In this document: positions 1 to 64,000 of the stretch, piece by piece
How the letters are laid out: every line of letters starts with the position of its first letter
Position numbering within the stretch: the first letter of the stretch is position 1
Assembly: GCA_035317185.1 (NCBI GenBank)
Contig: DATHHN010000048.1
Location: 27,194-91,193, forward strand
Direction: 5' to 3'
DNA: 64,000 nt
From: Edaphobacter sp.
GTDB lineage: Bacteria > Acidobacteriota > Terriglobia > Terriglobales > Acidobacteriaceae
Made by a program: the position numbers and the translations under genes
Notes under the pieces: generated by a model
The model's input: the letters and a program-made list of their open reading frames with translations, nothing else
The model's database searches: none
Told to the model about the DNA's origin: nothing

Positions 1-2626
1 GCTGACGACGAGCAATGAGATCTGCCTTCTGGCTACGGGCGTCGCGGTTGCGTTCGTTGGTGAGGTTCCAATCCTGCAGACGGCGCTCAATCCGGGCGAC
101 CTCGGATTCCATCTGGCGCAGGGCTGCGCCAGAGTTAGCGGACTCCCGCTCGGCATCGCGCCGTTCGTGTGTTTTGCTTTCGATTGAGGCGTTCAGTGCG
201 GCGATTTGATGTTGGAGCTCGGCTGTACGCAGGTCCGTTTGAGCCAACTCCTGCTCGGCTTTTTCCACTTTTTGTTGCACTTCGGCGAGCTCGCGCTTGA
301 GAGCAAGAGGGCCCTGAGAGCGTGGCCGTCCACCAGTGACGGTGACGTTGTGAAAGGTCTCGCCTGAAGGTGACAGGAAAAATGCATGCGGATTCGAGAG
401 GGCGAGCGAGCGGGCCGTATAGGAATCCGGAGCAACGAAGCCCTCGCGAAGTTTGGGCAGGATAACTTCGAGCGATTTGCCGAAGCCGTCCAGGACGCGA
501 ACGCATTCTTTCAGTGGGACTACACCCTCGATGCCCTCGATGTTGGTCTGTGCAGCGCTTTTCATGCCGTCGGCGAAGGTGAAGTTGGCCTGTGCATCGG
601 TGGGATGGACGAGGAAGGTGGCTCGGCCCGCGACGTCGGTCTGGAGCAGGTGCATACCGGTGTCGGCTGCATCCCAGGATTTGACGACGATGTAGTTGAG
701 TTCGTCGCGCAGGAATTCGTCGACAACGCTCTCATACTTGCCGTCAACTTCTAGGAAGTCCGCGAGAGTGCCAACTGCAGCCATGCCGTTGGTGTTGTGC
801 TTGTAGGTATCGGTCTTGAAGATGTTGCGGACGGTGTCGGTGGAGTAGCTGTGTTCGCGGATGAGAGCTTCGAGCGAACTGCGACGACCGTTCAGGCTGG
901 CGACTTCTCCACGCAGCTGGTCGCCGTGACGCTTCGATTGAGACTCTTCGGCGCGATGGGCTTCGATCTGTGCGCGGAGGTCGGCGATTTCGGATTCGAG
1001 GCGCTTCAGGCGTTCCGTGACGGACTCAAAAGAGAGTTTCACTTGGCCGCGCTGCAGGCCGAGTGTGGCGAGCTCCTGCCGAGCGATCTCAGACTCAGAG
1101 AGCAATCGTTCAGCCTCGCGGTCAAGTCCTGCTAAGGCAGCTTCGGCCTGGGCCTGCTCGTTGCGAGTCTGTGAGGTGCGTTGGACAAGCTGCATGGTGG
1201 CGCGGCGGTTCTGCTCGGCTTGCTGCTCGGCTGAGGCGACCGAGCGCGCGGCCTCTTGAGCCCGCTGCTGCTGGCTCTGGACGGCGTCACGGGAATCGCC
1301 AGATTCAGTGGTAGCGGTTTCAAGGAAGCTGCGATGCTGCTCCAACTCTCCGGCAAGGGAAGCGAGCTGGGCCTGCGCCTGCGACAGCTCGTCGGCTCCC
1401 GTTGCGAGACGGTTGCTGAGGTCGCCTATGCGGTCGGCATTGGCGGCAGTACGAGCCGTAATGCGCTCGAGCTCGACGGCAGACTGGTTAGCCTGTGCGC
1501 CGGCTTCACGGATCTGCTGGTCGAGCGCGTAGCCGTTGCGGATGCCTTCGCTATGCTCGGCGTCCATGGTTTCAACGGTGGCGGCCTGCGCGTCGATTTG
1601 GGTGGCGAGTGCGCTAATCTTTTCGGTTGTGGCGGTCTGCTCGGCATCAAGCTGGAACATACGGCTGGCGAGGACGACACGAAGACGGCTGCGGAGCTCG
1701 TCGCGAAGAGCACCGTAACGCTCGGCCTTAGCAGCCTGGCGCTTCAGTGTGCCCATCTGGCGGGTCACTTCTTCGAAGATGTCATTGACGCGGGAGAGGT
1801 TCTGCTTGGCGGATTCGAGACGGAGTTCGGCGAGGCGCTTTTTGGTCTTGAAGCGAGTGATGCCAGCGGCCTCTTCGATGATGCTGCGGCGATCATGAGG
1901 TTTGGCTGAGAGGAGTTGGCCGATGCGCTCCTGACCGATGATCGCGTAGGACTCGCCGCCGAGGCCGGTGCCCATAAAGATGTCCTGAATGTCGCGGAGA
2001 CGGCAGATCTTCCCGTTGAGCAGATATTCGCTATCGCCGGAACGGAAAAGGCGTCGGGTGATGGTCAATTCCCCGGCGCGAACTGGTGCGCGGCCAAACT
2101 TGCGACGGCGGATCTTCAGGACGACATTGTTCGGATTCGCGGCCTCAGCGGCGCTGGCGTCTGCTTCTGTAACTGCGGCAACGATCTGTGGACCCTTGGT
2201 CTCGCCTTCGATGACAGTTCCAGGCTGAGCATCGGCCACGGCGTCCTCGGTCTCTTCGGCGTGTTGCTGGCGAAGGGCAGTCTCGTCCCAGTCAGAAGGT
2301 AGGTTGTCGTCTATGACGACGTCGGGCTCGTCGCCGAGGCTGGCTCCGTCGTAAATTTCGGGGTCGACGAGGGTTAGGGAGACTTCGGCCATGCCGGTCG
2401 GCTTGCGGTCGCGGGTGCCGGCGAAGATGACGTCTTCCATCTTGATGCCGCGGAGGGATTTTGCCGACTGCTCACCCAGCACCCAGGTAATCGCATCGGA
2501 GATGTTGGACTTGCCGCAGCCGTTGGGGCCGACGATGGCGGCGATACCTTCACCGGAGAGCTGGACCTCAGTGCGGTCGCAGAAGGACTTGAAGCCGAGG
2601 ATCTGGACTTTCTTGAGCTTGAGCAA
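1..2626 (-). CDS. smc: Chromosome segregation protein SMC, 5' part (runs off the left edge)
   Basis: Manual minus-strand translation from TTG at 2626: MLKLKKVQILGFKSF...IVGPNGCGKSNISDAITWVLGEQSAKSLRG..MEDVIFAG (Walker A and SMC head), then coiled coil and hinge (DEFLRDELNYIVV, GRATFL). Open to position 1. Absent from the ORF track because no stop lies in the window. Confidence 0.97.
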   Translation of the reverse strand, partial: MLKLKKVQILGFKSFCDRTEVQLSGEGIAAIVGPNGCGKSNISDAITWVLGEQSAKSLRGIKMEDVIFAGTRDRKPTGMAEVSLTLVDPEIYDGASLGDEPDVVIDDNLPSDWDETALRQQHAEETEDAVADAQPGTVIEGETKGPQIVAAVTEADASAAEAANPNNVVLKIRRRKFGRAPVRAGELTITRRLFRSGDSEYLLNGKICRLRDIQDIFMGTGLGGESYAIIGQERIGQLLSAKPHDRRSIIEEAAGITRFKTKKRLAELRLESAKQNLSRVNDIFEEVTRQMGTLKRQAAKAERYGALRDELRSRLRVVLASRMFQLDAEQTATTEKISALATQIDAQAATVETMDAEHSEGIRNGYALDQQIREAGAQANQSAVELERITARTAANADRIGDLSNRLATGADELSQAQAQLASLAGELEQHRSFLETATTESGDSRDAVQSQQQRAQEAARSVASAEQQAEQNRRATMQLVQRTSQTRNEQAQAEAALAGLDREAERLLSESEIARQELATLGLQRGQVKLSFESVTERLKRLESEIADLRAQIEAHRAEESQSKRHGDQLRGEVASLNGRRSSLEALIREHSYSTDTVRNIFKTDTYKHNTNGMAAVGTLADFLEVDGKYESVVDEFLRDELNYIVVKSWDAADTGMHLLQTDVAGRATFLVHPTDAQANFTFADGMKSAAQTNIEGIEGVVPLKECVRVLDGFGKSLEVILPKLREGFVAPDSYTARSLALSNPHAFFLSPSGETFHNVTVTGGRPRSQGPLALKRELAEVQQKVEKAEQELAQTDLRTAELQHQIAALNASIESKTHERRDAERESANSGAALRQMESEVARIERRLQDWNLTNERNRDARSQKADLIARRQ

Positions 2627-2691
2627 ATTGACCTCTGCGGCGAGTACCGTTTGGTTTGGGGAGGTCTCGCCTGGCTATTAAGACTGATTCA

Positions 2692-2720
2692 ACTGTAGTC
2701 GTGGAAGAACCCAGAATCAA
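2692..2720 (-). promoter_or_regulatory. Putative sigma70 promoter of smc
   Basis: Minus strand TTGATT (2720-2715), 17 nt, TACAGT (2697-2692). Confidence 0.55.
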
Positions 2721-2739
2721 CGGAAACAACACCACAGGT

Positions 2740-2748
2740 TGTGGATAA
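2740..2748 (-). promoter_or_regulatory. Consensus DnaA box upstream of smc
   Basis: Plus strand TGTGGATAA = TTATCCACA on the minus strand, about 20 bp upstream of the putative -35; overlaps the inverted repeat CCACA-GGT-TGTGG. Confidence 0.45.
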
Positions 2749-3176
2749 GACGTTCCTAACACTATGAATGGGTAGTTGTCACAAAAATGGAAGCTTTTTG
2801 GCCTTCACAGTCTTGGCAATTTGCGCTGCTGGTAAAGTTCAGGATAGCAAAGCTGAAAGATACGCGTCTTTCGTTTCATTCAACTGAAAAGATCGCCGGA
2901 ACGTTCGATTATGTTCGACATGTTTTGCGTCTAACGAGTTGACGTTGGCGCGTATAAATGAATCGAACTTGCCAGACAGCAGCCCGATTTCTATAATCCG
3001 CATCATCATCCCTGAACCAACAAGCACCTCGCATTATGCTTGACCGATGGGTTAGCACTATCGAAGACTCTCGGTTCATTGCATAAAGAGGCATCTTGGG
3101 GTTTATGGTATATCCAACTGACCGCGGGACTACCGGTGGCAGAATTTGAAGGAAAAGATTTACTGAGGAGTGTGGA

Positions 3177-4484
3177 ATGAAGAAGGTAGTCGTTGCGTCT
3201 CTCCTGGCGGTCGCTAGCGTTGCACCCGTTGCACGGATGGCGGTTGCACAGACACAGGTGAATCTGGGGTCCAACGCGCAGGCAAATGGCGGAATCCAGA
3301 TGTCTCCGGCAGAATATAAGGCCTATAACGATGCGATTGCGCAGACCACGCCTCAAACCAAGGCGCCTGCGCTTGAGGCTTACCTGACTGCGTATCCGCA
3401 GTCGGCGGTGAAGGCGGCCACGCTGGAACAGCTGATGCTGGCTTACAGCAGTTTTGATCCGGCAAAGACGCTGGACGCGGCTGACCGTCTGCTGCAAGTT
3501 GACCCAAACAATCTTCGGGCCCTGACTTTTGAGGTGTACTTTCGCCAGCAGGCCGGCGATCAGGCAACCGATCCGGCAGCCAAACAAGCAGCCTATGACA
3601 AGGCGGCCGAATATGCGCAGAAGGGTCTGACTGTCACCAAGCCGCAGGAGATGAGTGATGCCGATTTCAATGCATTGAAGACCGCTGCTACACCGGTCTT
3701 CTATCGCGCAATTGCAGCGGCTGCGTTGGGCAAGAAGGACGCTCCGACAGCAATCGACGCCCTCAAAAAGAGTTTGGCTAGTGTGCCTGTGGCAGACACT
3801 ACCAAGCCCGGACCACTCCTCCAGGACACCTACACACTTGGTTCGGCGTACTACCAGTCGACGCCGCCTGACCTGATTAACTGTGCATGGTATGCTGCGC
3901 GTGCTGCTGCCTTCGCACCAGAGCCCTACAAGTCGCAGATGCTTCCGTTGGCGAAGTACTGCTTCAAGAAGTACCACGGTGCGGATGACGGTTTCGACGC
4001 GCTTCTGGCCGCAGCACAGCAGAACTTGGATCGTCCAGCCGATTTCACGATCAAGCCCGCACCTCAGCCGTCCGATATCGTGGCACAGGTGATTGCGAGC
4101 ACGCCGGATCTGGCGACGCTGGCGATCAGCGACAAGGAATTCATCCTCGCGAACGGCAAGCCTGAGGATGCCGCCAAGGTCTGGGACACGATTAAAGGCA
4201 AGACTGTGCAGTTTCCGGGCGCAACAGTCATCTCCGTCTCGGATACCGAGCTGAAGGTTGCTGTTTCGGACGATGCGGTTCAGTCGAAGACGGCCGACTT
4301 TACGTTCCAGCTGAAGGAGCCGTTGAAGACGCCTCCTGCGGTTGGCGACAAGGTTGACGTGACCGGAACCTATGCATCATTCACACCAAGCCCAATCATG
4401 ATCACGATGAGCGACGGCGCGATTATCGAGAAGAAGGCTCCTGCGAAGAAGCCGACGCCGGCACGTCGTCCAGCCCATCGGTAA
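3177..4484 (+). CDS. Secreted helical-repeat (TPR-like) protein of unknown function
   Basis: 435 aa, signal peptide (MKKVVVASLLAVASVAPVARMAVAQ), Ala-rich amphipathic helices, beta-rich C-terminus, SD GAGGAG upstream, terminator downstream. Confidence 0.8.
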   Translation: MKKVVVASLLAVASVAPVARMAVAQTQVNLGSNAQANGGIQMSPAEYKAYNDAIAQTTPQTKAPALEAYLTAYPQSAVKAATLEQLMLAYSSFDPAKTLDAADRLLQVDPNNLRALTFEVYFRQQAGDQATDPAAKQAAYDKAAEYAQKGLTVTKPQEMSDADFNALKTAATPVFYRAIAAAALGKKDAPTAIDALKKSLASVPVADTTKPGPLLQDTYTLGSAYYQSTPPDLINCAWYAARAAAFAPEPYKSQMLPLAKYCFKKYHGADDGFDALLAAAQQNLDRPADFTIKPAPQPSDIVAQVIASTPDLATLAISDKEFILANGKPEDAAKVWDTIKGKTVQFPGATVISVSDTELKVAVSDDAVQSKTADFTFQLKEPLKTPPAVGDKVDVTGTYASFTPSPIMITMSDGAIIEKKAPAKKPTPARRPAHR

Positions 4485-4502
4485 ACGGTGGTTGATAGTA
4501 AG

Positions 4503-4527
4503 AAAGGCAGCCTTCGGGCTGCCTTTT
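4503..4527 (+). terminator. Rho-independent terminator
   Basis: AAAGGCAGCC-TTCG-GGCTGCCTTTT. Confidence 0.9.
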
Positions 4528-4812
4528 CTGCGTTTCGCTGAAATTAAATCGATTTCTAGCTCTAGGTTTCAAAGAACCGGTGGCAAAAATATGTGTAGTT
4601 GAAGAAATGTGCAAAAAATTGCACTTTGAAGGCGCACAACGGCCTTTTTCGAGTTAACTTTGGAATGGAGCCTCCAAGATTCGCATTGGAGATGCTTATA
4701 CGGGCGATACGTGCGGTCTGAAGATTCGACCCTGATCGTTGCCTTCCTTGTCCTCTCTGACTTACTTGCATATCCCTGGCTACACCTCAGCAGAGCAGCA
4801 GGAGGAGTATCA

Positions 4813-4854
4813 ATGTTTTATTTGGAGCGGAGCAGGGAGGGGATTTGCTCGTGA
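4813..4854 (+). CDS. Possible 13-aa upstream peptide (MFYLERSREGICS) overlapping the EAL gene start
   Basis: SD GGAGGAG at 4801-4807, ATG 4813, TGA 4852-4854 overlapping GTG 4851 (GTGA). Confidence 0.3.
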   Translation: MFYLERSREGICS

Positions 4855-5645
4855 GTCGAGTGAAACGTTTCCCTGAATTTCAGATTTTTTTGCAACCGAT
4901 CGTCGACCTGAAGAGAACGTCGATTTTTGCGTATGAGGCATTGTGCAGGGGATTGGGGGGAGAAAGTTACCCGGAGCTGTTGGAGCAGGTCGATCCAAAT
5001 CTGATTTCCAGGTTCGATGAACTGATCATGGTCAGAGAGCTTCAACTGGCCGCTTCGCTTCGGTTGGAAAGCATGGGAGCTAAGATCTCTCTGAACATGG
5101 GACCGACGACAGGGCTTGATCGAGCGTACGTGTTGCGCGAAGCAAGGCGATTGGGAATCAAGCCCTCTTCCATAATGATTGAACTTACGGAGGGGGTGAG
5201 AATGGAACCGGCGAAGCTGGCCCGCATCATCGCGGACCACCGCGCGGCTGGGGTTGTGGTGGCACTCGATGATTTTGGCGGAGGATATGCCGGACTGAAT
5301 GTGCTGGCGACGTGTGTGCCGGATGTTTTGAAGATCGACGCTGAACTAATTCGAAATATACATTCGAGTCCACTAAAGAAAACGATTGTGAGTGCGTTCG
5401 CCGATGTGTGCCGGAGATTGAGTGTCGAGATTGTCGCCGAAGGTGTGGAGACAATCGCAGAGGTTGATGTGCTGTACTGCATGGGGATCAATCTGATGCA
5501 GGGATACTTCTTTGCCCATCCGCGGGTAGGGCAGATGCCGGAGGTAAACTTTCCGCGGAAATATCAAAACACCACACTGGCGGAAAAGTGGCCACGAATC
5601 TCCAAAGCAGATCGGGAGTGGTTGCGGCGGGCGATTCGGCAGTAG
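4851..5645 (+). CDS. Stand-alone EAL-domain c-di-GMP phosphodiesterase
   Basis: FLQPIV, YEAL, IELTE, ALDDFGGGYAGL, LKID, VAEGVET, QGYFFAHP motifs. Start GTG 4851 or TTG 4845. Confidence 0.92.
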   Translation: MSRVKRFPEFQIFLQPIVDLKRTSIFAYEALCRGLGGESYPELLEQVDPNLISRFDELIMVRELQLAASLRLESMGAKISLNMGPTTGLDRAYVLREARRLGIKPSSIMIELTEGVRMEPAKLARIIADHRAAGVVVALDDFGGGYAGLNVLATCVPDVLKIDAELIRNIHSSPLKKTIVSAFADVCRRLSVEIVAEGVETIAEVDVLYCMGINLMQGYFFAHPRVGQMPEVNFPRKYQNTTLAEKWPRISKADREWLRRAIRQ

Positions 5646-5653
5646 CGATGAGG

Positions 5654-6448
5654 CTATTCGCCGAGCATGATGCGTTTGATGTGATGGGCGCGGCCAGTGG
5701 CTCCGTCGCAGGAGATGAGGGCAGCGCACATCTTTGGATTGCCTTTGGCGGGCTCGAACTTGCCGGGCATTCCTGTGAGAAAACGTGCCAGAACGAGCTC
5801 TTTTTCGACGCCAATTACGGAGTCGTAGGGACCGGACATGCCTACGTCGGTCTGGTAGGCGGTGCCGTTGGGAAGGATGCGCTCGTCGGCAGTGGGAATG
5901 TGGGTGTGGGTGCCGAGTAGAGCAGTGACGCGGCCGTCAAGGTACCATCCCATGGCCACTTTTTCGCTGGTGGCTTCGCCGTGGAGGTCGAGGAGGATGA
6001 CCTTTGGGGTGATTTTGCTGAGGAGTTCGTCTGCTTTACGGAAGGGGTCGTCGCAGGAGGACATGAAGACGCGGCATTGGAGGTTCATGACGGCGTAGGT
6101 TTGACCGGTGGGTAGCTCGCCTTCATAAACGCCGAACCCTGGTGTGCCAACGGCGTAGTTGGCCGGGCGAATGACGCGCCGGCCACGAACGTGGGAGTCG
6201 GCGGGGACGGTCATGTACTCGAAGATCTCTTTTTTGTCCCAGATGTGGTTGCCAGTGGTGATGACGTGGGCTCCGAGATCGAAAAGTTCTTCTGCGATGG
6301 ACGGGGTGATGCCGAAGCCGCCGGCGGCGTTTTCGCCGTTGATGACAAGGAGATCGACGGCATTGGAATCGAGGACGTGGGGCAGGTGTTCGCGGACGAT
6401 GTGGCGGCCGGCGGAGCCAAAGACGTCGCCGACGAAGAGGATATTCAC
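5654..6448 (-). CDS. ymdB: YmdB/TIGR00282-family metallophosphoesterase
   Basis: ILFVGDVFG, NGENAAGGFG, TTGNHIWD, RPANY, DLHGEATSEK, GTHTHIPTAD, TDVGMSGP. Confidence 0.95.
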   Translation of the reverse strand: MNILFVGDVFGSAGRHIVREHLPHVLDSNAVDLLVINGENAAGGFGITPSIAEELFDLGAHVITTGNHIWDKKEIFEYMTVPADSHVRGRRVIRPANYAVGTPGFGVYEGELPTGQTYAVMNLQCRVFMSSCDDPFRKADELLSKITPKVILLDLHGEATSEKVAMGWYLDGRVTALLGTHTHIPTADERILPNGTAYQTDVGMSGPYDSVIGVEKELVLARFLTGMPGKFEPAKGNPKMCAALISCDGATGRAHHIKRIMLGE

Positions 6449-6528
6449 TGTGAGATTTTACATGGTTGGCGTTGAGAAATGACGGCGGGATGCGGGTTTA
6501 CGGCGGAGGTTGTGGTAGCTTTTTGTGC

Positions 6529-6906
6529 ATGGCACAAAGCGAGCGTTTTCAGTTGAGTGTGCGGGTGTTGGCTGTTCTGGCGAGCGAGCCGGATGCGATG
6601 CATACGTCTGCGGCGATTGCGGAGACGTTGAAGGAGAGTGCGGTGATGGTGCGGCGGACGTTTCTGCTGTTGCATAAGGCCGGGCTGATTATGCAGCGAA
6701 AAGGGCCGAATGGCGGGGCGAAGCTGAAGGTTGCGCCGAAGCAGATCGGGCTGGGAGATTTGTTTGAGGCAACGGCTGGAGATTGGCTTTCGATTGAGGA
6801 TAAGTCTGTGGCTGCGCATATGAAGAAGGTGCGTGGGGACGCGATTGCGGCGATGAATGAGCACTCGCTGGCCGGGATAGTGAAGCGGATGAAGAGGGCA
6901 AAGTAG
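6529..6906 (+). CDS. Rrf2-family transcriptional regulator without Cys ligands
   Basis: wHTH with SAAIAETL...AGLIMQRKGPNGGAKL and IGLGDLFEA; no Cys from ATG 6529 onward. Confidence 0.85.
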   Translation: MAQSERFQLSVRVLAVLASEPDAMHTSAAIAETLKESAVMVRRTFLLLHKAGLIMQRKGPNGGAKLKVAPKQIGLGDLFEATAGDWLSIEDKSVAAHMKKVRGDAIAAMNEHSLAGIVKRMKRAK

Positions 6907-6931
6907 GATATTTTTCATGAAAAAATATGGG

Positions 6932-6960
6932 CCCCGGAGAGATCCGGGGTTTGTTGTTTT
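6932..6960 (+). terminator. Rho-independent terminator after the Rrf2 gene
   Basis: CCCCGGA-GAGA-TCCGGGG followed by TTTGTTGTTTT. Confidence 0.75.
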
Positions 6961-7113
6961 TGCAGGGGTTTTTGAGAAAAAACGGCTGCAGAAGATGGAT
7001 TTTTCGTGGACAAGTTGTGGTGAAATGTGTGGCAAACGTGGATGGCGGATGTCGCATTTTGGGCTTAGGGATTTCGTGCAGTTTTTTGGGATTTATTTTG
7101 CAAGGAGGGCGGG

Positions 7114-7551
7114 ATGAAGAAAGCTGTTTTGCTGCTCAGGATTGCTTCGATTCTGGCGCTGGTGCATGGGGTACTGCATACGATCGGCGGAGTGTTCGGG
7201 TCGGTTGCGCCGGGGTCTATGCAGACGGCTGTGACGGCGATGCAGGTGAACCGGTTTCAGGCGATGGGAGTGAACCGAAGCTACTGGGATTTCATCATGG
7301 GATATGGTCTGCTCACGACGGTGAAGTTTCTGGTGGAGACGGTAGTGTTCTGGCAGCTTGCGTCGCTGGTGAAGGCGTACGGGCTGCAGATACGGCCGAT
7401 ATTGATCGCTTTCAGTGTGGGGTATGTGGTGGATGCGTTTATTGCGTGGAGGTATTTCTTTGCGGGGCCTGCTGTATTTGAGATTGTGATTGCCGGGTGC
7501 TTGTTCTGGGCGTGGTGGCTGGCTGGCCGGGCTGCGCCGCGAGCGGTATAG
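7114..7551 (+). CDS. Four-TM membrane protein (resembles the LIC_13387 family)
   Basis: Four hydrophobic segments, HxxLHTIGG and GxxRSYWDF motifs; SD GGAGG. Family assignment is from memory only. Confidence 0.7.
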   Translation: MKKAVLLLRIASILALVHGVLHTIGGVFGSVAPGSMQTAVTAMQVNRFQAMGVNRSYWDFIMGYGLLTTVKFLVETVVFWQLASLVKAYGLQIRPILIAFSVGYVVDAFIAWRYFFAGPAVFEIVIAGCLFWAWWLAGRAAPRAV

Positions 7552-7584
7552 GCGGGAGTGGAAAGTGAATCGCGCTTTGCGCGA

Positions 7585-7654
7585 TGCCCACTCATGCGAT
7601 GAGACCGCATGAATGGGGCACCCAGCACTTTCTGGCAGCACCCAGCATTTCCGG
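7585..7654. repeat. REP-like palindrome plus direct repeat
   Basis: TGCCCACTCATGCG-ATGAGAC-CGCATGAATGGGGCA hairpin, then GCACCCAGCA(C)TTT twice. Confidence 0.7.
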
Positions 7655-7876
7655 CAGGGAAGAAGGCTATCTACTTTGGCGGAGGAGTGAGATGCCTATT
7701 GCGAGAGTCCGCGTTGATGTGCGATTGCTCATTCGCGACTCATGCAGCTCGGCGAGCTTTTCGGTGCACTGGCAGTTTTGCTAGTGGAGGAGTCAGCACA
7801 GTATCTATAGACTGTGCGCGGTGGCTGGGCCCGGCCAAGATTGCGTTCCTGTAAGAACGAAGGCGAGGAATCAACA

Positions 7877-10387
7877 ATGGGCGAGAGATGCGCGCGCTTT
7901 AACTCCAACAGAAAAATAACGAATCTGAACGCAACTTATTCGTGGCGAATCGTCGTGGCCATGTCGCTGGCTTGGCCGCTGATGTTTGCCTCGCTAACCG
8001 TTACGTCTGTCGCCGCACAAGAGCCTGCCCAAGCGAAGGTGATTTATCCGACCGATCGCACCGTGCTGCCGATTCCGGAGCCCCAGTATCCGCATAGCAC
8101 CGTATTCGATGCCCGGGATGCCACACCTCCGCCACGGTTTGAGGTGAAAGCACCGCCCACCGCGCCTAACGTTCTGATCGTGCTAATCGACGACATGGGC
8201 TTTGGCCAATCGAGCGCATTCGGCGGTCCGATCCACATGCCGACGGTGGAGGGCCTCGCTAACAACGGTCTCCGCTATAACGAGTTCCACACCACGGCAC
8301 TCTGCTCGCCGACCCGCTCGGCGCTGCTGACCGGGCGCAATCATCACATGAACAACTTCGGTTCGATTGCGGAGACCGCCACGGCCTTTCCCGGCCAAAC
8401 CGGCAAGCGTCCCAACAGTGTGGCAACCATCGCTGAGATGTTGCGGCTGAACGGATATAGCACTGCCCAATTCGGCAAGAATCACGAGACCGCGCCCTGG
8501 GAGGTCAGCCCTTCCGGCCCGACCGACCGCTGGCCGACCCGGCAGGGGTTCGACAAGTTTTACGGGTTCATGGGCGGCGAGACCAACCAGTGGGCGCCGT
8601 TGATTTACGACGGGATGACACAGGTTGAGCCGTCGCGCGACCCCAACTACAACTTCATGACCGACATGACCAACGAGGCCATCGCCTGGATGGGGTATCA
8701 GAAATCGCTGACGCCGGACAAACCGTTCTTTATCTACTTTGCGCCCGGCGCCACTCACGCGCCGCACCATGTACCCAAAGAGTGGATCGCCAAGTACAAG
8801 GGCCAGTTCGATCAGGGTTGGGACAAAGTACGAGAAGAGACACTCGCCCGCCAGATCAAACTGGGTGTCGTGCCGGAAGGCACAAAGCTTGCACCCAAGC
8901 CCGAGGCCATCAAGGATTGGGATACGCTGAGCCCGGATGAAAAGAAGCTCTTTGCCCGCCAGATGGAAGTGTTTGCTGGGTTCGGCGAGTACGCCGATAC
9001 CGAGGTCGGCCGTCTGATCAGAGCCATCGATGCGACGGGACAACTCGACAACACGCTGGTCTTCTACATTATCGGTGACAACGGCGCCAGTGCTGAAGGC
9101 GGCATGGTGGGCCTCTTCAACGAGATGACCTACTTCAACGGCGTACATGAAAGTGTTCCGGACATTCTGAAGCATTACGATGAACTCGGCGGCCCGTCGA
9201 CCTATCCACACTACGCTGCAGGCTGGGCGGTCGCAGGGGATTCGCCCTTCGAGTGGACGAAGCAGGTGGCCTCGAGCTATGGAGGAACGCGCAACGGGAT
9301 GGTCATCCACTGGCCGAAGGGATTCACTGCGAAAAACGAAGTACGATCACAGTGGCACCACGTCATCGATATTGCCCCAACAATCCTTGAAGCAACTGGC
9401 CTGCCTGAGCCGAAGAGCGTAAACGGAACGGTGCAGACACCGATCGAAGGAGTAAGCATGGTTTACACCTTCGCGGATGCCAAGGCTCCGAGTCGGCATA
9501 CCACGCAGTACTTTGAGATCTTCGGCAACCGCGCCATCTACCAGGACGGCTGGCTGGCCGGCACAGTCCATCGTGCTGCTTGGGAGTTCAAGCCCCGTAG
9601 GACGCTTCAGGAAGACGTATGGGAGTTATACGACGCCCGGAGTGATTTCAGTCTGGCGAATGACGTCGCCGCCAAGAATCCAGAGAAGCTTAAGGAGATG
9701 CAAGATCTGTTCCTGAAAGAAGCGGTGAAGTACTCTGTGCTGCCGCTCGATGACCGGACCCTTGAACGTGTCAACCCTGCTACGGCTGGACGACCGGATT
9801 TGATGGCGGGCCGCACATCATTGACGGTGTTTGAGGGGATGACCGGGATGTCGGAGAACGTCTTTATCAACATCAAGAACCGGTCTCACACGATCACCGC
9901 TGACGTGGAGATCCCCAAGAGCGGCGCTAATGGTGTGATCCTCGCGCAAGCGGGGCGCTTCGGTGGCTGGAGCTTCTATTTGAAGGATGGCAAGCCGACA
10001 TACACCTACAACTGGCTGGGCTTGAACCGATACACCGTAGCTGCCAAGCAGGCTTTGCCTGCAGGGAAAGCGACCATCCGCTTCGAGTTCGTCTATGACG
10101 GTGGGGGCGTGGGCAAGGGCGGCAAAGGCACGATCTACGTCAACGGCAAGGATGTTGCTACCGGTCGGATCGACCAAACTCAATGCTGCATCTTCTCGGC
10201 GGACGAGGGCGCCGACGTTGGCGCGGATGAGGGCACGGCCGTCAGCGAGGCCTATCAGGTGCCGTTCAGGTTCACGGGCAAGATCGACAAGGTTACGATC
10301 GACCTGAAAGAGACGACACCATCCGTTGCGGATGATGCGGACAAAGCCCACAAGGAGGCCGTCGTGAAGAAAGCGCTATCCGACTAA
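7877..10387 (+). CDS. Arylsulfatase (Cys-type, formylglycine-dependent)
   Basis: NVLIVLIDDMGFG, LCSPTRSALLTGR (CxPxR), GKNH, PHH, DNG and WHHVIDIAPT motifs; C-terminal beta-sandwich extension. Start uncertain (ATG 7877 or 7959). Confidence 0.95.
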   Translation: MGERCARFNSNRKITNLNATYSWRIVVAMSLAWPLMFASLTVTSVAAQEPAQAKVIYPTDRTVLPIPEPQYPHSTVFDARDATPPPRFEVKAPPTAPNVLIVLIDDMGFGQSSAFGGPIHMPTVEGLANNGLRYNEFHTTALCSPTRSALLTGRNHHMNNFGSIAETATAFPGQTGKRPNSVATIAEMLRLNGYSTAQFGKNHETAPWEVSPSGPTDRWPTRQGFDKFYGFMGGETNQWAPLIYDGMTQVEPSRDPNYNFMTDMTNEAIAWMGYQKSLTPDKPFFIYFAPGATHAPHHVPKEWIAKYKGQFDQGWDKVREETLARQIKLGVVPEGTKLAPKPEAIKDWDTLSPDEKKLFARQMEVFAGFGEYADTEVGRLIRAIDATGQLDNTLVFYIIGDNGASAEGGMVGLFNEMTYFNGVHESVPDILKHYDELGGPSTYPHYAAGWAVAGDSPFEWTKQVASSYGGTRNGMVIHWPKGFTAKNEVRSQWHHVIDIAPTILEATGLPEPKSVNGTVQTPIEGVSMVYTFADAKAPSRHTTQYFEIFGNRAIYQDGWLAGTVHRAAWEFKPRRTLQEDVWELYDARSDFSLANDVAAKNPEKLKEMQDLFLKEAVKYSVLPLDDRTLERVNPATAGRPDLMAGRTSLTVFEGMTGMSENVFINIKNRSHTITADVEIPKSGANGVILAQAGRFGGWSFYLKDGKPTYTYNWLGLNRYTVAAKQALPAGKATIRFEFVYDGGGVGKGGKGTIYVNGKDVATGRIDQTQCCIFSADEGADVGADEGTAVSEAYQVPFRFTGKIDKVTIDLKETTPSVADDADKAHKEAVVKKALSD

Positions 10388-10424
10388 ACCCTCGGATGGT
10401 GTTCTTCGCTGTGGTCAGAATGAC

Positions 10425-12128
<1,704 letters not shown>

Positions 12129-12348
12129 GGGTTTTCCTTTTGGCTGATGGGATTGAGGTTTCAGTATAGCGGGACGGGGCCGACCGCGGATAAGGGCGGA
12201 GGAAAACGGATAAGTGCAACTGCTTAACACCGATTTTCACCGATTGCAGCGATTGGTTTTTTTATCTAGTACAGGACAAGTAGTGTGTCGGGTTTTGCCT
12301 CTATCCGTTTGATCCGTGGTCGGGTTGTCGTGATGTAATGGTTGAGTT

Positions 12349-12594
12349 ATGGCGGATGATGGAGCGGAAAAGAATAAGGGTAAGGCGCTGGGCGAGTTGG
12401 TGAAAGCCGAGTCGATGATTCAGCTGGCGATTGCGCTGCCGGCGGGATGTGTGATCGGGTGGCTGATTGGGGCGTGGCTGGATAAGCACTTCCATCAGAA
12501 CTGGATGGGGATTGTGGGGATTCTGCTGGGTGCGGCGGCAGGTTTTATGCAGATATTTGTGACGGCTTCGCGGTATTTGAAGAGGGACCGTTGA
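12349..12594 (+). CDS. atpZ: AtpZ/AtpI-family two-TM protein
   Basis: GWLIGAWLDKHF..WMGIVGILLGAAAG pattern; first gene of the F0 block. Confidence 0.85.
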   Translation: MADDGAEKNKGKALGELVKAESMIQLAIALPAGCVIGWLIGAWLDKHFHQNWMGIVGILLGAAAGFMQIFVTASRYLKRDR

Positions 12595-12625
12595 TGCGGG
12601 TGTCGATGCGGACGGGGCAGAGCCG

Positions 12626-13036
12626 ATGAGAGCGATGGAGAGCTTCAGCGACGAAGATTTCAAGCGGACGATTATGCGGGCGTTGCGTCTGCTGGTGGTG
12701 GTGACGGTGGTGGTAGCTCCGCTGCTGTGGTGGAAGCTGGGCTGGCAGAGTGCGGTGCTGCTGTTGGTGGGAGCTGCGATTTCGGGGTCGGGGCTGTATG
12801 AGTGGCTGCGGTTGATGACTGCTGTGATGGTCCGGATGGACGGCGGGGCCAAGGCGCGGCCGATGGGGATGGTTTTGGTGGGATTCTTCCTGCGACTGGG
12901 GCTTACGGTTGTGCTGCTTTATGTTAGCCTTAAGGTACTGAACGGATCGGTCTATGCGCTGGCTGGAGGCCTTGCGCTGGGAGTGTTTGCACTCTCGGTG
13001 GAGGGATTGAGGCTGATGAAGGCGTGGACTGTCTAG
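12626..13036 (+). CDS. atpI: ATP synthase protein I-like membrane protein
   Basis: Four TM segments; located between atpZ and atpB. Confidence 0.75.
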   Translation: MRAMESFSDEDFKRTIMRALRLLVVVTVVVAPLLWWKLGWQSAVLLLVGAAISGSGLYEWLRLMTAVMVRMDGGAKARPMGMVLVGFFLRLGLTVVLLYVSLKVLNGSVYALAGGLALGVFALSVEGLRLMKAWTV

Positions 13037-13070
13037 ACCGGCGTTCGGGCCAGATTCGACTGAAATTTAT

Positions 13071-13802
13071 ATGCCGACACAGACTTTGTTGACCCAATTT
13101 TTGAATGCCCACTTTGCCGCGTCCGTGACGGCGCTGCTGCGGGCTGTGCATGTGCAGCCGAAGTATCCGCAGGCTCCGATTACGGATGCATTCGCTATGG
13201 AGCTTCTGGTATTTGCCGTGCTGATCGCTTACTTCGTTGTGGTGCGACTGACGCTGAATGTCGAGAAGCCGAACGGCGTGCAGCACCTGGCGGAGATGAC
13301 GAATGAGTTTGTGGCCGACCAGGGCGAGCAGATCATCGGGCATGGCTATGAGCGGTTTGTCAGCTACCTGACGGCGCTGTTCCTGTTCATCCTGCTGAGC
13401 AATCTGCTGGGACTGATTCCGGGGCTGGAGTCGCCAACGGCGAATGTTGTGGTGCCGCTGGGATTTGCGTTGGTCACGTTTATCTACTACCACTACCACG
13501 GTATTCGGGCGAATGGTCCGGCTTACATCAAGCAGTTCCTGGGGCCTGTGTGGTGGCTGTATCCGCTGCTTCTGCCGATCGAGATCATTTCGCACTGCGC
13601 GCGTGTGCTTTCGCTGACAGTTCGACTTTACGCGAATATGTTTGCGGGTGACCTGTTGACGCTGGCGTTCTTCTCGTTGATCCCGATTGGAGTGCCGCTG
13701 GTGTTCCTTGGGCTGCACCTTGGTGTGGCTGTGATTCAGGCTTATGTGTTTCTGCTGCTGGCGGCGATCTATCTGTCACTGGCTGTAGCGCACGACCATT
13801 AG
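13071..13802 (+). CDS. atpB: F0 ATP synthase subunit a
   Basis: FILLSNLLGLIP, PTAN, IEIISHCARVLSLTVRLYANMFAG, IQAYVF. Confidence 0.98.
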   Translation: MPTQTLLTQFLNAHFAASVTALLRAVHVQPKYPQAPITDAFAMELLVFAVLIAYFVVVRLTLNVEKPNGVQHLAEMTNEFVADQGEQIIGHGYERFVSYLTALFLFILLSNLLGLIPGLESPTANVVVPLGFALVTFIYYHYHGIRANGPAYIKQFLGPVWWLYPLLLPIEIISHCARVLSLTVRLYANMFAGDLLTLAFFSLIPIGVPLVFLGLHLGVAVIQAYVFLLLAAIYLSLAVAHDH

Positions 13803-13810
13803 AATTTGGG

Positions 13811-13870
13811 CTGGGGTAGGAAGGCATACCCCAGGGAGACCCAAAGCTAAAGCATTGGGCTACCTAGAAG
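13811..13870. repeat. REP-like palindromes in the atpB-atpE spacer
   Basis: CTGGGGTA-GGAAGGCA-TACCCCAG perfect 8-bp stem, then CCCAA-AGCTAAAGCA-TTGGG resembling the GGCTAAAGCC family. Confidence 0.55.
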
Positions 13871-14028
13871 CCAAAGCGCTGAGCAGATGAAGTTTTGTTG
13901 AGATCTTGAGTTTGCTGCGGAGGGGCTCCCTCTTCGCGGTAGCAACAACGCCGCATAGCGTGAGGGTGCCAGCACGGTGAGCATCAACCACCCACTGGCG
14001 GCGTATCTGACGGGAGACGGAGTATTAC

Positions 14029-14328
14029 ATGAAGAAGCTGCAATATCTGTTTATGTCGTTGGCCGCGCTGCTGCTCGCAACGCCGGCTTTTGCGCAGGGT
14101 GGCGAGGTTGCCAACCAGTGGGTTCCGTTGGCTGCCGGTTTGGGCATGGCCCTTGCGGCTGGTCTCTGCGGTCTGGGTCAGGGTAAGGCGACGGCCTCGG
14201 CAACCGAGGCTCTGGCGCGTAACCCGGGTGCACGTCCTGGAATCTTTATCTTCCTGATTCTCGGTCTTGCATTTATCGAGTCTCTCGCGCTGTTTACGTT
14301 CGTCATCATCTTCCTGAAGGTTAAGTAA
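14029..14328 (+). CDS. atpE: F0 ATP synthase subunit c with an N-terminal signal-peptide-like extension
   Basis: GLGMALAAGLCGLGQG, ALARNPGA, LAFIESLAL (carboxyl Glu). Confidence 0.97.
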   Translation: MKKLQYLFMSLAALLLATPAFAQGGEVANQWVPLAAGLGMALAAGLCGLGQGKATASATEALARNPGARPGIFIFLILGLAFIESLALFTFVIIFLKVK

Positions 14329-14348
14329 GCTCTCAGGTTATGGTGTGG

Positions 14349-14375
14349 AAGGCCTCCGCTTCGGCGGGGGCTTTT
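14349..14375 (+). terminator. Rho-independent terminator (possibly bidirectional)
   Basis: AAGGCCTCCGC-TTCG-GCGGGGGCTTTT between the convergent atpE and YciI genes. Confidence 0.85.
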
Positions 14376-14385
14376 CTGTTTGGAG

Positions 14386-14691
14386 TCAGAGAGTGCGGGA
14401 GGGTTGGGATCCGGCGAGGTGCATGGGACAGATTTGATAGGTGTTGAGTTTGGCGATAACGGTGGGGTCATTGGCGGCGAAGGTTTCGGCGGTCGCGAGA
14501 TCGGGCATGTCGAGGATGGCCATGCCGAAGGCACCTTCGGTGGAGAGCACAGGGCCGTAGGCGAGAACGGCGCCGGCGTCGTAGTGGGTACGGATGTAGA
14601 TGGCGTGCTGGGCCATGAGGGCGCGCTCTTGTTCGGTCATGTCAGCGGCAAAGGTGGGGCGCGGCGGGAGGAGCTTGAAGAAGAGATGCAT
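14386..14691 (-). CDS. YciI-family protein
   Basis: ERALMAQHAIY, AYGPV, GMAIL, FAANDP; ATG 14691 with SD AAGGAG. Confidence 0.85.
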   Translation of the reverse strand: MHLFFKLLPPRPTFAADMTEQERALMAQHAIYIRTHYDAGAVLAYGPVLSTEGAFGMAILDMPDLATAETFAANDPTVIAKLNTYQICPMHLAGSQPSRTL

Positions 14692-14763
14692 TAGTTCTCC
14701 TTGGATAGAGACACTATAACTTCCCCCGGTCTGACGGATAGGTGTATGAGCCTGCTGACAGTT

Positions 14764-14804
14764 AGCCATCCTGAACGAGAGAAGGCTGCTCGTTCAGGAT
14801 GGCT
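14764..14804. other. Perfect 16-bp inverted repeat just downstream of nuoN
   Basis: AGCCATCCTGAACGAG-N9-CTCGTTCAGGATGGCT; no clear U-tract. Confidence 0.7.
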
Positions 14805-14816
14805 CGGGTGTTGTGC

Positions 14817-16343
14817 TTAGTGGAGGTCGGAGTCTGGTTCGATGTGGCAGTCTTGTGGGTGGTTGGCGCACTGCTGGCGGGCCTGCTCGATGCGGGTGGT
14901 GCTGCTGGCGTATTGGGCCAGGCGGAGCGCGCCATCGGGGAGGATGCCGAGGATGAGGGTGGAGAGGGCGGCGAGTGCGAGTCCGATGCCGGCGGGGACG
15001 CTGACGGCGCGGCTGCTGATGTGGCTGCTCTCCGTGGCGGGGCGGCTGTAGATGGCGGATAGCAGGCGGAGATAGTAGAAGCAGGCTACGCCGCTGTTAA
15101 GCAGGCCGATGACAGCGAGCCAGACGTGGCCGGAGCTGATGGCGGCGGAGAAGACGTAGAACTTGCCGAAGAAGCCGCCGGTGAAGGGAATTCCGATGAG
15201 CGAGAGGAGGAAGAAGGCCATCAGGGCGGCGAGAATGGGTCGCTTGAGGGCGAGGCCGGTGTAGTCGGTGGTGGTGCGGGCGGTCTCGTCGTAGCCGGAG
15301 ACCTGGGTGATGACGGCGAAGGCGCCGACGTTCATGGCGGCGTAAGCAGCGGTGTAGAAGCAGGCAGCGGCGATGCCGTCGAGCGGGAAGGCGGTGAAGG
15401 CGACGAGGAGGTAACCGGCGTGGGCGATGCTGGAGTAGGCAAGCATGCGCTTGACGTCGCGCTGGAGCAGGGCACCGAGATTACCGACGGTCATCGAGAG
15501 GGCGGCCAAGCCCCACATGAGGATCGACCAGCGGTGCTGGTAGGTGGGGAAGGTGGTGAAGGTGATGCGGAGCAGGACGGCGAAGGCGGCCGCCTTGGGC
15601 GCGGTGGACATGAGTCCGACGACGGGTGCCGGGGCTCCCTGGTAGACGTCGGGCGTCCAGACGTGGAAGGGAGCGGCGGAAACCTTGAAGCCGAGGCCTA
15701 TGATGATGAGGGCGAGGGCGGTGAAGGCAAGGGCCGGGGTGGCGGTGGTTTCGAGGCCGTGGGCGATGGCGTAGATGTTGGTGGAACCGGTGGCTCCGAA
15801 GGCAAGCGCGATGCCGTAGAGGAAGAAGGCGGTAGCGAAGGAACCGAGGAGGAAGTACTTGAGGGAAGACTCGGAACCGGTGGCCTGGCCCTTGCGGAAG
15901 CCGGCCATGATGTAGGTGGAGATGGAGGAGATCTCGAGGCCGATGAAGACCATGAGGAGCTCGACCGAGCAGGTCATGAACATCATGCCGGTGGCACCAA
16001 AGAGAACGAGAGCGAAGTACTCGCCGGCGTGGGTGGCGTTGCCTTCGAAGTAGTCGAGCGACCCGAGGAGGGTGGCGAAGACGACGGCGGCGATGAGCAT
16101 GTGGAAGAACGCGGAGAAGGCGTCGGACTGGATGGTGTTGGAAAAGGCGTGGAGGGTGCCGAGCTGAAGCTGATAGTAGCTGGCGAGGCCGGCGACGGCG
16201 GTACCGGCGATGGCGATCCAGCCGAGGGGCTTGCGGGAGCTGCCGGGCTTGAGACAGGGCTCGGCCAGCATGATGAGAATACCGGTGAGGGTGAGGATGT
16301 ATTCGGGGAGGAGGGCGAGGATGTTGGGCGATAGGCCTGGCAT
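14817..16343 (-). CDS. nuoN: NADH-quinone oxidoreductase subunit N
   Basis: [59 protein letters not shown]. Confidence 0.97.
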
Positions 16344-17902
16344 TAGCGCTGACCTCCTTCTACGTTCGATATGGGTGCTGTTGAAGTTGTGGCCGCCGGT
16401 TCGAGCTGCGCCGGTTCTTGTGCCAGCCAGACGCCTGCGGTGTCGATGGCGCGGATCCAGTAGGGCGATCCGAGGCCCATGAGGAGGAAGAGGGCGACGA
16501 GGGGCCAGAGGGCGGCGTGTTCGCGGGCGTTGAGGTCAGGCGCGGTGACGGTGGAGGGCTTGAGGCCGAGGTCGCCATAGAAGACGCGTTGGATCATCCA
16601 GAGCATGTAGGAGGCCGTGAGGATGACGCCGGTGGTGGCGAGGACGGTCCAGCCGACGTGGTGGGTGATGGCCGATTGCATGGAGCCGGAGAGGACGAGG
16701 AACTCGCCGACGAAGCCGTTGAGCATGGGTAGCCCGATGACGGAGAGGGTGGTGATGACGAAGAGGGTCACCATCCAGGGGAGTTGCGCGGCGAGACCGC
16801 CGTACTCACGGATGTCGTAGGTGCCGTAGCGCTCGTAGAGGAAGCCGAGGAGGAGGAAGAGTGCTGCGCCGCCGAGGCCTTCGTTGAGGGTCTGGAAGAT
16901 ACCGCCGTCGAGGCCGGAGATGGTGAAGGAGAAGATGCCGAGGATGACGACGCTGACGTGGCCGAGGGTGGCGTAGGCGGCGAGACGCTTGAGGTCCTTC
17001 TGGACGAGGGCGAGGAGTGCGCCGTAGACGATGCCGATGGCTCCGAGGGCGATGAGCCAGGGGGCGATGTGGCGGGACTGCTCGGGGAAGATGCCGAAGG
17101 AGAAGCGCAGGATGGAGTAGAGGCCGAGTTTGCCGGCGAGGACCATGACGGCGGCGGTGGGGGCTTCGGCGACGGCGTCGGTGAGCCATCCGTGGAGCGG
17201 GAAGATAGGAACCTTGACGGCGAAGGCGGCGAGGAAGGCAAGCGAGGCCAGCCAGAGGGCGGCGGAGTTGGTCGAGATGCCGTGGGTGGCGGCTAGGGCC
17301 GAGAGGGTCGGGAGATCGAAGGTGCCGGTGCGGGCGTAGAGCCAGACCATCGCGACGAGCAGGATGGCCGAGGGGATGAAGGTGTAGAGGAAGTACTTGA
17401 TGGCGGCGCGGCGACGGTTTTCGGTGCGGCCGAAGGTGGCGATGAGCAGGACCATCGGGACGAGGGAGAGCTCCCAGAAGGCGTAGTAGAGGAAGAGGTC
17501 GAGCGAGACGAAGACGCCGTACATCGCGACCTGAAGGAGAAGGAAGAGGATGTAGAAGAGTCTTTTGCGGGTGTCGATGGCGCGCCAGGAGGCGAGGACG
17601 CCAAGAGGCGCAAGGAAGCCGGTGAGCACGACGAGCCACATAGAAAGGCCATCGACGCCGAGGTGGTAGCGAATGGCGGGGCTGGAGATCCAGGAGACGT
17701 TCTGCTCGAACTGGAAGGTTCCGGCGGCGGCTCCGGTGACGAAGTGGGCGGGCAGGTGCAGGGTGAGCAGGAAAGTGACTAGAGTGACGGCGAGCGCGCC
17801 CCACTGCATCAGCTTGCCGTTGTCCGGCAGGAGCGCCAGGAGGACCGCGCCCGCTAGGGGGAGGAAGGTGATGAGGGTCAGGATGGAGTGGTCGATATTC
17901 AT
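16343..17902 (-). CDS. nuoM: NADH-quinone oxidoreductase subunit M
   Basis: [41 protein letters not shown]. Confidence 0.97.
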
Positions 17903-17950
17903 TGAATTTTTGGGTGGTGCATGATGCGAAAAAACAAAGCAACGACAGAA

Positions 17951-18079
17951 GCAGATCCCTACGGGATGACAAACAAAAGAATAAGCAACGGCAAAGCAAA
18001 TACAGTGATCCTTCGCTACGCTCAGGATGACGACGTAAAACTAACAACAGCAAGAACAACTAACCACAGCAAGAACAAC
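17951..18079. repeat. Composite REP-like element in the nuoL-nuoM spacer
   Basis: GCAGATCCCTACGGGATGAC (17951-17970), GATCCTTCGCTACGCTCAGGATGAC (18007-18031), and ACAGCAAGAACAAC twice (18047, 18066). Confidence 0.75.
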
Positions 18080-18113
18080 AACAGCAAATTGCGACAAGTA
18101 CAACGATGGATGT

Positions 18114-20081
18114 TTAGTGCATCCAGAATGAACGGCCAAAGATCATGACGACAAGGACTGCTGCTGCGCCTAAGGCGAGCCAGCCTGCGTAGGAGCGGAT
18201 GTTTCCGGACTGGATGCGGCTGGTAAGAGCGCTGAGGCCTCTGGTGGTTGCGCCAGCGGCTTTCCCTGAGCCGTTGACGAGGACGCTGTCGATGAGGCCG
18301 CCGAGGAAGATGCGAGTGAACATGAGCAGCGGTGTGACGATGACGGCCGAGTAGATTTCGTCGACGTAGAACTTGTTTTCGACGAGGCGATAGAGGGCTG
18401 GAGCCTTCTTTGCGAAGGCCGTGGCTGTGCCCGGCTTCTTGTAATAAAAGACGTAGGCGATGAAGAAGCCGAAGGCAGCGACAAGGACCGAGATTGCGGC
18501 CAGTGCAAGTTCCAGGCCGTGGCTTGCGACATTGGTAGCTGTTTCAACGACACCTGCGTTGAAAACTGGCTGGAGGAAGTGTTCAGCTTTGTCTTTTCCT
18601 CCAAAGGCAATGGGAATGCCAACCCATCCGCCGATGACCGAGAGGATGGCCAGCACTACTAGTGGGAAGAGCATGATCCAGGGAGACTCGTGGACCCCGT
18701 GGGAGTGTGCGGTTTCATGATCGTGGGCATGCTCGTCGAAGTTCTCGGGGCCGAAGAAGGTTTTGAACCAGAGGCGGAACATGTAGAAGGCGGTCATACC
18801 AGCGGTGACGAGGCCGACGAGCCAAAGGAGCTTGCCCAGTGGATTAGGCGAGACGAAGGCGCGGAAGAGGATCTCGTCCTTGGAGAAGAAACCGGCCAGC
18901 GGCGGGATGCCCGCGATGGCGAAGACGCCCATCGTCATGGTCCAGAAGGTGACGGGGATGCGCTTGCGGAGACCGCCCATCTTGCGCATGTCCTGCTCGC
19001 CGGAGAGCGCGTGGATGACTGAGCCGGCGGCGAGAAAGAGCAGCGCCTTGAAGAAGGCGTGAGTCATCAGGTGGAAGATGCCGGCTTCATAGGCTCCGAC
19101 TCCGCAGGCCAGGAACATGTAGCCGAGCTGGGAGACGGTGGAGTAGGCCAGAACGCGCTTGATGTCGTGCTGAACGAGGCCGATGCAGGCGGCAAAGATG
19201 GCCGTGGCGGCGCCGATGATGGCGACTACGCCGAGAGCGTAGGGTGAGCGGTCGAACAGAGTGTGGCAACGCGCGACCATGTAGATGCCAGCCGTGACCA
19301 TCGTTGCCGCGTGAATGAGGGCGGAGACGGGGGTGGGGCCTTCCATGGCGTCGGGGAGCCAGACGTAGAGAGGGATCTGCGCGGATTTGCCGGCTGCACC
19401 GACGACGAGCAGGAGTGCGATGGCGGTGAGGATGCCGCCATGCCAATCGGGGTTGGCGGCGATGCTCGAGAAGACGTGCGAGAAGCTAAGCGAACCGAAG
19501 TTGGCGACGATGAGGAACATGGCGAGCAGGAAGCCGAAGTCGCCGATACGGTTGACGATGAAGGCTTTCTTACCGGCGTTGGCGGCGGAGTCCTTCTTGA
19601 AGTAGAAGCCGATGAGGAGGTAAGAGGCGAGGCCGACGCCCTCCCAGCCGACGAAGAGCAGAAGGAAGCTCTCGGCGAGGACCAGGATGGACATGAAGAA
19701 CATGAAGAGGTTGAGGTAGGCGAAGAAGCGCCAGTAGCCTTCTTCGTGTGCCATGTATCCGGCGGAGTAAAGGTGGATGAGGAAGCCGACGCCGGTGACC
19801 ACGCCGAGCATGATGAGGGTGAGATGGTCGACGGTGAGGGCGAAGTCGATCTGGAGGCCGGTGATGGAGATCCAGGGGCTTCCGATGATGCTCATGCCTT
19901 CGGGTGCGCCCGAGGCTTTGATTGTGATCCAGAGCCATACCGAGAGGATGACGGGGATGGCGGTGCAGATGAGAGCAACGGCGGTGACGAGGGCGCGCGG
20001 GAACTTGCGGCCAAGGATTCCGTTGATAAGGAAGCCGGCGAAAGGAAGCAGCGGAATTAGCCAGAGATAAGAAGCGGGCAT
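18114..20081 (-). CDS. nuoL: NADH-quinone oxidoreductase subunit L
   Basis: GWEGVGLASYLLIGF, KAFIVNRIGD, GKSAQIPLYVWLPDAMEGPTPVSALIHAATMV. Confidence 0.98.
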   Translation of the reverse strand: MPASYLWLIPLLPFAGFLINGILGRKFPRALVTAVALICTAIPVILSVWLWITIKASGAPEGMSIIGSPWISITGLQIDFALTVDHLTLIMLGVVTGVGFLIHLYSAGYMAHEEGYWRFFAYLNLFMFFMSILVLAESFLLLFVGWEGVGLASYLLIGFYFKKDSAANAGKKAFIVNRIGDFGFLLAMFLIVANFGSLSFSHVFSSIAANPDWHGGILTAIALLLVVGAAGKSAQIPLYVWLPDAMEGPTPVSALIHAATMVTAGIYMVARCHTLFDRSPYALGVVAIIGAATAIFAACIGLVQHDIKRVLAYSTVSQLGYMFLACGVGAYEAGIFHLMTHAFFKALLFLAAGSVIHALSGEQDMRKMGGLRKRIPVTFWTMTMGVFAIAGIPPLAGFFSKDEILFRAFVSPNPLGKLLWLVGLVTAGMTAFYMFRLWFKTFFGPENFDEHAHDHETAHSHGVHESPWIMLFPLVVLAILSVIGGWVGIPIAFGGKDKAEHFLQPVFNAGVVETATNVASHGLELALAAISVLVAAFGFFIAYVFYYKKPGTATAFAKKAPALYRLVENKFYVDEIYSAVIVTPLLMFTRIFLGGLIDSVLVNGSGKAAGATTRGLSALTSRIQSGNIRSYAGWLALGAAAVLVVMIFGRSFWMH

Positions 20082-20097
20082 CAATATTTCTCGAATC

Positions 20098-20409
20098 TCA
20101 AAGTTTCATCAGGTTGACCTGATCGACGTTCAGGGTCTGGCGTGTGCGGAAGATGGAGATGATGATGGCCAGGCCGACCGCGGCTTCCGCTGCGGCTACG
20201 ACCATGACGAAGAAGACGAAGATCTGTCCCGAGACCTGGTGCCACATGTGCGCGAATGCGACGAAGGTCAGATTGACGGCGTTGAGCATGAGCTCGATGG
20301 ACATGAAAACGGTGACGATGTTGCGCTTGATGAGGAACGACGCGACGCCGACGGAGAAGAGGATCGCGGCGAGGATGAGGTACCAGGCGATGGGAACGGC
20401 TGCGTTCAT
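20098..20409 (-). CDS. nuoK: NADH-quinone oxidoreductase subunit K
   Basis: [23 protein letters not shown]. Confidence 0.98.
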
Positions 20410-20415
20410 AAGGGG

Positions 20416-20922
20416 CTACTGCTCCTTTCGCGCGAGCACGACGGCTCCGAGGATGGCTATGAGGATCAGGATTGAGGTGACCTCGAAGGGGAGAAGAAGC
20501 TTCGTGAAGAGGACAGCGCTGAGCTCGGATATGTTGCTGACGGCGTGGTTCAGGTGGCCGCCGAGGTTAGCAGTCCCGAGAGCTTTGCCTTCGGAGAGGA
20601 AGACGAAGCTGAGCAGGCAGAATATGGCGGCGGCTCCGGGAACTCCGGCGATGTAGGCGGCTCGGCTGCCGGTGGTTCGTTCTTCTTCGCCGGCGTTGAG
20701 CAGCATGATGATGAAGACGAAGAGCACCATGATGGCGCCGGAGTAGACGATGACCTGAGCGGCGGCGAGGAACTCCGCGCCGAGCGACCAGTAGAGGACG
20801 GCCAGCGACATCATGACGACGACCAGCGAGAGGGCGCTGTTGATGGGGTGCTTCTGGAACAGGAAGTTGAGTGCTCCTGCGACCGCCAGCGCGCCAAAGA
20901 TGATGAAGAGTGCCAGTTGCAT
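20416..20922 (-). CDS. nuoJ: NADH-quinone oxidoreductase subunit J
   Basis: AEFLAAAQVIVYSGAIMVLFVFIIML, LPFEVTSILIL. Confidence 0.97.
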   Translation of the reverse strand: MQLALFIIFGALAVAGALNFLFQKHPINSALSLVVVMMSLAVLYWSLGAEFLAAAQVIVYSGAIMVLFVFIIMLLNAGEEERTTGSRAAYIAGVPGAAAIFCLLSFVFLSEGKALGTANLGGHLNHAVSNISELSAVLFTKLLLPFEVTSILILIAILGAVVLARKEQ

Positions 20923-21011
20923 GATGATCCGATGAGTCCTTCTTCGATCTCGTTTGAAACGGAGCAGATGTTACGGGCTATCTGCTGATTGTAAAACAGC
21001 TTGCCGCAAGG

Positions 21012-22082
21012 CTAGCCGCGTAAAGCATAGATGAGGCTGGTGACGATGATATTGGCCATGGACAACGGAAGTAGGAACTTCCAACCGAAGGACATGAGCT
21101 GGTCATAACGGAAACGGGGAACGGTGCCGCGAACCCAGATGTAGAGCAGAAGGAACGCGAAGACTTTGACGACGAACCAGAAGATGGGCAGGATGGCCTG
21201 CACAATGGGGCCACCGATGGCGGGGAAGAGATTGCCAAAGGGACTGGACGCTCCGCCGAAGAAGAGAAGGGTCGCGACACAGCTTACGGTGATCATGTTG
21301 GCGTACTCGGCCATGAAGAACATGGCGAACTTCATGGAGCTGTACTCGGTGTGGTAACCGGCGATGAGCTCGGACTCGGCCTCGGGGAGGTCGAAGGGGG
21401 CGCGGTTGGTCTCGGCGTAGGCGGCGAGGAGATAAACGAAGAAGGCGACGAACTGGAAGCCGCCGAAGACGTTCCAGGAGAGTGCTCCGTGGGCGGATTG
21501 GCTGTTGACGATGTCGCGCAGGCTGAGGGATTGGGCGCGAAGGACTACACCGACTAGAGACAGGCCGAGGGCGAGCTCGTAGCTGATCATCTGCGAGGTG
21601 GCGCGGAGCGAGCCGAGGAGAGCGAACTTGTTGTTCGAAGACCAGCCGGAGAGCGCGATGCCGTAGACGCCGATGGAGGTGATGCCGAGGATGACAAGCA
21701 GGCCGATGTTGAGATCGGCTATGTTGAAGATGTCGACGGCGACACCGTTGACGACGACGTGCTGGACCTGGCCGAAGGGAACGACGGCGATAGAAATAAG
21801 CGAGCAGGTGAGCGCGATGATGGGCGCGATGATGAAGAGCGGGCGCTCGGCGGCGAAGGGGAGCAGGTCTTCTTTGAGGAAGAGCTTGGCGCCGTCGGCG
21901 AGGGGCTGTAGCAGGCCGAAGGGGCCGACGCGTGAGGGGCCCCAGCGGTTCTGGATGCGGCCGAGGACCTTGCGCTCCAGCAGCACCGTGTAGGCGACTG
22001 CTGTCAGAGTGATGACGAGGACGACTACGATCTTGAGAATGCTGAGCAGCAGAAATGTCTGGAATGGAGTGAGGTGGCTCAT
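21012..22082 (-). CDS. nuoH: NADH-quinone oxidoreductase subunit H
   Basis: ERKVLGRIQNRWGP, QPLADGAKLFLKE, AETNRAPFDLPEAESEL, PRFRYDQLM. Confidence 0.98.
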   Translation of the reverse strand: MSHLTPFQTFLLLSILKIVVVLVITLTAVAYTVLLERKVLGRIQNRWGPSRVGPFGLLQPLADGAKLFLKEDLLPFAAERPLFIIAPIIALTCSLISIAVVPFGQVQHVVVNGVAVDIFNIADLNIGLLVILGITSIGVYGIALSGWSSNNKFALLGSLRATSQMISYELALGLSLVGVVLRAQSLSLRDIVNSQSAHGALSWNVFGGFQFVAFFVYLLAAYAETNRAPFDLPEAESELIAGYHTEYSSMKFAMFFMAEYANMITVSCVATLLFFGGASSPFGNLFPAIGGPIVQAILPIFWFVVKVFAFLLLYIWVRGTVPRFRYDQLMSFGWKFLLPLSMANIIVTSLIYALRG

Positions 22083-22154
22083 TCGGTTTTAGCTTCTGGC
22101 TCCTGGCTCTTGAATCTGAAATCTATTGGTTGCTTTCGGTTGAGCTGCGTTTGA

Positions 22155-24548
22155 TCAATCGCCGGTGGCCTGGATCTGAATCAAGGGTTCGTTTGCTTGG
22201 AACTGCTGCACATCGTTCAGCATGGGTGAGTATCGACCGAGCGTGCCGGAGGTGAAGAGGGTGTCGTTTGCCGGAAGCACGAGGTCGCGGCGGCTGGTGA
22301 TTTGTACGAGTTCTGCGGGTGCGGCGGGATCGAGGTGCTGGTCGTTGCCGCTGAGGAGCTGGAGACGGAGGAGGTTGTAGCCGGGGACGAGGCGTTGGAT
22401 CTCGTCAAGGATGGCCCATGGATCGAAGGGGCTGAGCTTGGGCTCCAGATTGTTTGCGGTGAGCCAAACGGCGTGGCGGTCGGCTTCGCCGGATTGCGCG
22501 CCGCGTGACTGGCCCATGTCGGCGCGGGTGCCTTTGCCGAAGGGGACAAGTTCGGAGATGTTTGCGCCCATCCTGTCGGCGATGCGGACGATCATTTCGA
22601 AGTCAGTGCGGACGCCGGCGCGGTCTCCGGCTTTGTTGACCTGCTGGAGATCGCCGTAGCTATTGGTGACGGAGCCGGACTTCTCGTAGAGGTTCGCGGC
22701 GGGGAGGATGACGTCGGCGAGGGCGGCGGTCTCGGTGAGGAACATGTCCTGTACGACGACGAAGGTGTTCTTCAGGGCTGCGGGATCGACGCTGTAGCGG
22801 GCGACAGGGTTGGAGCCGACGACGTAGAGAGCGGAGAGTTCACCGCGACCGGCTGCTTCGAAGATTTCGAGCATGTCGAGTCCGGGAGTGGCGGGGGCGT
22901 TGTACTCGGCGAAGGTGGCTGCAGATGCGACCGGGGTGTAGCCGGGGAGCATGTCGGGGAGCAGGCCCATGTCGGCGGCGCCGTGGGCGTTGACGTAGTC
23001 GGAGAGAAGCGCGAACTTCCTGTTCGGCAAGGTAAGACCGAAGGCAAGAAGGCGCTTCAGGTCTGCGCCGCGAATCTCGGAGCCGATGAGGACGACGAGG
23101 CTCTCTTCGGCACGGACGGTTTCGCGGAAGTTATGGAAGGAAGCTGCGTCTGCGCCGGAGTGTGTCAGAGTATCGACGGCGGTGTCGTCTCCGGTGAGGA
23201 AGCTGGCGAGTGCGCCGTAGCTGAAGGGAGCGATGTGCGCGAAGGCGTGAGCCTGGCGGCGAAGTTTGATCTCTTCGGAGTTGGCGACGTAGAGACGTGC
23301 ACGATTAATGCGGACGTTGGTGCGAATGTTCCATGCGGTGCCCGGGGCTTGGTTGGTAGGGTCGCCGCCAAGGATCATAATGGCTGGCGCGGTCTGGGTG
23401 TCGCGCAGAGAGGCGGTGCGCCCTTTGGTTCCGGCGAGGGCCTGGGCGAAGGTGACATAGTCCGCGGTGCGATGGTGGTCGATGTTGTTGGTGCCGAGGG
23501 CCGTGCGGGCGAATTTCTGGAGGAGGTAGGACTCTTCGTTCGTCGTGCGGTTGGAGCCGATGACTCCGATGGACTTGCCGCCGCGGGTGTCGCGGAGCTC
23601 CCGGAATTTTTTGCCGACGTGATCGAAGGCGTGGTCCCAGGAGACGGGCTTGAGCTCGCCATTGGGCTGGCGGACGAGAGGCTGCGTGATGCGTTCTGTG
23701 TGGTTGGCAAAGTCAAAGGCATAGCGGCCCTTGTTGCAGAGGAAGTCGCCGTTGATGCCGGACTTGTCGCGGTTGTCGCCGCGAACGATCTCGCTGCCGT
23801 CGGAGGTGGAGCGGACGCCGAGCGTGGTCTTGCAGCCATCGCCACAGTGGGTGCAGATGGTGGCAACGTGATTCATCTCCCAGGGGCGGGTCTTGTAGCG
23901 ATAGGTGCCGGAGGTGAGAGCGCCTACGGGGCAGGCATCGATGCACATGCCGCACTGCTCGCAGTCGACGTGGGCGAGGTCGTCGGGGCTTTGAGCGGCC
24001 GGAATATTCGGTGCAATGACGCTCGAGCTGCCGCGGTTCTGGATGCCGAGAGCGAAGACATCCATACCTTCGCCGCACATGCGCACGCAGCGGTAGCAGA
24101 GGATGCAGCGGGGGCGGTCGAAGTAGACGACGGGTGACCACTTCTGCTCTTCGCGGTGGTTCTTGGGCTCGGCGTAGAAGCTGTCGGCGGCGCCATACTT
24201 GAAGGTCATGTCCTGCAGCTCGCACTCTCCGCCGGCATCGCAGACGGGGCAGTCGAGCGGGTGGTTGCCGAGGAGAAGTTGCAGGGTGGCCTTGCGGGCC
24301 TGAGCGATCTCGGGGGTCTCGGTCTGGACGACCATGCCTTCGGCGACCGGTGTGGTGCAGGCGGTCTGGAGCTTCGGCATCTTCTCGATGCGGACGACGC
24401 ACATACGGCAGGCTGCCTGGAGCGAGAGGCCGGGGTAGTAACAGAAGGCCGGGATCTCGATGCCGGAGGACTTGCAGGCGTCGATGAGCAGGGTGCCGGC
24501 GGGTGCGGTGAGTTTCTTGCCGTCTACGATGAAATTTACGTCTGGCAT
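22155..24548 (-). CDS. nuoG: NADH-quinone oxidoreductase subunit G
   Basis: FCYY..ACRMC, NHPLDCPVCDAGGECELQ, RCILCYRCVRMC, CGMCIDACPVGAL and CTHCGDGC...C (N7-type cluster). Confidence 0.97.
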   Translation of the reverse strand: MPDVNFIVDGKKLTAPAGTLLIDACKSSGIEIPAFCYYPGLSLQAACRMCVVRIEKMPKLQTACTTPVAEGMVVQTETPEIAQARKATLQLLLGNHPLDCPVCDAGGECELQDMTFKYGAADSFYAEPKNHREEQKWSPVVYFDRPRCILCYRCVRMCGEGMDVFALGIQNRGSSSVIAPNIPAAQSPDDLAHVDCEQCGMCIDACPVGALTSGTYRYKTRPWEMNHVATICTHCGDGCKTTLGVRSTSDGSEIVRGDNRDKSGINGDFLCNKGRYAFDFANHTERITQPLVRQPNGELKPVSWDHAFDHVGKKFRELRDTRGGKSIGVIGSNRTTNEESYLLQKFARTALGTNNIDHHRTADYVTFAQALAGTKGRTASLRDTQTAPAIMILGGDPTNQAPGTAWNIRTNVRINRARLYVANSEEIKLRRQAHAFAHIAPFSYGALASFLTGDDTAVDTLTHSGADAASFHNFRETVRAEESLVVLIGSEIRGADLKRLLAFGLTLPNRKFALLSDYVNAHGAADMGLLPDMLPGYTPVASAATFAEYNAPATPGLDMLEIFEAAGRGELSALYVVGSNPVARYSVDPAALKNTFVVVQDMFLTETAALADVILPAANLYEKSGSVTNSYGDLQQVNKAGDRAGVRTDFEMIVRIADRMGANISELVPFGKGTRADMGQSRGAQSGEADRHAVWLTANNLEPKLSPFDPWAILDEIQRLVPGYNLLRLQLLSGNDQHLDPAAPAELVQITSRRDLVLPANDTLFTSGTLGRYSPMLNDVQQFQANEPLIQIQATGD

Positions 24549-24551
24549 GGT

Positions 24552-25880
24552 TTAATGTGCTCCAACGAGCTGCTCAACGGTGATGATGGGGGTTCCGGCC
24601 TTGCGGCCTTCGATGTAGTCTTCGAATTCTTTGCGGAACTTCTTAACGAAGCCGAGGGTGGGCATGGCTGCGGCGTCGCCGAGCGGGCAAAAGGTGCGGC
24701 CCATCATGTTTTCGGCGAGGTACTGAACGTTGTCGATGTCTTTTTTGGAGCCGCCGCCTGCGTGGACGCGGGTGAGGGTCTTCTTGATCCAGTCCGTGCC
24801 TTCGCGGCAGGGAATGCACCAACCGCAGGATTCGTGCTGGTAGAAGGCGATGGTGCGGAGGGCGAATTCGACGATGGAGACGGTCTCGTCCAACACGACG
24901 ATGCCGCCCGAGCCGAGCATGGTGCCAGCTTTGCCCATCTGGTCGAAGTCGAGGCCTACGTCGATCTCGTCGGCGGTGAGGACGGGGCAGGAAGAGCCGC
25001 CGGGGACGACTGCTTTGAGCTTCTTGCCGTCCTTGATGCCGCCGGCTACGTCGTAGATTGCCTTGCGGAGCGAGTAGCCCATGGGTAGCTCGTAGACGCC
25101 GGGGCGCTCGACGTGACCGCTGATGCCGAAGAGACGTGTGCCGCCGTTGCGCTCGGTGCCGAGCTTGGCATAGGCCTCGCCGCCCATGAGAAGGATGTGC
25201 GGGGCGTTTGCGATGGTCTCGGCGTTGTTGATAACGGTGGGGCCACCGTAGAGGCCGACGACAGCAGGGAAGGGTGGCTTGATGCGAGGGACGCCGCGCT
25301 TGCCTTCGAGCGACTCCATGAGGGCGGACTCTTCGCCGACCTCGTAGGCTCCGGCTCCGGTCTGGGTGATGATATCGAAGTCGACGCCGGTGCCGAAGAT
25401 GTTTTTGCCGAGGAAGCCCCGGGCGTAGGCGTCGGCCACGGCCTTTTCGACGATCTTGAGGAGGTAGCGGTACTCGCCGCGCAGGTAGATGAAACCGAGC
25501 TTGGAGCCGATGGCGAGGCCGGCGATCATGGTGCCTTCGATGACGGCGTGCGGGTCTTCGAGGAAGATGACATGGTCTTTGCAGGTTCCGGGCTCGGACT
25601 CGTCGCCATTGACCAGGACGTACTTGGGCTTTTCGCTGACTTTAGGAACGAAGGACCACTTCATGCCGGTGGGGAAGCCGGCTCCGCCACGTCCGCGAAG
25701 GCCGCTGGCCTTCATGGTGTCGATGATCCAGGCGGACATCTTCTCCGGGCCTTCGGCGAGCGCCTGCTGGACGGCTTTGTAGCCATCGAGTTCGATGTAC
25801 TTATCGATGTTGGCTGCACCCATGCCGAAGCGGCGGGAGATTACTTTGACTTCATCTGGATGAGAGACGAGGGTAGGCAT
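24552..25880 (-). CDS. nuoF: NADH-quinone oxidoreductase subunit F
   Basis: GLRGRGGAGFPTGMKW, NGDESEPGT, GAYEVGEESAL, HESCGWCIPCREG, FCPLGD. Confidence 0.98.
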   Translation of the reverse strand: MPTLVSHPDEVKVISRRFGMGAANIDKYIELDGYKAVQQALAEGPEKMSAWIIDTMKASGLRGRGGAGFPTGMKWSFVPKVSEKPKYVLVNGDESEPGTCKDHVIFLEDPHAVIEGTMIAGLAIGSKLGFIYLRGEYRYLLKIVEKAVADAYARGFLGKNIFGTGVDFDIITQTGAGAYEVGEESALMESLEGKRGVPRIKPPFPAVVGLYGGPTVINNAETIANAPHILLMGGEAYAKLGTERNGGTRLFGISGHVERPGVYELPMGYSLRKAIYDVAGGIKDGKKLKAVVPGGSSCPVLTADEIDVGLDFDQMGKAGTMLGSGGIVVLDETVSIVEFALRTIAFYQHESCGWCIPCREGTDWIKKTLTRVHAGGGSKKDIDNVQYLAENMMGRTFCPLGDAAAMPTLGFVKKFRKEFEDYIEGRKAGTPIITVEQLVGAH

Positions 25881-26390
25881 CTACTTCACGTCCTTTCCCT
25901 GGCCGTTGCGGTAGGTTTCGAGGATCTCGTCGACCTTGATGGTGGTGAGGTTGTCGTGGAAGTCGTAGTTGACCTGCATGGCGGGAGCCCAGCAACAGGC
26001 GCCGATGCACTCTACTTCTTCCAGAGAGAACGTGCCGTCTTTTGTGGTTTCCTTATGGCCGATTCCGAGCTTGGCCTTGCAGTGGTCGAGGATCTCGTAG
26101 CCGCCGCGCAGCATGCAGGAGATGTTGGTACAAACCTGCAGGTTGTACTTGCCCGCGGGCTTGGTGCGCAGCATGGAGTAGTACGAAAGCACGTTGCGTA
26201 CGTCCAATTCCAGAATACCGATGCGCTGTGCGATCTCGGTGACGACGGCGTCGGAGACGTAGCCGACCTCATCCTGCGCGTAGAGCAGCATGGGCACGAG
26301 CGCCGAGCGCTTGAGCGGGTAGATCGTTACGAGATGGTCGAAGCGGGCGGCCAGCTCCGGGGAGAAGATCGTATTGGCTGTTGTGCTCAT
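25881..26390 (-). CDS. nuoE: NADH-quinone oxidoreductase subunit E
   Basis: VCTNISCMLRG and VECIGACCWAP (2Fe-2S); ATG 26390 with SD GAGGA. Confidence 0.97.
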   Translation of the reverse strand: MSTTANTIFSPELAARFDHLVTIYPLKRSALVPMLLYAQDEVGYVSDAVVTEIAQRIGILELDVRNVLSYYSMLRTKPAGKYNLQVCTNISCMLRGGYEILDHCKAKLGIGHKETTKDGTFSLEEVECIGACCWAPAMQVNYDFHDNLTTIKVDEILETYRNGQGKDVK

Positions 26391-26417
26391 GCGTAAGATC
26401 CTCGGCAGCAAGGTGAA

Positions 26418-26450
26418 GCAGATTCCTCCGCTACGCTGCGGAATGACAAC
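26418..26450. repeat. REP-like palindrome (GATGAC/AATGAC-ended family)
   Basis: GCAGATTCCTCCGCTACGCTGCGGAATGACAAC; same ends as the 17951 element. Confidence 0.7.
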
Positions 26451-26459
26451 AAAAAAACA

Positions 26460-26759
26460 TCACTCACTATGCATCATCTCCCGCGCCAGTTTTTCGGCGG
26501 CAAGGTCCATCTCTTCGGCGATACCGTTCAGTTTAACAGTTCCGTCTTCCTGGAGGCTGAAGCCGGTCTGATTACCTTCACTATCTTGAAGCGTCTCGTG
26601 CGTGAAGCGAAGCCAGCGGCTTGCTACGCGGAGGGTGATTTCATCTGCGCCGACCTCGACGACTGCATGATGCCGGCTGTTGAGTCCGTGGGCGGCGGCG
26701 TAGGAGCGAAGCAGCGATGCCCAGGAGGTCCAAAGCTCTCGGTGGAGTTTCGTGTCCAA
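26460..26759 (-). CDS. Hypothetical 99-aa protein inside the nuo operon
   Basis: Co-oriented with nuo, SD GAGG before TTG 26759, protein-like composition (WTSWASLLRSYAAAHG). Confidence 0.7.
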   Translation of the reverse strand: MDTKLHRELWTSWASLLRSYAAAHGLNSRHHAVVEVGADEITLRVASRWLRFTHETLQDSEGNQTGFSLQEDGTVKLNGIAEEMDLAAEKLAREMMHSE

Positions 26760-26769
26760 CCGTTACCTC

Positions 26770-26826
26770 AGGGGCTAAAGCCCCTTTCTGATTTCAACTT
26801 CTTCGGCACGGGCTGAAGCCGTGCCC
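26770..26826. repeat. Paired REP-like palindromes (GGGCTAAAGCCC family)
   Basis: AGGGGCTAAAGCCCCT (26770-26785) and GGCACGGGCTGAAGCCGTGCCC (26805-26826). Confidence 0.75.
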
Positions 26827-26876
26827 TTAAGCAAAACGAAGAACAAAAAAACGAAGACGAAATATGGCTGATACTT

Positions 26877-28136
26877 TTAGCGGTCGATCTCTCCTAAGAC
26901 GATATCGATCGATCCGATGACAGCGACGACATCGGCGAGGAGGCGACCCTTGCACATGGTTTCGAGTGCCTGCAGGGTCGCGTAGGACGGGTTGCGCATG
27001 TGGACGCGGTACGGTTTGGCGGTGCCGTCGGAGACGACGTAGTAGCCCATCTCGCCGCGAGGTGATTCGACGGCCTGGAAGACCTCTCCTGCGGGAACAG
27101 CGAAGCCTTCGGTGACGATTTTGAAGTGATGGATGAGGGATTCCATCTGGGTCTTCATCTGTTCGCGGTCGGGCAGGACGATCTTGGGGGCGTCGGCTAC
27201 GATGCGGCCTTCGGGCAGACCATCGAGCGCCTGCTGGCAGATCTTGACCGACTGGCGCATCTCCTCGATTCGGACGACGTAGCGCGCCCAGACATCGCCT
27301 ACATCGGAGACGGGGACCTTGAACTCGAACTTCTCGTAGCCCGAGTAGGGCATGTCGCGGCGAAGGTCCCAGTCGACGCCCGAGGCGCGCAAAGGCGGTC
27401 CGGTGACGCCAAGAGCGATGGCGTCTGCGGCTGAGAGATAGCCCACTCCCTTGAGGCGATTCATCCAGATTGGATTGCCAGTGAGGAGGTTTTCATACTG
27501 GTCGATGCGCGCTGGCATCATGTTCAGGAAGTCCTGGACCTGCTTGTAGAAGTCCAGCGGCGGTTCGAGCGCGAGGCCGCCGATGCGGAAGTAGCTGGTC
27601 ATCATGCGCTGGCCCGAGACGTTCTCATAGATGCGCATGATGTCTTCACGCTCGCGCCAGCAGTAGAGGAAGATGGTAAGCGCGCCGATATCCATGGCGT
27701 GGGTGCCGAGCCAGACAAGATGCGACTGGATGCGGGTGAGTTCGTTGAGCAGGACGCGGAGATATTGGGCGCGTTCGGGAATCTCGAGGCCGAGCAACTT
27801 CTCTACTGCGAGGCAGTAGGTGAGGTTGTTGGTCATGGGGCAGAGATAGTCGACGCGGTCGGTGAGGGGGACGACCTGCTGGTAGAACTTGGCCTCGCAG
27901 GTCTTTTCAATGCCGGTGTGCAGGTAGCCGATGTCAGGAGCGAGCGAGACGACGGTTTCGCCGTCAATTTCGACTACGAGACGGAGTACGCCATGGGTCG
28001 AGGGGTGCTGCGGACCCATGTTGATGATCATGGTCTGATCGGAGGTGGGGTCGGTACCGTGGTGATTCAGTTTGGCATCAGCAACTACGTCTTCGATGCC
28101 GGGGTTGATCTGATCGGGAGCAGCGACGGGTGCCAT
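26877..28136 (-). CDS. nuoD: NADH-quinone oxidoreductase subunit D
   Basis: NMGPQHPSTHGVLRL, GYLHTGIEK, DRVDYL, ESPRGEMG, SIDIVLGEIDR. Confidence 0.98.
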   Translation of the reverse strand: MAPVAAPDQINPGIEDVVADAKLNHHGTDPTSDQTMIINMGPQHPSTHGVLRLVVEIDGETVVSLAPDIGYLHTGIEKTCEAKFYQQVVPLTDRVDYLCPMTNNLTYCLAVEKLLGLEIPERAQYLRVLLNELTRIQSHLVWLGTHAMDIGALTIFLYCWREREDIMRIYENVSGQRMMTSYFRIGGLALEPPLDFYKQVQDFLNMMPARIDQYENLLTGNPIWMNRLKGVGYLSAADAIALGVTGPPLRASGVDWDLRRDMPYSGYEKFEFKVPVSDVGDVWARYVVRIEEMRQSVKICQQALDGLPEGRIVADAPKIVLPDREQMKTQMESLIHHFKIVTEGFAVPAGEVFQAVESPRGEMGYYVVSDGTAKPYRVHMRNPSYATLQALETMCKGRLLADVVAVIGSIDIVLGEIDR

Positions 28137-28627
28137 TAGCGATAGCCCTCCACGGGGTAGTCCTTGCGTAGGGGATTCCCGTTCCAGTCTTCGGGCATCA
28201 TGATGCGGCGGAGGTTAGGATGGCCGCCGAAGTGAACACCGAAGAGATCGAAGACTTCGCGCTCGTAGAAGTTTGCTGAGGGCCAGACGGTGACGATGCT
28301 GTCGATGGAGGCGTCTTCGCTGTTGAGCCGGACGACGAGGCGTATGCGCTGCTTCAGCGAGTGCGACAGAATGTGGTAGGTGATGTAAAAGCGAGGTTCG
28401 GAGGGGTACCAGTCGACTGCGGTGACGGTCTCAAGGAAGTTGTAGCCTGCTTGCTGAAGGGCCTGACAAGCGGCGATGACGGTCTCGCGGGTGACGGTGA
28501 TGGTCAACTCGTCGCGGTCGTACTTGGCGTCGATAGCGAGCGATGAGAGCGCTTGGACGGCGGCGTTATCGGGGTGGGCCGCGAAGACGGCTTCGGTGCC
28601 GGTGAGGGCTGAGGTGGGATCGTACAT
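28136..28627 (-). CDS. nuoC: NADH-quinone oxidoreductase subunit C
   Basis: SANFYEREVFDLFGVHFGGHPNLRRIMMPEDW..PLRKDYP. Confidence 0.97.
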   Translation of the reverse strand: MYDPTSALTGTEAVFAAHPDNAAVQALSSLAIDAKYDRDELTITVTRETVIAACQALQQAGYNFLETVTAVDWYPSEPRFYITYHILSHSLKQRIRLVVRLNSEDASIDSIVTVWPSANFYEREVFDLFGVHFGGHPNLRRIMMPEDWNGNPLRKDYPVEGYR

Positions 28628-28629
28628 AA

Positions 28630-29043
28630 CTAGAGGTCTCCCTTGTCGTTGGCCCAGTCGAGGATGCCTTTCTTCCAGACATAGAAGAGGCCGACGGCGA
28701 CGAAACCGAGATAGACAATCATCTCGTAGAAGCCGAACATACGGGAGCCAGTGATGGCGGGCAGGCGGCGAAAGATAACGGCCCAGGGAAGCATGAAGAC
28801 AGCTTCCACGTCGAAGAGAATAAAGAGCATCGCGACCATATAGAAACGGACCGAGAAGCGGCCGCGGGCGTCGCCGATGGGGTCCATGCCGCTCTCGTAG
28901 GTGCTGGCTTTGGTGCGGGAGTTCTTATGTTTGCCGATGAAAAAGGAGGCGCCCACCATGCCGCATGCAAGCCCTAGGGCGACCAGAATCTGAAGCACCA
29001 GGGGAAGGTAGTTCCATATGTAGGGGTAACTTTGCATGGCCAT
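28630..29043 (-). CDS. nuoA: NADH-quinone oxidoreductase subunit A
   Basis: TYESGMDP, FYMVAMLFILFDVE, YVWKKGILDW. Confidence 0.97.
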   Translation of the reverse strand: MAMQSYPYIWNYLPLVLQILVALGLACGMVGASFFIGKHKNSRTKASTYESGMDPIGDARGRFSVRFYMVAMLFILFDVEAVFMLPWAVIFRRLPAITGSRMFGFYEMIVYLGFVAVGLFYVWKKGILDWANDKGDL

Positions 29044-29048
29044 CTTCG

Positions 29049-29077
29049 ACTCTAAGATTGCGGCTGGCAAGTGTCAA
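29049..29077 (-). promoter_or_regulatory. sigma70 promoter of the nuo operon (probably leaderless)
   Basis: TTGACA (29077-29072), 17 nt, TAGAGT (29054-29049), 5 nt, ATG 29043. Confidence 0.75.
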
Positions 29078-29099
29078 GTAAATGGCTTTGTTTGTGCGG

Positions 29100-29990
29100 C
29101 TATCGAAGAAGTGCGGTGTACATGTTGATGATGCGGTCGCCGAACTGCGCGGAGAAGAGTCCGCCGATGGCAAGGAAGCTGCCGAAGGCTAGCTTGGTGG
29201 TGGCATGGGCTTTGCCTCGGAACAGCAGGACGACTCCGTAGAGGCTTGCAAGCAGAACGCCGATAAAGAGGGCGAGGATCGATGGCCAGAAGCCGAGAAA
29301 GGCGGCGATCATGGCGAGGAGCTTTACGTCGCCCAAACCCATACCTTCGCGATGGCGAAGGGCTTTATAGAGCCAGCGGACGACCAGGAGGATGAGAGCG
29401 GCTCCGACGATGGCGGCGATACGGCCGAAGATGAGGCTTTCGGGGCCAGTGAGGAAGACGTTGCCGTGATCGGTTACTCCTCCGGGACTGGTGAGGTGAA
29501 GGCTATGTTTGGTGAGAAGGACTTGGTCTTCGGTGGGGCCGAGGAAGATTGCCTGGGTGCAGACGAGGAAGATGGCGATGGCGATCCCGGTCAGGGTGAA
29601 GGTGTCGGGGAGGGTTAATGTCTGCCAGTCGATGACGATGAGGCCTATCAGGAGGAAGCCGAGGATGGCGAGGGATACGATCTCGAGCTTATAGATAACG
29701 CTGGGAGGTGCCGATTGAAGCTGTATCGCCTGCACCATGAACCAGAGGCCTACAGCGAGCTCTACGAGCGGATAACTCCGCGGAATGGACTGTTTGCAGT
29801 CGCGGCAGTGGCCCCGGAGGAGGAGCCAGCTCAGGAGGGGGATGTTGTCGTACCAGCGGATCGTCGCTCCGCATTGTGGGCAGCGGGAACGAGGGTGGAC
29901 GATCGACTCACCATTAGGTATGCGAGAGATGCAGACGTTCAGGAAGCTGCCGAAGATGAGACCTATAAGGAAGCCGAAGAGCTGGATCAC
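29100..29990 (-). CDS. pilD: Prepilin peptidase (A24A)
   Basis: GSFLNVCISRIP, RSRCPQC, NIPLLSWLLLRGHCRDC, IDW..LPD, GMGLGDVKL, AFGSFLA. Confidence 0.93.
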   Translation of the reverse strand: MIQLFGFLIGLIFGSFLNVCISRIPNGESIVHPRSRCPQCGATIRWYDNIPLLSWLLLRGHCRDCKQSIPRSYPLVELAVGLWFMVQAIQLQSAPPSVIYKLEIVSLAILGFLLIGLIVIDWQTLTLPDTFTLTGIAIAIFLVCTQAIFLGPTEDQVLLTKHSLHLTSPGGVTDHGNVFLTGPESLIFGRIAAIVGAALILLVVRWLYKALRHREGMGLGDVKLLAMIAAFLGFWPSILALFIGVLLASLYGVVLLFRGKAHATTKLAFGSFLAIGGLFSAQFGDRIINMYTALLR

Positions 29991-30162
29991 AATCTGGAGT
30001 ATACGGTCTTGGGGTTAGGTTCGAGGCTACATCCCTACCCGTACTTTTTTGCGCAAAGTATTCAATTGATGTGGCTTAGGTTCGTACTTTTGGTTTTAGG
30101 GCAGACATAGAGTGGATCCATGGATAGGGATACCGTAAACGTAAGGTAGAGGAAAACAACCA

Positions 30163-30217
30163 CAGGTCCTTCGACTCCGCAACTCGCAAGTGCGCGAGTT
30201 GCTCCGCTTAGGATGAC
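30163..30217. repeat. REP-like element with an extended hairpin
   Basis: CAGGTCCTTCGACTCC-GCAACTCGC-AAGTGC-GCGAGTTGC-TCCGCTTAGGATGAC; GGATGAC end as at 18007. Confidence 0.7.
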
Positions 30218-30273
30218 ACTTCGATTTTGACCACATCATCTTTTTTTGAAAAACCGGTCTAGGAAAAACCGAT

Positions 30274-31722
30274 CTAGAAGTCGACGTGCATTCTTAGGGA
30301 TTCGACCAGGACCGGACCACGATCTCTGTTGTAGCCGGGGTGGTTGATGGATTGGAGGTCGAGCGCGTAGTAGACGCCGCGCCACGCGTGCAGATTGTAG
30401 TAAGCTTCGACGATGTTTTCGCGACCGTAGTTCAGTTTGCCGTCACCGAGCAGGAAACCGAGGCCACCGTAGGCCAGGTAGTTCTGGTGGTCTTTCTTGA
30501 TGGCATTGCTGACGAAGGTCACGCCCAGCTTGTCGTTGGGGCGGGACCATCCGCGTCCGGAGTAGTCGCCGCCGAACGAGACGGTCTGATCGACCTCGGT
30601 GTAGGCGAAGGACTCGTGCTGGCCCTCGTTCCAGCCGATGCGGGTGAAGGCGCGGAGGTTCCGGGTCACTTCCTGCTCGGCGTTGAGGGCGAAGCCGTAC
30701 TTTACGGAGCTGAACTTCCTGTGTGCGACGATGTCGGGCTTGGGATCCTGTCCGGCGAGGAAGGCATTTACGGCGTCACGATAGAGGCCCATGTTGGCAT
30801 GGTTGACGAAGCTGAGCACGCGGACGGTGCCTTTGCGGTCGGAGGAGACGAGTGGACCGAGCAGCGATTTACGGAGCTCGAACTCCATATTTTGTCCACT
30901 GGCGCGGCTGATGGCCCAGTCGAGGTCGATGCCGTTGGCGGTGGTGGGCATGGCGGCGAGACCGTAGCGGGCGGACCAGTTTTTGTCGTGGTATTCAAGG
31001 ACGCCGGCGTAGGTGTAGCCGCGGGTATCGGCGGCGTAGTCCCAGGCTCCGTTGTTGTCGATGGTCCAATTGAGGAACTGGAGGTGGCTGTCGGAGCCGA
31101 CGGTGTTGATGTCGAAGTAGTCGGGGAGGCTCATCTTGCCGAAGTGGAGCTCGAAGCGACGCTCGGGAACCTGCGTAGCCAGAGCGAAAGGTGTGCGTTC
31201 GCTTTCGATGAGCTTGTCGGTGAGGCCGAGGGTCTGGTGAATCTGAACGCGGGCGATGTAGGGCTTCGAGCCGAGGTTTGGGTTGCGGACGACGTCGAGG
31301 TTGGTGAAGCCGGCGAGACCGAGCGCCTGGCTGATGCCGCGGCCGCCGGAGGATTCAATGTCCAGGATGGCGTCGGTGTTGTACCGGGGGTTGCGGTTGA
31401 CCTGCGCTCCGAGGAAGAGCGTTCCGAGCAGGGAAGTCTTGTATTCGCCTCGGCTTTGGAGGCTGTTGATTCCTTCGTAGGGAGAGTGGAAGGGGCCGTG
31501 GCCCTGCAGGATGATATTGGCTTGCCCGGTCGCCAGAAAGCGGGAGGTTTCAGAGTGCGGAAAGATGGTCAGGGGTGGGTCTGTCTCTGGTGCCGATGGT
31601 TTGGACGGAGCCGCGGGTTTGCTTGGATGCGGATCTTCCGGGAGCAGATCCTGGCCATAGCAAGTGAGCGAAAGAGTAAGAAGAAAGAGAGCGGCCAGCG
31701 CTTGCATCGAGTCCTTGGGCAT
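30274..31722 (-). CDS. OprB/carbohydrate-porin-family outer membrane porin (similar in type to the MnoP metal porin)
   Basis: Signal peptide MQALAALFLLTLSLTCYGQ; GGRGISQALGLAGFTNLD, WTIDNNGAWDYAADTRGYTYAG, GFLLGDGKLNYGRENIVEAYY; C-terminal Phe. Start 31722 or 31707 (SD AAGGA). Confidence 0.85.
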   Translation of the reverse strand: MPKDSMQALAALFLLTLSLTCYGQDLLPEDPHPSKPAAPSKPSAPETDPPLTIFPHSETSRFLATGQANIILQGHGPFHSPYEGINSLQSRGEYKTSLLGTLFLGAQVNRNPRYNTDAILDIESSGGRGISQALGLAGFTNLDVVRNPNLGSKPYIARVQIHQTLGLTDKLIESERTPFALATQVPERRFELHFGKMSLPDYFDINTVGSDSHLQFLNWTIDNNGAWDYAADTRGYTYAGVLEYHDKNWSARYGLAAMPTTANGIDLDWAISRASGQNMEFELRKSLLGPLVSSDRKGTVRVLSFVNHANMGLYRDAVNAFLAGQDPKPDIVAHRKFSSVKYGFALNAEQEVTRNLRAFTRIGWNEGQHESFAYTEVDQTVSFGGDYSGRGWSRPNDKLGVTFVSNAIKKDHQNYLAYGGLGFLLGDGKLNYGRENIVEAYYNLHAWRGVYYALDLQSINHPGYNRDRGPVLVESLRMHVDF

Positions 31723-31998
31723 TCGGGATGATCGTATTAAGGGTGCAGGAGAAGTATGAATATAGAGCAAACAGCCTGCCTTCAAAGAACGACGGGAGAA
31801 GGCAGGCCGCATTGATCCGGGGTCGTCGTCATGGTCGGCGAGGGTATCCGCGATGACTGCGGGCAGGGCGAACCAGACACAGGCGAGCGGACAACGCTCA
31901 TCCGCGGTTTCAACCCAGCGGCGAACGATATCGGGGCGAGGACGGGACATCTTTGATCGATTAAGATGCAACATCCGTTTGGTCATTTGCATGATCAT
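31723..31998 (-). other. In-frame upstream leader region of the porin with its own SD/ATG and an internal hairpin
   Basis: AAAGGAG then ATG 31998; encodes ...IVRRWVETADERCPLACVW...DHDDD...; 10-bp stem GCCTGCCTTC/GAAGGCAGGC at 31774-31807; no stop before the porin. Confidence 0.45.
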
Positions 31999-32070
31999 TT
32001 GGCTGACTTCTCCTTTCTGCTGCAAGACTGGCTGTGAAGGGCTTGCGTCGCGGATGAACAACACTGATAG

Positions 32071-32089
32071 TATACCCCCGTAGGGTATA
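32071..32089. promoter_or_regulatory. CsoR/RcnR-type operator
   Basis: TATACCC-CCGTA-GGGTATA (AT-rich inverted repeat flanking C/G tracts) between the divergent porin and repressor; overlaps a minus-strand TATACT (32074-32069). Confidence 0.8.
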
Positions 32090-32101
32090 GGAGTTATATT
32101 T

Positions 32102-32377
32102 ATGTCACACGTAAATCGTGAAAAAGCGAAGCTGCTGAATCGAATGAAACGGATTCGCGGGCAGATGGAATCGGTCGAGCGAAAGCTTGCAGCCGAGGAC
32201 CATGACTGCGCCGAGGTTTTGATGCTGTTGGCTGCGGTGAGGGGCGGTATCAACGGCTTGATGGCGGAGGTTCTGGAGGACCATATCCGGCTGCATCTTT
32301 TGCAGGACGGTCACGCTCCACTTACACCGGATCTGGGAGAAGATCTGATCGATCTGGTACGGGCGTATCTGAAATGA
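32102..32377 (+). CDS. rcnR: RcnR-type Ni/Co-sensing repressor (CsoR/RcnR family)
   Basis: LLNRMKRIRGQ, and the His3-Cys36-His61-His65 fingerprint counted in the translation. Confidence 0.88.
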   Translation: MSHVNREKAKLLNRMKRIRGQMESVERKLAAEDHDCAEVLMLLAAVRGGINGLMAEVLEDHIRLHLLQDGHAPLTPDLGEDLIDLVRAYLK

Positions 32378-32438
32378 CTGTGCCTTGTGCTCCCGACTCC
32401 CGAGCGGCTGTTGTGCGCCGCTCAGGAATTGGTTGTGT

Positions 32439-32660
32439 CTAGCGGCCTTTGACCCCAACTGCGACCAAGCCGACACCGGCGACAAGTGCGAGGGTGCTAA
32501 GGATGGGGGAGATTGGCAATGTGTCCTTGGTTTCGTGGGAGACCTGGACGGGTCCGAGATCGACGTCTTTCTTCTGGTGCGTGAAGGAGATGCCTCCGGT
32601 GGCAAATCCGATGATGGCTAGGAGAATGAGCAAAGCTCCGATGATGGTTGCTGGTTTCAT
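32439..32660 (-). CDS. Small two-TM protein (DUF3185-like)
   Basis: Two hydrophobic helices around a DLGPVQVSHE loop. Confidence 0.75.
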   Translation of the reverse strand: MKPATIIGALLILLAIIGFATGGISFTHQKKDVDLGPVQVSHETKDTLPISPILSTLALVAGVGLVAVGVKGR

Positions 32661-32811
32661 GGATGGGGTTGACCTTTCGTGCGTCTACGTGCGCGTTATG
32701 CAGTGAGATGCGTAAGTTATTGCAAAGCGATGCCTTTGATTGCGGAATGGACGAGGGCAGTGGTTGGTTTGGTAAACTTGCGGCGTTCTGCGGCATCTGT
32801 GGGAGGTCACT

Positions 32812-35067
32812 TTGTTGAGTCGATCCGTTCCTGTATTTGCGTTGTTTTGTGCAACGGCGAGTTTGCTGGCTCAACAGCAGAGCTTCGGCGGCTCGCTGAG
32901 CGGAAGGCTTACTGACCTTTCAGGCGTGAATGTAGCCGAGGCTACCGTAACGGTGGTGCAGGATGGAACGGAACGATCGTTTTCGACGGCCAGCGATCGA
33001 AATGGAAGGTTCCAGTTTGCCGATCTTCCGGACGGGCGCTATGAGGTGACGGTGCACCGCGCCAACTTCGCCGATGCAAGGCGAGTTGTGACTGTGCAGG
33101 GGCATGAGGCAGCGGTAGTATCTGTTCAACTTGGAAAAGCAGAAAGTGCGGCGCAGCCTAGTCAACGGCTCATCTTCAATACTCCACGATCAAACACTGC
33201 GACGATGCCACTGCTCGACGAGCCTCGGCCTGTGGGTGAGGGGCAGGCGATTGAGATGCCCGATATGCTCAACGGCCTGACGGCGATCCAGGAATTTCGG
33301 GTGATGAACGATGCGTATCGTGCAGGGGTTTCTATGGGCATCCCGGGCGCGAATGCGGCGATGGTTCATGGTGAAGTGTATGGTTTGGCGGGAAACTCGC
33401 TGATGGGTTTGAACGGAATGCTGACCGCTGTTCAGGTTCCGTTGGCGCAGTATGGCGGATCGGTGGGAGGAGCGAGCCAACGCGGAGGGAGCTCGTATTT
33501 TGTGGGTTTCGACCAGAACTCGATGGATCGAAACAAGGTACTCGCGGGTAGTGTTGGCCAGCCTCTTTTACAAAAGGATTCTGCGGGGCACTCGCTGGTG
33601 TCCAATCAGCTTCTGGCGCGAATCGACCATCAGATTGGACAGCGGGATACGGTGAGTGCACGCTATAGCCGTTCGGCTATGAGTAATCCGTTGCAGGGTG
33701 CCGGGGCGCAGGCAGCGGGCCTCAACATACAGCAGCAGACTGCGACGGTGGACAACACGGTTGCGATTTCGCCGCGGACGATCAATGCGACGCAGGCGCA
33801 GTATGTCGATGGAAGTGTGCGGGTTCCGGCGGGGGCGCCGGCACAGGGCATCCAGGCGGATGTGGCAACGGCACGTCGGTACAGGATCTACGAGGCTGCG
33901 GATAATCTTTATCATCAGATGGGCCGCCAGACTATGCAGGTGGGTGGGGATTTCTTCTTCAACCAGATGAGCGTTGCGTTTCTGGAGGGAGCCTCCGGGA
34001 ACGCGAGTTTTGGCCAATCATCGCGAAACGTGGGTTTCTACGCCCAGAATCAGTGGAAGATGAGACCCGACTTTGTGGTGACGGCAGGGGCTCGGTACGA
34101 CCTTGAGTCGTTGAAAAATGTGCATGCCGATACGAATAATGTCGCACCCCAGGTCGGTTTTGCGTGGGCGCCGGGAGGGTCGAGGAGCACGGTGATTCGG
34201 GGCGGCTTCGGTCTGATGTATGAGCAGCTTCCGCTGCCAACGATCTCGGGCGCGGCGGATTCCATGGGAGCGGTCAACCTGGCGCGGTCGGGAAACTTTA
34301 CGGCTGGCCGCAGCGGCATACCGATCGCGTCGCTGGCCAGTTTCAGTGTGGTCGATCCGATGATTCAAAACTCGTATGCGGAGGAGGCAAATGTGGAGTT
34401 CGAGCAGCAACTCGGTGCGCGAACGACGATTTCGGCAAGCTTGCAGCATGTGAGTGGGCGGCAGATTGAATCCCCTGGCTATAACGCCGCGGCGCTTTGT
34501 GCGGTGGCAAGTGGATGCAGTGCGGGGAATGAATTCTACGGAGGAACGCGGTATACGTCCGGATCGAACTCCTCGTATGACGGCCTCTCGGTCTCGTTCG
34601 TTCAGAGGCCGGTGCGCTGGGGCGATTACAAGGTTTCGTATACGTATGCCACCGCGCAGAGCTCAGGCGCGCAGGAGTACAACGCCATTGTAGGAGACCA
34701 GATGCGGCGGGTGTCTTTTACTGGCGCGCTCCACACTTCGCCGGATGCGGCGACGAATCTGTGGCAGAATCTGAGCCATAACTTTGCGTTGACGGGATAT
34801 GGCGACTTTACAAGGCGCAACGAGATGCCCGGGCTGGACTTTATTCATTTCAATGCTCAGTTGGTCAAGAGTTTTCAGCTAGGGACGCGAGCTCGCCTGG
34901 AAGCAGTGGCGCAATCGTTCAACATGCTGGAACATCGAAACTATTCGATCGATAAAGCAAGGGAAGAGCTGGGGGAGTATGGAGTGAACATCCTCTCGTC
35001 GTACGAACGCGTGTCGGCGCTTGCAACGCCGAATGGAAGCCAGGTCGGGTTGCGGCTGAAGTTCTAA
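32812..35067 (+). CDS. Compact TonB-dependent-receptor-like protein with an N-terminal carboxypeptidase-regulatory-like domain
   Basis: Signal peptide; GRLTDLSG..AEATVTV..GRFQFADLPDGRYEV; YAQNQWK..VTAGARYD, APQVGFAWAP, TVIRGGFG; ends GLRLKF; SD GGAGG. Confidence 0.8.
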   Translation: MLSRSVPVFALFCATASLLAQQQSFGGSLSGRLTDLSGVNVAEATVTVVQDGTERSFSTASDRNGRFQFADLPDGRYEVTVHRANFADARRVVTVQGHEAAVVSVQLGKAESAAQPSQRLIFNTPRSNTATMPLLDEPRPVGEGQAIEMPDMLNGLTAIQEFRVMNDAYRAGVSMGIPGANAAMVHGEVYGLAGNSLMGLNGMLTAVQVPLAQYGGSVGGASQRGGSSYFVGFDQNSMDRNKVLAGSVGQPLLQKDSAGHSLVSNQLLARIDHQIGQRDTVSARYSRSAMSNPLQGAGAQAAGLNIQQQTATVDNTVAISPRTINATQAQYVDGSVRVPAGAPAQGIQADVATARRYRIYEAADNLYHQMGRQTMQVGGDFFFNQMSVAFLEGASGNASFGQSSRNVGFYAQNQWKMRPDFVVTAGARYDLESLKNVHADTNNVAPQVGFAWAPGGSRSTVIRGGFGLMYEQLPLPTISGAADSMGAVNLARSGNFTAGRSGIPIASLASFSVVDPMIQNSYAEEANVEFEQQLGARTTISASLQHVSGRQIESPGYNAAALCAVASGCSAGNEFYGGTRYTSGSNSSYDGLSVSFVQRPVRWGDYKVSYTYATAQSSGAQEYNAIVGDQMRRVSFTGALHTSPDAATNLWQNLSHNFALTGYGDFTRRNEMPGLDFIHFNAQLVKSFQLGTRARLEAVAQSFNMLEHRNYSIDKAREELGEYGVNILSSYERVSALATPNGSQVGLRLKF

Positions 35068-35173
35068 GGCAGAGCTTGCATGAGCGGGAGTGTCAGAGTA
35101 ATCTGCGAGTACACGGGAAAGGAGGATGATCCAGCCTATGAAAATTGACAGTAACAGTTGCATCGATAAGCGT

Positions 35174-35340
35174 GAGGTGACTGAGGCTTAGAGCGTCCCT
35201 TGCTCTAGACCTGGCGGTCTTTTCAGAAGTAATGAAGATCCTTGCCGAGGCTCGTTCCGAGTGGGGACGCCTCAGGTCAATCTCAACAGTTCACCGCCAG
35301 ACGGCTCGTTGCTCCTCGGAGCGCGAGCCGTTTGCGTTTA
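35174..35340 (+). ncRNA. Candidate structured RNA of unknown class
   Basis: TTGACA at 35145-35150; extensive self-complementarity in two alternative folds; a 3' hairpin followed by TTTGCGTTT. Identified by hand, with no family match recognised. Confidence 0.5.
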
Positions 35341-35368
35341 ATGCGGACGACCGCTTTAGAATGGGGCT

Positions 35369-36139
35369 ATGAAACCCCTCGTCATTGCCGGAAGAGCCTT
35401 TCAGTCGCGACTCATTGTTGGAACCGGAAAGTACAAGGACGGTCCGGAGACCCAGGCAGCCATTGAAGCGTCGGGTGCCGAGATGGTTACAGTGGCGGTG
35501 CGCCGAGTGAATCTCGACCGCTCGAGTGAATCGCTGCTGGACTATATCGATCCGCAACGCTATTTCCTGCTGCCGAATACAGCGGGCTGTTATACGGCAG
35601 ACGAGGCGATTCGAGCGGCTCGATTGGGGCGCGAGGTGGGGTTGTCGGACTGGGTGAAGATCGAAGTGATTGGCGACCAGCAGACTCTGTATCCCGATGT
35701 TCAGGCAACGCTTGAGGCGACGCGAGTGTTGGTGAAGGAAGGCTTTACTGTTCTTCCGTATACCTCTGATGACATTGTATTTGCAAAGCGATTGATTGAC
35801 GTTGGGGCGGCGGCGGTGATGCCGCTGGGGGCTCCCATTGGAAGCGGGCTGGGGCTGCAGAACACGGCGAATCTTAGGATTCTGCGAGAGCTGATTACGG
35901 AGGTTCCGCTGATTGTGGACGCTGGTGTTGGGACGGCGTCGGATGCGGCTGTGGCGATGGAGCTTGGTTTCGACGCGGTGCTGATGAACACGGCGATTGC
36001 GCAGGCGAAGGATCCGCTGCTGATGGCCGAAGCGATGCAGCACGCGGTACTGGCGGGACGGCAGGCGTTCCTGGCGGGCCGGATGCCGAGGAAGCTGTAT
36101 GCAACGGCCAGTTCGCCGCTTGAGGGAATCTCTCGATAA
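35369..36139 (+). CDS. thiG: Thiazole synthase
   Basis: [60 protein letters not shown]. Confidence 0.98.
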
Positions 36140-36195
36140 TGGGCTGTTGATGGTTTCGCTCCATAAGGCAATGGAGTGATCGGGAGCTACTCGAA

Positions 36196-36723
36196 ATGCA
36201 GTACACTTCGCCCATGCGGGTCTTTGGTGTCGATTGCGGGACGGAGTTCACCGGGTACGGTGTGGTCGAGGTGGACTGCGAGGCGCGGATGCCGCGACTG
36301 GTTCATCTTGCTGCGGGAACGATTCGGCTGAACAAGAAGGAGAAGACGCCGCAGCGGCTGGCGCAGGTGTATGCGGAGTTAACAGGTTTGATGGCGCTGC
36401 ATCAGCCTGAGGTCGTGGCGATTGAAGAGGTTTTTTTCTCGGCCAATGCGAAGTCCGCGCTAAAGCTGGGACAGGTTCGTGGGGTGGCAATGCTTGCTGC
36501 GGCGAGTTGCGGGCTTCCCGTAGTGGAGTATGCGCCGCTATCGATCAAGAGCGCGGTCGTAGGGTACGGGCTGGCGGCGAAGGAGCAGGTGCAGTTCATG
36601 GTGACGCGGCTGCTGGAGCTCGATCGGGCGCCGGATTCGGCTGATGCTGCTGACGCACTCGCTATTGCCATTTGCCATATCCATACGTCGCAGACACTTC
36701 TGCAGCAGGGTTCCGTACGATGA
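36196..36723 (+). CDS. ruvC: Holliday junction resolvase RuvC
   Basis: VFGVDCG..TGYGVV, VAIEEVF, LKLGQVRG, VVGYGLAAKEQV, DAADALAIAICH. Confidence 0.97.
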   Translation: MQYTSPMRVFGVDCGTEFTGYGVVEVDCEARMPRLVHLAAGTIRLNKKEKTPQRLAQVYAELTGLMALHQPEVVAIEEVFFSANAKSALKLGQVRGVAMLAAASCGLPVVEYAPLSIKSAVVGYGLAAKEQVQFMVTRLLELDRAPDSADAADALAIAICHIHTSQTLLQQGSVR

Positions 36724-37418
36724 AGATTGCTGCGTTCATGGTTCTTGGAGCGGCGTCGTTCGCTTTTGGCCAGGCTGCGTCGGCGACCGAGCCTCCGGCT
36801 GTGTTGCAGGGGCAAGTGAGCTTCCAGTTTGAGCGCGAGGGATTGCCAGTGCCTCGGTACACGGTGGAGATTCACGAGGATGGAACGGGAAGATATCAGG
36901 CCGATGAGGCAGCGAGTGTACCGAACCAGTCGAGTTCCGCTGCGCAGTATGTGGGTGGGAAGCATATCGATAGAGTGATAACACTGAGTCCGGCTACGGT
37001 GAGCAAGATCTTCAAGCAGGCTCGCTCGCTCGACCGCTTCAACATTACGTGCGATTCAAAGGCGAAGAACATAGCGAACACAGGGAAGAAGACACTGACC
37101 TACGTGGGGCCTGATGGACGGGGTTCTTGCGTGTACAACTACTCCGATAACAAGAATGTCATGGCTCTATCGGATATGTTTCTGGCGATTGCCTTCACGA
37201 TGGATGAGGGGCGACGGCTGGAGTTTTTTCATCGCTACGACCGGTTAGGGCTGGATTCGGAGATGTCGACGCTGTCGCATGAGGTGGACGAGGGGAGGGC
37301 GCTTGAGTTGGGTACCATTGCGCCGACCCTGCAGTCGATTGAAGCTGACACGGCTGTGATTCAGCGGGTACGATTGCGCGCAGGTAAGCTGCTGGAACAA
37401 TCGAAAGACGATAAATAA
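36720..37418 (+). CDS. Secreted hypothetical protein
   Basis: ATGA overlap with the ruvC stop; signal peptide MKIAAFMVLGAASFAFG. Confidence 0.75.
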   Translation: MKIAAFMVLGAASFAFGQAASATEPPAVLQGQVSFQFEREGLPVPRYTVEIHEDGTGRYQADEAASVPNQSSSAAQYVGGKHIDRVITLSPATVSKIFKQARSLDRFNITCDSKAKNIANTGKKTLTYVGPDGRGSCVYNYSDNKNVMALSDMFLAIAFTMDEGRRLEFFHRYDRLGLDSEMSTLSHEVDEGRALELGTIAPTLQSIEADTAVIQRVRLRAGKLLEQSKDDK

Positions 37419-37479
37419 GAAAATAAATGCCGGTGGCGAGCGTCTAATTCTCAGGCGCCGAATTGGGCCGAGGATTGTT

Positions 37480-39234
37480 ATGAGGAATTATTTGGGGCTG
37501 TGGCGAGGAATTAATGGCTGTGGCGCGATGCTGGCGCTGGGATGTCTTTTGTTTGGCGGGTTTGCCGTTTCTGCTCACGCTTACGATACAGCGCCACAAC
37601 GCGCTGCCCGGCTTAGCTATCTGCAGGGGAGCGTTACGGTTGTGCGGATGGACAACACCGGAAGCGATACAGCCCAGCTGAATATGCCGCTGGCCGAGGG
37701 GCTGCGTGTGATGACGGGCGAGGATGGTCAGGCAGAGGTGGAGTTTGAGGACGGCAGCCTGGTGCGGTTGACTCCGAACAGCTCGTTGAGCCTCGATCAT
37801 TTGAGCGCGAATTCGAGTGGTAACTTTCAGACGCAACTCGGTTTGGTGCATGGACTGGTTTATGCAGAGCTGCGTGCAGCTTCGAAATATACATATCAAC
37901 TGTATGTTGATGGAGCTGTGGTCTCGCCCGTGGAAAATGCGACGATTCGAATCAATCTGGATGAGCCACCCGCGGTCATTTCGGTGCTCACAGGCAAGGC
38001 CCATGTGGAGCGAGCCAGCTCGCAGGACTCCGATGGCTACCGCACGGATGTGCGTGCGGGCGAGATGTTGACGGCCGATGCGTCGGACGCAGGACGATAT
38101 TTCTTGTCGCAGCAGATCACCGAGGACTCGTGGGATAACTGGAACGAAGAACGCGATCAGGCTGCGGCGGATGAAGCTACCAGACGAACGGCGGCGCGCG
38201 ACAATCTGGAAGGGGACCATGGCTACGGCTGGTCTGATCTGGACGCCAATGGAAGCTGGTACGACGTTCCCGGGCAGGGGCAGGTGTGGCAGCCGACGGT
38301 TGCGATGGATGCGAACTTCGATCCGTACGGCTATGGAAGCTGGGTGTGGTATCCGAGTTCGGGCTACGTTTGGGCGTCTGGGTATAGCTGGGGTTGGACG
38401 CCGTTTCGATGCGGTAACTGGTCGTTCTGGGGCGGTTTTGGCTGGGGCTGGGCTCCGGGAGTGAACTGCGGTTTTGGCGGCTGGGGTTTCCCCGGTGGTG
38501 TCTTCGTGATCAACGTTGTGCAGCCGCCGCGAGGCTATCGGTTCCAGCCGTTGCCGGTGCGTGGCCCCGGTGGCGTTCATCCGATCGTCGTGGTGCACCC
38601 GGGGCGTGGACCCGCGATGCCTTTTCGTCCTGTGCAGGGAGCGCGCACGATCGCCGGGCATACAGTCGAGCCTTTGAGGCCGATCGGCAACAGCTATACA
38701 TCGCGGGGCGGTAGTGCGATGGGGGCTTCGTTGCAGCGTGATTTTCCGATGGACCACAACCATCAGCCGGTGGTTGGTCGCGTTGGAGATCACGGTTCAG
38801 CTCCGGGCTTCAATGCGGGTGGAACTCCGGTTGTCAGACCGGGGACAGATCTGCATTCCGATGGATGGAGACAGGAGAGAGGCCCGAGAACCGCAGATGG
38901 GACGCCAGCAGCTTCGGGTCAGCCGATGCGTCCTCCACCGCCGAACAGTCAGCGGCTGGATGCGATTCAGGGGGCTCATCCGGCGCAGGGAGCGCGTGAT
39001 GATGGGCGTCCAGCGCCGCGTTCAAATCCGCCGGCGCAGTCGTATGTGCCCGGACAAGTTTCTCGCCCCTCGCCTCCGAACCCGGTAGCAAGACCGATCA
39101 GTCCGCCACCACAGGCTCCGCGTTCGATGGCGCCACCACCCATGCCTCGGTCGATGCCATCAGCGCCGGCGCCGCGGATGGCACCACCGCCTTCGGCACC
39201 GGCTGCGCCTCGTGCTGCTCCATCACCGAAGTAG
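37480..39234 (+). CDS. FecR-domain / DUF6600-like protein with a Pro-rich tail
   Basis: AARLSYLQGSV, TGEDGQAEVEFEDGSLVRL, W/G/P/Y-rich repeats (PYGYGSWVWYP..WGWTPFRCGNW), PAPPM-rich C-terminus. Confidence 0.85.
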   Translation: MRNYLGLWRGINGCGAMLALGCLLFGGFAVSAHAYDTAPQRAARLSYLQGSVTVVRMDNTGSDTAQLNMPLAEGLRVMTGEDGQAEVEFEDGSLVRLTPNSSLSLDHLSANSSGNFQTQLGLVHGLVYAELRAASKYTYQLYVDGAVVSPVENATIRINLDEPPAVISVLTGKAHVERASSQDSDGYRTDVRAGEMLTADASDAGRYFLSQQITEDSWDNWNEERDQAAADEATRRTAARDNLEGDHGYGWSDLDANGSWYDVPGQGQVWQPTVAMDANFDPYGYGSWVWYPSSGYVWASGYSWGWTPFRCGNWSFWGGFGWGWAPGVNCGFGGWGFPGGVFVINVVQPPRGYRFQPLPVRGPGGVHPIVVVHPGRGPAMPFRPVQGARTIAGHTVEPLRPIGNSYTSRGGSAMGASLQRDFPMDHNHQPVVGRVGDHGSAPGFNAGGTPVVRPGTDLHSDGWRQERGPRTADGTPAASGQPMRPPPPNSQRLDAIQGAHPAQGARDDGRPAPRSNPPAQSYVPGQVSRPSPPNPVARPISPPPQAPRSMAPPPMPRSMPSAPAPRMAPPPSAPAAPRAAPSPK

Positions 39235-39250
39235 GCCGATAGCCTGCAAA

Positions 39251-40042
39251 TCAAACTTGTAAGGCCCGATAAAGCTCGGCCATAGGTTCCAAGGCCAACG
39301 ACTCTGCACGGGCCTGCGCCGGAATGCTGGCTGGCCATACTACGGCGAGTCGCTCGGCGGGATAACCCGCTGCGCGAAGGTTATTCTGCAGGGTCTTGCG
39401 CTTCTGCGCGAAGCATTGACGGAGGAAGGCATCGAAGCCCTGAGCATCGACGCCTAATTCGGCGAAACGTGGCGCGAACTCTAGTCGCAGAACGGTGGAG
39501 TAGACCTCAGGAGGCGGTGAGAAGGCCGACGGCGGAAGTGTGAAGAGGTGATCGACCTGCGCGTTCATCTGCGCTGTGGCTGAGAGCAAGCCATAGTCGC
39601 GAACGCCGGGAGCGGCCGAGACGCGGTCGGCTACCTCACGCTGCATCATCAGGACGGCTCGCGATACGACGCCAGCGCTGCCCGCGGCGAAGAGCTTAAG
39701 CAGGATGTCGGAGGTGATGTAATAGGGCAGGTTGCCGATGACATCTGCGGTCTCGCCTTCGGGTACAAGCGCTCGAAGGTCTGTCTTTAGCACGTCGGCT
39801 TCGATAACCTGAACCTGAGGCTGGTTGCGGAAGCGAAAGGTCAGTTCAGGAGCGAGGGCGCGGTCGAGTTCGAGGGCGATCAGGTTTTTTGAACGGCCTG
39901 CGAGTATCTCCGTGATGGCTCCCTTTCCGGGACCAATCTCGATAACAGTGCGCTGGGAGAGGTCGCCGAGAGCGTCGACGATGGCGTGGCGGGCAGCATC
40001 ATCCACAAGAAAATTTTGTCCCAGTTTCGGCTTGCGTTTCAT
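39251..40042 (-). CDS. rsmA: 16S rRNA m6(2)A1518/1519 dimethyltransferase
   Basis: LGQNFL, IEIGPGKGAIT, IGNLPYYITS, MMQREVADR, FSPPPEVYS, FAQKRKTL. Confidence 0.97.
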   Translation of the reverse strand: MKRKPKLGQNFLVDDAARHAIVDALGDLSQRTVIEIGPGKGAITEILAGRSKNLIALELDRALAPELTFRFRNQPQVQVIEADVLKTDLRALVPEGETADVIGNLPYYITSDILLKLFAAGSAGVVSRAVLMMQREVADRVSAAPGVRDYGLLSATAQMNAQVDHLFTLPPSAFSPPPEVYSTVLRLEFAPRFAELGVDAQGFDAFLRQCFAQKRKTLQNNLRAAGYPAERLAVVWPASIPAQARAESLALEPMAELYRALQV

Positions 40043-40121
40043 ATGCATCCAATATCTTCGGCTTGTATCTATATCTCTTGTATAGACTAACTGTTTGATC
40101 GCGAAGGCAAAGGAAGGCTAC

Positions 40122-41570
40122 ATGCATATTGTGTTTGCAGCATCGGAGTGCGCACCCTGGGCAAAGACGGGAGGCCTGGCGGATGTCGTCAAGAGCCTGC
40201 CGAAAGAGTTGGTCAAGTTGGGGCATAAGGTAAGTGTCTTTCTGCCGTACTATCGCCAGGTTGCGAAGCTCGTTCCCGACGCTCCGGTGGTATTCCCCAG
40301 TGTCACGATTCCGTTTCCGTCGTACAACCGTTTCGTGAGCATTCTGGATGGTGGAGTAGCCGACGGGGTCCAGACGTACTTTGTGAATAGCCCTGAGCTC
40401 TTCGATCGCGAGAACTTTTATGCAACGCCGTCGGGCGACTATCCCGATAATGCAGAACGCTTTGGCCTGCTGAGCCGTGCTGTCATCGAGGCGTCGAAGG
40501 TATTGGGCGTACCCGACGTCTTCCATGTGCACGATTGGCAGACGGCCATGCTGGCCGTGCTGCTGCGCTCGACCTACTACTTCGATCCGGTATTGCGGCA
40601 TGTACCCGTTTTGCTGACGATCCACAACGCGGGCTATCAGGGGTTGTTTCCTCCGCGGACCATGGAGACGTTGTTGCTGCCGTGGGATATGTTCACCTTC
40701 GAGAAGCTGGAGCAGAATGACAATGTGAATTTCCTAAAGGGCGGCATCGTTTATGCCGATGCGCTTACGACCGTAAGTCAGAAATATGCCCAGGAGATTC
40801 AGACGGCGGAGTATGGCAATGGACTTGAAGCGGTAATACAGCGGCGCAGCGGAGATCTCTTTGGCATATTGAACGGTGTCGATTACGACGAATGGAATCC
40901 GGCGACCGATCCGCACATCGCGGCACATTACTCTGCTGAAAAACCTGCCGGCAAAAAAGAGTGCAGGCGCGATCTGCTGCACGCTTTTGGCCTCGAAGGC
41001 GTGAGCGACGAAACGGCCGTGATCGGCATAGTCTCGCGCTTTGCAACGCAGAAAGGCTTCGACTTCATCGTGGAGATTATGGACCGGCTGGTTCAGGAGG
41101 ATATGGTTCTGGTGATCCTTGGCAACGGTGAGGAGTACTATGAGCGGCTGCTGGTCGAGATGGCCGAGCGGTATTCTTCGAAGGTGCGAGTGCAGGTGAA
41201 GTTCGACAATGTGATGGCGCACAAGATCGAGGCCGGAGCGGATATGTTCCTGATGCCTTCACGCTACGAGCCGGGTGGATTGAACCAGATCTATAGCTTG
41301 AAGTACGGGACAGTACCGATCGTCCGAGCCACCGGCGGACTGGACGACACGATCGACGAGGAGCCCGATGGCGGTGGCAATGGGTTTAAATTCTGGGGCT
41401 ACGATTCCAGTGATTTGATGGATGCCATACAACGCGCGCTCGTCGTCTTCCGCAATAAAAAGCAGTGGATGAAGATGATGAAGCGTGGCATGGGGCAGGA
41501 CTTCTCGTGGGAAAAGCCTGCGCAGGAGTACGTGCGCGTGTATGAGCGGACGATACAGAACCGAAGTTAG
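40122..41570 (+). CDS. glgA: Glycogen synthase
   Basis: PWAKTGGLADV, HVHDWQT, TIHNAGYQG, GILNGVDY, SRFATQKG, PSRYEPGGLNQ, TGGLDDT. Confidence 0.97.
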   Translation: MHIVFAASECAPWAKTGGLADVVKSLPKELVKLGHKVSVFLPYYRQVAKLVPDAPVVFPSVTIPFPSYNRFVSILDGGVADGVQTYFVNSPELFDRENFYATPSGDYPDNAERFGLLSRAVIEASKVLGVPDVFHVHDWQTAMLAVLLRSTYYFDPVLRHVPVLLTIHNAGYQGLFPPRTMETLLLPWDMFTFEKLEQNDNVNFLKGGIVYADALTTVSQKYAQEIQTAEYGNGLEAVIQRRSGDLFGILNGVDYDEWNPATDPHIAAHYSAEKPAGKKECRRDLLHAFGLEGVSDETAVIGIVSRFATQKGFDFIVEIMDRLVQEDMVLVILGNGEEYYERLLVEMAERYSSKVRVQVKFDNVMAHKIEAGADMFLMPSRYEPGGLNQIYSLKYGTVPIVRATGGLDDTIDEEPDGGGNGFKFWGYDSSDLMDAIQRALVVFRNKKQWMKMMKRGMGQDFSWEKPAQEYVRVYERTIQNRS

Positions 41571-42922
41571 TTTGTTCGTCGGCGTTGCAGGAAGCGATGC
41601 AGTGGAATGCCGAGCAGGATGATACCTGAGCCGATCAGCGAGTTGCGCGGCTGGTCGGCGAAGGAGAAGACCAGAAGCACAATTGCGGCGAGGATGAAAA
41701 GCGCTGGCAGAAAAGGATATCCCCAGACGCTGTAGGGACGACTGGCAGGAGGGTCGCGGCGGCGGAAGATAAAAATGGTGCTGGAGGTCATCGCGTAGAA
41801 AAGCCATTCTCCGAAGATGGCCAGCGAGAAGAGAGCCTGGAATTTTCCGATGGCGAGCAACAGCAGGGAACTGAGCACGGCCTGAAGAATGAGGGCAGCG
41901 GAAGGGGTTTGAAATCGCGGATGGACGTAGGCGAGGCCTTTGAAGAAGAGGCCATCACGCGCGGCTGCAAAGGGGACTCGCGCTCCGGATAACGACGAGC
42001 CGACGAAGGTTGCGGCGATGCTGACGGCCATTCCGAGGGAGACCAGTGTTGCGCCCCAGTTGCCTGCAACGAGGCGCATGGCATCGGCGGCAGGCCGGTC
42101 GACGGTAGCGATGACAGAGGCTGGTAACACGTACTGAATCGCTGCGTTGGTTAGCATGTACAGTCCGCCGACGATGGCGACACCAGCTATCAAAGCGATG
42201 GGCATGCTGCGCTGGGGACGTTCGACCTCGCCTGCCATGGTGGTCACGTCGCTCCATCCGTCGTAGGCCCATAGTGCGGCGACAAGGGCGATCATGAAGC
42301 CGGAGAAACCCCGCTTTGCGCCTGCGAAGTCAGTGGCGAAGTTGTGCCATCCACCGTGCGCAGAACCTGCATTAAAGCAGAAGCCGGCGATAACGAGAAT
42401 CAGTAGCCCTTTGAGCCAGGTAAGCACAAGCTGAACATTCGCAGAACGGCGAGTGCCTACGATGTTGAGAAGAGTGATGAGCCAGGTTACGGTGATGGCG
42501 AAGAGTTGGCCCCATAGCAATCCGGCGAACGCTGGCTGCGAAAATGTGCTGAAGATCGAGAAGGTCGCGAGTACTCGCGTGAGCCCGGATGCGACGGTGG
42601 CCAGCGATGCCGGCTTGGCAACGGTGATCTGAGTCCACATGTAGAGGAAGCCCATCTGGTCGCCGTAGGCCTCGCGGAGGAAGGCGTATTCGCCGCCATA
42701 TTTGGGGCGCGCGGCGGCGATCTCGGCGTAGGTCATGGCTCCGAAGAGCGAGAGCAGGCCGCCGACGATCCATACAACATAGACCATGCGCGAGGAGCCT
42801 ACCGCGGCCATCATCTCTCGCGGGACAAGGAAAATGCCGCTGCCGATGATGATGCCGACGACGATCGCCGTCGCGTGGGAGACGTTCAGAACGCGGGGTA
42901 GCTCAGACCGGGTTTCTTTCAT
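41567..42922 (-). CDS. APC-family amino acid permease (LAT-like)
   Basis: VGIIIGSGIF, YAEIAA..PKYGGEY, LWAYDGW..MAGEV, HPRFQTP. Confidence 0.92.
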   Translation of the reverse strand: MKETRSELPRVLNVSHATAIVVGIIIGSGIFLVPREMMAAVGSSRMVYVVWIVGGLLSLFGAMTYAEIAAARPKYGGEYAFLREAYGDQMGFLYMWTQITVAKPASLATVASGLTRVLATFSIFSTFSQPAFAGLLWGQLFAITVTWLITLLNIVGTRRSANVQLVLTWLKGLLILVIAGFCFNAGSAHGGWHNFATDFAGAKRGFSGFMIALVAALWAYDGWSDVTTMAGEVERPQRSMPIALIAGVAIVGGLYMLTNAAIQYVLPASVIATVDRPAADAMRLVAGNWGATLVSLGMAVSIAATFVGSSLSGARVPFAAARDGLFFKGLAYVHPRFQTPSAALILQAVLSSLLLLAIGKFQALFSLAIFGEWLFYAMTSSTIFIFRRRDPPASRPYSVWGYPFLPALFILAAIVLLVFSFADQPRNSLIGSGIILLGIPLHRFLQRRRTN

Positions 42923-42974
42923 GGGTTGCACGGAGAGTAGCACATGGATGCGCCGTCCCCGCAACCATAAAAAG

Positions 42975-44567
42975 TTAGATGTAATGCTTAAAGCTGAGCC
43001 AGTCCTCGAGAACATTTTTGCGGCGGCCACGGACGAGATAGATATTTCGGCGCTCGTAGGGCATGGAGTATGGGTTATCCATGCGGCCGGCAATCTGGAC
43101 GGAGTCGTAGAACTTGTGCATCTCCTCCGGTGTGGCTCCGTTAATGACGATCATCACGTTGCCGGTCGCGCCGCGTGGTCCCCACAGCCAGTAGCTGTTA
43201 TGCCCGCTGATGGCTGTGGGTAGGCCGTGGCCGAGGAAGTTGATCGCGCTGGCTTCACCGTAGTTCGAGGTGTAGATTGCGACCTTTGCCTGATCCTCAG
43301 GCGATAGCGAGTGATAGATTCTGCTCACCTGGTCGACCTCTTCCTGCCATCCGAAGCGATCGGCGTAAAACTGCGGCAGCGGCCCGCTGGATTCGTTCTC
43401 CGTGTTGTCGCTTGCGCTATAGAGATGAATCGCTTTGGTGTAGGCGATCCAGGTGGATGGCCGCATGACTGGTATCGCCATGGGCAGAATCAAAACTCCG
43501 AAGACGACGATCACTGTCTCCAAAACGGGGAAGGCGAAGATGCGATTTTCAGTGACGCGTCGTCGGCTTGCGAAGCGCTGCTCCCATGCAATACCACCGG
43601 CGGCGAAGAGAATCGGATAGATGGGCGCGACGTAGTAGTCTTTGGCGTGCATCACCATCATGACGGCGAGAAAGAAGATGTAGGTGAGGCCAAGCCAGCG
43701 CCAGCTCTTTGCCAACGGGTTGCGCAGAAGCCAGACCAGGCCGGCGACCCAGACCAACACGGTTACGGGCTGGAGATTCATAATCTGCTTACCGAGGAAG
43801 GCCAGGGCAGAGAGCTTGATGTTCTTGTTTTCGATCTGACCGTTCCGTAGAAATTCGAGCGTCGGCCAATGATTGTGGATCTGCCACATCAGGTTCGGCA
43901 GAGCGATAAGGATCATCAGCGCGATACCTGCCGCTGCCCATTTGCTGAAGAGCAGGCGGCGCTGCGGCGTAAGCAGCAGACCAATGAGTAAAGCGACAAG
44001 AAAGAAGGTCATCGAAGGTTTGTTCAGCAGGCCAAGGCCCCCGGAGACACCCAGAAGGAGCCAGATTTTTTCGGAGCCACCGCGCACAATCAGAATGAGA
44101 ACAAGCAGGCACCCCATCCAGAAGAACGACTCGAACGAGTTCATGGAGAGGTAACCGTCCGTACCCAGATACTGCGGCGCGATGAGCACACATAGCATGG
44201 CAAGGCTCTGAGCTGGTCTTCTTCCACCCAATGCCCATGCAAGAATTCCTGTAAGGAAGACTCGCCCCGCCCCGCCGAGGGCCGAGAGCATTCGGATTCC
44301 TGCGAGCGATTTGCCAAAGAGCGCGAGTGCGAGCTTCGACTGAATGGCTATGCCGGGGCCGTGATCGACGTATCCCCAGGCAAGATTGCGCCCGCAGATG
44401 ATGTAGTAGAACTCATCACGAAAGTAGCCGTAACCGATGTGCGCCTGCCACAGGTTCGTTGCAATATGTAGGACTAGCTTGATTGCAGCAAAGAGAGCCG
44501 CGAGCTTCAGAGCGGATCGTAACGAAGGATCGGCGGGGCGAACGAAGGTTGTATGCGCACTCGACAT
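42975..44567 (-). CDS. GT-C membrane glycosyltransferase (PMT/ArnT-like)
   Basis: YFRDEFYY..LAWGYVDH, GLLNKPS, PNLMWQIHNHWP, many TM helices, soluble C-terminus (NYGEASAI, SGHNSYWLWG). Confidence 0.88.
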   Translation of the reverse strand: MSSAHTTFVRPADPSLRSALKLAALFAAIKLVLHIATNLWQAHIGYGYFRDEFYYIICGRNLAWGYVDHGPGIAIQSKLALALFGKSLAGIRMLSALGGAGRVFLTGILAWALGGRRPAQSLAMLCVLIAPQYLGTDGYLSMNSFESFFWMGCLLVLILIVRGGSEKIWLLLGVSGGLGLLNKPSMTFFLVALLIGLLLTPQRRLLFSKWAAAGIALMILIALPNLMWQIHNHWPTLEFLRNGQIENKNIKLSALAFLGKQIMNLQPVTVLVWVAGLVWLLRNPLAKSWRWLGLTYIFFLAVMMVMHAKDYYVAPIYPILFAAGGIAWEQRFASRRRVTENRIFAFPVLETVIVVFGVLILPMAIPVMRPSTWIAYTKAIHLYSASDNTENESSGPLPQFYADRFGWQEEVDQVSRIYHSLSPEDQAKVAIYTSNYGEASAINFLGHGLPTAISGHNSYWLWGPRGATGNVMIVINGATPEEMHKFYDSVQIAGRMDNPYSMPYERRNIYLVRGRRKNVLEDWLSFKHYI

Positions 44568-44659
44568 TCTTGAGATCTCCGGAAGCTTTCAGCATTGCAT
44601 ACGGATTCGCCATCATGATGGTTCACAAAAAAATATTTACCGAAGTTGCTGTCAGGAAC

Positions 44660-46651
44660 TCAATTCAATACGGTGAGGGCGGAGGCTTGCGCCGGATCGG
44701 ATTCGCCGTCGAAGTATTTTCGGATGCGTTCTGCTGTCGCGGCGTTTACGACTGCTGTCAGCGCATCAGATTTTGCCTGCCGTATGCCGCGAATACTGCC
44801 GAAGTGTTCGATCAGCCGTTGCCGCGTTCGCGGGCCGACGCCGGGTATCGAGAGAAGCTCGCTGTCGCGGTCGCGCATCTGTCTGCGCTTGCGGTGGTAT
44901 GTCACGGCGAATCGATGGCTCTCGTCGCGGATCTTCTGGATCAAATGCAGTACAGGCGAACGGCGATCGAGCACAACCGGTTCATTCTCCTGGCCGTAGA
45001 CGTAGATGATCTCCTCGCGTTTGGCGATTGAGGCCAGTGGCTGCAGCGTGACGCCGATCTCCTCGAGTGCGGTATAAGCAGCGTGCAGTTGGCCAAGACC
45101 GCCGTCGATTAGGATCAATGAGGGGAATGGTTTGTTGTCATCGAGCAATCGTTTGTAGCGGCGCTGTATAACCTCGCGCATGCTGGCGAAGTCGTCGACG
45201 CCGCTGACGGTCTTCACCTGGAACTTGCGATAGTCGGACTTCTTCATCGCGCCGTCTTCCCATACGACCATGGAGGCCACAGTCTCCGCGCCCTGGATAT
45301 GCGAGATATCGAAGCACTCAATTCTGCGAGGCAGTTCTTCTAAAGTGAGCGCATACTGCAACGCCTCCTGAATCGCCTTGATCGAAGGCTGTAAGACACG
45401 GAAGCGCTGATCGTACGACTGCTTGGCATTCTGGCAGACGAGATCAACGAGCGAGCGCTTCTCCCCTCGTTGTGGCGCGAGGATTTCGATGCGCTTTCCG
45501 GTGCGCTCGGTCAAAACTTCAGCCAGCAAAGCACGGTCGGCAAACTCAACCGGCACAAGGATCGATCGCGGAATGTAGCTCTGGTCGAGGTAAAGCTGTT
45601 TGAGCAGCGCGGAGAAAAACTCTGCCGGACTGAAGACTCCGCTAAGCTCCGATATAGGTGAGTATTGGACCACCGGGATATCTTCTTCGATCTCCGGCGC
45701 AGGCGTTGATGGGTCTGGTTCCATGCGAGGAGTAGCCTGCTCTTCCTCCTTGACCGCTGCGAGTTCATTCAGAGTTTCAGATAGAAATTCAGGCAGATCT
45801 TCCCAGAAAAAATCGCGCCGATCGACGATCTTGCCTCCACGCATGTGGAAGAGATTGACGGCAAGCATCTCGTTCTCGTAGTGGTAGCCGAAGACGTCGG
45901 CGTCCTCATTCTCCGCGCTGGCAATCCGCTGCTTGTCCTGCATCTGATGTACGGTGACGATCTGATCGCGGAGCCGTGCCGCAAGCTCGAACTGCTCCGT
46001 CTCCGCTGCGATCTCCATACGCTTTGTCAGCGACTGCTCCAGCTCATTCGGCTTGCCTTCGAGGAAGAGCTGCACATCGCGAACCGTTTGTTTGTAGGTC
46101 TCGGGCGTCGTAAATCCTTCGACACAGGGGCCGAGGCAACGCTTGATGTAGTACTGCAGACACGCCCGAGGATGGTAGCGCGAGAGATCGACCTTGCAGC
46201 TTGGAATGAGAAAGCTGCGGTGGATTAGATCGACGAGGCGGTAGGCCAGATTACCGGGAAAGTAGGGGCCGAAGTACAAGCTTCCATCTTTGCGAAGGCG
46301 TCGCGTGACGAAGACCTTGGGATAACGGTCGCCCATGGTGAGCTTGATGTAAGGGTAGGTTTTGTCGTCGCGCAGAAGAATGTTGAAGCGCGGCTTCTTT
46401 TGTTTGATGAGGTTGTTCTCGAGTGCGAGCGCCTCATGCTCGTTGGCGACCGTGATGTATTCGACATCGACGGCCTCGCGCATCAAGGAACCTGTCTTCG
46501 CGTTGGCCTGCGACGCCTCTAGAAAATAGGACCGCACACGCGCACGAAGATTCTTCGCCTTGCCGACGTAGATAACCTCACCCTCGGCGTTCTTGTAGAG
46601 ATAGCAGCCGGGTTGCGTGGGGATGGTACGAATTTTCTGGTGGAGATCCAT
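44660..46651 (-). CDS. uvrC: Excinuclease ABC subunit C
   Basis: GIY-YIG (PGCYLY..IYVGKAKNLRARV), RIECFDISH, KSDYRKF, LIDGGLGQL, IRDESHRFA, HhH GVGP. Confidence 0.98.
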   Translation of the reverse strand: MDLHQKIRTIPTQPGCYLYKNAEGEVIYVGKAKNLRARVRSYFLEASQANAKTGSLMREAVDVEYITVANEHEALALENNLIKQKKPRFNILLRDDKTYPYIKLTMGDRYPKVFVTRRLRKDGSLYFGPYFPGNLAYRLVDLIHRSFLIPSCKVDLSRYHPRACLQYYIKRCLGPCVEGFTTPETYKQTVRDVQLFLEGKPNELEQSLTKRMEIAAETEQFELAARLRDQIVTVHQMQDKQRIASAENEDADVFGYHYENEMLAVNLFHMRGGKIVDRRDFFWEDLPEFLSETLNELAAVKEEEQATPRMEPDPSTPAPEIEEDIPVVQYSPISELSGVFSPAEFFSALLKQLYLDQSYIPRSILVPVEFADRALLAEVLTERTGKRIEILAPQRGEKRSLVDLVCQNAKQSYDQRFRVLQPSIKAIQEALQYALTLEELPRRIECFDISHIQGAETVASMVVWEDGAMKKSDYRKFQVKTVSGVDDFASMREVIQRRYKRLLDDNKPFPSLILIDGGLGQLHAAYTALEEIGVTLQPLASIAKREEIIYVYGQENEPVVLDRRSPVLHLIQKIRDESHRFAVTYHRKRRQMRDRDSELLSIPGVGPRTRQRLIEHFGSIRGIRQAKSDALTAVVNAATAERIRKYFDGESDPAQASALTVLN

Positions 46652-46902
46652 GCGTAAATCAATCCCGCGTCTCAGTTTAGACGGAGGACCGCGAACCAGC
46701 ATCCTTGAGTGCCTGAGTAGATTTGACGCATGACTGTATCAAAAGTTCCAGATTCGCCAGCAGGCCTAAAGGTCTCCATTGATAGATGTGTTGCCGCAAG
46801 TCATTGAAATGGCGTGGTATCGGGCGATTCATTCTTTGGCACGGCGATTGCTTTAGGTAACAGTGTTGAAGATTGTTTCAACCTAAACAGGAGATGAAAC
46901 CA

Positions 46903-47667
46903 ATGAGCTCCAATATGCAATCAGATAGCTTTACCGATACGAAGATGAAATCGGCTTTCCAGGTAGCAGTTGCAAGCGCTCTCGTCCTTGGTTTGACCGT
47001 AGGATGCTCGAGCAAAAATTACGTCCGCTCCCAGACAGCCCCACTTATTCAACAGACTAATGACCTTGATGCCAAAACTGCTGCGGATCACCGCAACATC
47101 GTCGACACCGATGAGCGCGCGCAGAAAGGCATAGGCACGGCACAGAATGCAGCCGATACAGCCGATCAGCACGCTCTCACTGCTGGTCAGTCAGCTGATT
47201 CCGCAGGGCGCTCCGCACAAGAAGCCTACAACCGCGTCGATAGCCTTAGCGGTGTAGTCGCCAATCTCGATAACTACAAGCCTCTCGCCGACGTCAGCGT
47301 TAACTTCGCCTTCGACAAGGCAGTCCTTACCGCAGCCGACCGGTCGCAGCTTGATGATTTTGCGGCCCACCTCACGAATGCGCGATTCTATATCCTCGCT
47401 GTAACGGGCGGGACCGATTCTGTTGGCGATAGAAACTACAACTATCAGCTCAGCCAGCGCCGTGCAGATGCGGTCGTGAACTATTTGGCGACTAAGTACA
47501 ACATTCCCCCGCGCAAGTTCTACCTCATTGGCATCGGCAAGGACCAGGAGGTCGCGAGCAATTCGACCGCCGCTGGACGAGCCAAGAATCGCCGCGTCGA
47601 GATCAAGCTCATGAGCAATATGAGCGATCAGCCTACCTCAGCTTCGGTGCACCCGAACGGTCAATAG
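46903..47667 (+). CDS. OmpA-family lipoprotein
   Basis: Lipobox LTVGC; FAFDKAVL, GGTDSVG..YNYQLSQRRADAV, RAKNRRVEI. Confidence 0.9.
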   Translation: MSSNMQSDSFTDTKMKSAFQVAVASALVLGLTVGCSSKNYVRSQTAPLIQQTNDLDAKTAADHRNIVDTDERAQKGIGTAQNAADTADQHALTAGQSADSAGRSAQEAYNRVDSLSGVVANLDNYKPLADVSVNFAFDKAVLTAADRSQLDDFAAHLTNARFYILAVTGGTDSVGDRNYNYQLSQRRADAVVNYLATKYNIPPRKFYLIGIGKDQEVASNSTAAGRAKNRRVEIKLMSNMSDQPTSASVHPNGQ

Positions 47668-47817
47668 TTATTGGCTAGCCGATAAGCTTCGCAACAAAAA
47701 CTGCTACACAAACCCAACCAAAAGCAGCGCATTCGGAGTGCTACGAACGCGCTGCTCCCCTCTCCCAGTGGCGGCAGGGAGCACTTTGTAATGCCCTGCC
47801 AGCCAGCCTTTGCAGTT

Positions 47818-48021
47818 CTAGGTTTTCAGCTTCAGATAGACGAACCCCAGTAAAGCCGAGGCAAGAATGACCCAGGCAAACTGGTACCAGTAGAAAAAGG
47901 GAAAACCCCACAGTGCAGGCGTAGAGCGAGCATAGATCTGCGGGAAGCAAAGCGCGAGATACGGTAGCGCCAGAAGGAGAGTCCATCTGCTTCTTTTTCT
48001 TTTGGGATCGGTTGAATTCAT
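47818..48021 (-). CDS. DUF3311-family small membrane protein
   Basis: P..YAR..P.L.GFPFFYWYQ..W signature. Confidence 0.85.
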   Translation of the reverse strand: MNSTDPKRKRSRWTLLLALPYLALCFPQIYARSTPALWGFPFFYWYQFAWVILASALLGFVYLKLKT

Positions 48022-48115
48022 CGTCTCTCTTTTACGTCGGTGAGTCAGACCCTCTCAGCGCATGATGCTATCACGATAGATGCTACTGAGCCGTGCGTTC
48101 GGGTAAAGTGGAGCT

Positions 48116-48946
48116 ATGGCGTCAACTCCGGCCGAAGAGGCCGCACAGCAGTTTCAGCAAGCCGTAGCAATCATGGCCCGCCTTCGCGCGCCCGACGGAT
48201 GCCCGTGGGATCGCGAACAGACCTTCGACACCATCAAACGCTACACCCTCGAAGAAACCTACGAGGTCTTCGACGCCATCGAACGCCGCGCATGGCCCGA
48301 CCTGAAAGACGAGCTTGGCGACCTGCTGCTGCAAGTGCTCTTCTACGCGCAGATGGCTTCCGAAGCTGGATACTTCACCATCTCCGATGTCGCCGCTAAC
48401 CTGAACGTCAAGCTCATTCGCCGCCATCCGCATGTCTTTGGCAATGCCGAGGCTATCGACGCCGATGCCGTGTTGCGCAATTGGGAGCAGATCAAGCGCG
48501 AAGAGAAGCAGTCAGTGGGCACAGCGCATCATTCCATGCTCGACGATATTCCTCGCACCATGCCTGCGATGCTGGAAGCAGGGAAGTTGGGCTCAAGAGC
48601 CGCGAAGGTCGGCTTCGACTGGCCGAACGTCGACGGTCTCTTTGAAAAATTACAAGAGGAAATTGCAGAGCTGCAGGCGGAGCTGACTCCTTCCACGGCG
48701 AGCGCGCCTACAGCAGCAGAAGAGGAGTTAGGCGATCTTTTGTTTACCGCCGTCAACCTCGCCCGGCATCTCAAAATCGATCCGGAATCTGCTCTGCGCG
48801 CGTCGAATGCCAAGTTTCGCAATCGCTTCCGTGCGATGGAGTCCGCTGGGGGTGGCAAAGACGCCCTGGCGGCCCGTACCCCGGAGGAGCTCGAAGATCT
48901 ATGGAACCAGGCGAAGAATTCTACCAGCGAGTCGCAAAGTTCATGA
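48116..48946 (+). CDS. mazG: Nucleoside triphosphate pyrophosphohydrolase MazG
   Basis: GCPWDREQT, EETYEV, ELGDLLLQV, KLIRRHPHVF, GFDW, EELGDLLF. Confidence 0.97.
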   Translation: MASTPAEEAAQQFQQAVAIMARLRAPDGCPWDREQTFDTIKRYTLEETYEVFDAIERRAWPDLKDELGDLLLQVLFYAQMASEAGYFTISDVAANLNVKLIRRHPHVFGNAEAIDADAVLRNWEQIKREEKQSVGTAHHSMLDDIPRTMPAMLEAGKLGSRAAKVGFDWPNVDGLFEKLQEEIAELQAELTPSTASAPTAAEEELGDLLFTAVNLARHLKIDPESALRASNAKFRNRFRAMESAGGGKDALAARTPEELEDLWNQAKNSTSESQSS

Positions 48947-49713
48947 ACGTCCATCCTAAAGGCAGCGCCAATATCGAGATATGCCCCCTCACCACCCTCG
49001 AACACTTCGAGCGTTGCGTCGTCCTGCAACTTGAGGTCTGGGGCTATAGTGACGGCGATGTCATTCCGCGTCGTGTCTTTATCGTTGCCAAGCGCATCGG
49101 CGGGCAGGTTATCGGCGCCTTCGATGGCGACACCATCATCGGCTTTGCGATGGCTTTGCCAGGCTACCGCGATGGCTATCCCTATCTCCACTCGCACATG
49201 CTGGCAGTGCTGCCGGACTACCGCAATGCAGGCCTTGGCCGCAGCCTGAAGCTCGCCCAGCGCGACGACGCCATTGCCCGGGGCTTCAACCTGATGGAGT
49301 GGACCTTCGATCCTCTGGAGATCAAAAACGCCCACCTGAATATCGCCCGGCTCGGGGCCATCTCGCGCCGCTACCAGCCGGATTTTTACGGTCCTTCATC
49401 GTCGCCGTTGCAGGGAGGCCTTCCAACGGATAGGCTATACGCGGAGTGGTGGTTGAACTCGCCCCGCGTCACCAATCTGCTCAACGGGGAGGCTCAGCCG
49501 ATCCAGTCGGTCGAACGTATTACTGTCCCGCATACCGTCTACCAGTGGAAGCAGGACGTCCAGCGGCGAAGTCTTGCGCAGCAGTTACAAACCGGCAATC
49601 GCGAAGCCCTCCAATCCGCCTTCAGTCGGGGTCTCGCGGTAGTCGGCTATGAACGTGACTCCGATGGCAACGGCAGCTTTTTACTTGGCCAATGGGAAGA
49701 ACCGAAGGGATAG
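48943..49713 (+). CDS. GNAT-family acyltransferase (COG3375-like)
   Basis: LHSHMLAVLPDYRNAGLG..LKLAQR, WTFDPL..NAHLN..LGA, TDRL.AEW; ATGA overlap with mazG. Confidence 0.88.
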   Translation: MNVHPKGSANIEICPLTTLEHFERCVVLQLEVWGYSDGDVIPRRVFIVAKRIGGQVIGAFDGDTIIGFAMALPGYRDGYPYLHSHMLAVLPDYRNAGLGRSLKLAQRDDAIARGFNLMEWTFDPLEIKNAHLNIARLGAISRRYQPDFYGPSSSPLQGGLPTDRLYAEWWLNSPRVTNLLNGEAQPIQSVERITVPHTVYQWKQDVQRRSLAQQLQTGNREALQSAFSRGLAVVGYERDSDGNGSFLLGQWEEPKG

Positions 49714-49795
49714 CAGCGAAATCAAGCGAGCTTAAATTTCGAAATCAATTTGTAACGATCACCGGTACTGAATCTCCGAGAGACTGGAACGCCAT

Positions 49796-50929
49796 ATGTT
49801 CAACATCGATGCCATTCACCTGCGCGAGATCAATATGCCGCTGGCATATCCCTTCGAGACCAGCTTCGGCCTCACCACCGGCCGCCGTATCCTCTTAGTC
49901 GAACTTGAGGCCGACGGCCTGACCGCCTGGGGCGAGTGCGTTGCCGGCGAACACCCTTATTTCAGCGACGAGATGATCGATACCGCCTGGATCATCACCG
50001 AAACTGAATTGGCTCCTCGTCTGCTCGACGCCGAAGTGCGCGGAGGCTCGAGCTGTCCCGATCTCTTCAAGCAGGTCCGCGGCCATCGCATGGCCAAGGC
50101 CGCGCTCGAAAACGCAGTATGGGATCTGGAGGCGCAGGCCAAGCGAATCTCGCTTGCCGAGCTGCTTGGCGGAACGCGCGAAATCATTCCATGCGGAGTT
50201 TCGATCGGGATTCAGCCTTCGCTCGAGCAGCTTATGGACAAGATCGAAATGGAGCTTGCAGCTGGCTATCAACGCATCAAGTTGAAATGTAAGCCGGGGT
50301 GGGACCACCGCCTCTTCGAGGCTGTGCGTGAGCGTTGGCCCGGCATCATGTTGAGTTGCGACGCCAACTCCGCCTATCGCATGAAAGATCTCGACCACAT
50401 CGCTGAATGGGACAAATTCAATCTTCTGATGATCGAGCAACCTCTCTGGTACGACGATTTCTACTTCCACTCCATGTTACAGAAGCGCATCGATACCCCC
50501 ATCTGTCTTGACGAATCCATTCGCAACCGCCGGGACGCACTCGCGGCGATTGCCATGGAGTCCTGCCGGATCATCAATATCAAAGTAGGGCGCGTGGGCG
50601 GTTTCAGCGAGGCAATCGCCGTCCACAACATCGCCGAAGAGCGTGGCATTCCCGTATGGTGTGGCGGCATGTTGGAGACAGGCATCGGCCGCTCGCACAA
50701 TATAGCCCTGTCGTCATTGCCCAACTTCACGCTCCCCGGCGACGTCTCCGCCTCCAGTCGCTACTGGTCGCAGGACATCATCGAGCCTGCAGTCACCGTC
50801 AGCTCCAAAGGCGAGATCGTAGTTCCCGACGACATTGGAAGAGGCTTTGAGGTACAGAAGGACCGTATCGAAGCACTGACAGTTCGCCGCCAGACGCTCC
50901 GTGCGAAAGCGCGTGTTACCGCCGCCTAG
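49796..50929 (+). CDS. menC: o-Succinylbenzoate synthase / N-succinylamino acid racemase (enolase superfamily)
   Basis: FETSFG, IKLKCK, DAN, IEQP, LDES, NIKVGRVGG, CGGMLE, PGDVS. Confidence 0.92.
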   Translation: MFNIDAIHLREINMPLAYPFETSFGLTTGRRILLVELEADGLTAWGECVAGEHPYFSDEMIDTAWIITETELAPRLLDAEVRGGSSCPDLFKQVRGHRMAKAALENAVWDLEAQAKRISLAELLGGTREIIPCGVSIGIQPSLEQLMDKIEMELAAGYQRIKLKCKPGWDHRLFEAVRERWPGIMLSCDANSAYRMKDLDHIAEWDKFNLLMIEQPLWYDDFYFHSMLQKRIDTPICLDESIRNRRDALAAIAMESCRIINIKVGRVGGFSEAIAVHNIAEERGIPVWCGGMLETGIGRSHNIALSSLPNFTLPGDVSASSRYWSQDIIEPAVTVSSKGEIVVPDDIGRGFEVQKDRIEALTVRRQTLRAKARVTAA

Positions 50930-50934
50930 AGAAG

Positions 50935-51855
50935 CTACTTCGGCAATGGTGTGTCCAACAACAAGTGGATCGCATCCTGGTAGCTTATTTCGTTGATTGG
51001 CTTGAACTCTGACGCTTGCACGTTGGTCTTTACATTCAGCGTCTTCACCATCAGCGCACGCACGGCTAGTTGTTCGGTGAAATTTGTGTAGATCCACCGT
51101 CCGCCGCCTGAGTCGGTCTGTTCGATTGCCAGCTTGCCGCCAGGATAGATGTGCGCCAGCATCCCCCAGCCAAAGTTAATGCTACGGAAGATCGTTCCTT
51201 CCATGCGAACGACATATTTGCTCTTTGCATCGATCCACACTCGACCCTTAAGCCCCGTCAACGCCTCTGCAGTGGTCGTCGGCGGAAAGAACTTGGGATT
51301 GGGTTCATAGTCGAGCACAATCTCGGTCATTCCCGGATTCTTCCCCGTCTGTGGCTGCCCCGGCACATAGGTATACAGCATGGCATCCGGCATCAGTTTG
51401 ATCAGGGAATCCGCGATCTTGCGGCCCGAAGCATCATTTTTTACATGCTTGGCATAGGCCGACGGAGACGACAGTATATCGTTCAGGCGCTGACGTTCTC
51501 CCTTGTCCTGCTCCTCCGTCAGCGGTTTGCCATCACGCAGAATCAGTCGCGCCACACTGCCATCTTTGCTCTCGATCACATCGCGGGTCTGGTCTCCCTT
51601 GTCATCGACAAGGTGCATGCGGTAGCGCAGGTACGATCCTTTGTAATGCAACGCCGTCAGCTCGTTCGCACTGGCGGCTTCGACCCATACACGTGGCTCA
51701 ACTGATAGTGGAGACGACGCGGCATCAGCCTTGGCTGCGGCTGTGTTCTGTCCTAAGGCAGTAATGGTTACAGCCTGTAGCGTTCCAAATAAGGCCAGTG
51801 CGGACCATAGCAGGACTTTCCCGCGAATCAGTGCACGCCGTTGGACGCAAACCAT
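50935..51855 (-). CDS. Secreted hypothetical protein
   Basis: Signal/anchor near the N-terminus; beta-rich body (GRVWID, GMLAHIYPGG). Start uncertain (51855 or 51888). Confidence 0.75.
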   Translation of the reverse strand: MVCVQRRALIRGKVLLWSALALFGTLQAVTITALGQNTAAAKADAASSPLSVEPRVWVEAASANELTALHYKGSYLRYRMHLVDDKGDQTRDVIESKDGSVARLILRDGKPLTEEQDKGERQRLNDILSSPSAYAKHVKNDASGRKIADSLIKLMPDAMLYTYVPGQPQTGKNPGMTEIVLDYEPNPKFFPPTTTAEALTGLKGRVWIDAKSKYVVRMEGTIFRSINFGWGMLAHIYPGGKLAIEQTDSGGGRWIYTNFTEQLAVRALMVKTLNVKTNVQASEFKPINEISYQDAIHLLLDTPLPK

Positions 51856-51917
51856 CTTCCCAGTTCCTTCTCCCGTCAAACGTTGCACTCCTCGCTTACA
51901 TTTATGCGTTCCGCTTA

Positions 51918-51939
51918 TCTTATGTAAGTCTTATGTAAG
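51918..51939. promoter_or_regulatory. Perfect 11-bp tandem repeat in a divergent promoter region
   Basis: TCTTATGTAAG TCTTATGTAAG; each unit is also near-palindromic (CTTA-TG-TAAG). Confidence 0.55.
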
Positions 51940-52048
51940 ACGGATGGATCCGCCACAAAGTTTTCTCGTTTGCCTCTAGGCATTGGCTTGGGTATAGTTC
52001 GGGCAAGGCGCACCAACTTAGATGCAAGATCCAGGAGACCAGAAGCAC

Positions 52049-52456
52049 ATGAAGCCAGCAGAAGGTTCCACCGTCATAGGCAGGTCAGTAACCATCCGGG
52101 GAGAACTTACCGGCAACGAAGACCTTTTCATGGACGGTGACATTGAGGGTACGATCACGTTGCCGGGAAGCCGGTTGACCATTGGTCCGAATGCGCGCAT
52201 CCTCGCCGACATTCATGGTCTCGACATCACTGTATTCGGCGCGGTCACGGGAAACATCCACGCAGCAGGCCGCCTCGAGCTGCGTCAGTCTGCCTCGGTT
52301 ACAGGTGATATCTTTGCGAGCAGGCTATCGATCGAAGAGAGTGCCTTCATCAAGGGAAGCGTTGAACTCAAAACTGCCGAAACATCATCGGCACAGGTCT
52401 CAACCGTCCCCGAGGGTAAGATTCAGGAAACTCTCGTCCTTGAGCCAAAGGCCTAG
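52049..52456 (+). CDS. Bactofilin (polymer-forming cytoskeletal protein)
   Basis: TVIGRSVTIRGELTGNEDLFMDGDIEGTI..LTIGPNA..VFGAVTGNIHA..LSIEESAFIKG. Confidence 0.95.
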   Translation: MKPAEGSTVIGRSVTIRGELTGNEDLFMDGDIEGTITLPGSRLTIGPNARILADIHGLDITVFGAVTGNIHAAGRLELRQSASVTGDIFASRLSIEESAFIKGSVELKTAETSSAQVSTVPEGKIQETLVLEPKA

Positions 52457-52477
52457 AACAGAAAGGGAAGCGGACGT

Positions 52478-53113
52478 ATGCGCAGCCTCTTTGGCGGTAG
52501 TGATAGTACAAGCACACGTGGGGCCGATGCCACTCGCGTCCCACGCCACTCAAGCGGATGGAAGGATTTGCTCAAGTACCTGCGAACGCAGGAGTCGCTG
52601 CGCATTCTCGATATCGGCCCAACCTCATCGACGAATATCAACTACATCACCAGCCTCGGCCATAGCATCTATATGGCGAACCTGGTGGAAGAGGCCGCCA
52701 AGCCAGAGTGGGTTATTCCAGCCGAAGCCGGCGAACAATCCACGTACGACATTGATGGCTTTCTCGCCAACAATCTCAACTTCTCCGGACGCCACTTTGA
52801 TGTAGTTATTTTGTGGGACACAGCGGATTATCTGCCGGAGCCGTTACTGGCACCCGTTTTTTCACGCATCCATGAAGTAATGGAACCGGGCGGACTTATG
52901 CTTGCCTTCTTCCATGCCACGATTGATCCTGCCCTGCACTTTAGCCGTTACCATCTCACCGATACTGAATTTGTTGAGATGCAGAAGGCAGGGAACTATC
53001 CGTTGCTTCATATCTATAGCAATCGAAAGATCGAAAATATGCTGAATCAGTTCAGCAACTATCGGTTCTTTTTGGCAAAAGATAATCTGCGGGAAGTAAT
53101 TGTCACACGATAA
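52478..53113 (+). CDS. Class I SAM-dependent methyltransferase-like protein
   Basis: ILDIGPTS (variant motif I), HFDVVILWD..DYL, MEPGG. Confidence 0.7.
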   Translation: MRSLFGGSDSTSTRGADATRVPRHSSGWKDLLKYLRTQESLRILDIGPTSSTNINYITSLGHSIYMANLVEEAAKPEWVIPAEAGEQSTYDIDGFLANNLNFSGRHFDVVILWDTADYLPEPLLAPVFSRIHEVMEPGGLMLAFFHATIDPALHFSRYHLTDTEFVEMQKAGNYPLLHIYSNRKIENMLNQFSNYRFFLAKDNLREVIVTR

Positions 53114-53147
53114 AAAATTGCATAAAGAAAGATGCTTCAGCGCAGGA

Positions 53148-53185
53148 AAAAGCGCAAGAGCGGAAACTGCAGCGCTTGCGCTTTT
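53148..53185. terminator. Bidirectional terminator
   Basis: AAAAGCGCAAG...CTTGCGCTTTT between convergent genes. Confidence 0.8.
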
Positions 53186-53204
53186 CATCTTGCGACGTTG
53201 AAGC

Positions 53205-53462
53205 CTAACCCTTGGCGTTCTGTTTTCTACGCTCAGCCCACCGCTTTTTCATAGCATCGGCAATGCGCTTACGTCCCTCTGGGCTTAGTTTGCGTTTCCG
53301 TGCTCCTGCTGGAGCGGCGGCAGCGCCACCATTCTTGCTTCCCTTGGGACGTCCACGACCTGCCCGCGCAGCCGGAGCAGCAACTCCAGCAAGCAAAGCA
53401 CGTGCCTGCTGCAGTTTTAATATTTGGGCATCAATCTCTGCGACGATACGGCTAACTTCCAC
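53205..53462 (-). CDS. 85-aa basic protein with a coiled coil and an AT-hook (candidate nucleoid-associated protein)
   Basis: GTG 53462 with SD GGAGG; MEVSRIVAEIDAQILKLQQARALLAG, GRGRPKGSKN, RKRKLSPEGRKRIADAMKKRWAERRK. Confidence 0.8.
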   Translation of the reverse strand: MEVSRIVAEIDAQILKLQQARALLAGVAAPAARAGRGRPKGSKNGGAAAAPAGARKRKLSPEGRKRIADAMKKRWAERRKQNAKG

Positions 53463-53547
53463 TTGCTGCCTCCAGTTGGCACCGGTAATTTGAGTCACTT
53501 GATTCAGCTGGGAGGCACAAATCAAATCCCCTGAATGCCACATAATT

Positions 53548-53576
53548 ACCATACAGAAGCAACTAATGACTGGCAA
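53548..53576 (-). promoter_or_regulatory. sigma70 promoter of the AT-hook gene
   Basis: TTGCCA (53576-53571), 17 nt, TATGGT (53553-53548). Confidence 0.6.
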
Positions 53577-53592
53577 ACAAGTAATAACTACT

Positions 53593-55977
53593 TTAAGACT
53601 TATTGACTACATCTGAAGTAGACTTCGTATCCTTTGTTTCTAGACCTCGTTGCGGCGCACGCACAGCATATCCCGGTCCTGCCTCATCCATCTCTTCATA
53701 GCGTGAATTTCCCAGGCCGCGGCGTGTATTAACCTCTTCAATACAATGCTTCAACCCTTTTAGTGTCTCTTGTTTATCCTGCGCAAACTCAGCAGCCATG
53801 CGGGTCAGCGCATAGGTGACGATATCGCTATGATGTAAGTCATGCATCCCCGGCGCGCGCCGCAGATTCAGCCACAACCGATGCACTAGCTGTACTTCGT
53901 TTGGTTGAATTGCCGGAGCATGAGGTCCAATGTGAAAACTCAGTGACTCACCATCCGGCTTGATGACATAAAAAGTAAATTGCCGTTTCGGCTCAGGCAA
54001 AGCCTCCCATGCCTGACCTACATGATAGGCCTGTTCTTCAGCAGTCAGCTTGCTCGACAGGCCGGAGATTACGGCAGCCGCCTCGAGTGAGTTAGCCGTC
54101 TGCACAAGGGCAGCGAATATATCGCCTGCCGGAACTACAAGCAAAGAAATATGTTTGCCAAAGCTCTCTGCCACGGAGACTGCCTTGGTAAATAGCATTT
54201 GCTCATGCTCGCTGAATAACTGCTCGGAGGCATCAACGTACTCTGGCCCACCTGCACCCATCATTCGCGCGGCAAGCACAACCAGATCCTGCTCGTCTGT
54301 ATTGGTATGAGTTAGAGCCCACTTCAACGCGAATGGTGTGGCGGAGTCTCGCATTGTTACTACTACGGCACCCGGACGAATCTCCAGCGCATCTCGACCT
54401 ACTGTGTCCTGGTGTTCCAGTTGAAAATGTTCTCTCATCTGGCGCGTAGTCAGGTCATGGCGCCTCTTGTTATCCCTCTCCGAGAGCGTAAACACAATAA
54501 AGAAGGCTGCCGCAAAGATGACGCCACTTACTGTAGCTACCGATTTAGTAAATAAATTCACAATCGCGGTAGACAGTAACACCAGAAATACTGAGATAAG
54601 TCCCAGTGGTATCTCAGTTTTACCAATGCGAAGGTTAAGCGGCACTTTCGACCCCCGCTCTCCGCGAAACTTCCAGCGCAACACCAGCATAGCCAGCGCA
54701 TTGAAAGTAAAACTCCAGATAACACCGAACGCATACGCCTCGCCGATAATTAAAACATTGCCGTGGGTCAGCACAATAACAAACAGCTGGATTCCCGCAA
54801 CAAGATTGATGATCCTGTAACTCGTTCCGTACTTTCGCTGTGGCTTGCGGAACCAATCCGTAAGTACGCCATCCTCTGCGACGCGCATCAACACGCCTGT
54901 TGAGCCGACGATAGCGGTATTGACTGCACCCCCAAGGATCAGAAATCCAACCAGCACCACAAAGCCACGGAAGAATATCCGTAATATCTCCGGCCCCACC
55001 ATGTACATCGCCATACCCGCGATCAGGTTGTCGCGGTAGACATGGACTCGAACAGCGTCGGGAATAATCATGACCGCAAGCATGGAGCACAGGCCCGTAA
55101 ACATAAAGCTGTACACCGCGATAACCAGGGCTGCACGCTTCAGGTTTTTCAGCTTCGGATGTTCAATCTCGCGGTTCACCTGTGCGAGTGACTCCTCGCC
55201 GCTCATGGCAAGCACCGAGTGGCCAAAGGCCATCACCACGCCAAGCAGTCCCAGCGAAGACGCAAATTTCGTGCCCTTCAGAAAGCCCAAAGCATCCGGA
55301 CTGAAATGAAGATTGGAAGGAATAGGCAGAGGAGGCAGTGCCGCTCCACGGTGAACTACGGTAAAAATTCCCCAGGCCAGCAAGATCACCACCATTACGG
55401 TAGTGATCTTCATAATATCGAGAGCTTTTTCGCTCGACTCTTCAATCCCTTTGATGTTCTGCCACCAGAAGTAGATCGTAATAACGATAGCGATGCCGGC
55501 CGAAGAGAAATCGGGCCTGAGATGCGGTACGACAGCCCAGTGAAATCGAGCAGCGAAAAACGCCGCCAGGTCGTTCAACATACCGACGATGTACTGACCG
55601 GCGGAGACGCCTGATATTGGTCCCGTCAGCACATAATCGAACATCAGCGCCGAAACGCTTACTTTGGCAAATGTCCCCCCCAACGCCTCTTTGACGATAC
55701 GGTAGACGCCACCTCTGGTGAACATCGAGCAGCTCTCGACATACACCGCACGCACGGCATAGGCAAAGACCATCACGCCCAGAATGAACCACGGCGCTGC
55801 TTTGCCCACGGCCTCTTCAGCAAGGCCACCTGCATAGAAAGCGGAAGATCCAAGATCGTTGAGAACGATGGCGGCCGCACGCCAGAAAGAGATGAAGGTA
55901 AGCATGACCGAAGACGCCACAACAAGGCGTACACGGTTCGATTGCGGCAGAACGATAGTCTGTTTAGTTGCAGCCAT
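53593..55977 (-). CDS. KimA-like APC-superfamily transporter with a C-terminal cytoplasmic domain (probable K+/H+ symporter)
   Basis: NDLGSSAFY (Asp and Tyr 7 residues apart as in KimA), GGVY, LMFDYVLT, SGEESL; 12 TM-like segments plus a soluble C-terminus. Confidence 0.8.
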   Translation of the reverse strand: MAATKQTIVLPQSNRVRLVVASSVMLTFISFWRAAAIVLNDLGSSAFYAGGLAEEAVGKAAPWFILGVMVFAYAVRAVYVESCSMFTRGGVYRIVKEALGGTFAKVSVSALMFDYVLTGPISGVSAGQYIVGMLNDLAAFFAARFHWAVVPHLRPDFSSAGIAIVITIYFWWQNIKGIEESSEKALDIMKITTVMVVILLAWGIFTVVHRGAALPPLPIPSNLHFSPDALGFLKGTKFASSLGLLGVVMAFGHSVLAMSGEESLAQVNREIEHPKLKNLKRAALVIAVYSFMFTGLCSMLAVMIIPDAVRVHVYRDNLIAGMAMYMVGPEILRIFFRGFVVLVGFLILGGAVNTAIVGSTGVLMRVAEDGVLTDWFRKPQRKYGTSYRIINLVAGIQLFVIVLTHGNVLIIGEAYAFGVIWSFTFNALAMLVLRWKFRGERGSKVPLNLRIGKTEIPLGLISVFLVLLSTAIVNLFTKSVATVSGVIFAAAFFIVFTLSERDNKRRHDLTTRQMREHFQLEHQDTVGRDALEIRPGAVVVTMRDSATPFALKWALTHTNTDEQDLVVLAARMMGAGGPEYVDASEQLFSEHEQMLFTKAVSVAESFGKHISLLVVPAGDIFAALVQTANSLEAAAVISGLSSKLTAEEQAYHVGQAWEALPEPKRQFTFYVIKPDGESLSFHIGPHAPAIQPNEVQLVHRLWLNLRRAPGMHDLHHSDIVTYALTRMAAEFAQDKQETLKGLKHCIEEVNTRRGLGNSRYEEMDEAGPGYAVRAPQRGLETKDTKSTSDVVNKS

Positions 55978-56037
55978 TATTAAGCGGACGCGCCATCTGG
56001 TATTTGCGTCCTCGGAAACTACCGTCCGACATCCTAA

Positions 56038-56066
56038 AGTTTAGATTTGAGCTTATCCGTCGTCAA
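56038..56066 (-). promoter_or_regulatory. sigma70 promoter of the KimA-like gene
   Basis: TTGACG (56066-56061), 17 nt, TAAACT (56043-56038). Confidence 0.7.
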
Positions 56067-56077
56067 TAAGTCAGTGG

Positions 56078-56230
56078 TTACAAGTCTGGGCTATCTGTAT
56101 CTTCATCCGTTGTGAATACCTCTTGCAGATCACGAACTATCGTAGAGATCACAACGAAAAGCGAACCGACCATACCCGTAAAAAACAACGGCACAAGTAC
56201 TGCGGAAAGAATGTGGGTAAGCGTTTCCAT
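56078..56230 (-). CDS. 50-aa membrane micro-protein (below the ORF-track cutoff)
   Basis: Manual translation METLTHILSAVLVPLFFTGMVGSLFVVISTIVRDLQEVFTTDEDTDSPDL; long hydrophobic stretch and acidic tail; TACAAT 11 nt upstream. Confidence 0.65.
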   Translation of the reverse strand: METLTHILSAVLVPLFFTGMVGSLFVVISTIVRDLQEVFTTDEDTDSPDL

Positions 56231-56282
56231 ATCCGCAATCTATTGTAGTCTCGAATCGCAGCAATGCTAGACTTCATCTGCG

Positions 56283-57950
56283 ATGCGACGAATTCCTTTG
56301 CGCCACTGGGCCATGGCTGTGCTTTCCGGTGCCCTCCAGATTTTACCTTTTCCCATCGCCGGGCCAACGCCTCTCTGGCGAACAGCCTTCTGCTGGATCG
56401 CTCTTCTGCCGCTGCTAGCTGCCATTCTCGGAAACGATAAGCAGGGAAATCCACTTACTCGAATCCAGGGTGCAGTTCTCGGATACGTCTGCGGGTTCGT
56501 CTGGTATCTCGGTAACTGTTACTGGATCTATCAGACGATGTATCTCTACGGCGGCCTCGCAAAGCCCATCGCTGTAGGCATTCTTATCCTTTTCTGCCTC
56601 TATCTGGGCCTCTATCATGCTCTCTTCAGTATGCTTCTCGCCGCATTTCGAATTCGTTTCGGACGCCAGACCGCGCTGTTTCTTGTCCCCTTCGCCTGGG
56701 TTGCGGTAGAGCTGGCTCGAGCCCGCATTACTGGCTTGCCCTGGGATTTCCTCGGCGTTACCCAGGTCGACAGCCCTATCCTTACGCGACTGGCCCCTAT
56801 CACCGGAGTCTATGGTCTCTCGTTCATCATCGCCGCCATCAATGCGCTCTGGCTCGTCCGCATCCGAGTCCGCGAGCGTCGATTCACACGCGTAGCCTTT
56901 ACCGCCGCCGGGGTTATCTTCGTCGTACTGTACGTCTTTACCTTGCGACGAATCGAAAGCCCACAAGACGTACCCACCACGGCCCACGCGACGTTAGTCC
57001 AGGAGAACCTTGAGGTAGGCGCAGCCAGTACCGGCCCACAGCCCTCGACACAGGAACTTCTCGAATCCTTCGCCTACCTAAGTCGTTTTCCCTCTGCCCA
57101 TTTTTTGTTGGGCATTCCCGAACTTCCAGGCACCCAATCGGTCTACCTCATTCGCCAGCATCCTCTTGAAGATGGAGCAGATCCCAACACTTTCGCTCCC
57201 ATGCCCACGGATCTCATTGTCTGGCCGGAATCACCAGCACCTTTTGAAGAGAACGACCCGCTGTTCCGCGCGGCGCTGTCGAATCTCGCCCGCCAAGCCA
57301 ACGCGCCCATCATCGCAGGCAACATCGGCACCGACCGCACCACCGATAATCCACGCGGGTACAATCTCTTCAACTCCGCCTCCTTCGTCAACCCGCATGG
57401 AGAGTTCGTCGGCCGCTACGACAAGATGCATCTCGTGCCTTTTGGCGAGTACGTTCCCTTCAAGGCATTTTTCTTCTTCGCAAAAAGCCTCCTCTACGAA
57501 GCAGGCACCTTCGATCGCGGCCAGCACCGAATAGTCTTCACTACAGGTGGCCACACTTACGGAACCTTCATTTGCTACGAGTCCATCTTCGGCAACGAAA
57601 TCCGCGAGTTCACCAAACAAGGCGCTGAAGTTCTGGTCAACATCTCCAATGACGGCTGGTACGGTGACACCAGTGCACCGTGGCAGCACTTGAACATGGT
57701 TCGTATGCGCGCCATCGAAAACCACCGCTGGATTATCCGCGCCACCAACACCGGAGTCACCGCCTCCATCACTCCCTACGGCCGCGTAATCGCCGCCGCG
57801 CCTCGTCACATCCGCACCAGCATCCGCGTCGGCTTCGCCTACGAGCACGACCTTACCTTCTACGTCGCCCACGGCGATCTCTTCGCCTACGCCTGCGCTC
57901 TGGTCACTGCAATTGCTCTCGCATTTAGCCTTCGAGCAAAATTGCCGTAA
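56283..57950 (+). CDS. lnt: Apolipoprotein N-acyltransferase
   Basis: TGLPW..LG..Q, IVWPES, YDKMHLVPFGEY, FICYES, NISNDGWY, RAIENHRW.IRATNTG. Confidence 0.97.
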   Translation: MRRIPLRHWAMAVLSGALQILPFPIAGPTPLWRTAFCWIALLPLLAAILGNDKQGNPLTRIQGAVLGYVCGFVWYLGNCYWIYQTMYLYGGLAKPIAVGILILFCLYLGLYHALFSMLLAAFRIRFGRQTALFLVPFAWVAVELARARITGLPWDFLGVTQVDSPILTRLAPITGVYGLSFIIAAINALWLVRIRVRERRFTRVAFTAAGVIFVVLYVFTLRRIESPQDVPTTAHATLVQENLEVGAASTGPQPSTQELLESFAYLSRFPSAHFLLGIPELPGTQSVYLIRQHPLEDGADPNTFAPMPTDLIVWPESPAPFEENDPLFRAALSNLARQANAPIIAGNIGTDRTTDNPRGYNLFNSASFVNPHGEFVGRYDKMHLVPFGEYVPFKAFFFFAKSLLYEAGTFDRGQHRIVFTTGGHTYGTFICYESIFGNEIREFTKQGAEVLVNISNDGWYGDTSAPWQHLNMVRMRAIENHRWIIRATNTGVTASITPYGRVIAAAPRHIRTSIRVGFAYEHDLTFYVAHGDLFAYACALVTAIALAFSLRAKLP

Positions 57951-57961
57951 ACTAAATATCT

Positions 57962-59096
57962 ATGCTCAGTGATCTTGAATACTCCTACTCCCCGGTGCGC
58001 GACAGAGTTCGCGAGCTGCGGGAGTACCTTTGACTCGCCCCGCCTCCGCCGAGAACTAGCTGTCATTGAAGAAAAGACCTCCGACCCATCCATCTGGGCC
58101 GACCCCGCACGCTCGCAGCCTCTCATGCGCGAGCGCAAGCGAATCGAAAACCTCCTGACTGACGACGCCGAGCTGGCCCGCCGCTCCGACGACATCGAGG
58201 CCTACTTCGAGCTCGCCAAAGAGGGCGAAGACACCGAGCCCGACCTTGCCCGCGAGATTCCCGCGCTCATCGAATTCCTCGACAAGCTCGAATCGAAGAC
58301 CATGCTCTCCGAGGAAACAGATCCTCTCAACGCGATCGTCGTCGTCCATCCTGGCGCGGGTGGCACCGAGTCGCAAGACTGGGCCGAGATGCTCATGCGC
58401 ATGTACATCCGCTGGGGCGAGCGACAGAACTTCAAGGTCGAGATCAACGAAGTCCAGGACGGCGACGAAGCCGGCATCAAATCCGCCACCTTCACCATCT
58501 CCGGCGACTTCGCCTTCGGTCTTCTCTCCGGCGAGACCGGGGTCCACCGCCTCGTCCGCATCTCTCCTTTCGACTCTGCCAAGCGCCGCCACACCAGCTT
58601 CGCCAGCGTCTACGTCTCGCCCGAGATCGACGACACCATCGTCATCGACATTAAGACCGAAGATCTCCGCATCGACACCTACCGCTCCGGTGGCAAAGGC
58701 GGCCAGCACGTCAACACCACCGACTCCGCCGTCCGCATCACCCACCTTCCCACCGGCCTAGTCGCCGGTTGCCAGAACGAGCGCTCCCAGCACAAAAACA
58801 AGGAGAGGGCGATGAAGCTTCTCCGGTCGCGCCTCTACGAGTACGAGCTGGACAAGAAGAAAGCAATAAGCCGCAAGCTCGAAGACTCCAAACTCGACAT
58901 CAAGTTCGGCTCGCAGATTCGCAGCTACGTCCTGCAGCCCTATCGCATGGCCAAGGATCTCCGCACCCGTGTTGAAGTAGGCGATGTGGATAAGGTCCTC
59001 GATGGCGATCTCGAGCCCTTCATCCGCGGCTATCTACGCATGCGTCGCGAAGGCAACTTTCCAGCGGGCGTCGCAGAAGACGACGAAGTCGCCTGA
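57962..59096 (+). CDS. prfB: Peptide chain release factor 2 (programmed +1 frameshift)
   Basis: ATG 57962, 23 codons, then CTT TGA C; the +1 frame carries GGTESQDW, ISPF, SGGKGGQHVN. The ORF-track start at 57969 is an artefact. Confidence 0.98.
58020..58034 (+). promoter_or_regulatory. prfB +1 ribosomal frameshift cassette
   Basis: GGGAG-TAC-CTT-TGA-C: internal SD, 3-nt spacer, slippery CTT and UGAC stop. Confidence 0.95.
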
Positions 59097-59149
59097 CAAT
59101 CGCTTGATTCGGCAGCCCTCCGCCTGCATCCAATAGGTGGAGGGTCCGC

Positions 59150-59674
59150 ATGCCCGAACCGAAGCACACCGACTCCGCAAGACACACGCACACCGAACAG
59201 TCCGAGCTTCGCAAGCAAATCCTGGCCCTCCTTCGCGGAGGCCAGGCCCACGCCACCTTCGACGAAGCCATCAAAGACTTTCCGGCGAATCATCGCTCCA
59301 CCGTACCACCGAATCTCCCTTATTCCGCCTGGCAGCTCCTCGAACACCTTCGCATCGCCCAGCGCGACATTCTCAACTTTTCCGCTCCTCCCACTGGCGG
59401 CTACCACCCTCTCCAGTGGCCCGAGGAATACTGGCCTAAATCCCCCGAGCCACCTTCAGCCCATGCGTGGGACGCCTCTATCGCCGCCATTCGCAAGGAT
59501 CTCGAGCACTTCGAGGCCCTCATCACCAAATCCGATTCCGATCTCTTCAAGCCCTTCCGTTGGGGCGACGGCCAGAATCTTCTTCGCGAAGCGCTTCTCA
59601 TCGCCGACCACACCGCTTATCATCTCGGTGAGCTTATTGTTCTTCGCCGCCTCCTCGGCATCTGGCACAAATAA
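59150..59674 (+). CDS. DinB-family protein
   Basis: AHATFD, WQLLEHLRIAQ, ADHTAYHLG. Confidence 0.88.
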   Translation: MPEPKHTDSARHTHTEQSELRKQILALLRGGQAHATFDEAIKDFPANHRSTVPPNLPYSAWQLLEHLRIAQRDILNFSAPPTGGYHPLQWPEEYWPKSPEPPSAHAWDASIAAIRKDLEHFEALITKSDSDLFKPFRWGDGQNLLREALLIADHTAYHLGELIVLRRLLGIWHK

Positions 59675-59704
59675 CCAACCTTCGGAAAGATCGGAAAGAG
59701 AAAA

Positions 59705-60124
59705 ATGAACGAACCCGAAGTCATCCGAGACATGCTCGGCGACCCTCCGTCGCAGCCTCGCACCATCGCCGTCATCGGTCTGGCCGACGACGCCAATAAG
59801 CCCAGCAACTACGTTCCTGCCTACATGCAGAAACAGGGTTACCGCATCCTGCCAATCAACCCGACGGTCGAAACCGTCCTTGGCGAAAAATCCTATGCCA
59901 GCCTCGCCGATCTCCCCATCAAACCCGACATCGTCAACGTCTTCCGCCTTCCCAGGTTCATTCCCGCCATCGTCGATCAGATGCTCTCTCTCGGTCTCAA
60001 GAACATCTGGGTCCAGCAGGGAATCATCAACGCCGAAGCCGCTGCACGTGCTGAAGCCGGAGGCATCCACGTCGTCATGGATCGCTGCATCATGGTCGAG
60101 CACTCCCGCGCACACCTCTCCTAG
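59705..60124 (+). CDS. CoA-binding protein (YccU-like)
   Basis: TIAVIGL...PINP..GEKSYASL, DIVNVFR, IWVQQGI, VMDRC. Confidence 0.92.
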   Translation: MNEPEVIRDMLGDPPSQPRTIAVIGLADDANKPSNYVPAYMQKQGYRILPINPTVETVLGEKSYASLADLPIKPDIVNVFRLPRFIPAIVDQMLSLGLKNIWVQQGIINAEAAARAEAGGIHVVMDRCIMVEHSRAHLS

Positions 60125-60175
60125 CAGCTTCACACGTCTAACAGAAAGCCGAGCAGTCACCTACAATTAAAATTC

Positions 60176-62278
60176 ATGAATATTCGTCGCCACGTCTCTA
60201 TTCTGTTGCTCCTCCTCTGCGCCACTCTGGCCCTCACTTCGGCCAACGCACAGATCCAGGTCGTAGGTGACGGCGGCCCCGGTCCCGTCAAGGCTCAGCA
60301 CCTCACCGCAGAGCTTGTCTCGCTCTCCCCGACCATCGCCCCAGGGGGCACGGTACAGGTCGGCCTCGTCCTCACCCTCGAAGAGCACTGGCACGTCTAC
60401 TGGATCAATGCCGGCGACTCCGGCGAGCCGCCGAAAATCACCTGGACACTGCCTCCCGGCATCACCGCCGGTCCCGTGCAGTTCCCCATACCCACGCGCC
60501 TTCCCCTCGGCCCGCTCATGGACTTCGGCTACGAAGACTCCGTAGCCTTCCCCGTTCTTATCACCGCCGCAAAAGACATCAAGCACGGCCCCATCCGTCT
60601 CGACGCCCAGGTTAACTGGCTCGTCTGCCGTGAGGTCTGCATCCCCGGCAAGGCCCATCTCGGCCTCAACCTCACCGTCGTCCCCGGCCCCACCACCCCT
60701 GTCCAGCCCGTAGGCGCAGTCGGCGAAGCCCTTGGCCTCATTCCCAAGCCGCTACCGCCCGACATGAAGTTCACCGCCCTTGGCGGCAAGCAGGACTTCG
60801 TCTTTACCCTCACCACCGGCGAGCGCGAGACCGACGCCGAATTCTATCCCTTCGATCAGGAACAGATCGCTAACGCCGCCGACCAGCGCGTCGAGCCGTT
60901 ATCCGATGGCGTTCGTCTCCGTGTAGCCCGCGCACCCGAGCTCACACAACTCCCCGCAAAAATCCACGGCGTTCTCAAACTCAACGACGAGCGAGCCTAC
61001 GAAGTCACTGCCCCCGTCACTCCCGGCGAACTAGCCGCAGCCCCCGGCACAACGCCTCCTCCGGGCACTACCGAAGTCACCACCCTCACCGCCATCGGCC
61101 TTGCCTTTGTCGGCGGCATCATCCTTAACCTGATGCCCTGCGTCTTCCCCGTCCTCTTCCTCAAAGGCCTCGCTCTGGTGCAGTCCTCCAGCGAAGAGCG
61201 CAGCCGCCTCCGCAGTCACGGCCTTGTCTACACCCTGGGCATCCTTGTCTCCTTCTGGGCTATCGTCGCCGTTCTGCTCGGTCTTCGTGCCGGTGGCAGT
61301 CAGGCCGGATGGGGCTTCCAGCTTCAATCCCCGATCTTCATCACCCTCCTCGCCGCGGGCCTCTTCTTCTTCGCCCTCTCGCTCGCCGGACAGTTCGAGC
61401 TAGGCCTCTCCCTCACCAGCGTCGGAGGCGGCCTCGCGCAGAAGCATGGCTACACCGGCAGCTTCTTCACCGGTGTGCTCGCCACCATCGTCGCCACCCC
61501 ATGCACGGCGCCGCTCATGGGAGCGGCCATCGGATTTGCGCTTGCACAGTCCGCAGCCGTCACCTTTGCAGTCTTCACCGCGTTGGCTCTAGGCCTTGCC
61601 ACCCCGTATCTTCTGCTCAGCTTTAACCCTGCATGGACGCGCCTGTTGCCACGCCCCGGCGCATGGATGGAAATCTTCAAACAGATCACATCCGTTATCT
61701 TTTTCGCTACGGTTATCTGGCTCGCCTGGGTCTACGGACATCTGTCCTCTGCCTCAAGCCTTGGCGTCGATCACGTAGCAAAGCTTCTTCTCTGCTTCCT
61801 TCTCATCGCTGTAGCCGGATGGGCCCTCGGCAAATGGCCCGCCCGCTGGTCCAGCGCCGTCGCAGCGGTAGTTCTCATCGCCATCGGCCTCGCCATCCCG
61901 CTCTACCAGCCCAAAGACACCACCCTCACCTGGGCCCCCTTTTCGCAGCAGGCGCTCGATCAGGCCCGCGCCGCCGGCCATCCCGTCTTCATCGACTTCA
62001 CCGCCGCCTGGTGCCTCAGCTGCCAGGTCAACGAGCGCCTTGTCCTCCGTTCCTCCGACGTTCAGCGTCAGTTCGCCGACAACAAAGTCACTCTCCTCAA
62101 GGCCGACTGGACCCAGTACGATCCCGAGATCACAAAACATCTCGCCTCCGTAGGCCGCAGTGGAGTTCCCACCTATGTCATCTATCCCGGCCGCCCCAAC
62201 TCTCAGGCCGACGTCCTGCCCGAGCTCCTCACTAAAGACATCGTCCTCAACGCCCTCACCAAAAACCTAAAGCAATGA
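60176..62278 (+). CDS. dsbD: DsbD-family thiol:disulfide interchange protein
   Basis: N-terminal WHVYW.N.GDSG domain with VCREVCIPG; TM domain NLMPCVFPV and ATPCTAP; thioredoxin domain AAWCLSCQVNE. Confidence 0.93.
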   Translation: MNIRRHVSILLLLLCATLALTSANAQIQVVGDGGPGPVKAQHLTAELVSLSPTIAPGGTVQVGLVLTLEEHWHVYWINAGDSGEPPKITWTLPPGITAGPVQFPIPTRLPLGPLMDFGYEDSVAFPVLITAAKDIKHGPIRLDAQVNWLVCREVCIPGKAHLGLNLTVVPGPTTPVQPVGAVGEALGLIPKPLPPDMKFTALGGKQDFVFTLTTGERETDAEFYPFDQEQIANAADQRVEPLSDGVRLRVARAPELTQLPAKIHGVLKLNDERAYEVTAPVTPGELAAAPGTTPPPGTTEVTTLTAIGLAFVGGIILNLMPCVFPVLFLKGLALVQSSSEERSRLRSHGLVYTLGILVSFWAIVAVLLGLRAGGSQAGWGFQLQSPIFITLLAAGLFFFALSLAGQFELGLSLTSVGGGLAQKHGYTGSFFTGVLATIVATPCTAPLMGAAIGFALAQSAAVTFAVFTALALGLATPYLLLSFNPAWTRLLPRPGAWMEIFKQITSVIFFATVIWLAWVYGHLSSASSLGVDHVAKLLLCFLLIAVAGWALGKWPARWSSAVAAVVLIAIGLAIPLYQPKDTTLTWAPFSQQALDQARAAGHPVFIDFTAAWCLSCQVNERLVLRSSDVQRQFADNKVTLLKADWTQYDPEITKHLASVGRSGVPTYVIYPGRPNSQADVLPELLTKDIVLNALTKNLKQ

Positions 62279-62676
62279 CCCCAAATTCGAGAACTGACGA
62301 ACAGCAGATCCGCGCCCTCATCGACGCCTGGGCCGCGGCCACCCACACCGGCGACCTCATCGCCCAGATGAACCTGATGACCGAAGACGTCGTCTTCCTC
62401 ACCGCCGGCAACATACCCATGCGCCGCGAAGACTACGTCGCCGGTTTCCGCTCCATGATCGACCAGGTAAGCCTCCACATCCGCTCCAACCCGCAGGAGA
62501 TCACCATCACCGGCGACACCGCCATCTGCTGGAACCTTCTCGAGGTCTCGATCACCCCGCTGGAGGGAGGCGCCACCATCAAACGCGCCGGCAACACCCT
62601 CACCGTCCTTCGCCGCGGCGTCGACGGCCAATGGCGCATCTGGCGCGACGCCAACATGCTCGCCCCTACGTCCTAG
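62275..62676 (+). CDS. SnoaL/NTF2-like protein (YybH/SgcJ-like, DUF4440)
   Basis: IRALIDAW, MTEDVVFL, GDTA, RRGVDGQWRIWRDAN; ATGA overlap with dsbD. Confidence 0.85.
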   Translation: MTPNSRTDEQQIRALIDAWAAATHTGDLIAQMNLMTEDVVFLTAGNIPMRREDYVAGFRSMIDQVSLHIRSNPQEITITGDTAICWNLLEVSITPLEGGATIKRAGNTLTVLRRGVDGQWRIWRDANMLAPTS

Positions 62677-62703
62677 AATGATTTCAGTATTAGTGGATGG
62701 GAG

Positions 62704-62757
62704 CGCAGGGCTTTAGCCCTGCGAAAAGAACAAACAGATAATAGGGGCTTTAGCCCC
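62704..62757. repeat. Paired REP-like palindromes (GGGCTTTAGCCC family)
   Basis: CGCAGGGC-TTTA-GCCCTGCG (62704-62723) and GGGGC-TTTA-GCCCC (62744-62757). Confidence 0.75.
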
Positions 62758-62840
62758 GGGCCTTTCCCTCGCCCGCTACAACCTTGCGCCTCGCCCCACC
62801 ACAGTCGCAAAATATCGGCAGGCAGTAGCTGGAGGCGCTC

Positions 62841-63443
62841 ATGTCCCACCGCCGTCTTCTTCCCGTCGTTCTCGCTCTCGCCACCCTCACCGCCTTCGCC
62901 ATCCCTCCCGGCACCCTCGCGCCTGACTTCAAAGGCGTCGACTCCAACGGCGTCACCCACCGTCTCTCCGACTACCGCGGCAAATATGTCGTCCTCGAGT
63001 GGGCCAACAAGGGCTGCCCCTTCGAGCAGAAACACTACCTCAGTGGAAACATGGAAGCCCTCCAGCACGAGTGGACCGGAAAAGGCGTCGTCTGGCTCTC
63101 CGTCCTCTCATCGGCTCCCGGTGAGCAGGGCAACGTCACCCCTGGCGAAGAGAACGAGTACCTCAAGACCATGAAAGCCGCCCCAACCGCCGCTCTCCTC
63201 GATCCCAGCGGAGAGATCGGCCATCTCTATCAGGCCAAGACCACACCGCACATCTTCGTCATCGACCCCACCGGCAAGCTCATCTACCAGGGAGCCATCG
63301 ACGATAAGCCCACCACCGACCAGGCCGATGTCAAGACCGCCCATAACTACCTCAACGAAGCTCTCAACGCAGCCATGTCCGGCAAACCCGTTCCCACCGC
63401 CAGCACGCGCCCCTATGGCTGCTCCGTAAAGTACAAAGACTAG
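62841..63443 (+). CDS. Secreted thioredoxin-fold redoxin (AhpC/TSA-like)
   Basis: Signal peptide; APDF, VVLEWANKGCPF, AKTTPHIFVID, YQGAIDD, YGCSVKY; SD GGAGG. Confidence 0.9.
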   Translation: MSHRRLLPVVLALATLTAFAIPPGTLAPDFKGVDSNGVTHRLSDYRGKYVVLEWANKGCPFEQKHYLSGNMEALQHEWTGKGVVWLSVLSSAPGEQGNVTPGEENEYLKTMKAAPTAALLDPSGEIGHLYQAKTTPHIFVIDPTGKLIYQGAIDDKPTTDQADVKTAHNYLNEALNAAMSGKPVPTASTRPYGCSVKYKD

Positions 63444-63477
63444 GCTTCCCCGCGCAGCCTACTGTGTACCATTGTCC

Positions 63478-64000
63478 ATGCGCCGATATCTTTCGCAGCT
63501 TTCCTCTGCTCTGATCGTCCTCTCTGGTCTTGCCTGCGCTCAGGCTCCCGCTGCTGCGCCAAACAGCGACCAGGTCACCTCCTTCATGGTCAAGCTTCAC
63601 AGCGGGATCTCCCTCAACTACGTCGCGCAAGGCGATGCCAGCGGCCCCGTCATCGTCCTTCTGCACGGCGCAGGAGACTCCTGGCACTCCTTCCAGCGCG
63701 TCCTCCCGCTCCTGCCATCTACCTACCGCGTCTACGCCATCACCCTTCGCGGCCACGGCCTCTCCGACCATCCCGAGACCGGATACACCCGCGCCGACAT
63801 CGCCGCCGACATCCTCGATCTCCTCGACCAGCTCCACCTCCAGCACGTCACTCTCGTCGGCCACTCCCTCGGCAGCTTCGTCGCCCAGAAAGTCGCCGAG
63901 CAGGATGCTGCGGGTCACATCGACCGCGTCGTTCTCATAGGCTCCGGTCCCGGTACCGTCAAACCCGGCGTCCAGAGCGTCAGCAGCGCCTTCGCCGCCC
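63478..64000 (+). CDS. Secreted alpha/beta hydrolase, 5' part (runs off the right edge)
   Basis: Manual translation from ATG 63478: signal peptide, VLLHGAGDS, LRGHGLSD, VGHSLG nucleophile elbow. Not in the ORF track. Confidence 0.92.
   Translation, partial: MRRYLSQLSSALIVLSGLACAQAPAAAPNSDQVTSFMVKLHSGISLNYVAQGDASGPVIVLLHGAGDSWHSFQRVLPLLPSTYRVYAITLRGHGLSDHPETGYTRADIAADILDLLDQLHLQHVTLVGHSLGSFVAQKVAEQDAAGHIDRVVLIGSGPGTVKPGVQSVSSAFAA

Follow-up and report, generated by a model that had tools for sequence, protein, structure and literature searches.

Four families of bacterial xenogeneic silencers, H-NS, MvaT, Lsr2, and Rok, share an oligomerization helix, a flexible linker, and a basic end that binds nucleic acids (PMC8476142). 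The occurrence of a chromosomal core copy together with homologs on mobile elements is the pattern of H-NS, MvaT, and Lsr2 (PMC7074111, PMC8612146), and none of the four silencer families has been described for the Acidobacteriaceae (PMC8476142). Searches of the full-text literature likewise yielded no description of an AT-hook protein, nucleoid-associated protein, or xenogeneic silencer in Acidobacteria, and none of the protein family considered here.

Two other types of described proteins carry short elements that resemble parts of this family. AT-hooks of the RGRP type bind the AATT minor groove (PMC8476142), and the CarD protein of Myxococcus xanthus demonstrates that eukaryote-like RGRP hooks can bind DNA in a bacterial protein, where they are joined to a protein-interaction domain (PMC4374960). 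Also, the NUMOD3 helices of homing endonucleases such as I-TevI, I-HmuI, and I-BmoI sit in the minor groove (PMC3664794).

The gene examined here lies in a 64,000-nucleotide stretch of DNA that was analyzed whole and is referred to as the window. An open reading frame is listed at 53205-53576 on the minus strand as a 123-aa TTG-to-stop frame, and the actual gene is its 85-aa part, 53205-53462 (Table 1). The same start and stop positions recur in orthologs of 76-93% identity, whose N termini begin with MEVSRI, and the GTG start is retained in 13 of 15 aligned orthologous upstream regions. The Shine-Dalgarno sequence in front of it, which the earlier note had called strong, is nearly invariant in the same regions. 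Relatives form 2884 clusters at 90% identity (E<=1e-3), with 1,458 representatives at 50% identity, and dN/dS against orthologs is 0.03-0.08; the gene is therefore real, and it is under strong purifying selection. The median dN is lowest in the C-terminal helix (0.039), followed by the N-terminal helix (0.094) and the linker (0.31). The encoded protein is 9.0 kDa with a pI of 11.9, and its 22 lysines and arginines versus six aspartates and glutamates give a net charge of +16. No second copy of the family was found in the window.

Table 1. Features of the gene and its flanking signals (positions in the window)
Feature	Position	Strand	Description
Promoter	53548..53576	-	-35 TTGCCA (53576-53571), 17-nt spacer, -10 TATGGT (53553-53548); 9/12 positions match
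Shine-Dalgarno GGAGG	53469..53473	-	6 nt 5' of GTG
Coding sequence, 85 aa	53205..53462	-	GTG start, TAG stop; VEVSRIVAEIDAQILKLQQARALLAGVAAPAARAGRGRPKGSKNGGAAAAPAGARKRKLSPEGRKRIADAMKKRWAERRKQNAKG
N-terminal amphipathic helix, residues 2-25	53388..53459	-	presumed coiled-coil self-association element
AT-hook, R33-N44 (RAGRGRPKGSKN)	53331..53366	-	inside disordered linker (residues 26-60)
C-terminal basic Trp helix, K56-K84 (KRKLSPEGRKRIADAMKKRWAERRKQNAK)	53211..53297	-	universal, separable family module
Intrinsic terminator hairpin and U-run	53140..53190	-	stem 53185-53148, 11 bp, G+C-rich

Judging from the promoter position, the 5' UTR is about 80 nt long. Its -35/-10 pair had been described as canonical, which overstates the match (Table 1), and a promoter scan found two such sites where 1.2 were expected by chance. 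However, although the surrounding sequence has diverged, 11 of 15 orthologous upstream regions keep TTTGC-N17-TTCTGTAT(C/G)GT, and the promoter is thus a real, phylogenetically conserved footprint. The same 5' UTR also carries a conserved element, CAAGTGACTCAA / CGAGTAACTCG. The terminator that had been noted earlier is present as well: folding reveals a stem (AAAAGCGCAAG/CUUGCGCUUUU) and then a U-run directly 3' of the stop codon, with -31.3 kcal/mol for an 86-nt stretch and z = -2.0 versus shuffles. This terminator is bidirectional, being common to the convergent methyltransferase gene that ends at 53113, and the length of its loop explains why a simple scan missed it.

The protein belongs to no family that was searched, in agreement with its earlier description as uncharacterized. 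Scans of Pfam, NCBIfam, PHROGs v4, and PADLOC 2.0 returned nothing above cutoff, and neither PHROGs nor PADLOC matched the window protein, or six or seven paralogs from mobile elements, at E<=0.01. Sequence and profile searches of the PDB, using the whole family (alignment A1) or the C-terminal helix alone (A2), gave no relative. The H-NS family (PF00816), whose C-terminal DNA-binding domain has a T-G-Q/R-G-R loop, gave no match to the protein or to 90 of its relatives, and no H-NS chain appeared in the PDB profile search; Lsr2 (PF11774), in which an N-terminal dimerization domain is combined with a C-terminal domain bearing an SGRGR loop, gave no match in Pfam, NCBIfam, or the PDB. Assignment to a ribosomal or RNA-binding family, which the earlier note had named as grounds for abandoning its proposal, was checked by profile scans of the protein and 90 relatives in Pfam and NCBIfam, and no match was found. 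Several other matches were rejected. A sub-cutoff match to PF13801 (Metal_resist; E 5e-4) and a DctP match in the PDB reflect the chance string L-[ST]-P-E-x-R-K, and the CagY and TFIIH matches in the PDB involve only repeats of LTPEARK or KISPEGK.

Three features that had been seen in the sequence, namely an N-terminal helix, an Ala/Gly/Pro linker containing the hook, and a basic C-terminal helix with Trp, are all borne out by an AlphaFold2 model built from a 90-sequence alignment. The model contains a helix at residues 2-25 (pLDDT 90-97), a 35-residue linker at 26-60 that is devoid of secondary structure (pLDDT 60-77), and a second helix at 61-84 (pLDDT about 95). The two helices are isolated from one another, and the pTM is 0.32. 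Some orthologs have additional histone-H1-like KKEAAPKK tails. Within the N-terminal helix, D11, I14, L17, and L24 are at least 90% conserved, and its pattern I-D-x-E-I-x-x-L-Q-x-x-R-x-x-L resembles the C-terminal coiled coil of ProP (PF08946), which forms an antiparallel homodimer. This likeness is sub-threshold throughout (25 of 90 members, best E 0.0055), as is the match to the ProP coiled coil 1R48 in the PDB profile search (E 0.45). GapR, a small nucleoid protein that prefers AT-rich DNA, is likewise all-helical and about 90 aa long, and its family (PF10073) matched a single relative, below threshold (E 0.089, 12.8 bits versus a cutoff of 22.6). For both ProP and GapR, these sequence comparisons give no evidence of common descent with the protein.

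The likeness to the xenogeneic silencers is one of plan. Like H-NS, MvaT, Lsr2, and Rok, the protein is small and basic, with a presumed self-association element at its N terminus, a linker, and a C-terminal part that would contact DNA (PMC8476142), and like them it has an R-G-R element of the minor-groove type. The AT content of the window (41.6%, or 58.4% GC) falls within the range of hosts of RGR-type silencers (PMC8476142). Besides the chromosomal core copy, conjugative elements and phages have diverged versions, as they do for H-NS, MvaT, and Lsr2 (Sfh, Pmr, and phage Lsr2). In contrast, there is no relationship in sequence or fold to any of the four. Their hook is placed in a loop of a folded domain, whereas here it is an HMGA-type peptide that lies free within the disordered linker; the C-terminal part here is a single helix, and the hook is dispensable in many members. 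Furthermore, filaments of the H-NS type need two self-association surfaces for their head-head and tail-tail contacts, but only one candidate, the short (24-residue) N-terminal coiled-coil helix, is visible in the model.

The hook had been recognized beforehand as a GRP core flanked by basic residues, and it proves to be a full HMGA-type hook (the PF02178 kind) rather than merely hook-like. It contains GRGRPKGSKN, with the R-G-R-P core between basic residues, and a phmmer search of the PDB with the whole protein gave as its only and best match 2EZD, a 25-residue AT-hook peptide of HMGA1 (E 0.06). The alignment to DBD2 of HMGA1 (PRGRPKGSKNKGAA) comprises nine consecutive identities, RGRPKGSKN. 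In both proteins (2EZD/2EZE for HMGA1 hook 2) this string lies within a disordered stretch and is followed by G/A-rich sequence, and insertion into the AATT minor groove, as by hook 2, is the mode predicted for the hook here. HMGA1 carries three hooks and an acidic tail but lacks a coiled coil, whereas the protein here combines a single hook with a coiled-coil helix and a basic Trp helix; the resemblance is almost certainly motif convergence without homology of the proteins. Similarly, CarD provides a bacterial precedent for a genuine RGRP hook, but it is a large protein with four hooks, an acidic region, and an RNA polymerase-binding CarD_CdnL_TRCF domain, none of which is found here.

The hook is facultative and does not define the family. 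Among 90 relatives (A1), G37, R38, and P39 are at least 90% conserved, and 93 of the 120 closest clusters carry the exact RGRPKGSKN. The PF02178 model, which has only 13 positions and little power, does not match this protein at E<=10 and matches five of 90 relatives at E<0.1; in P0136 it scored 12.7 bits versus a cutoff of 17.4. No hook is found in 19 of 81 copies on chromosomes and 15 of 24 on phages, and orthologs in the same chromosomal slot of Terracidiphilus-like genomes have no GRP at all. Because the hook is missing even from such true same-slot orthologs, AT-specific minor-groove binding cannot be what is essential to the family.

The universal element is instead the C-terminal helix, whose consensus is S-x-E-G-R-x-R-I-A-x-A-x-K-x-R-W-A. 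R74 is invariant, and R64, I67, A70, W75, and A76 are at least 90% conserved. The module occurs in tandem in some relatives, at the N terminus of phage coiled-coil proteins (in reversed order, ahead of the coiled coil), and at the extreme C terminus of two phage ParB_N+HTH_ParB proteins, and on account of this portability it appears to behave like a DNA-binding peptide module. NUMOD3 is also portable and tandem, and the pattern S-x3-[KR]-x-[KR]-I-[SA]-x-x-M-K falls in register with I-TevI (HKHSDITKSKISEKMKGKK), although at sub-threshold scores. Three of 10 tandem-motif members gave NUMOD3 (PF07460) matches on the helix (11.5-14.5 bits, E 0.035-0.3, cutoff 20.4), and hhalign of the helix profile against the I-TevI helix found the expected register with P 0.014 and 3% probability; a search of the PDB with the helix profile (A2) did not retrieve I-TevI. 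As judged by these profiles, the likeness is weak and not significant. Moreover, NUMOD3 is shorter and lacks the terminal R-W-A that is invariant in the helix here, which has no nuclease context. The 20-residue R-W-A helix is best regarded as a new candidate nucleic-acid-binding module.

Conjugative elements and prophages carry diverged paralogs, as do 44 IMG/VR contigs, the latter representing at least three phage contexts. One lies between T4 coupling protein/ArdC and relaxase genes, and others are found beside RepB primase and SSB, ParB-methylase/terminase, or a serine recombinase and Replic_Relax. Mobile copies repeatedly adjoin, often divergently, a DUF2924-serine recombinase pair or ParB-methylase genes, and their loci have a GC content of 51-57% versus a chromosomal median of 59%. 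Searches of PLSDB plasmids and INPHARED phages with tblastn gave no match, and thus no cultured-host plasmid or phage appears to carry the family.

On balance, the protein is somewhat likely to be a coiled-coil-dimerizing, DNA-binding, architectural protein of the nucleoid type that is specific to the Acidobacteriaceae/Terriglobales lineage, for which we infer oligomerization, DNA binding, AT preference, and a nucleoid role. The 24-residue N-terminal amphipathic helix would join at least two chains in a short coiled coil, and each chain would present, on a flexible tether, two elements that contact DNA. The first would be the extended HMGA-type hook, with R-G-R placed in the narrow minor groove of AT-rich DNA, and the second would be the conserved basic Trp helix, acting as the universal nucleic-acid-binding module. 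With two contacts on each of the paired chains, a dimer could clamp, bend, or bridge AT-rich DNA, and diverged copies travel on conjugative elements and phages as homologs of H-NS, MvaT, and Lsr2 do. Counted in favor of the nucleoid-type reading were the identity of the hook, the architecture and charge, the separable C-terminal helix, the NUMOD3 likeness, the status as a core gene, the mobile paralogs, and the genome composition. Counted against it were the facultative hook, the non-significant NUMOD3 scores, the single short coiled coil, the pTM of 0.32, and the consideration that an arginine-rich helix with Trp would suit RNA binding as well.

Whether such a protein would silence foreign DNA is a separate matter, and xenogeneic silencing as its function, argued by analogy, is doubtful. 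The earlier note had proposed a functional analog of H-NS and Lsr2 with a different C-terminal module. The outline, the hook, and the mobile paralogs agree with that proposal, but the hook is not the defining element and the C-terminal helix is the invariant part. In its fullest form, which we consider rather unlikely, the proposal would make this a fifth, non-homologous family of the xenogeneic-silencer type and the first for Acidobacteriota. A (possibly antiparallel) coiled coil would then hold two arms, each with a hook and a NUMOD3-like helix, that bridge or coat foreign AT-rich DNA, and the mobile paralogs, many of them hookless, would be "stealth" or counter-silencing versions.

The Acidobacteriaceae rank with the most abundant bacteria of soil, and the family is large, unannotated, subject to strong purifying selection, and common to chromosomes, conjugative elements, and phages. 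If its members bind and organize AT-rich DNA, they would offer a route into chromosome packaging and the taming of acquired DNA in Acidobacteriota, as well as a new protein design in which a free, eukaryote-type AT-hook is combined with a portable basic helix. With the R-W-A helix entered in databases as a domain, thousands of proteins from soil and phages now called "hypothetical" would be better annotated.

The protein might instead be an RNA-binding or ribosome-associated mini-protein, in which the helix is an arginine-rich motif and the hook an accessory nucleic-acid contact. In the arginine-rich motif of lambda N, a Trp stacks on the RNA loop, and here too the universal element is a basic helix, with R74 and W75, rather than the AT-hook. 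The protein is also small and extremely basic, with a strong Shine-Dalgarno sequence, and the NUMOD3 likeness is too weak to fix the target of the helix. However, no ribosomal or RNA-binding family was matched, the helix is fused to DNA-binding ParB_N+HTH_ParB proteins, the paralogs lie beside recombinase, relaxase, and packaging genes that all act on DNA, and RGRPKGSKN is the high-affinity DNA hook of HMGA1. An RNA-related function is improbable.

A similarly small probability is given to a tethering adaptor, in which the C-terminal helix would be a short linear motif that docks on a conserved protein of the host or the element, for example RNA polymerase, ParA/ParB, a recombinase, or a replisome component, while the coiled coil and hook would serve only to localize or multimerize it. 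The attachment of the module to either end of unrelated proteins, its tandem occurrence, the very strict conservation of R64, I67, A70, R74, W75, and A76, and the recurrent recombinase and ParB-methylase neighbors of mobile copies would all suit such a role. Yet the chromosomal copies have no constant partner gene, their neighbors varying by genus, and the net charge and H1-like tails point more to a protein that binds polyanions.

The nucleoid-type reading also accords with how the chromosomal copies are distributed. The profile search that had been recommended to establish this distribution gave the roughly 2,900 clusters noted above, and the named relatives are all Acidobacteriaceae or Terriglobales, with orthologs in at least 80 Acidobacteriaceae species genomes. 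Close orthologs occupy one conserved slot, Lnt-[permease]-gene-methyltransferase-bactofilin, and form one coherent group in the tree. The permease is missing from about half of these slots, and in other genera the chromosomal copy resides beside GlyA, GH2, or aldehyde dehydrogenase genes, not those for Lnt, permease, and methyltransferase. Functional coupling to the neighboring genes was rejected in view of this turnover of neighbors from genus to genus and the inconstant presence of the permease. A local, sequence-specific regulator of the APC-type permease or the methyltransferase-bactofilin pair, or a pure autoregulator, would fit the synteny kept within many Acidobacteriaceae and the conserved element in the gene's own 5' UTR, but is very improbable given the inconstant permease, the unrelated housekeeping genes alongside it in other genera, the phage and conjugative-element paralogs that lack these neighbors, and the lack of an HTH or other specific DNA-reading fold in Pfam and AlphaFold2 results. 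The chromosomal copy is best viewed as part of the vertically inherited core genome, and it is monocistronic. On the strong expression supposed in the earlier note, four metatranscriptome runs provided just one short contig from soil, a trace of transcription of a relative of about 90% that covers the 5' half of the gene only.

The small protein is the product of a real gene belonging to a large, unnamed family. The span proposed for it in the earlier note is that of the longest TTG-to-stop frame and proved too long, but the actual gene lies inside it (see the table). Its GTG start, the first residue common to the gene and its orthologues (MEVSRI...), is retained in 13 of 15 aligned orthologous upstream regions, and the strong Shine-Dalgarno sequence that had been described is a GGAGG, 6 nt before the GTG, that is almost invariant among the same 15. 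The product (9.0 kDa, pI 11.9) contains 22 Lys and Arg residues versus 6 Asp and Glu. Comparisons with orthologues yield dN/dS values of 0.03-0.08, with a median dN of 0.039 for the C-terminal helix, 0.094 for the N-terminal helix, and 0.31 for the linker.

Features of the window (nucleotides), of the small protein (residues), and of one viral contig
Feature	Position	Strand	Remarks
Longest TTG-to-stop frame	53205-53576	-	123 aa
Small gene	53205-53462	-	85 aa; GTG start, TAG stop
Leader element CAAGTGACTCAA (CGAGTAACTCG in relatives)	53490-53501	-	5' UTR, ~30-45 nt upstream of the Shine-Dalgarno sequence
AA_permease_2 protein gene	53593-55977	-	C-terminal extension of ~300 residues
Hydrophobic ORF	56078-56230	-	50 aa; lies just 5' of the gene for the 794-aa APC-type permease, same strand
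N-terminal helix	residues 2-25		pLDDT 90-97 (AlphaFold2)
Linker	residues 26-60		no secondary structure; pLDDT 60-77 (AlphaFold2)
C-terminal helix	residues 61-84		pLDDT ~95 (AlphaFold2)
Intein-bearing ORF of phage contig L102	3558-5978	+	806 aa, at the terminase position; Hint/intein insertion (PF13403 + PF14890, C-terminal VHNC)

The promoter previously called canonical (TTGCCA-17-TATGGT) matches only 9 of 12 positions and is alone no better than chance, since a hexamer scan found 2 sites versus 1.2 expected. However, the footprint TTTGC-N17-TTCTGTAT(C/G)GT persists amid diverged flanks in 11 of the 15 upstream regions compared among orthologues, so the promoter is real; its position implies a leader of ~80 nt. 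As had been noticed, a terminator stands right behind the stop codon, with an 11-bp stem (AAAAGCGCAAG/CUUGCGCUUUU) and a U-run (-31.3 kcal/mol over an 86-nt stretch, z = -2.0). Because an A-run is present as well as the U-run, it is bidirectional and also serves the convergent methyltransferase gene. With a promoter and a terminator of its own, the gene is monocistronic, as first suggested. Transcription was detected in one of four soil metatranscriptomes as a 315-nt contig from a ~90% identical relative, which spans the gene's 5' half and continues into the RGRPKG codons. The leader element, kept in most close orthologues within an otherwise diverged leader, may be an autoregulation operator or an RNA element.

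At E<=1e-3, a word-indexed search returned 2884 clusters; the best 120 share 76-93% identity and are all labelled 'hypothetical'. The HMM search for distribution suggested in the earlier note, made exhaustively with HMMER on 50%-identity representatives, gave 1458 at E<=1e-3, almost all of 70-140 aa, and the relatives named by their sources are all Acidobacteriota (Tunturibacter, Ca. Sulfotelmatobacter, Acidobacteriaceae, Terriglobales). The description 'uncharacterised' also holds: no model in Pfam, NCBIfam, PHROGs, or PADLOC reaches its cut-off, and a PDB search returned no related chain. Among GTDB species genomes, the best 80 loci are from Acidobacteriaceae, with 3 labelled otherwise yet having the same syntenic block. 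These metagenomic bins (L029, L044, L037; 'uncultured Verrucomicrobiae' or 'Janthinobacterium lividum') hold the block complete and are thus probably mislabelled or contaminated; their copies nest within Acidobacteriaceae clades.

An AlphaFold2 model built on a 90-sequence alignment reproduces the three parts recognized earlier, with RGRPKGSKN in the linker, and its pTM of 0.32 means that the two helices are not packed on each other. The N-terminal helix has the conserved pattern I-D-x-E-I-x-x-L-Q-x-A-R-x-L-L (D11, I14, L17, and L24 at >=90%) and sub-threshold matches to the antiparallel coiled coil of ProP (PF08946 in 25 of 90 members, plus PDB 1R48). The sole PDB sequence match of the whole protein is the peptide of HMGA1 AT-hook 2 (2EZD), in which an identical RGRPKGSKN is aligned and is likewise followed by G/A-rich sequence. 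Judged by this identity, the proposed hook core is a genuine extended AT-hook, more than merely hook-like.

The hook is optional. A GRP core occurs in all 120 closest clusters (exact RGRPKGSKN in 93), in 62 of 81 chromosomal loci (RGRP in 32, PGRPRK/PGRPKK type in 30; 19 without), and in 9 of 24 full-length phage copies (15 without). Since Terracidiphilus-like orthologues without any hook keep the permease-gene-methyltransferase-bactofilin slot, the hook is an accessory gained or lost inside the orthologous lineage. The C-terminal helix is the invariant core, with R74 invariant and R64, I67, A70, W75, and A76 at least 90% conserved. It occurs twice in some members, precedes a coiled coil at the N terminus of phage proteins L119 and L121-L123, and ends two phage proteins (587 and 637 aa) with ParB_N and HTH_ParB by Pfam; on this evidence it is a separable module. 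Its attachment to oligomerizing domains and to ParB argues for DNA contact. RNA binding through this arginine-rich Trp helix is improbable, and it is no more probable that the helix serves to dock onto some conserved partner protein.

We take the helix pattern S-x-E-x-[KR]-x-[KR]-I-[SA] to be reminiscent of NUMOD3. NUMOD3 is a minor-groove-binding helix in I-TevI, I-HmuI, and I-BmoI (PMC3664794). Three of the 10 members with tandem motifs give a PF07460 match exactly on the C-terminal helix, at 11.5-14.5 bits versus a 20.4 cut-off. The I-TevI helix HKHSDITKSKISEKMKGKK (PDB 1I3J) aligns with the helix profile in the expected register (P 0.014, hhalign probability 3%), and a search of the PDB with that profile did not retrieve I-TevI. 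NUMOD3 likeness remains a hypothesis and not a classification.

That the small protein is a DNA-binding architectural protein has slightly better than even odds. The N-terminal helix would form a short coiled-coil dimer, possibly antiparallel like ProP, so that the arms would be opposed in direction and bridging favored. The basic Trp helix of each arm would contact DNA and, in the Edaphobacter lineage, an HMGA-type hook on each arm would also read narrow AT-rich minor grooves. AT-based discrimination of foreign DNA appears feasible, because the AT content of the window (41.6%; GC 58.4%) lies within the operating range of RGR-type silencers such as Bv3F and Lsr2 (PMC8476142) and paralogue-bearing mobile loci have 51-57% GC versus a chromosomal median of 59%. 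Still, a true xenogeneic silencer is improbable. The outline, hook, and mobile copies favor the analogue first proposed, but the hook is missing in 19 of 81 chromosomal copies. The observations of the earlier note are confirmed and its interpretation is partly supported.

The protein resembles H-NS, Lsr2, MvaT, and Rok in outline, but their defining domains were sought in it and its relatives and none was found, and it belongs to none of these classes. It shares the AT-hook motif with HMGA1, and Myxococcus CarD is also a bacterial AT-hook protein (PMC4374960), but the other domains of both are absent. Searches of the full-text literature turned up neither this family nor any silencer for Acidobacteria. 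We rate the family as being of nucleoid-protein type, non-homologous to those known, with a novel combination of modules.

The family combines a core copy with others borne by phages and conjugative elements, as described for homologues of H-NS, MvaT, and Lsr2 (PMC7074111, PMC8612146). Diverged members, retrieved with a 48%-identical representative as query, reside on mobile elements. They are flanked by TraG/TrwB coupling protein with ArdC and by TraI relaxase with NikA (P0359), adjoin DUF3560, RepB primase, and SSB (P0358), precede ParB_N-methylase, DUF5681, and large terminase (P0367), diverge from a large serine recombinase near Dam, a PIN/Phd pair, a TrwB-like ATPase, and Replic_Relax (P0307), or lie in an island adjoining an RHS protein (P0283). 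An IMG/VR scan found relatives on 44 viral contigs, ~24-30 with the full architecture, in at least three contexts: adjoining DUF2924-serine recombinase and ParB-methylase/terminase genes, between an intein-bearing terminase-like gene and a portal/MuF gene, and behind tail genes. In a maximum-likelihood tree (86 columns, limited resolution), the chromosomal copies with conserved synteny group together coherently, whereas most mobile ones cluster elsewhere on long branches; label clustering far exceeds that of shuffles (0 of 500 as low). At L092/L093, L113, L125, and L130, a (DUF2924-)large serine recombinase gene at the edge of an integrated element lies divergent to the small gene, and an architectural role of element-borne copies in integration or excision is conceivable.

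The single chromosomal slot shared by the close orthologues runs Lnt, APC-type permease (in about half), small gene, convergent methyltransferase, bactofilin, hypothetical gene, and enolase-superfamily gene, with at least one neighbor present at 67 of 90 loci. Functional coupling to these neighbors was ruled out because in other genera the gene adjoins unrelated housekeeping genes (e.g., GlyA, GH2 glycosidase, aldehyde dehydrogenase), and a local regulator is highly improbable. The AA_permease_2 gene, found between Lnt and the small gene in about half of orthologous slots and missing elsewhere, is a presence/absence polymorphism within an otherwise fixed gene order. The 50-aa ORF is conserved (39-86% identity, tblastn) in 7 permease-keeping loci and probably encodes a small membrane protein that partners the permease. 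A second chromosomal lineage (L073, L077-L085), lacking GRP (...VLSPEARKRIADAQRKRWAAQ) and neighbored by genes for GlyA, GH2, and aldehyde dehydrogenase, makes up a separate clade close to certain phage copies. Orthologues L028, L031, and L040 (e.g., Granulicella sp. L46) carry C-terminal KKEAAPKKEAPAKK repeat extensions, which resemble the Lys/Ala/Pro tails seen in bacterial proteins of the histone H1 type.
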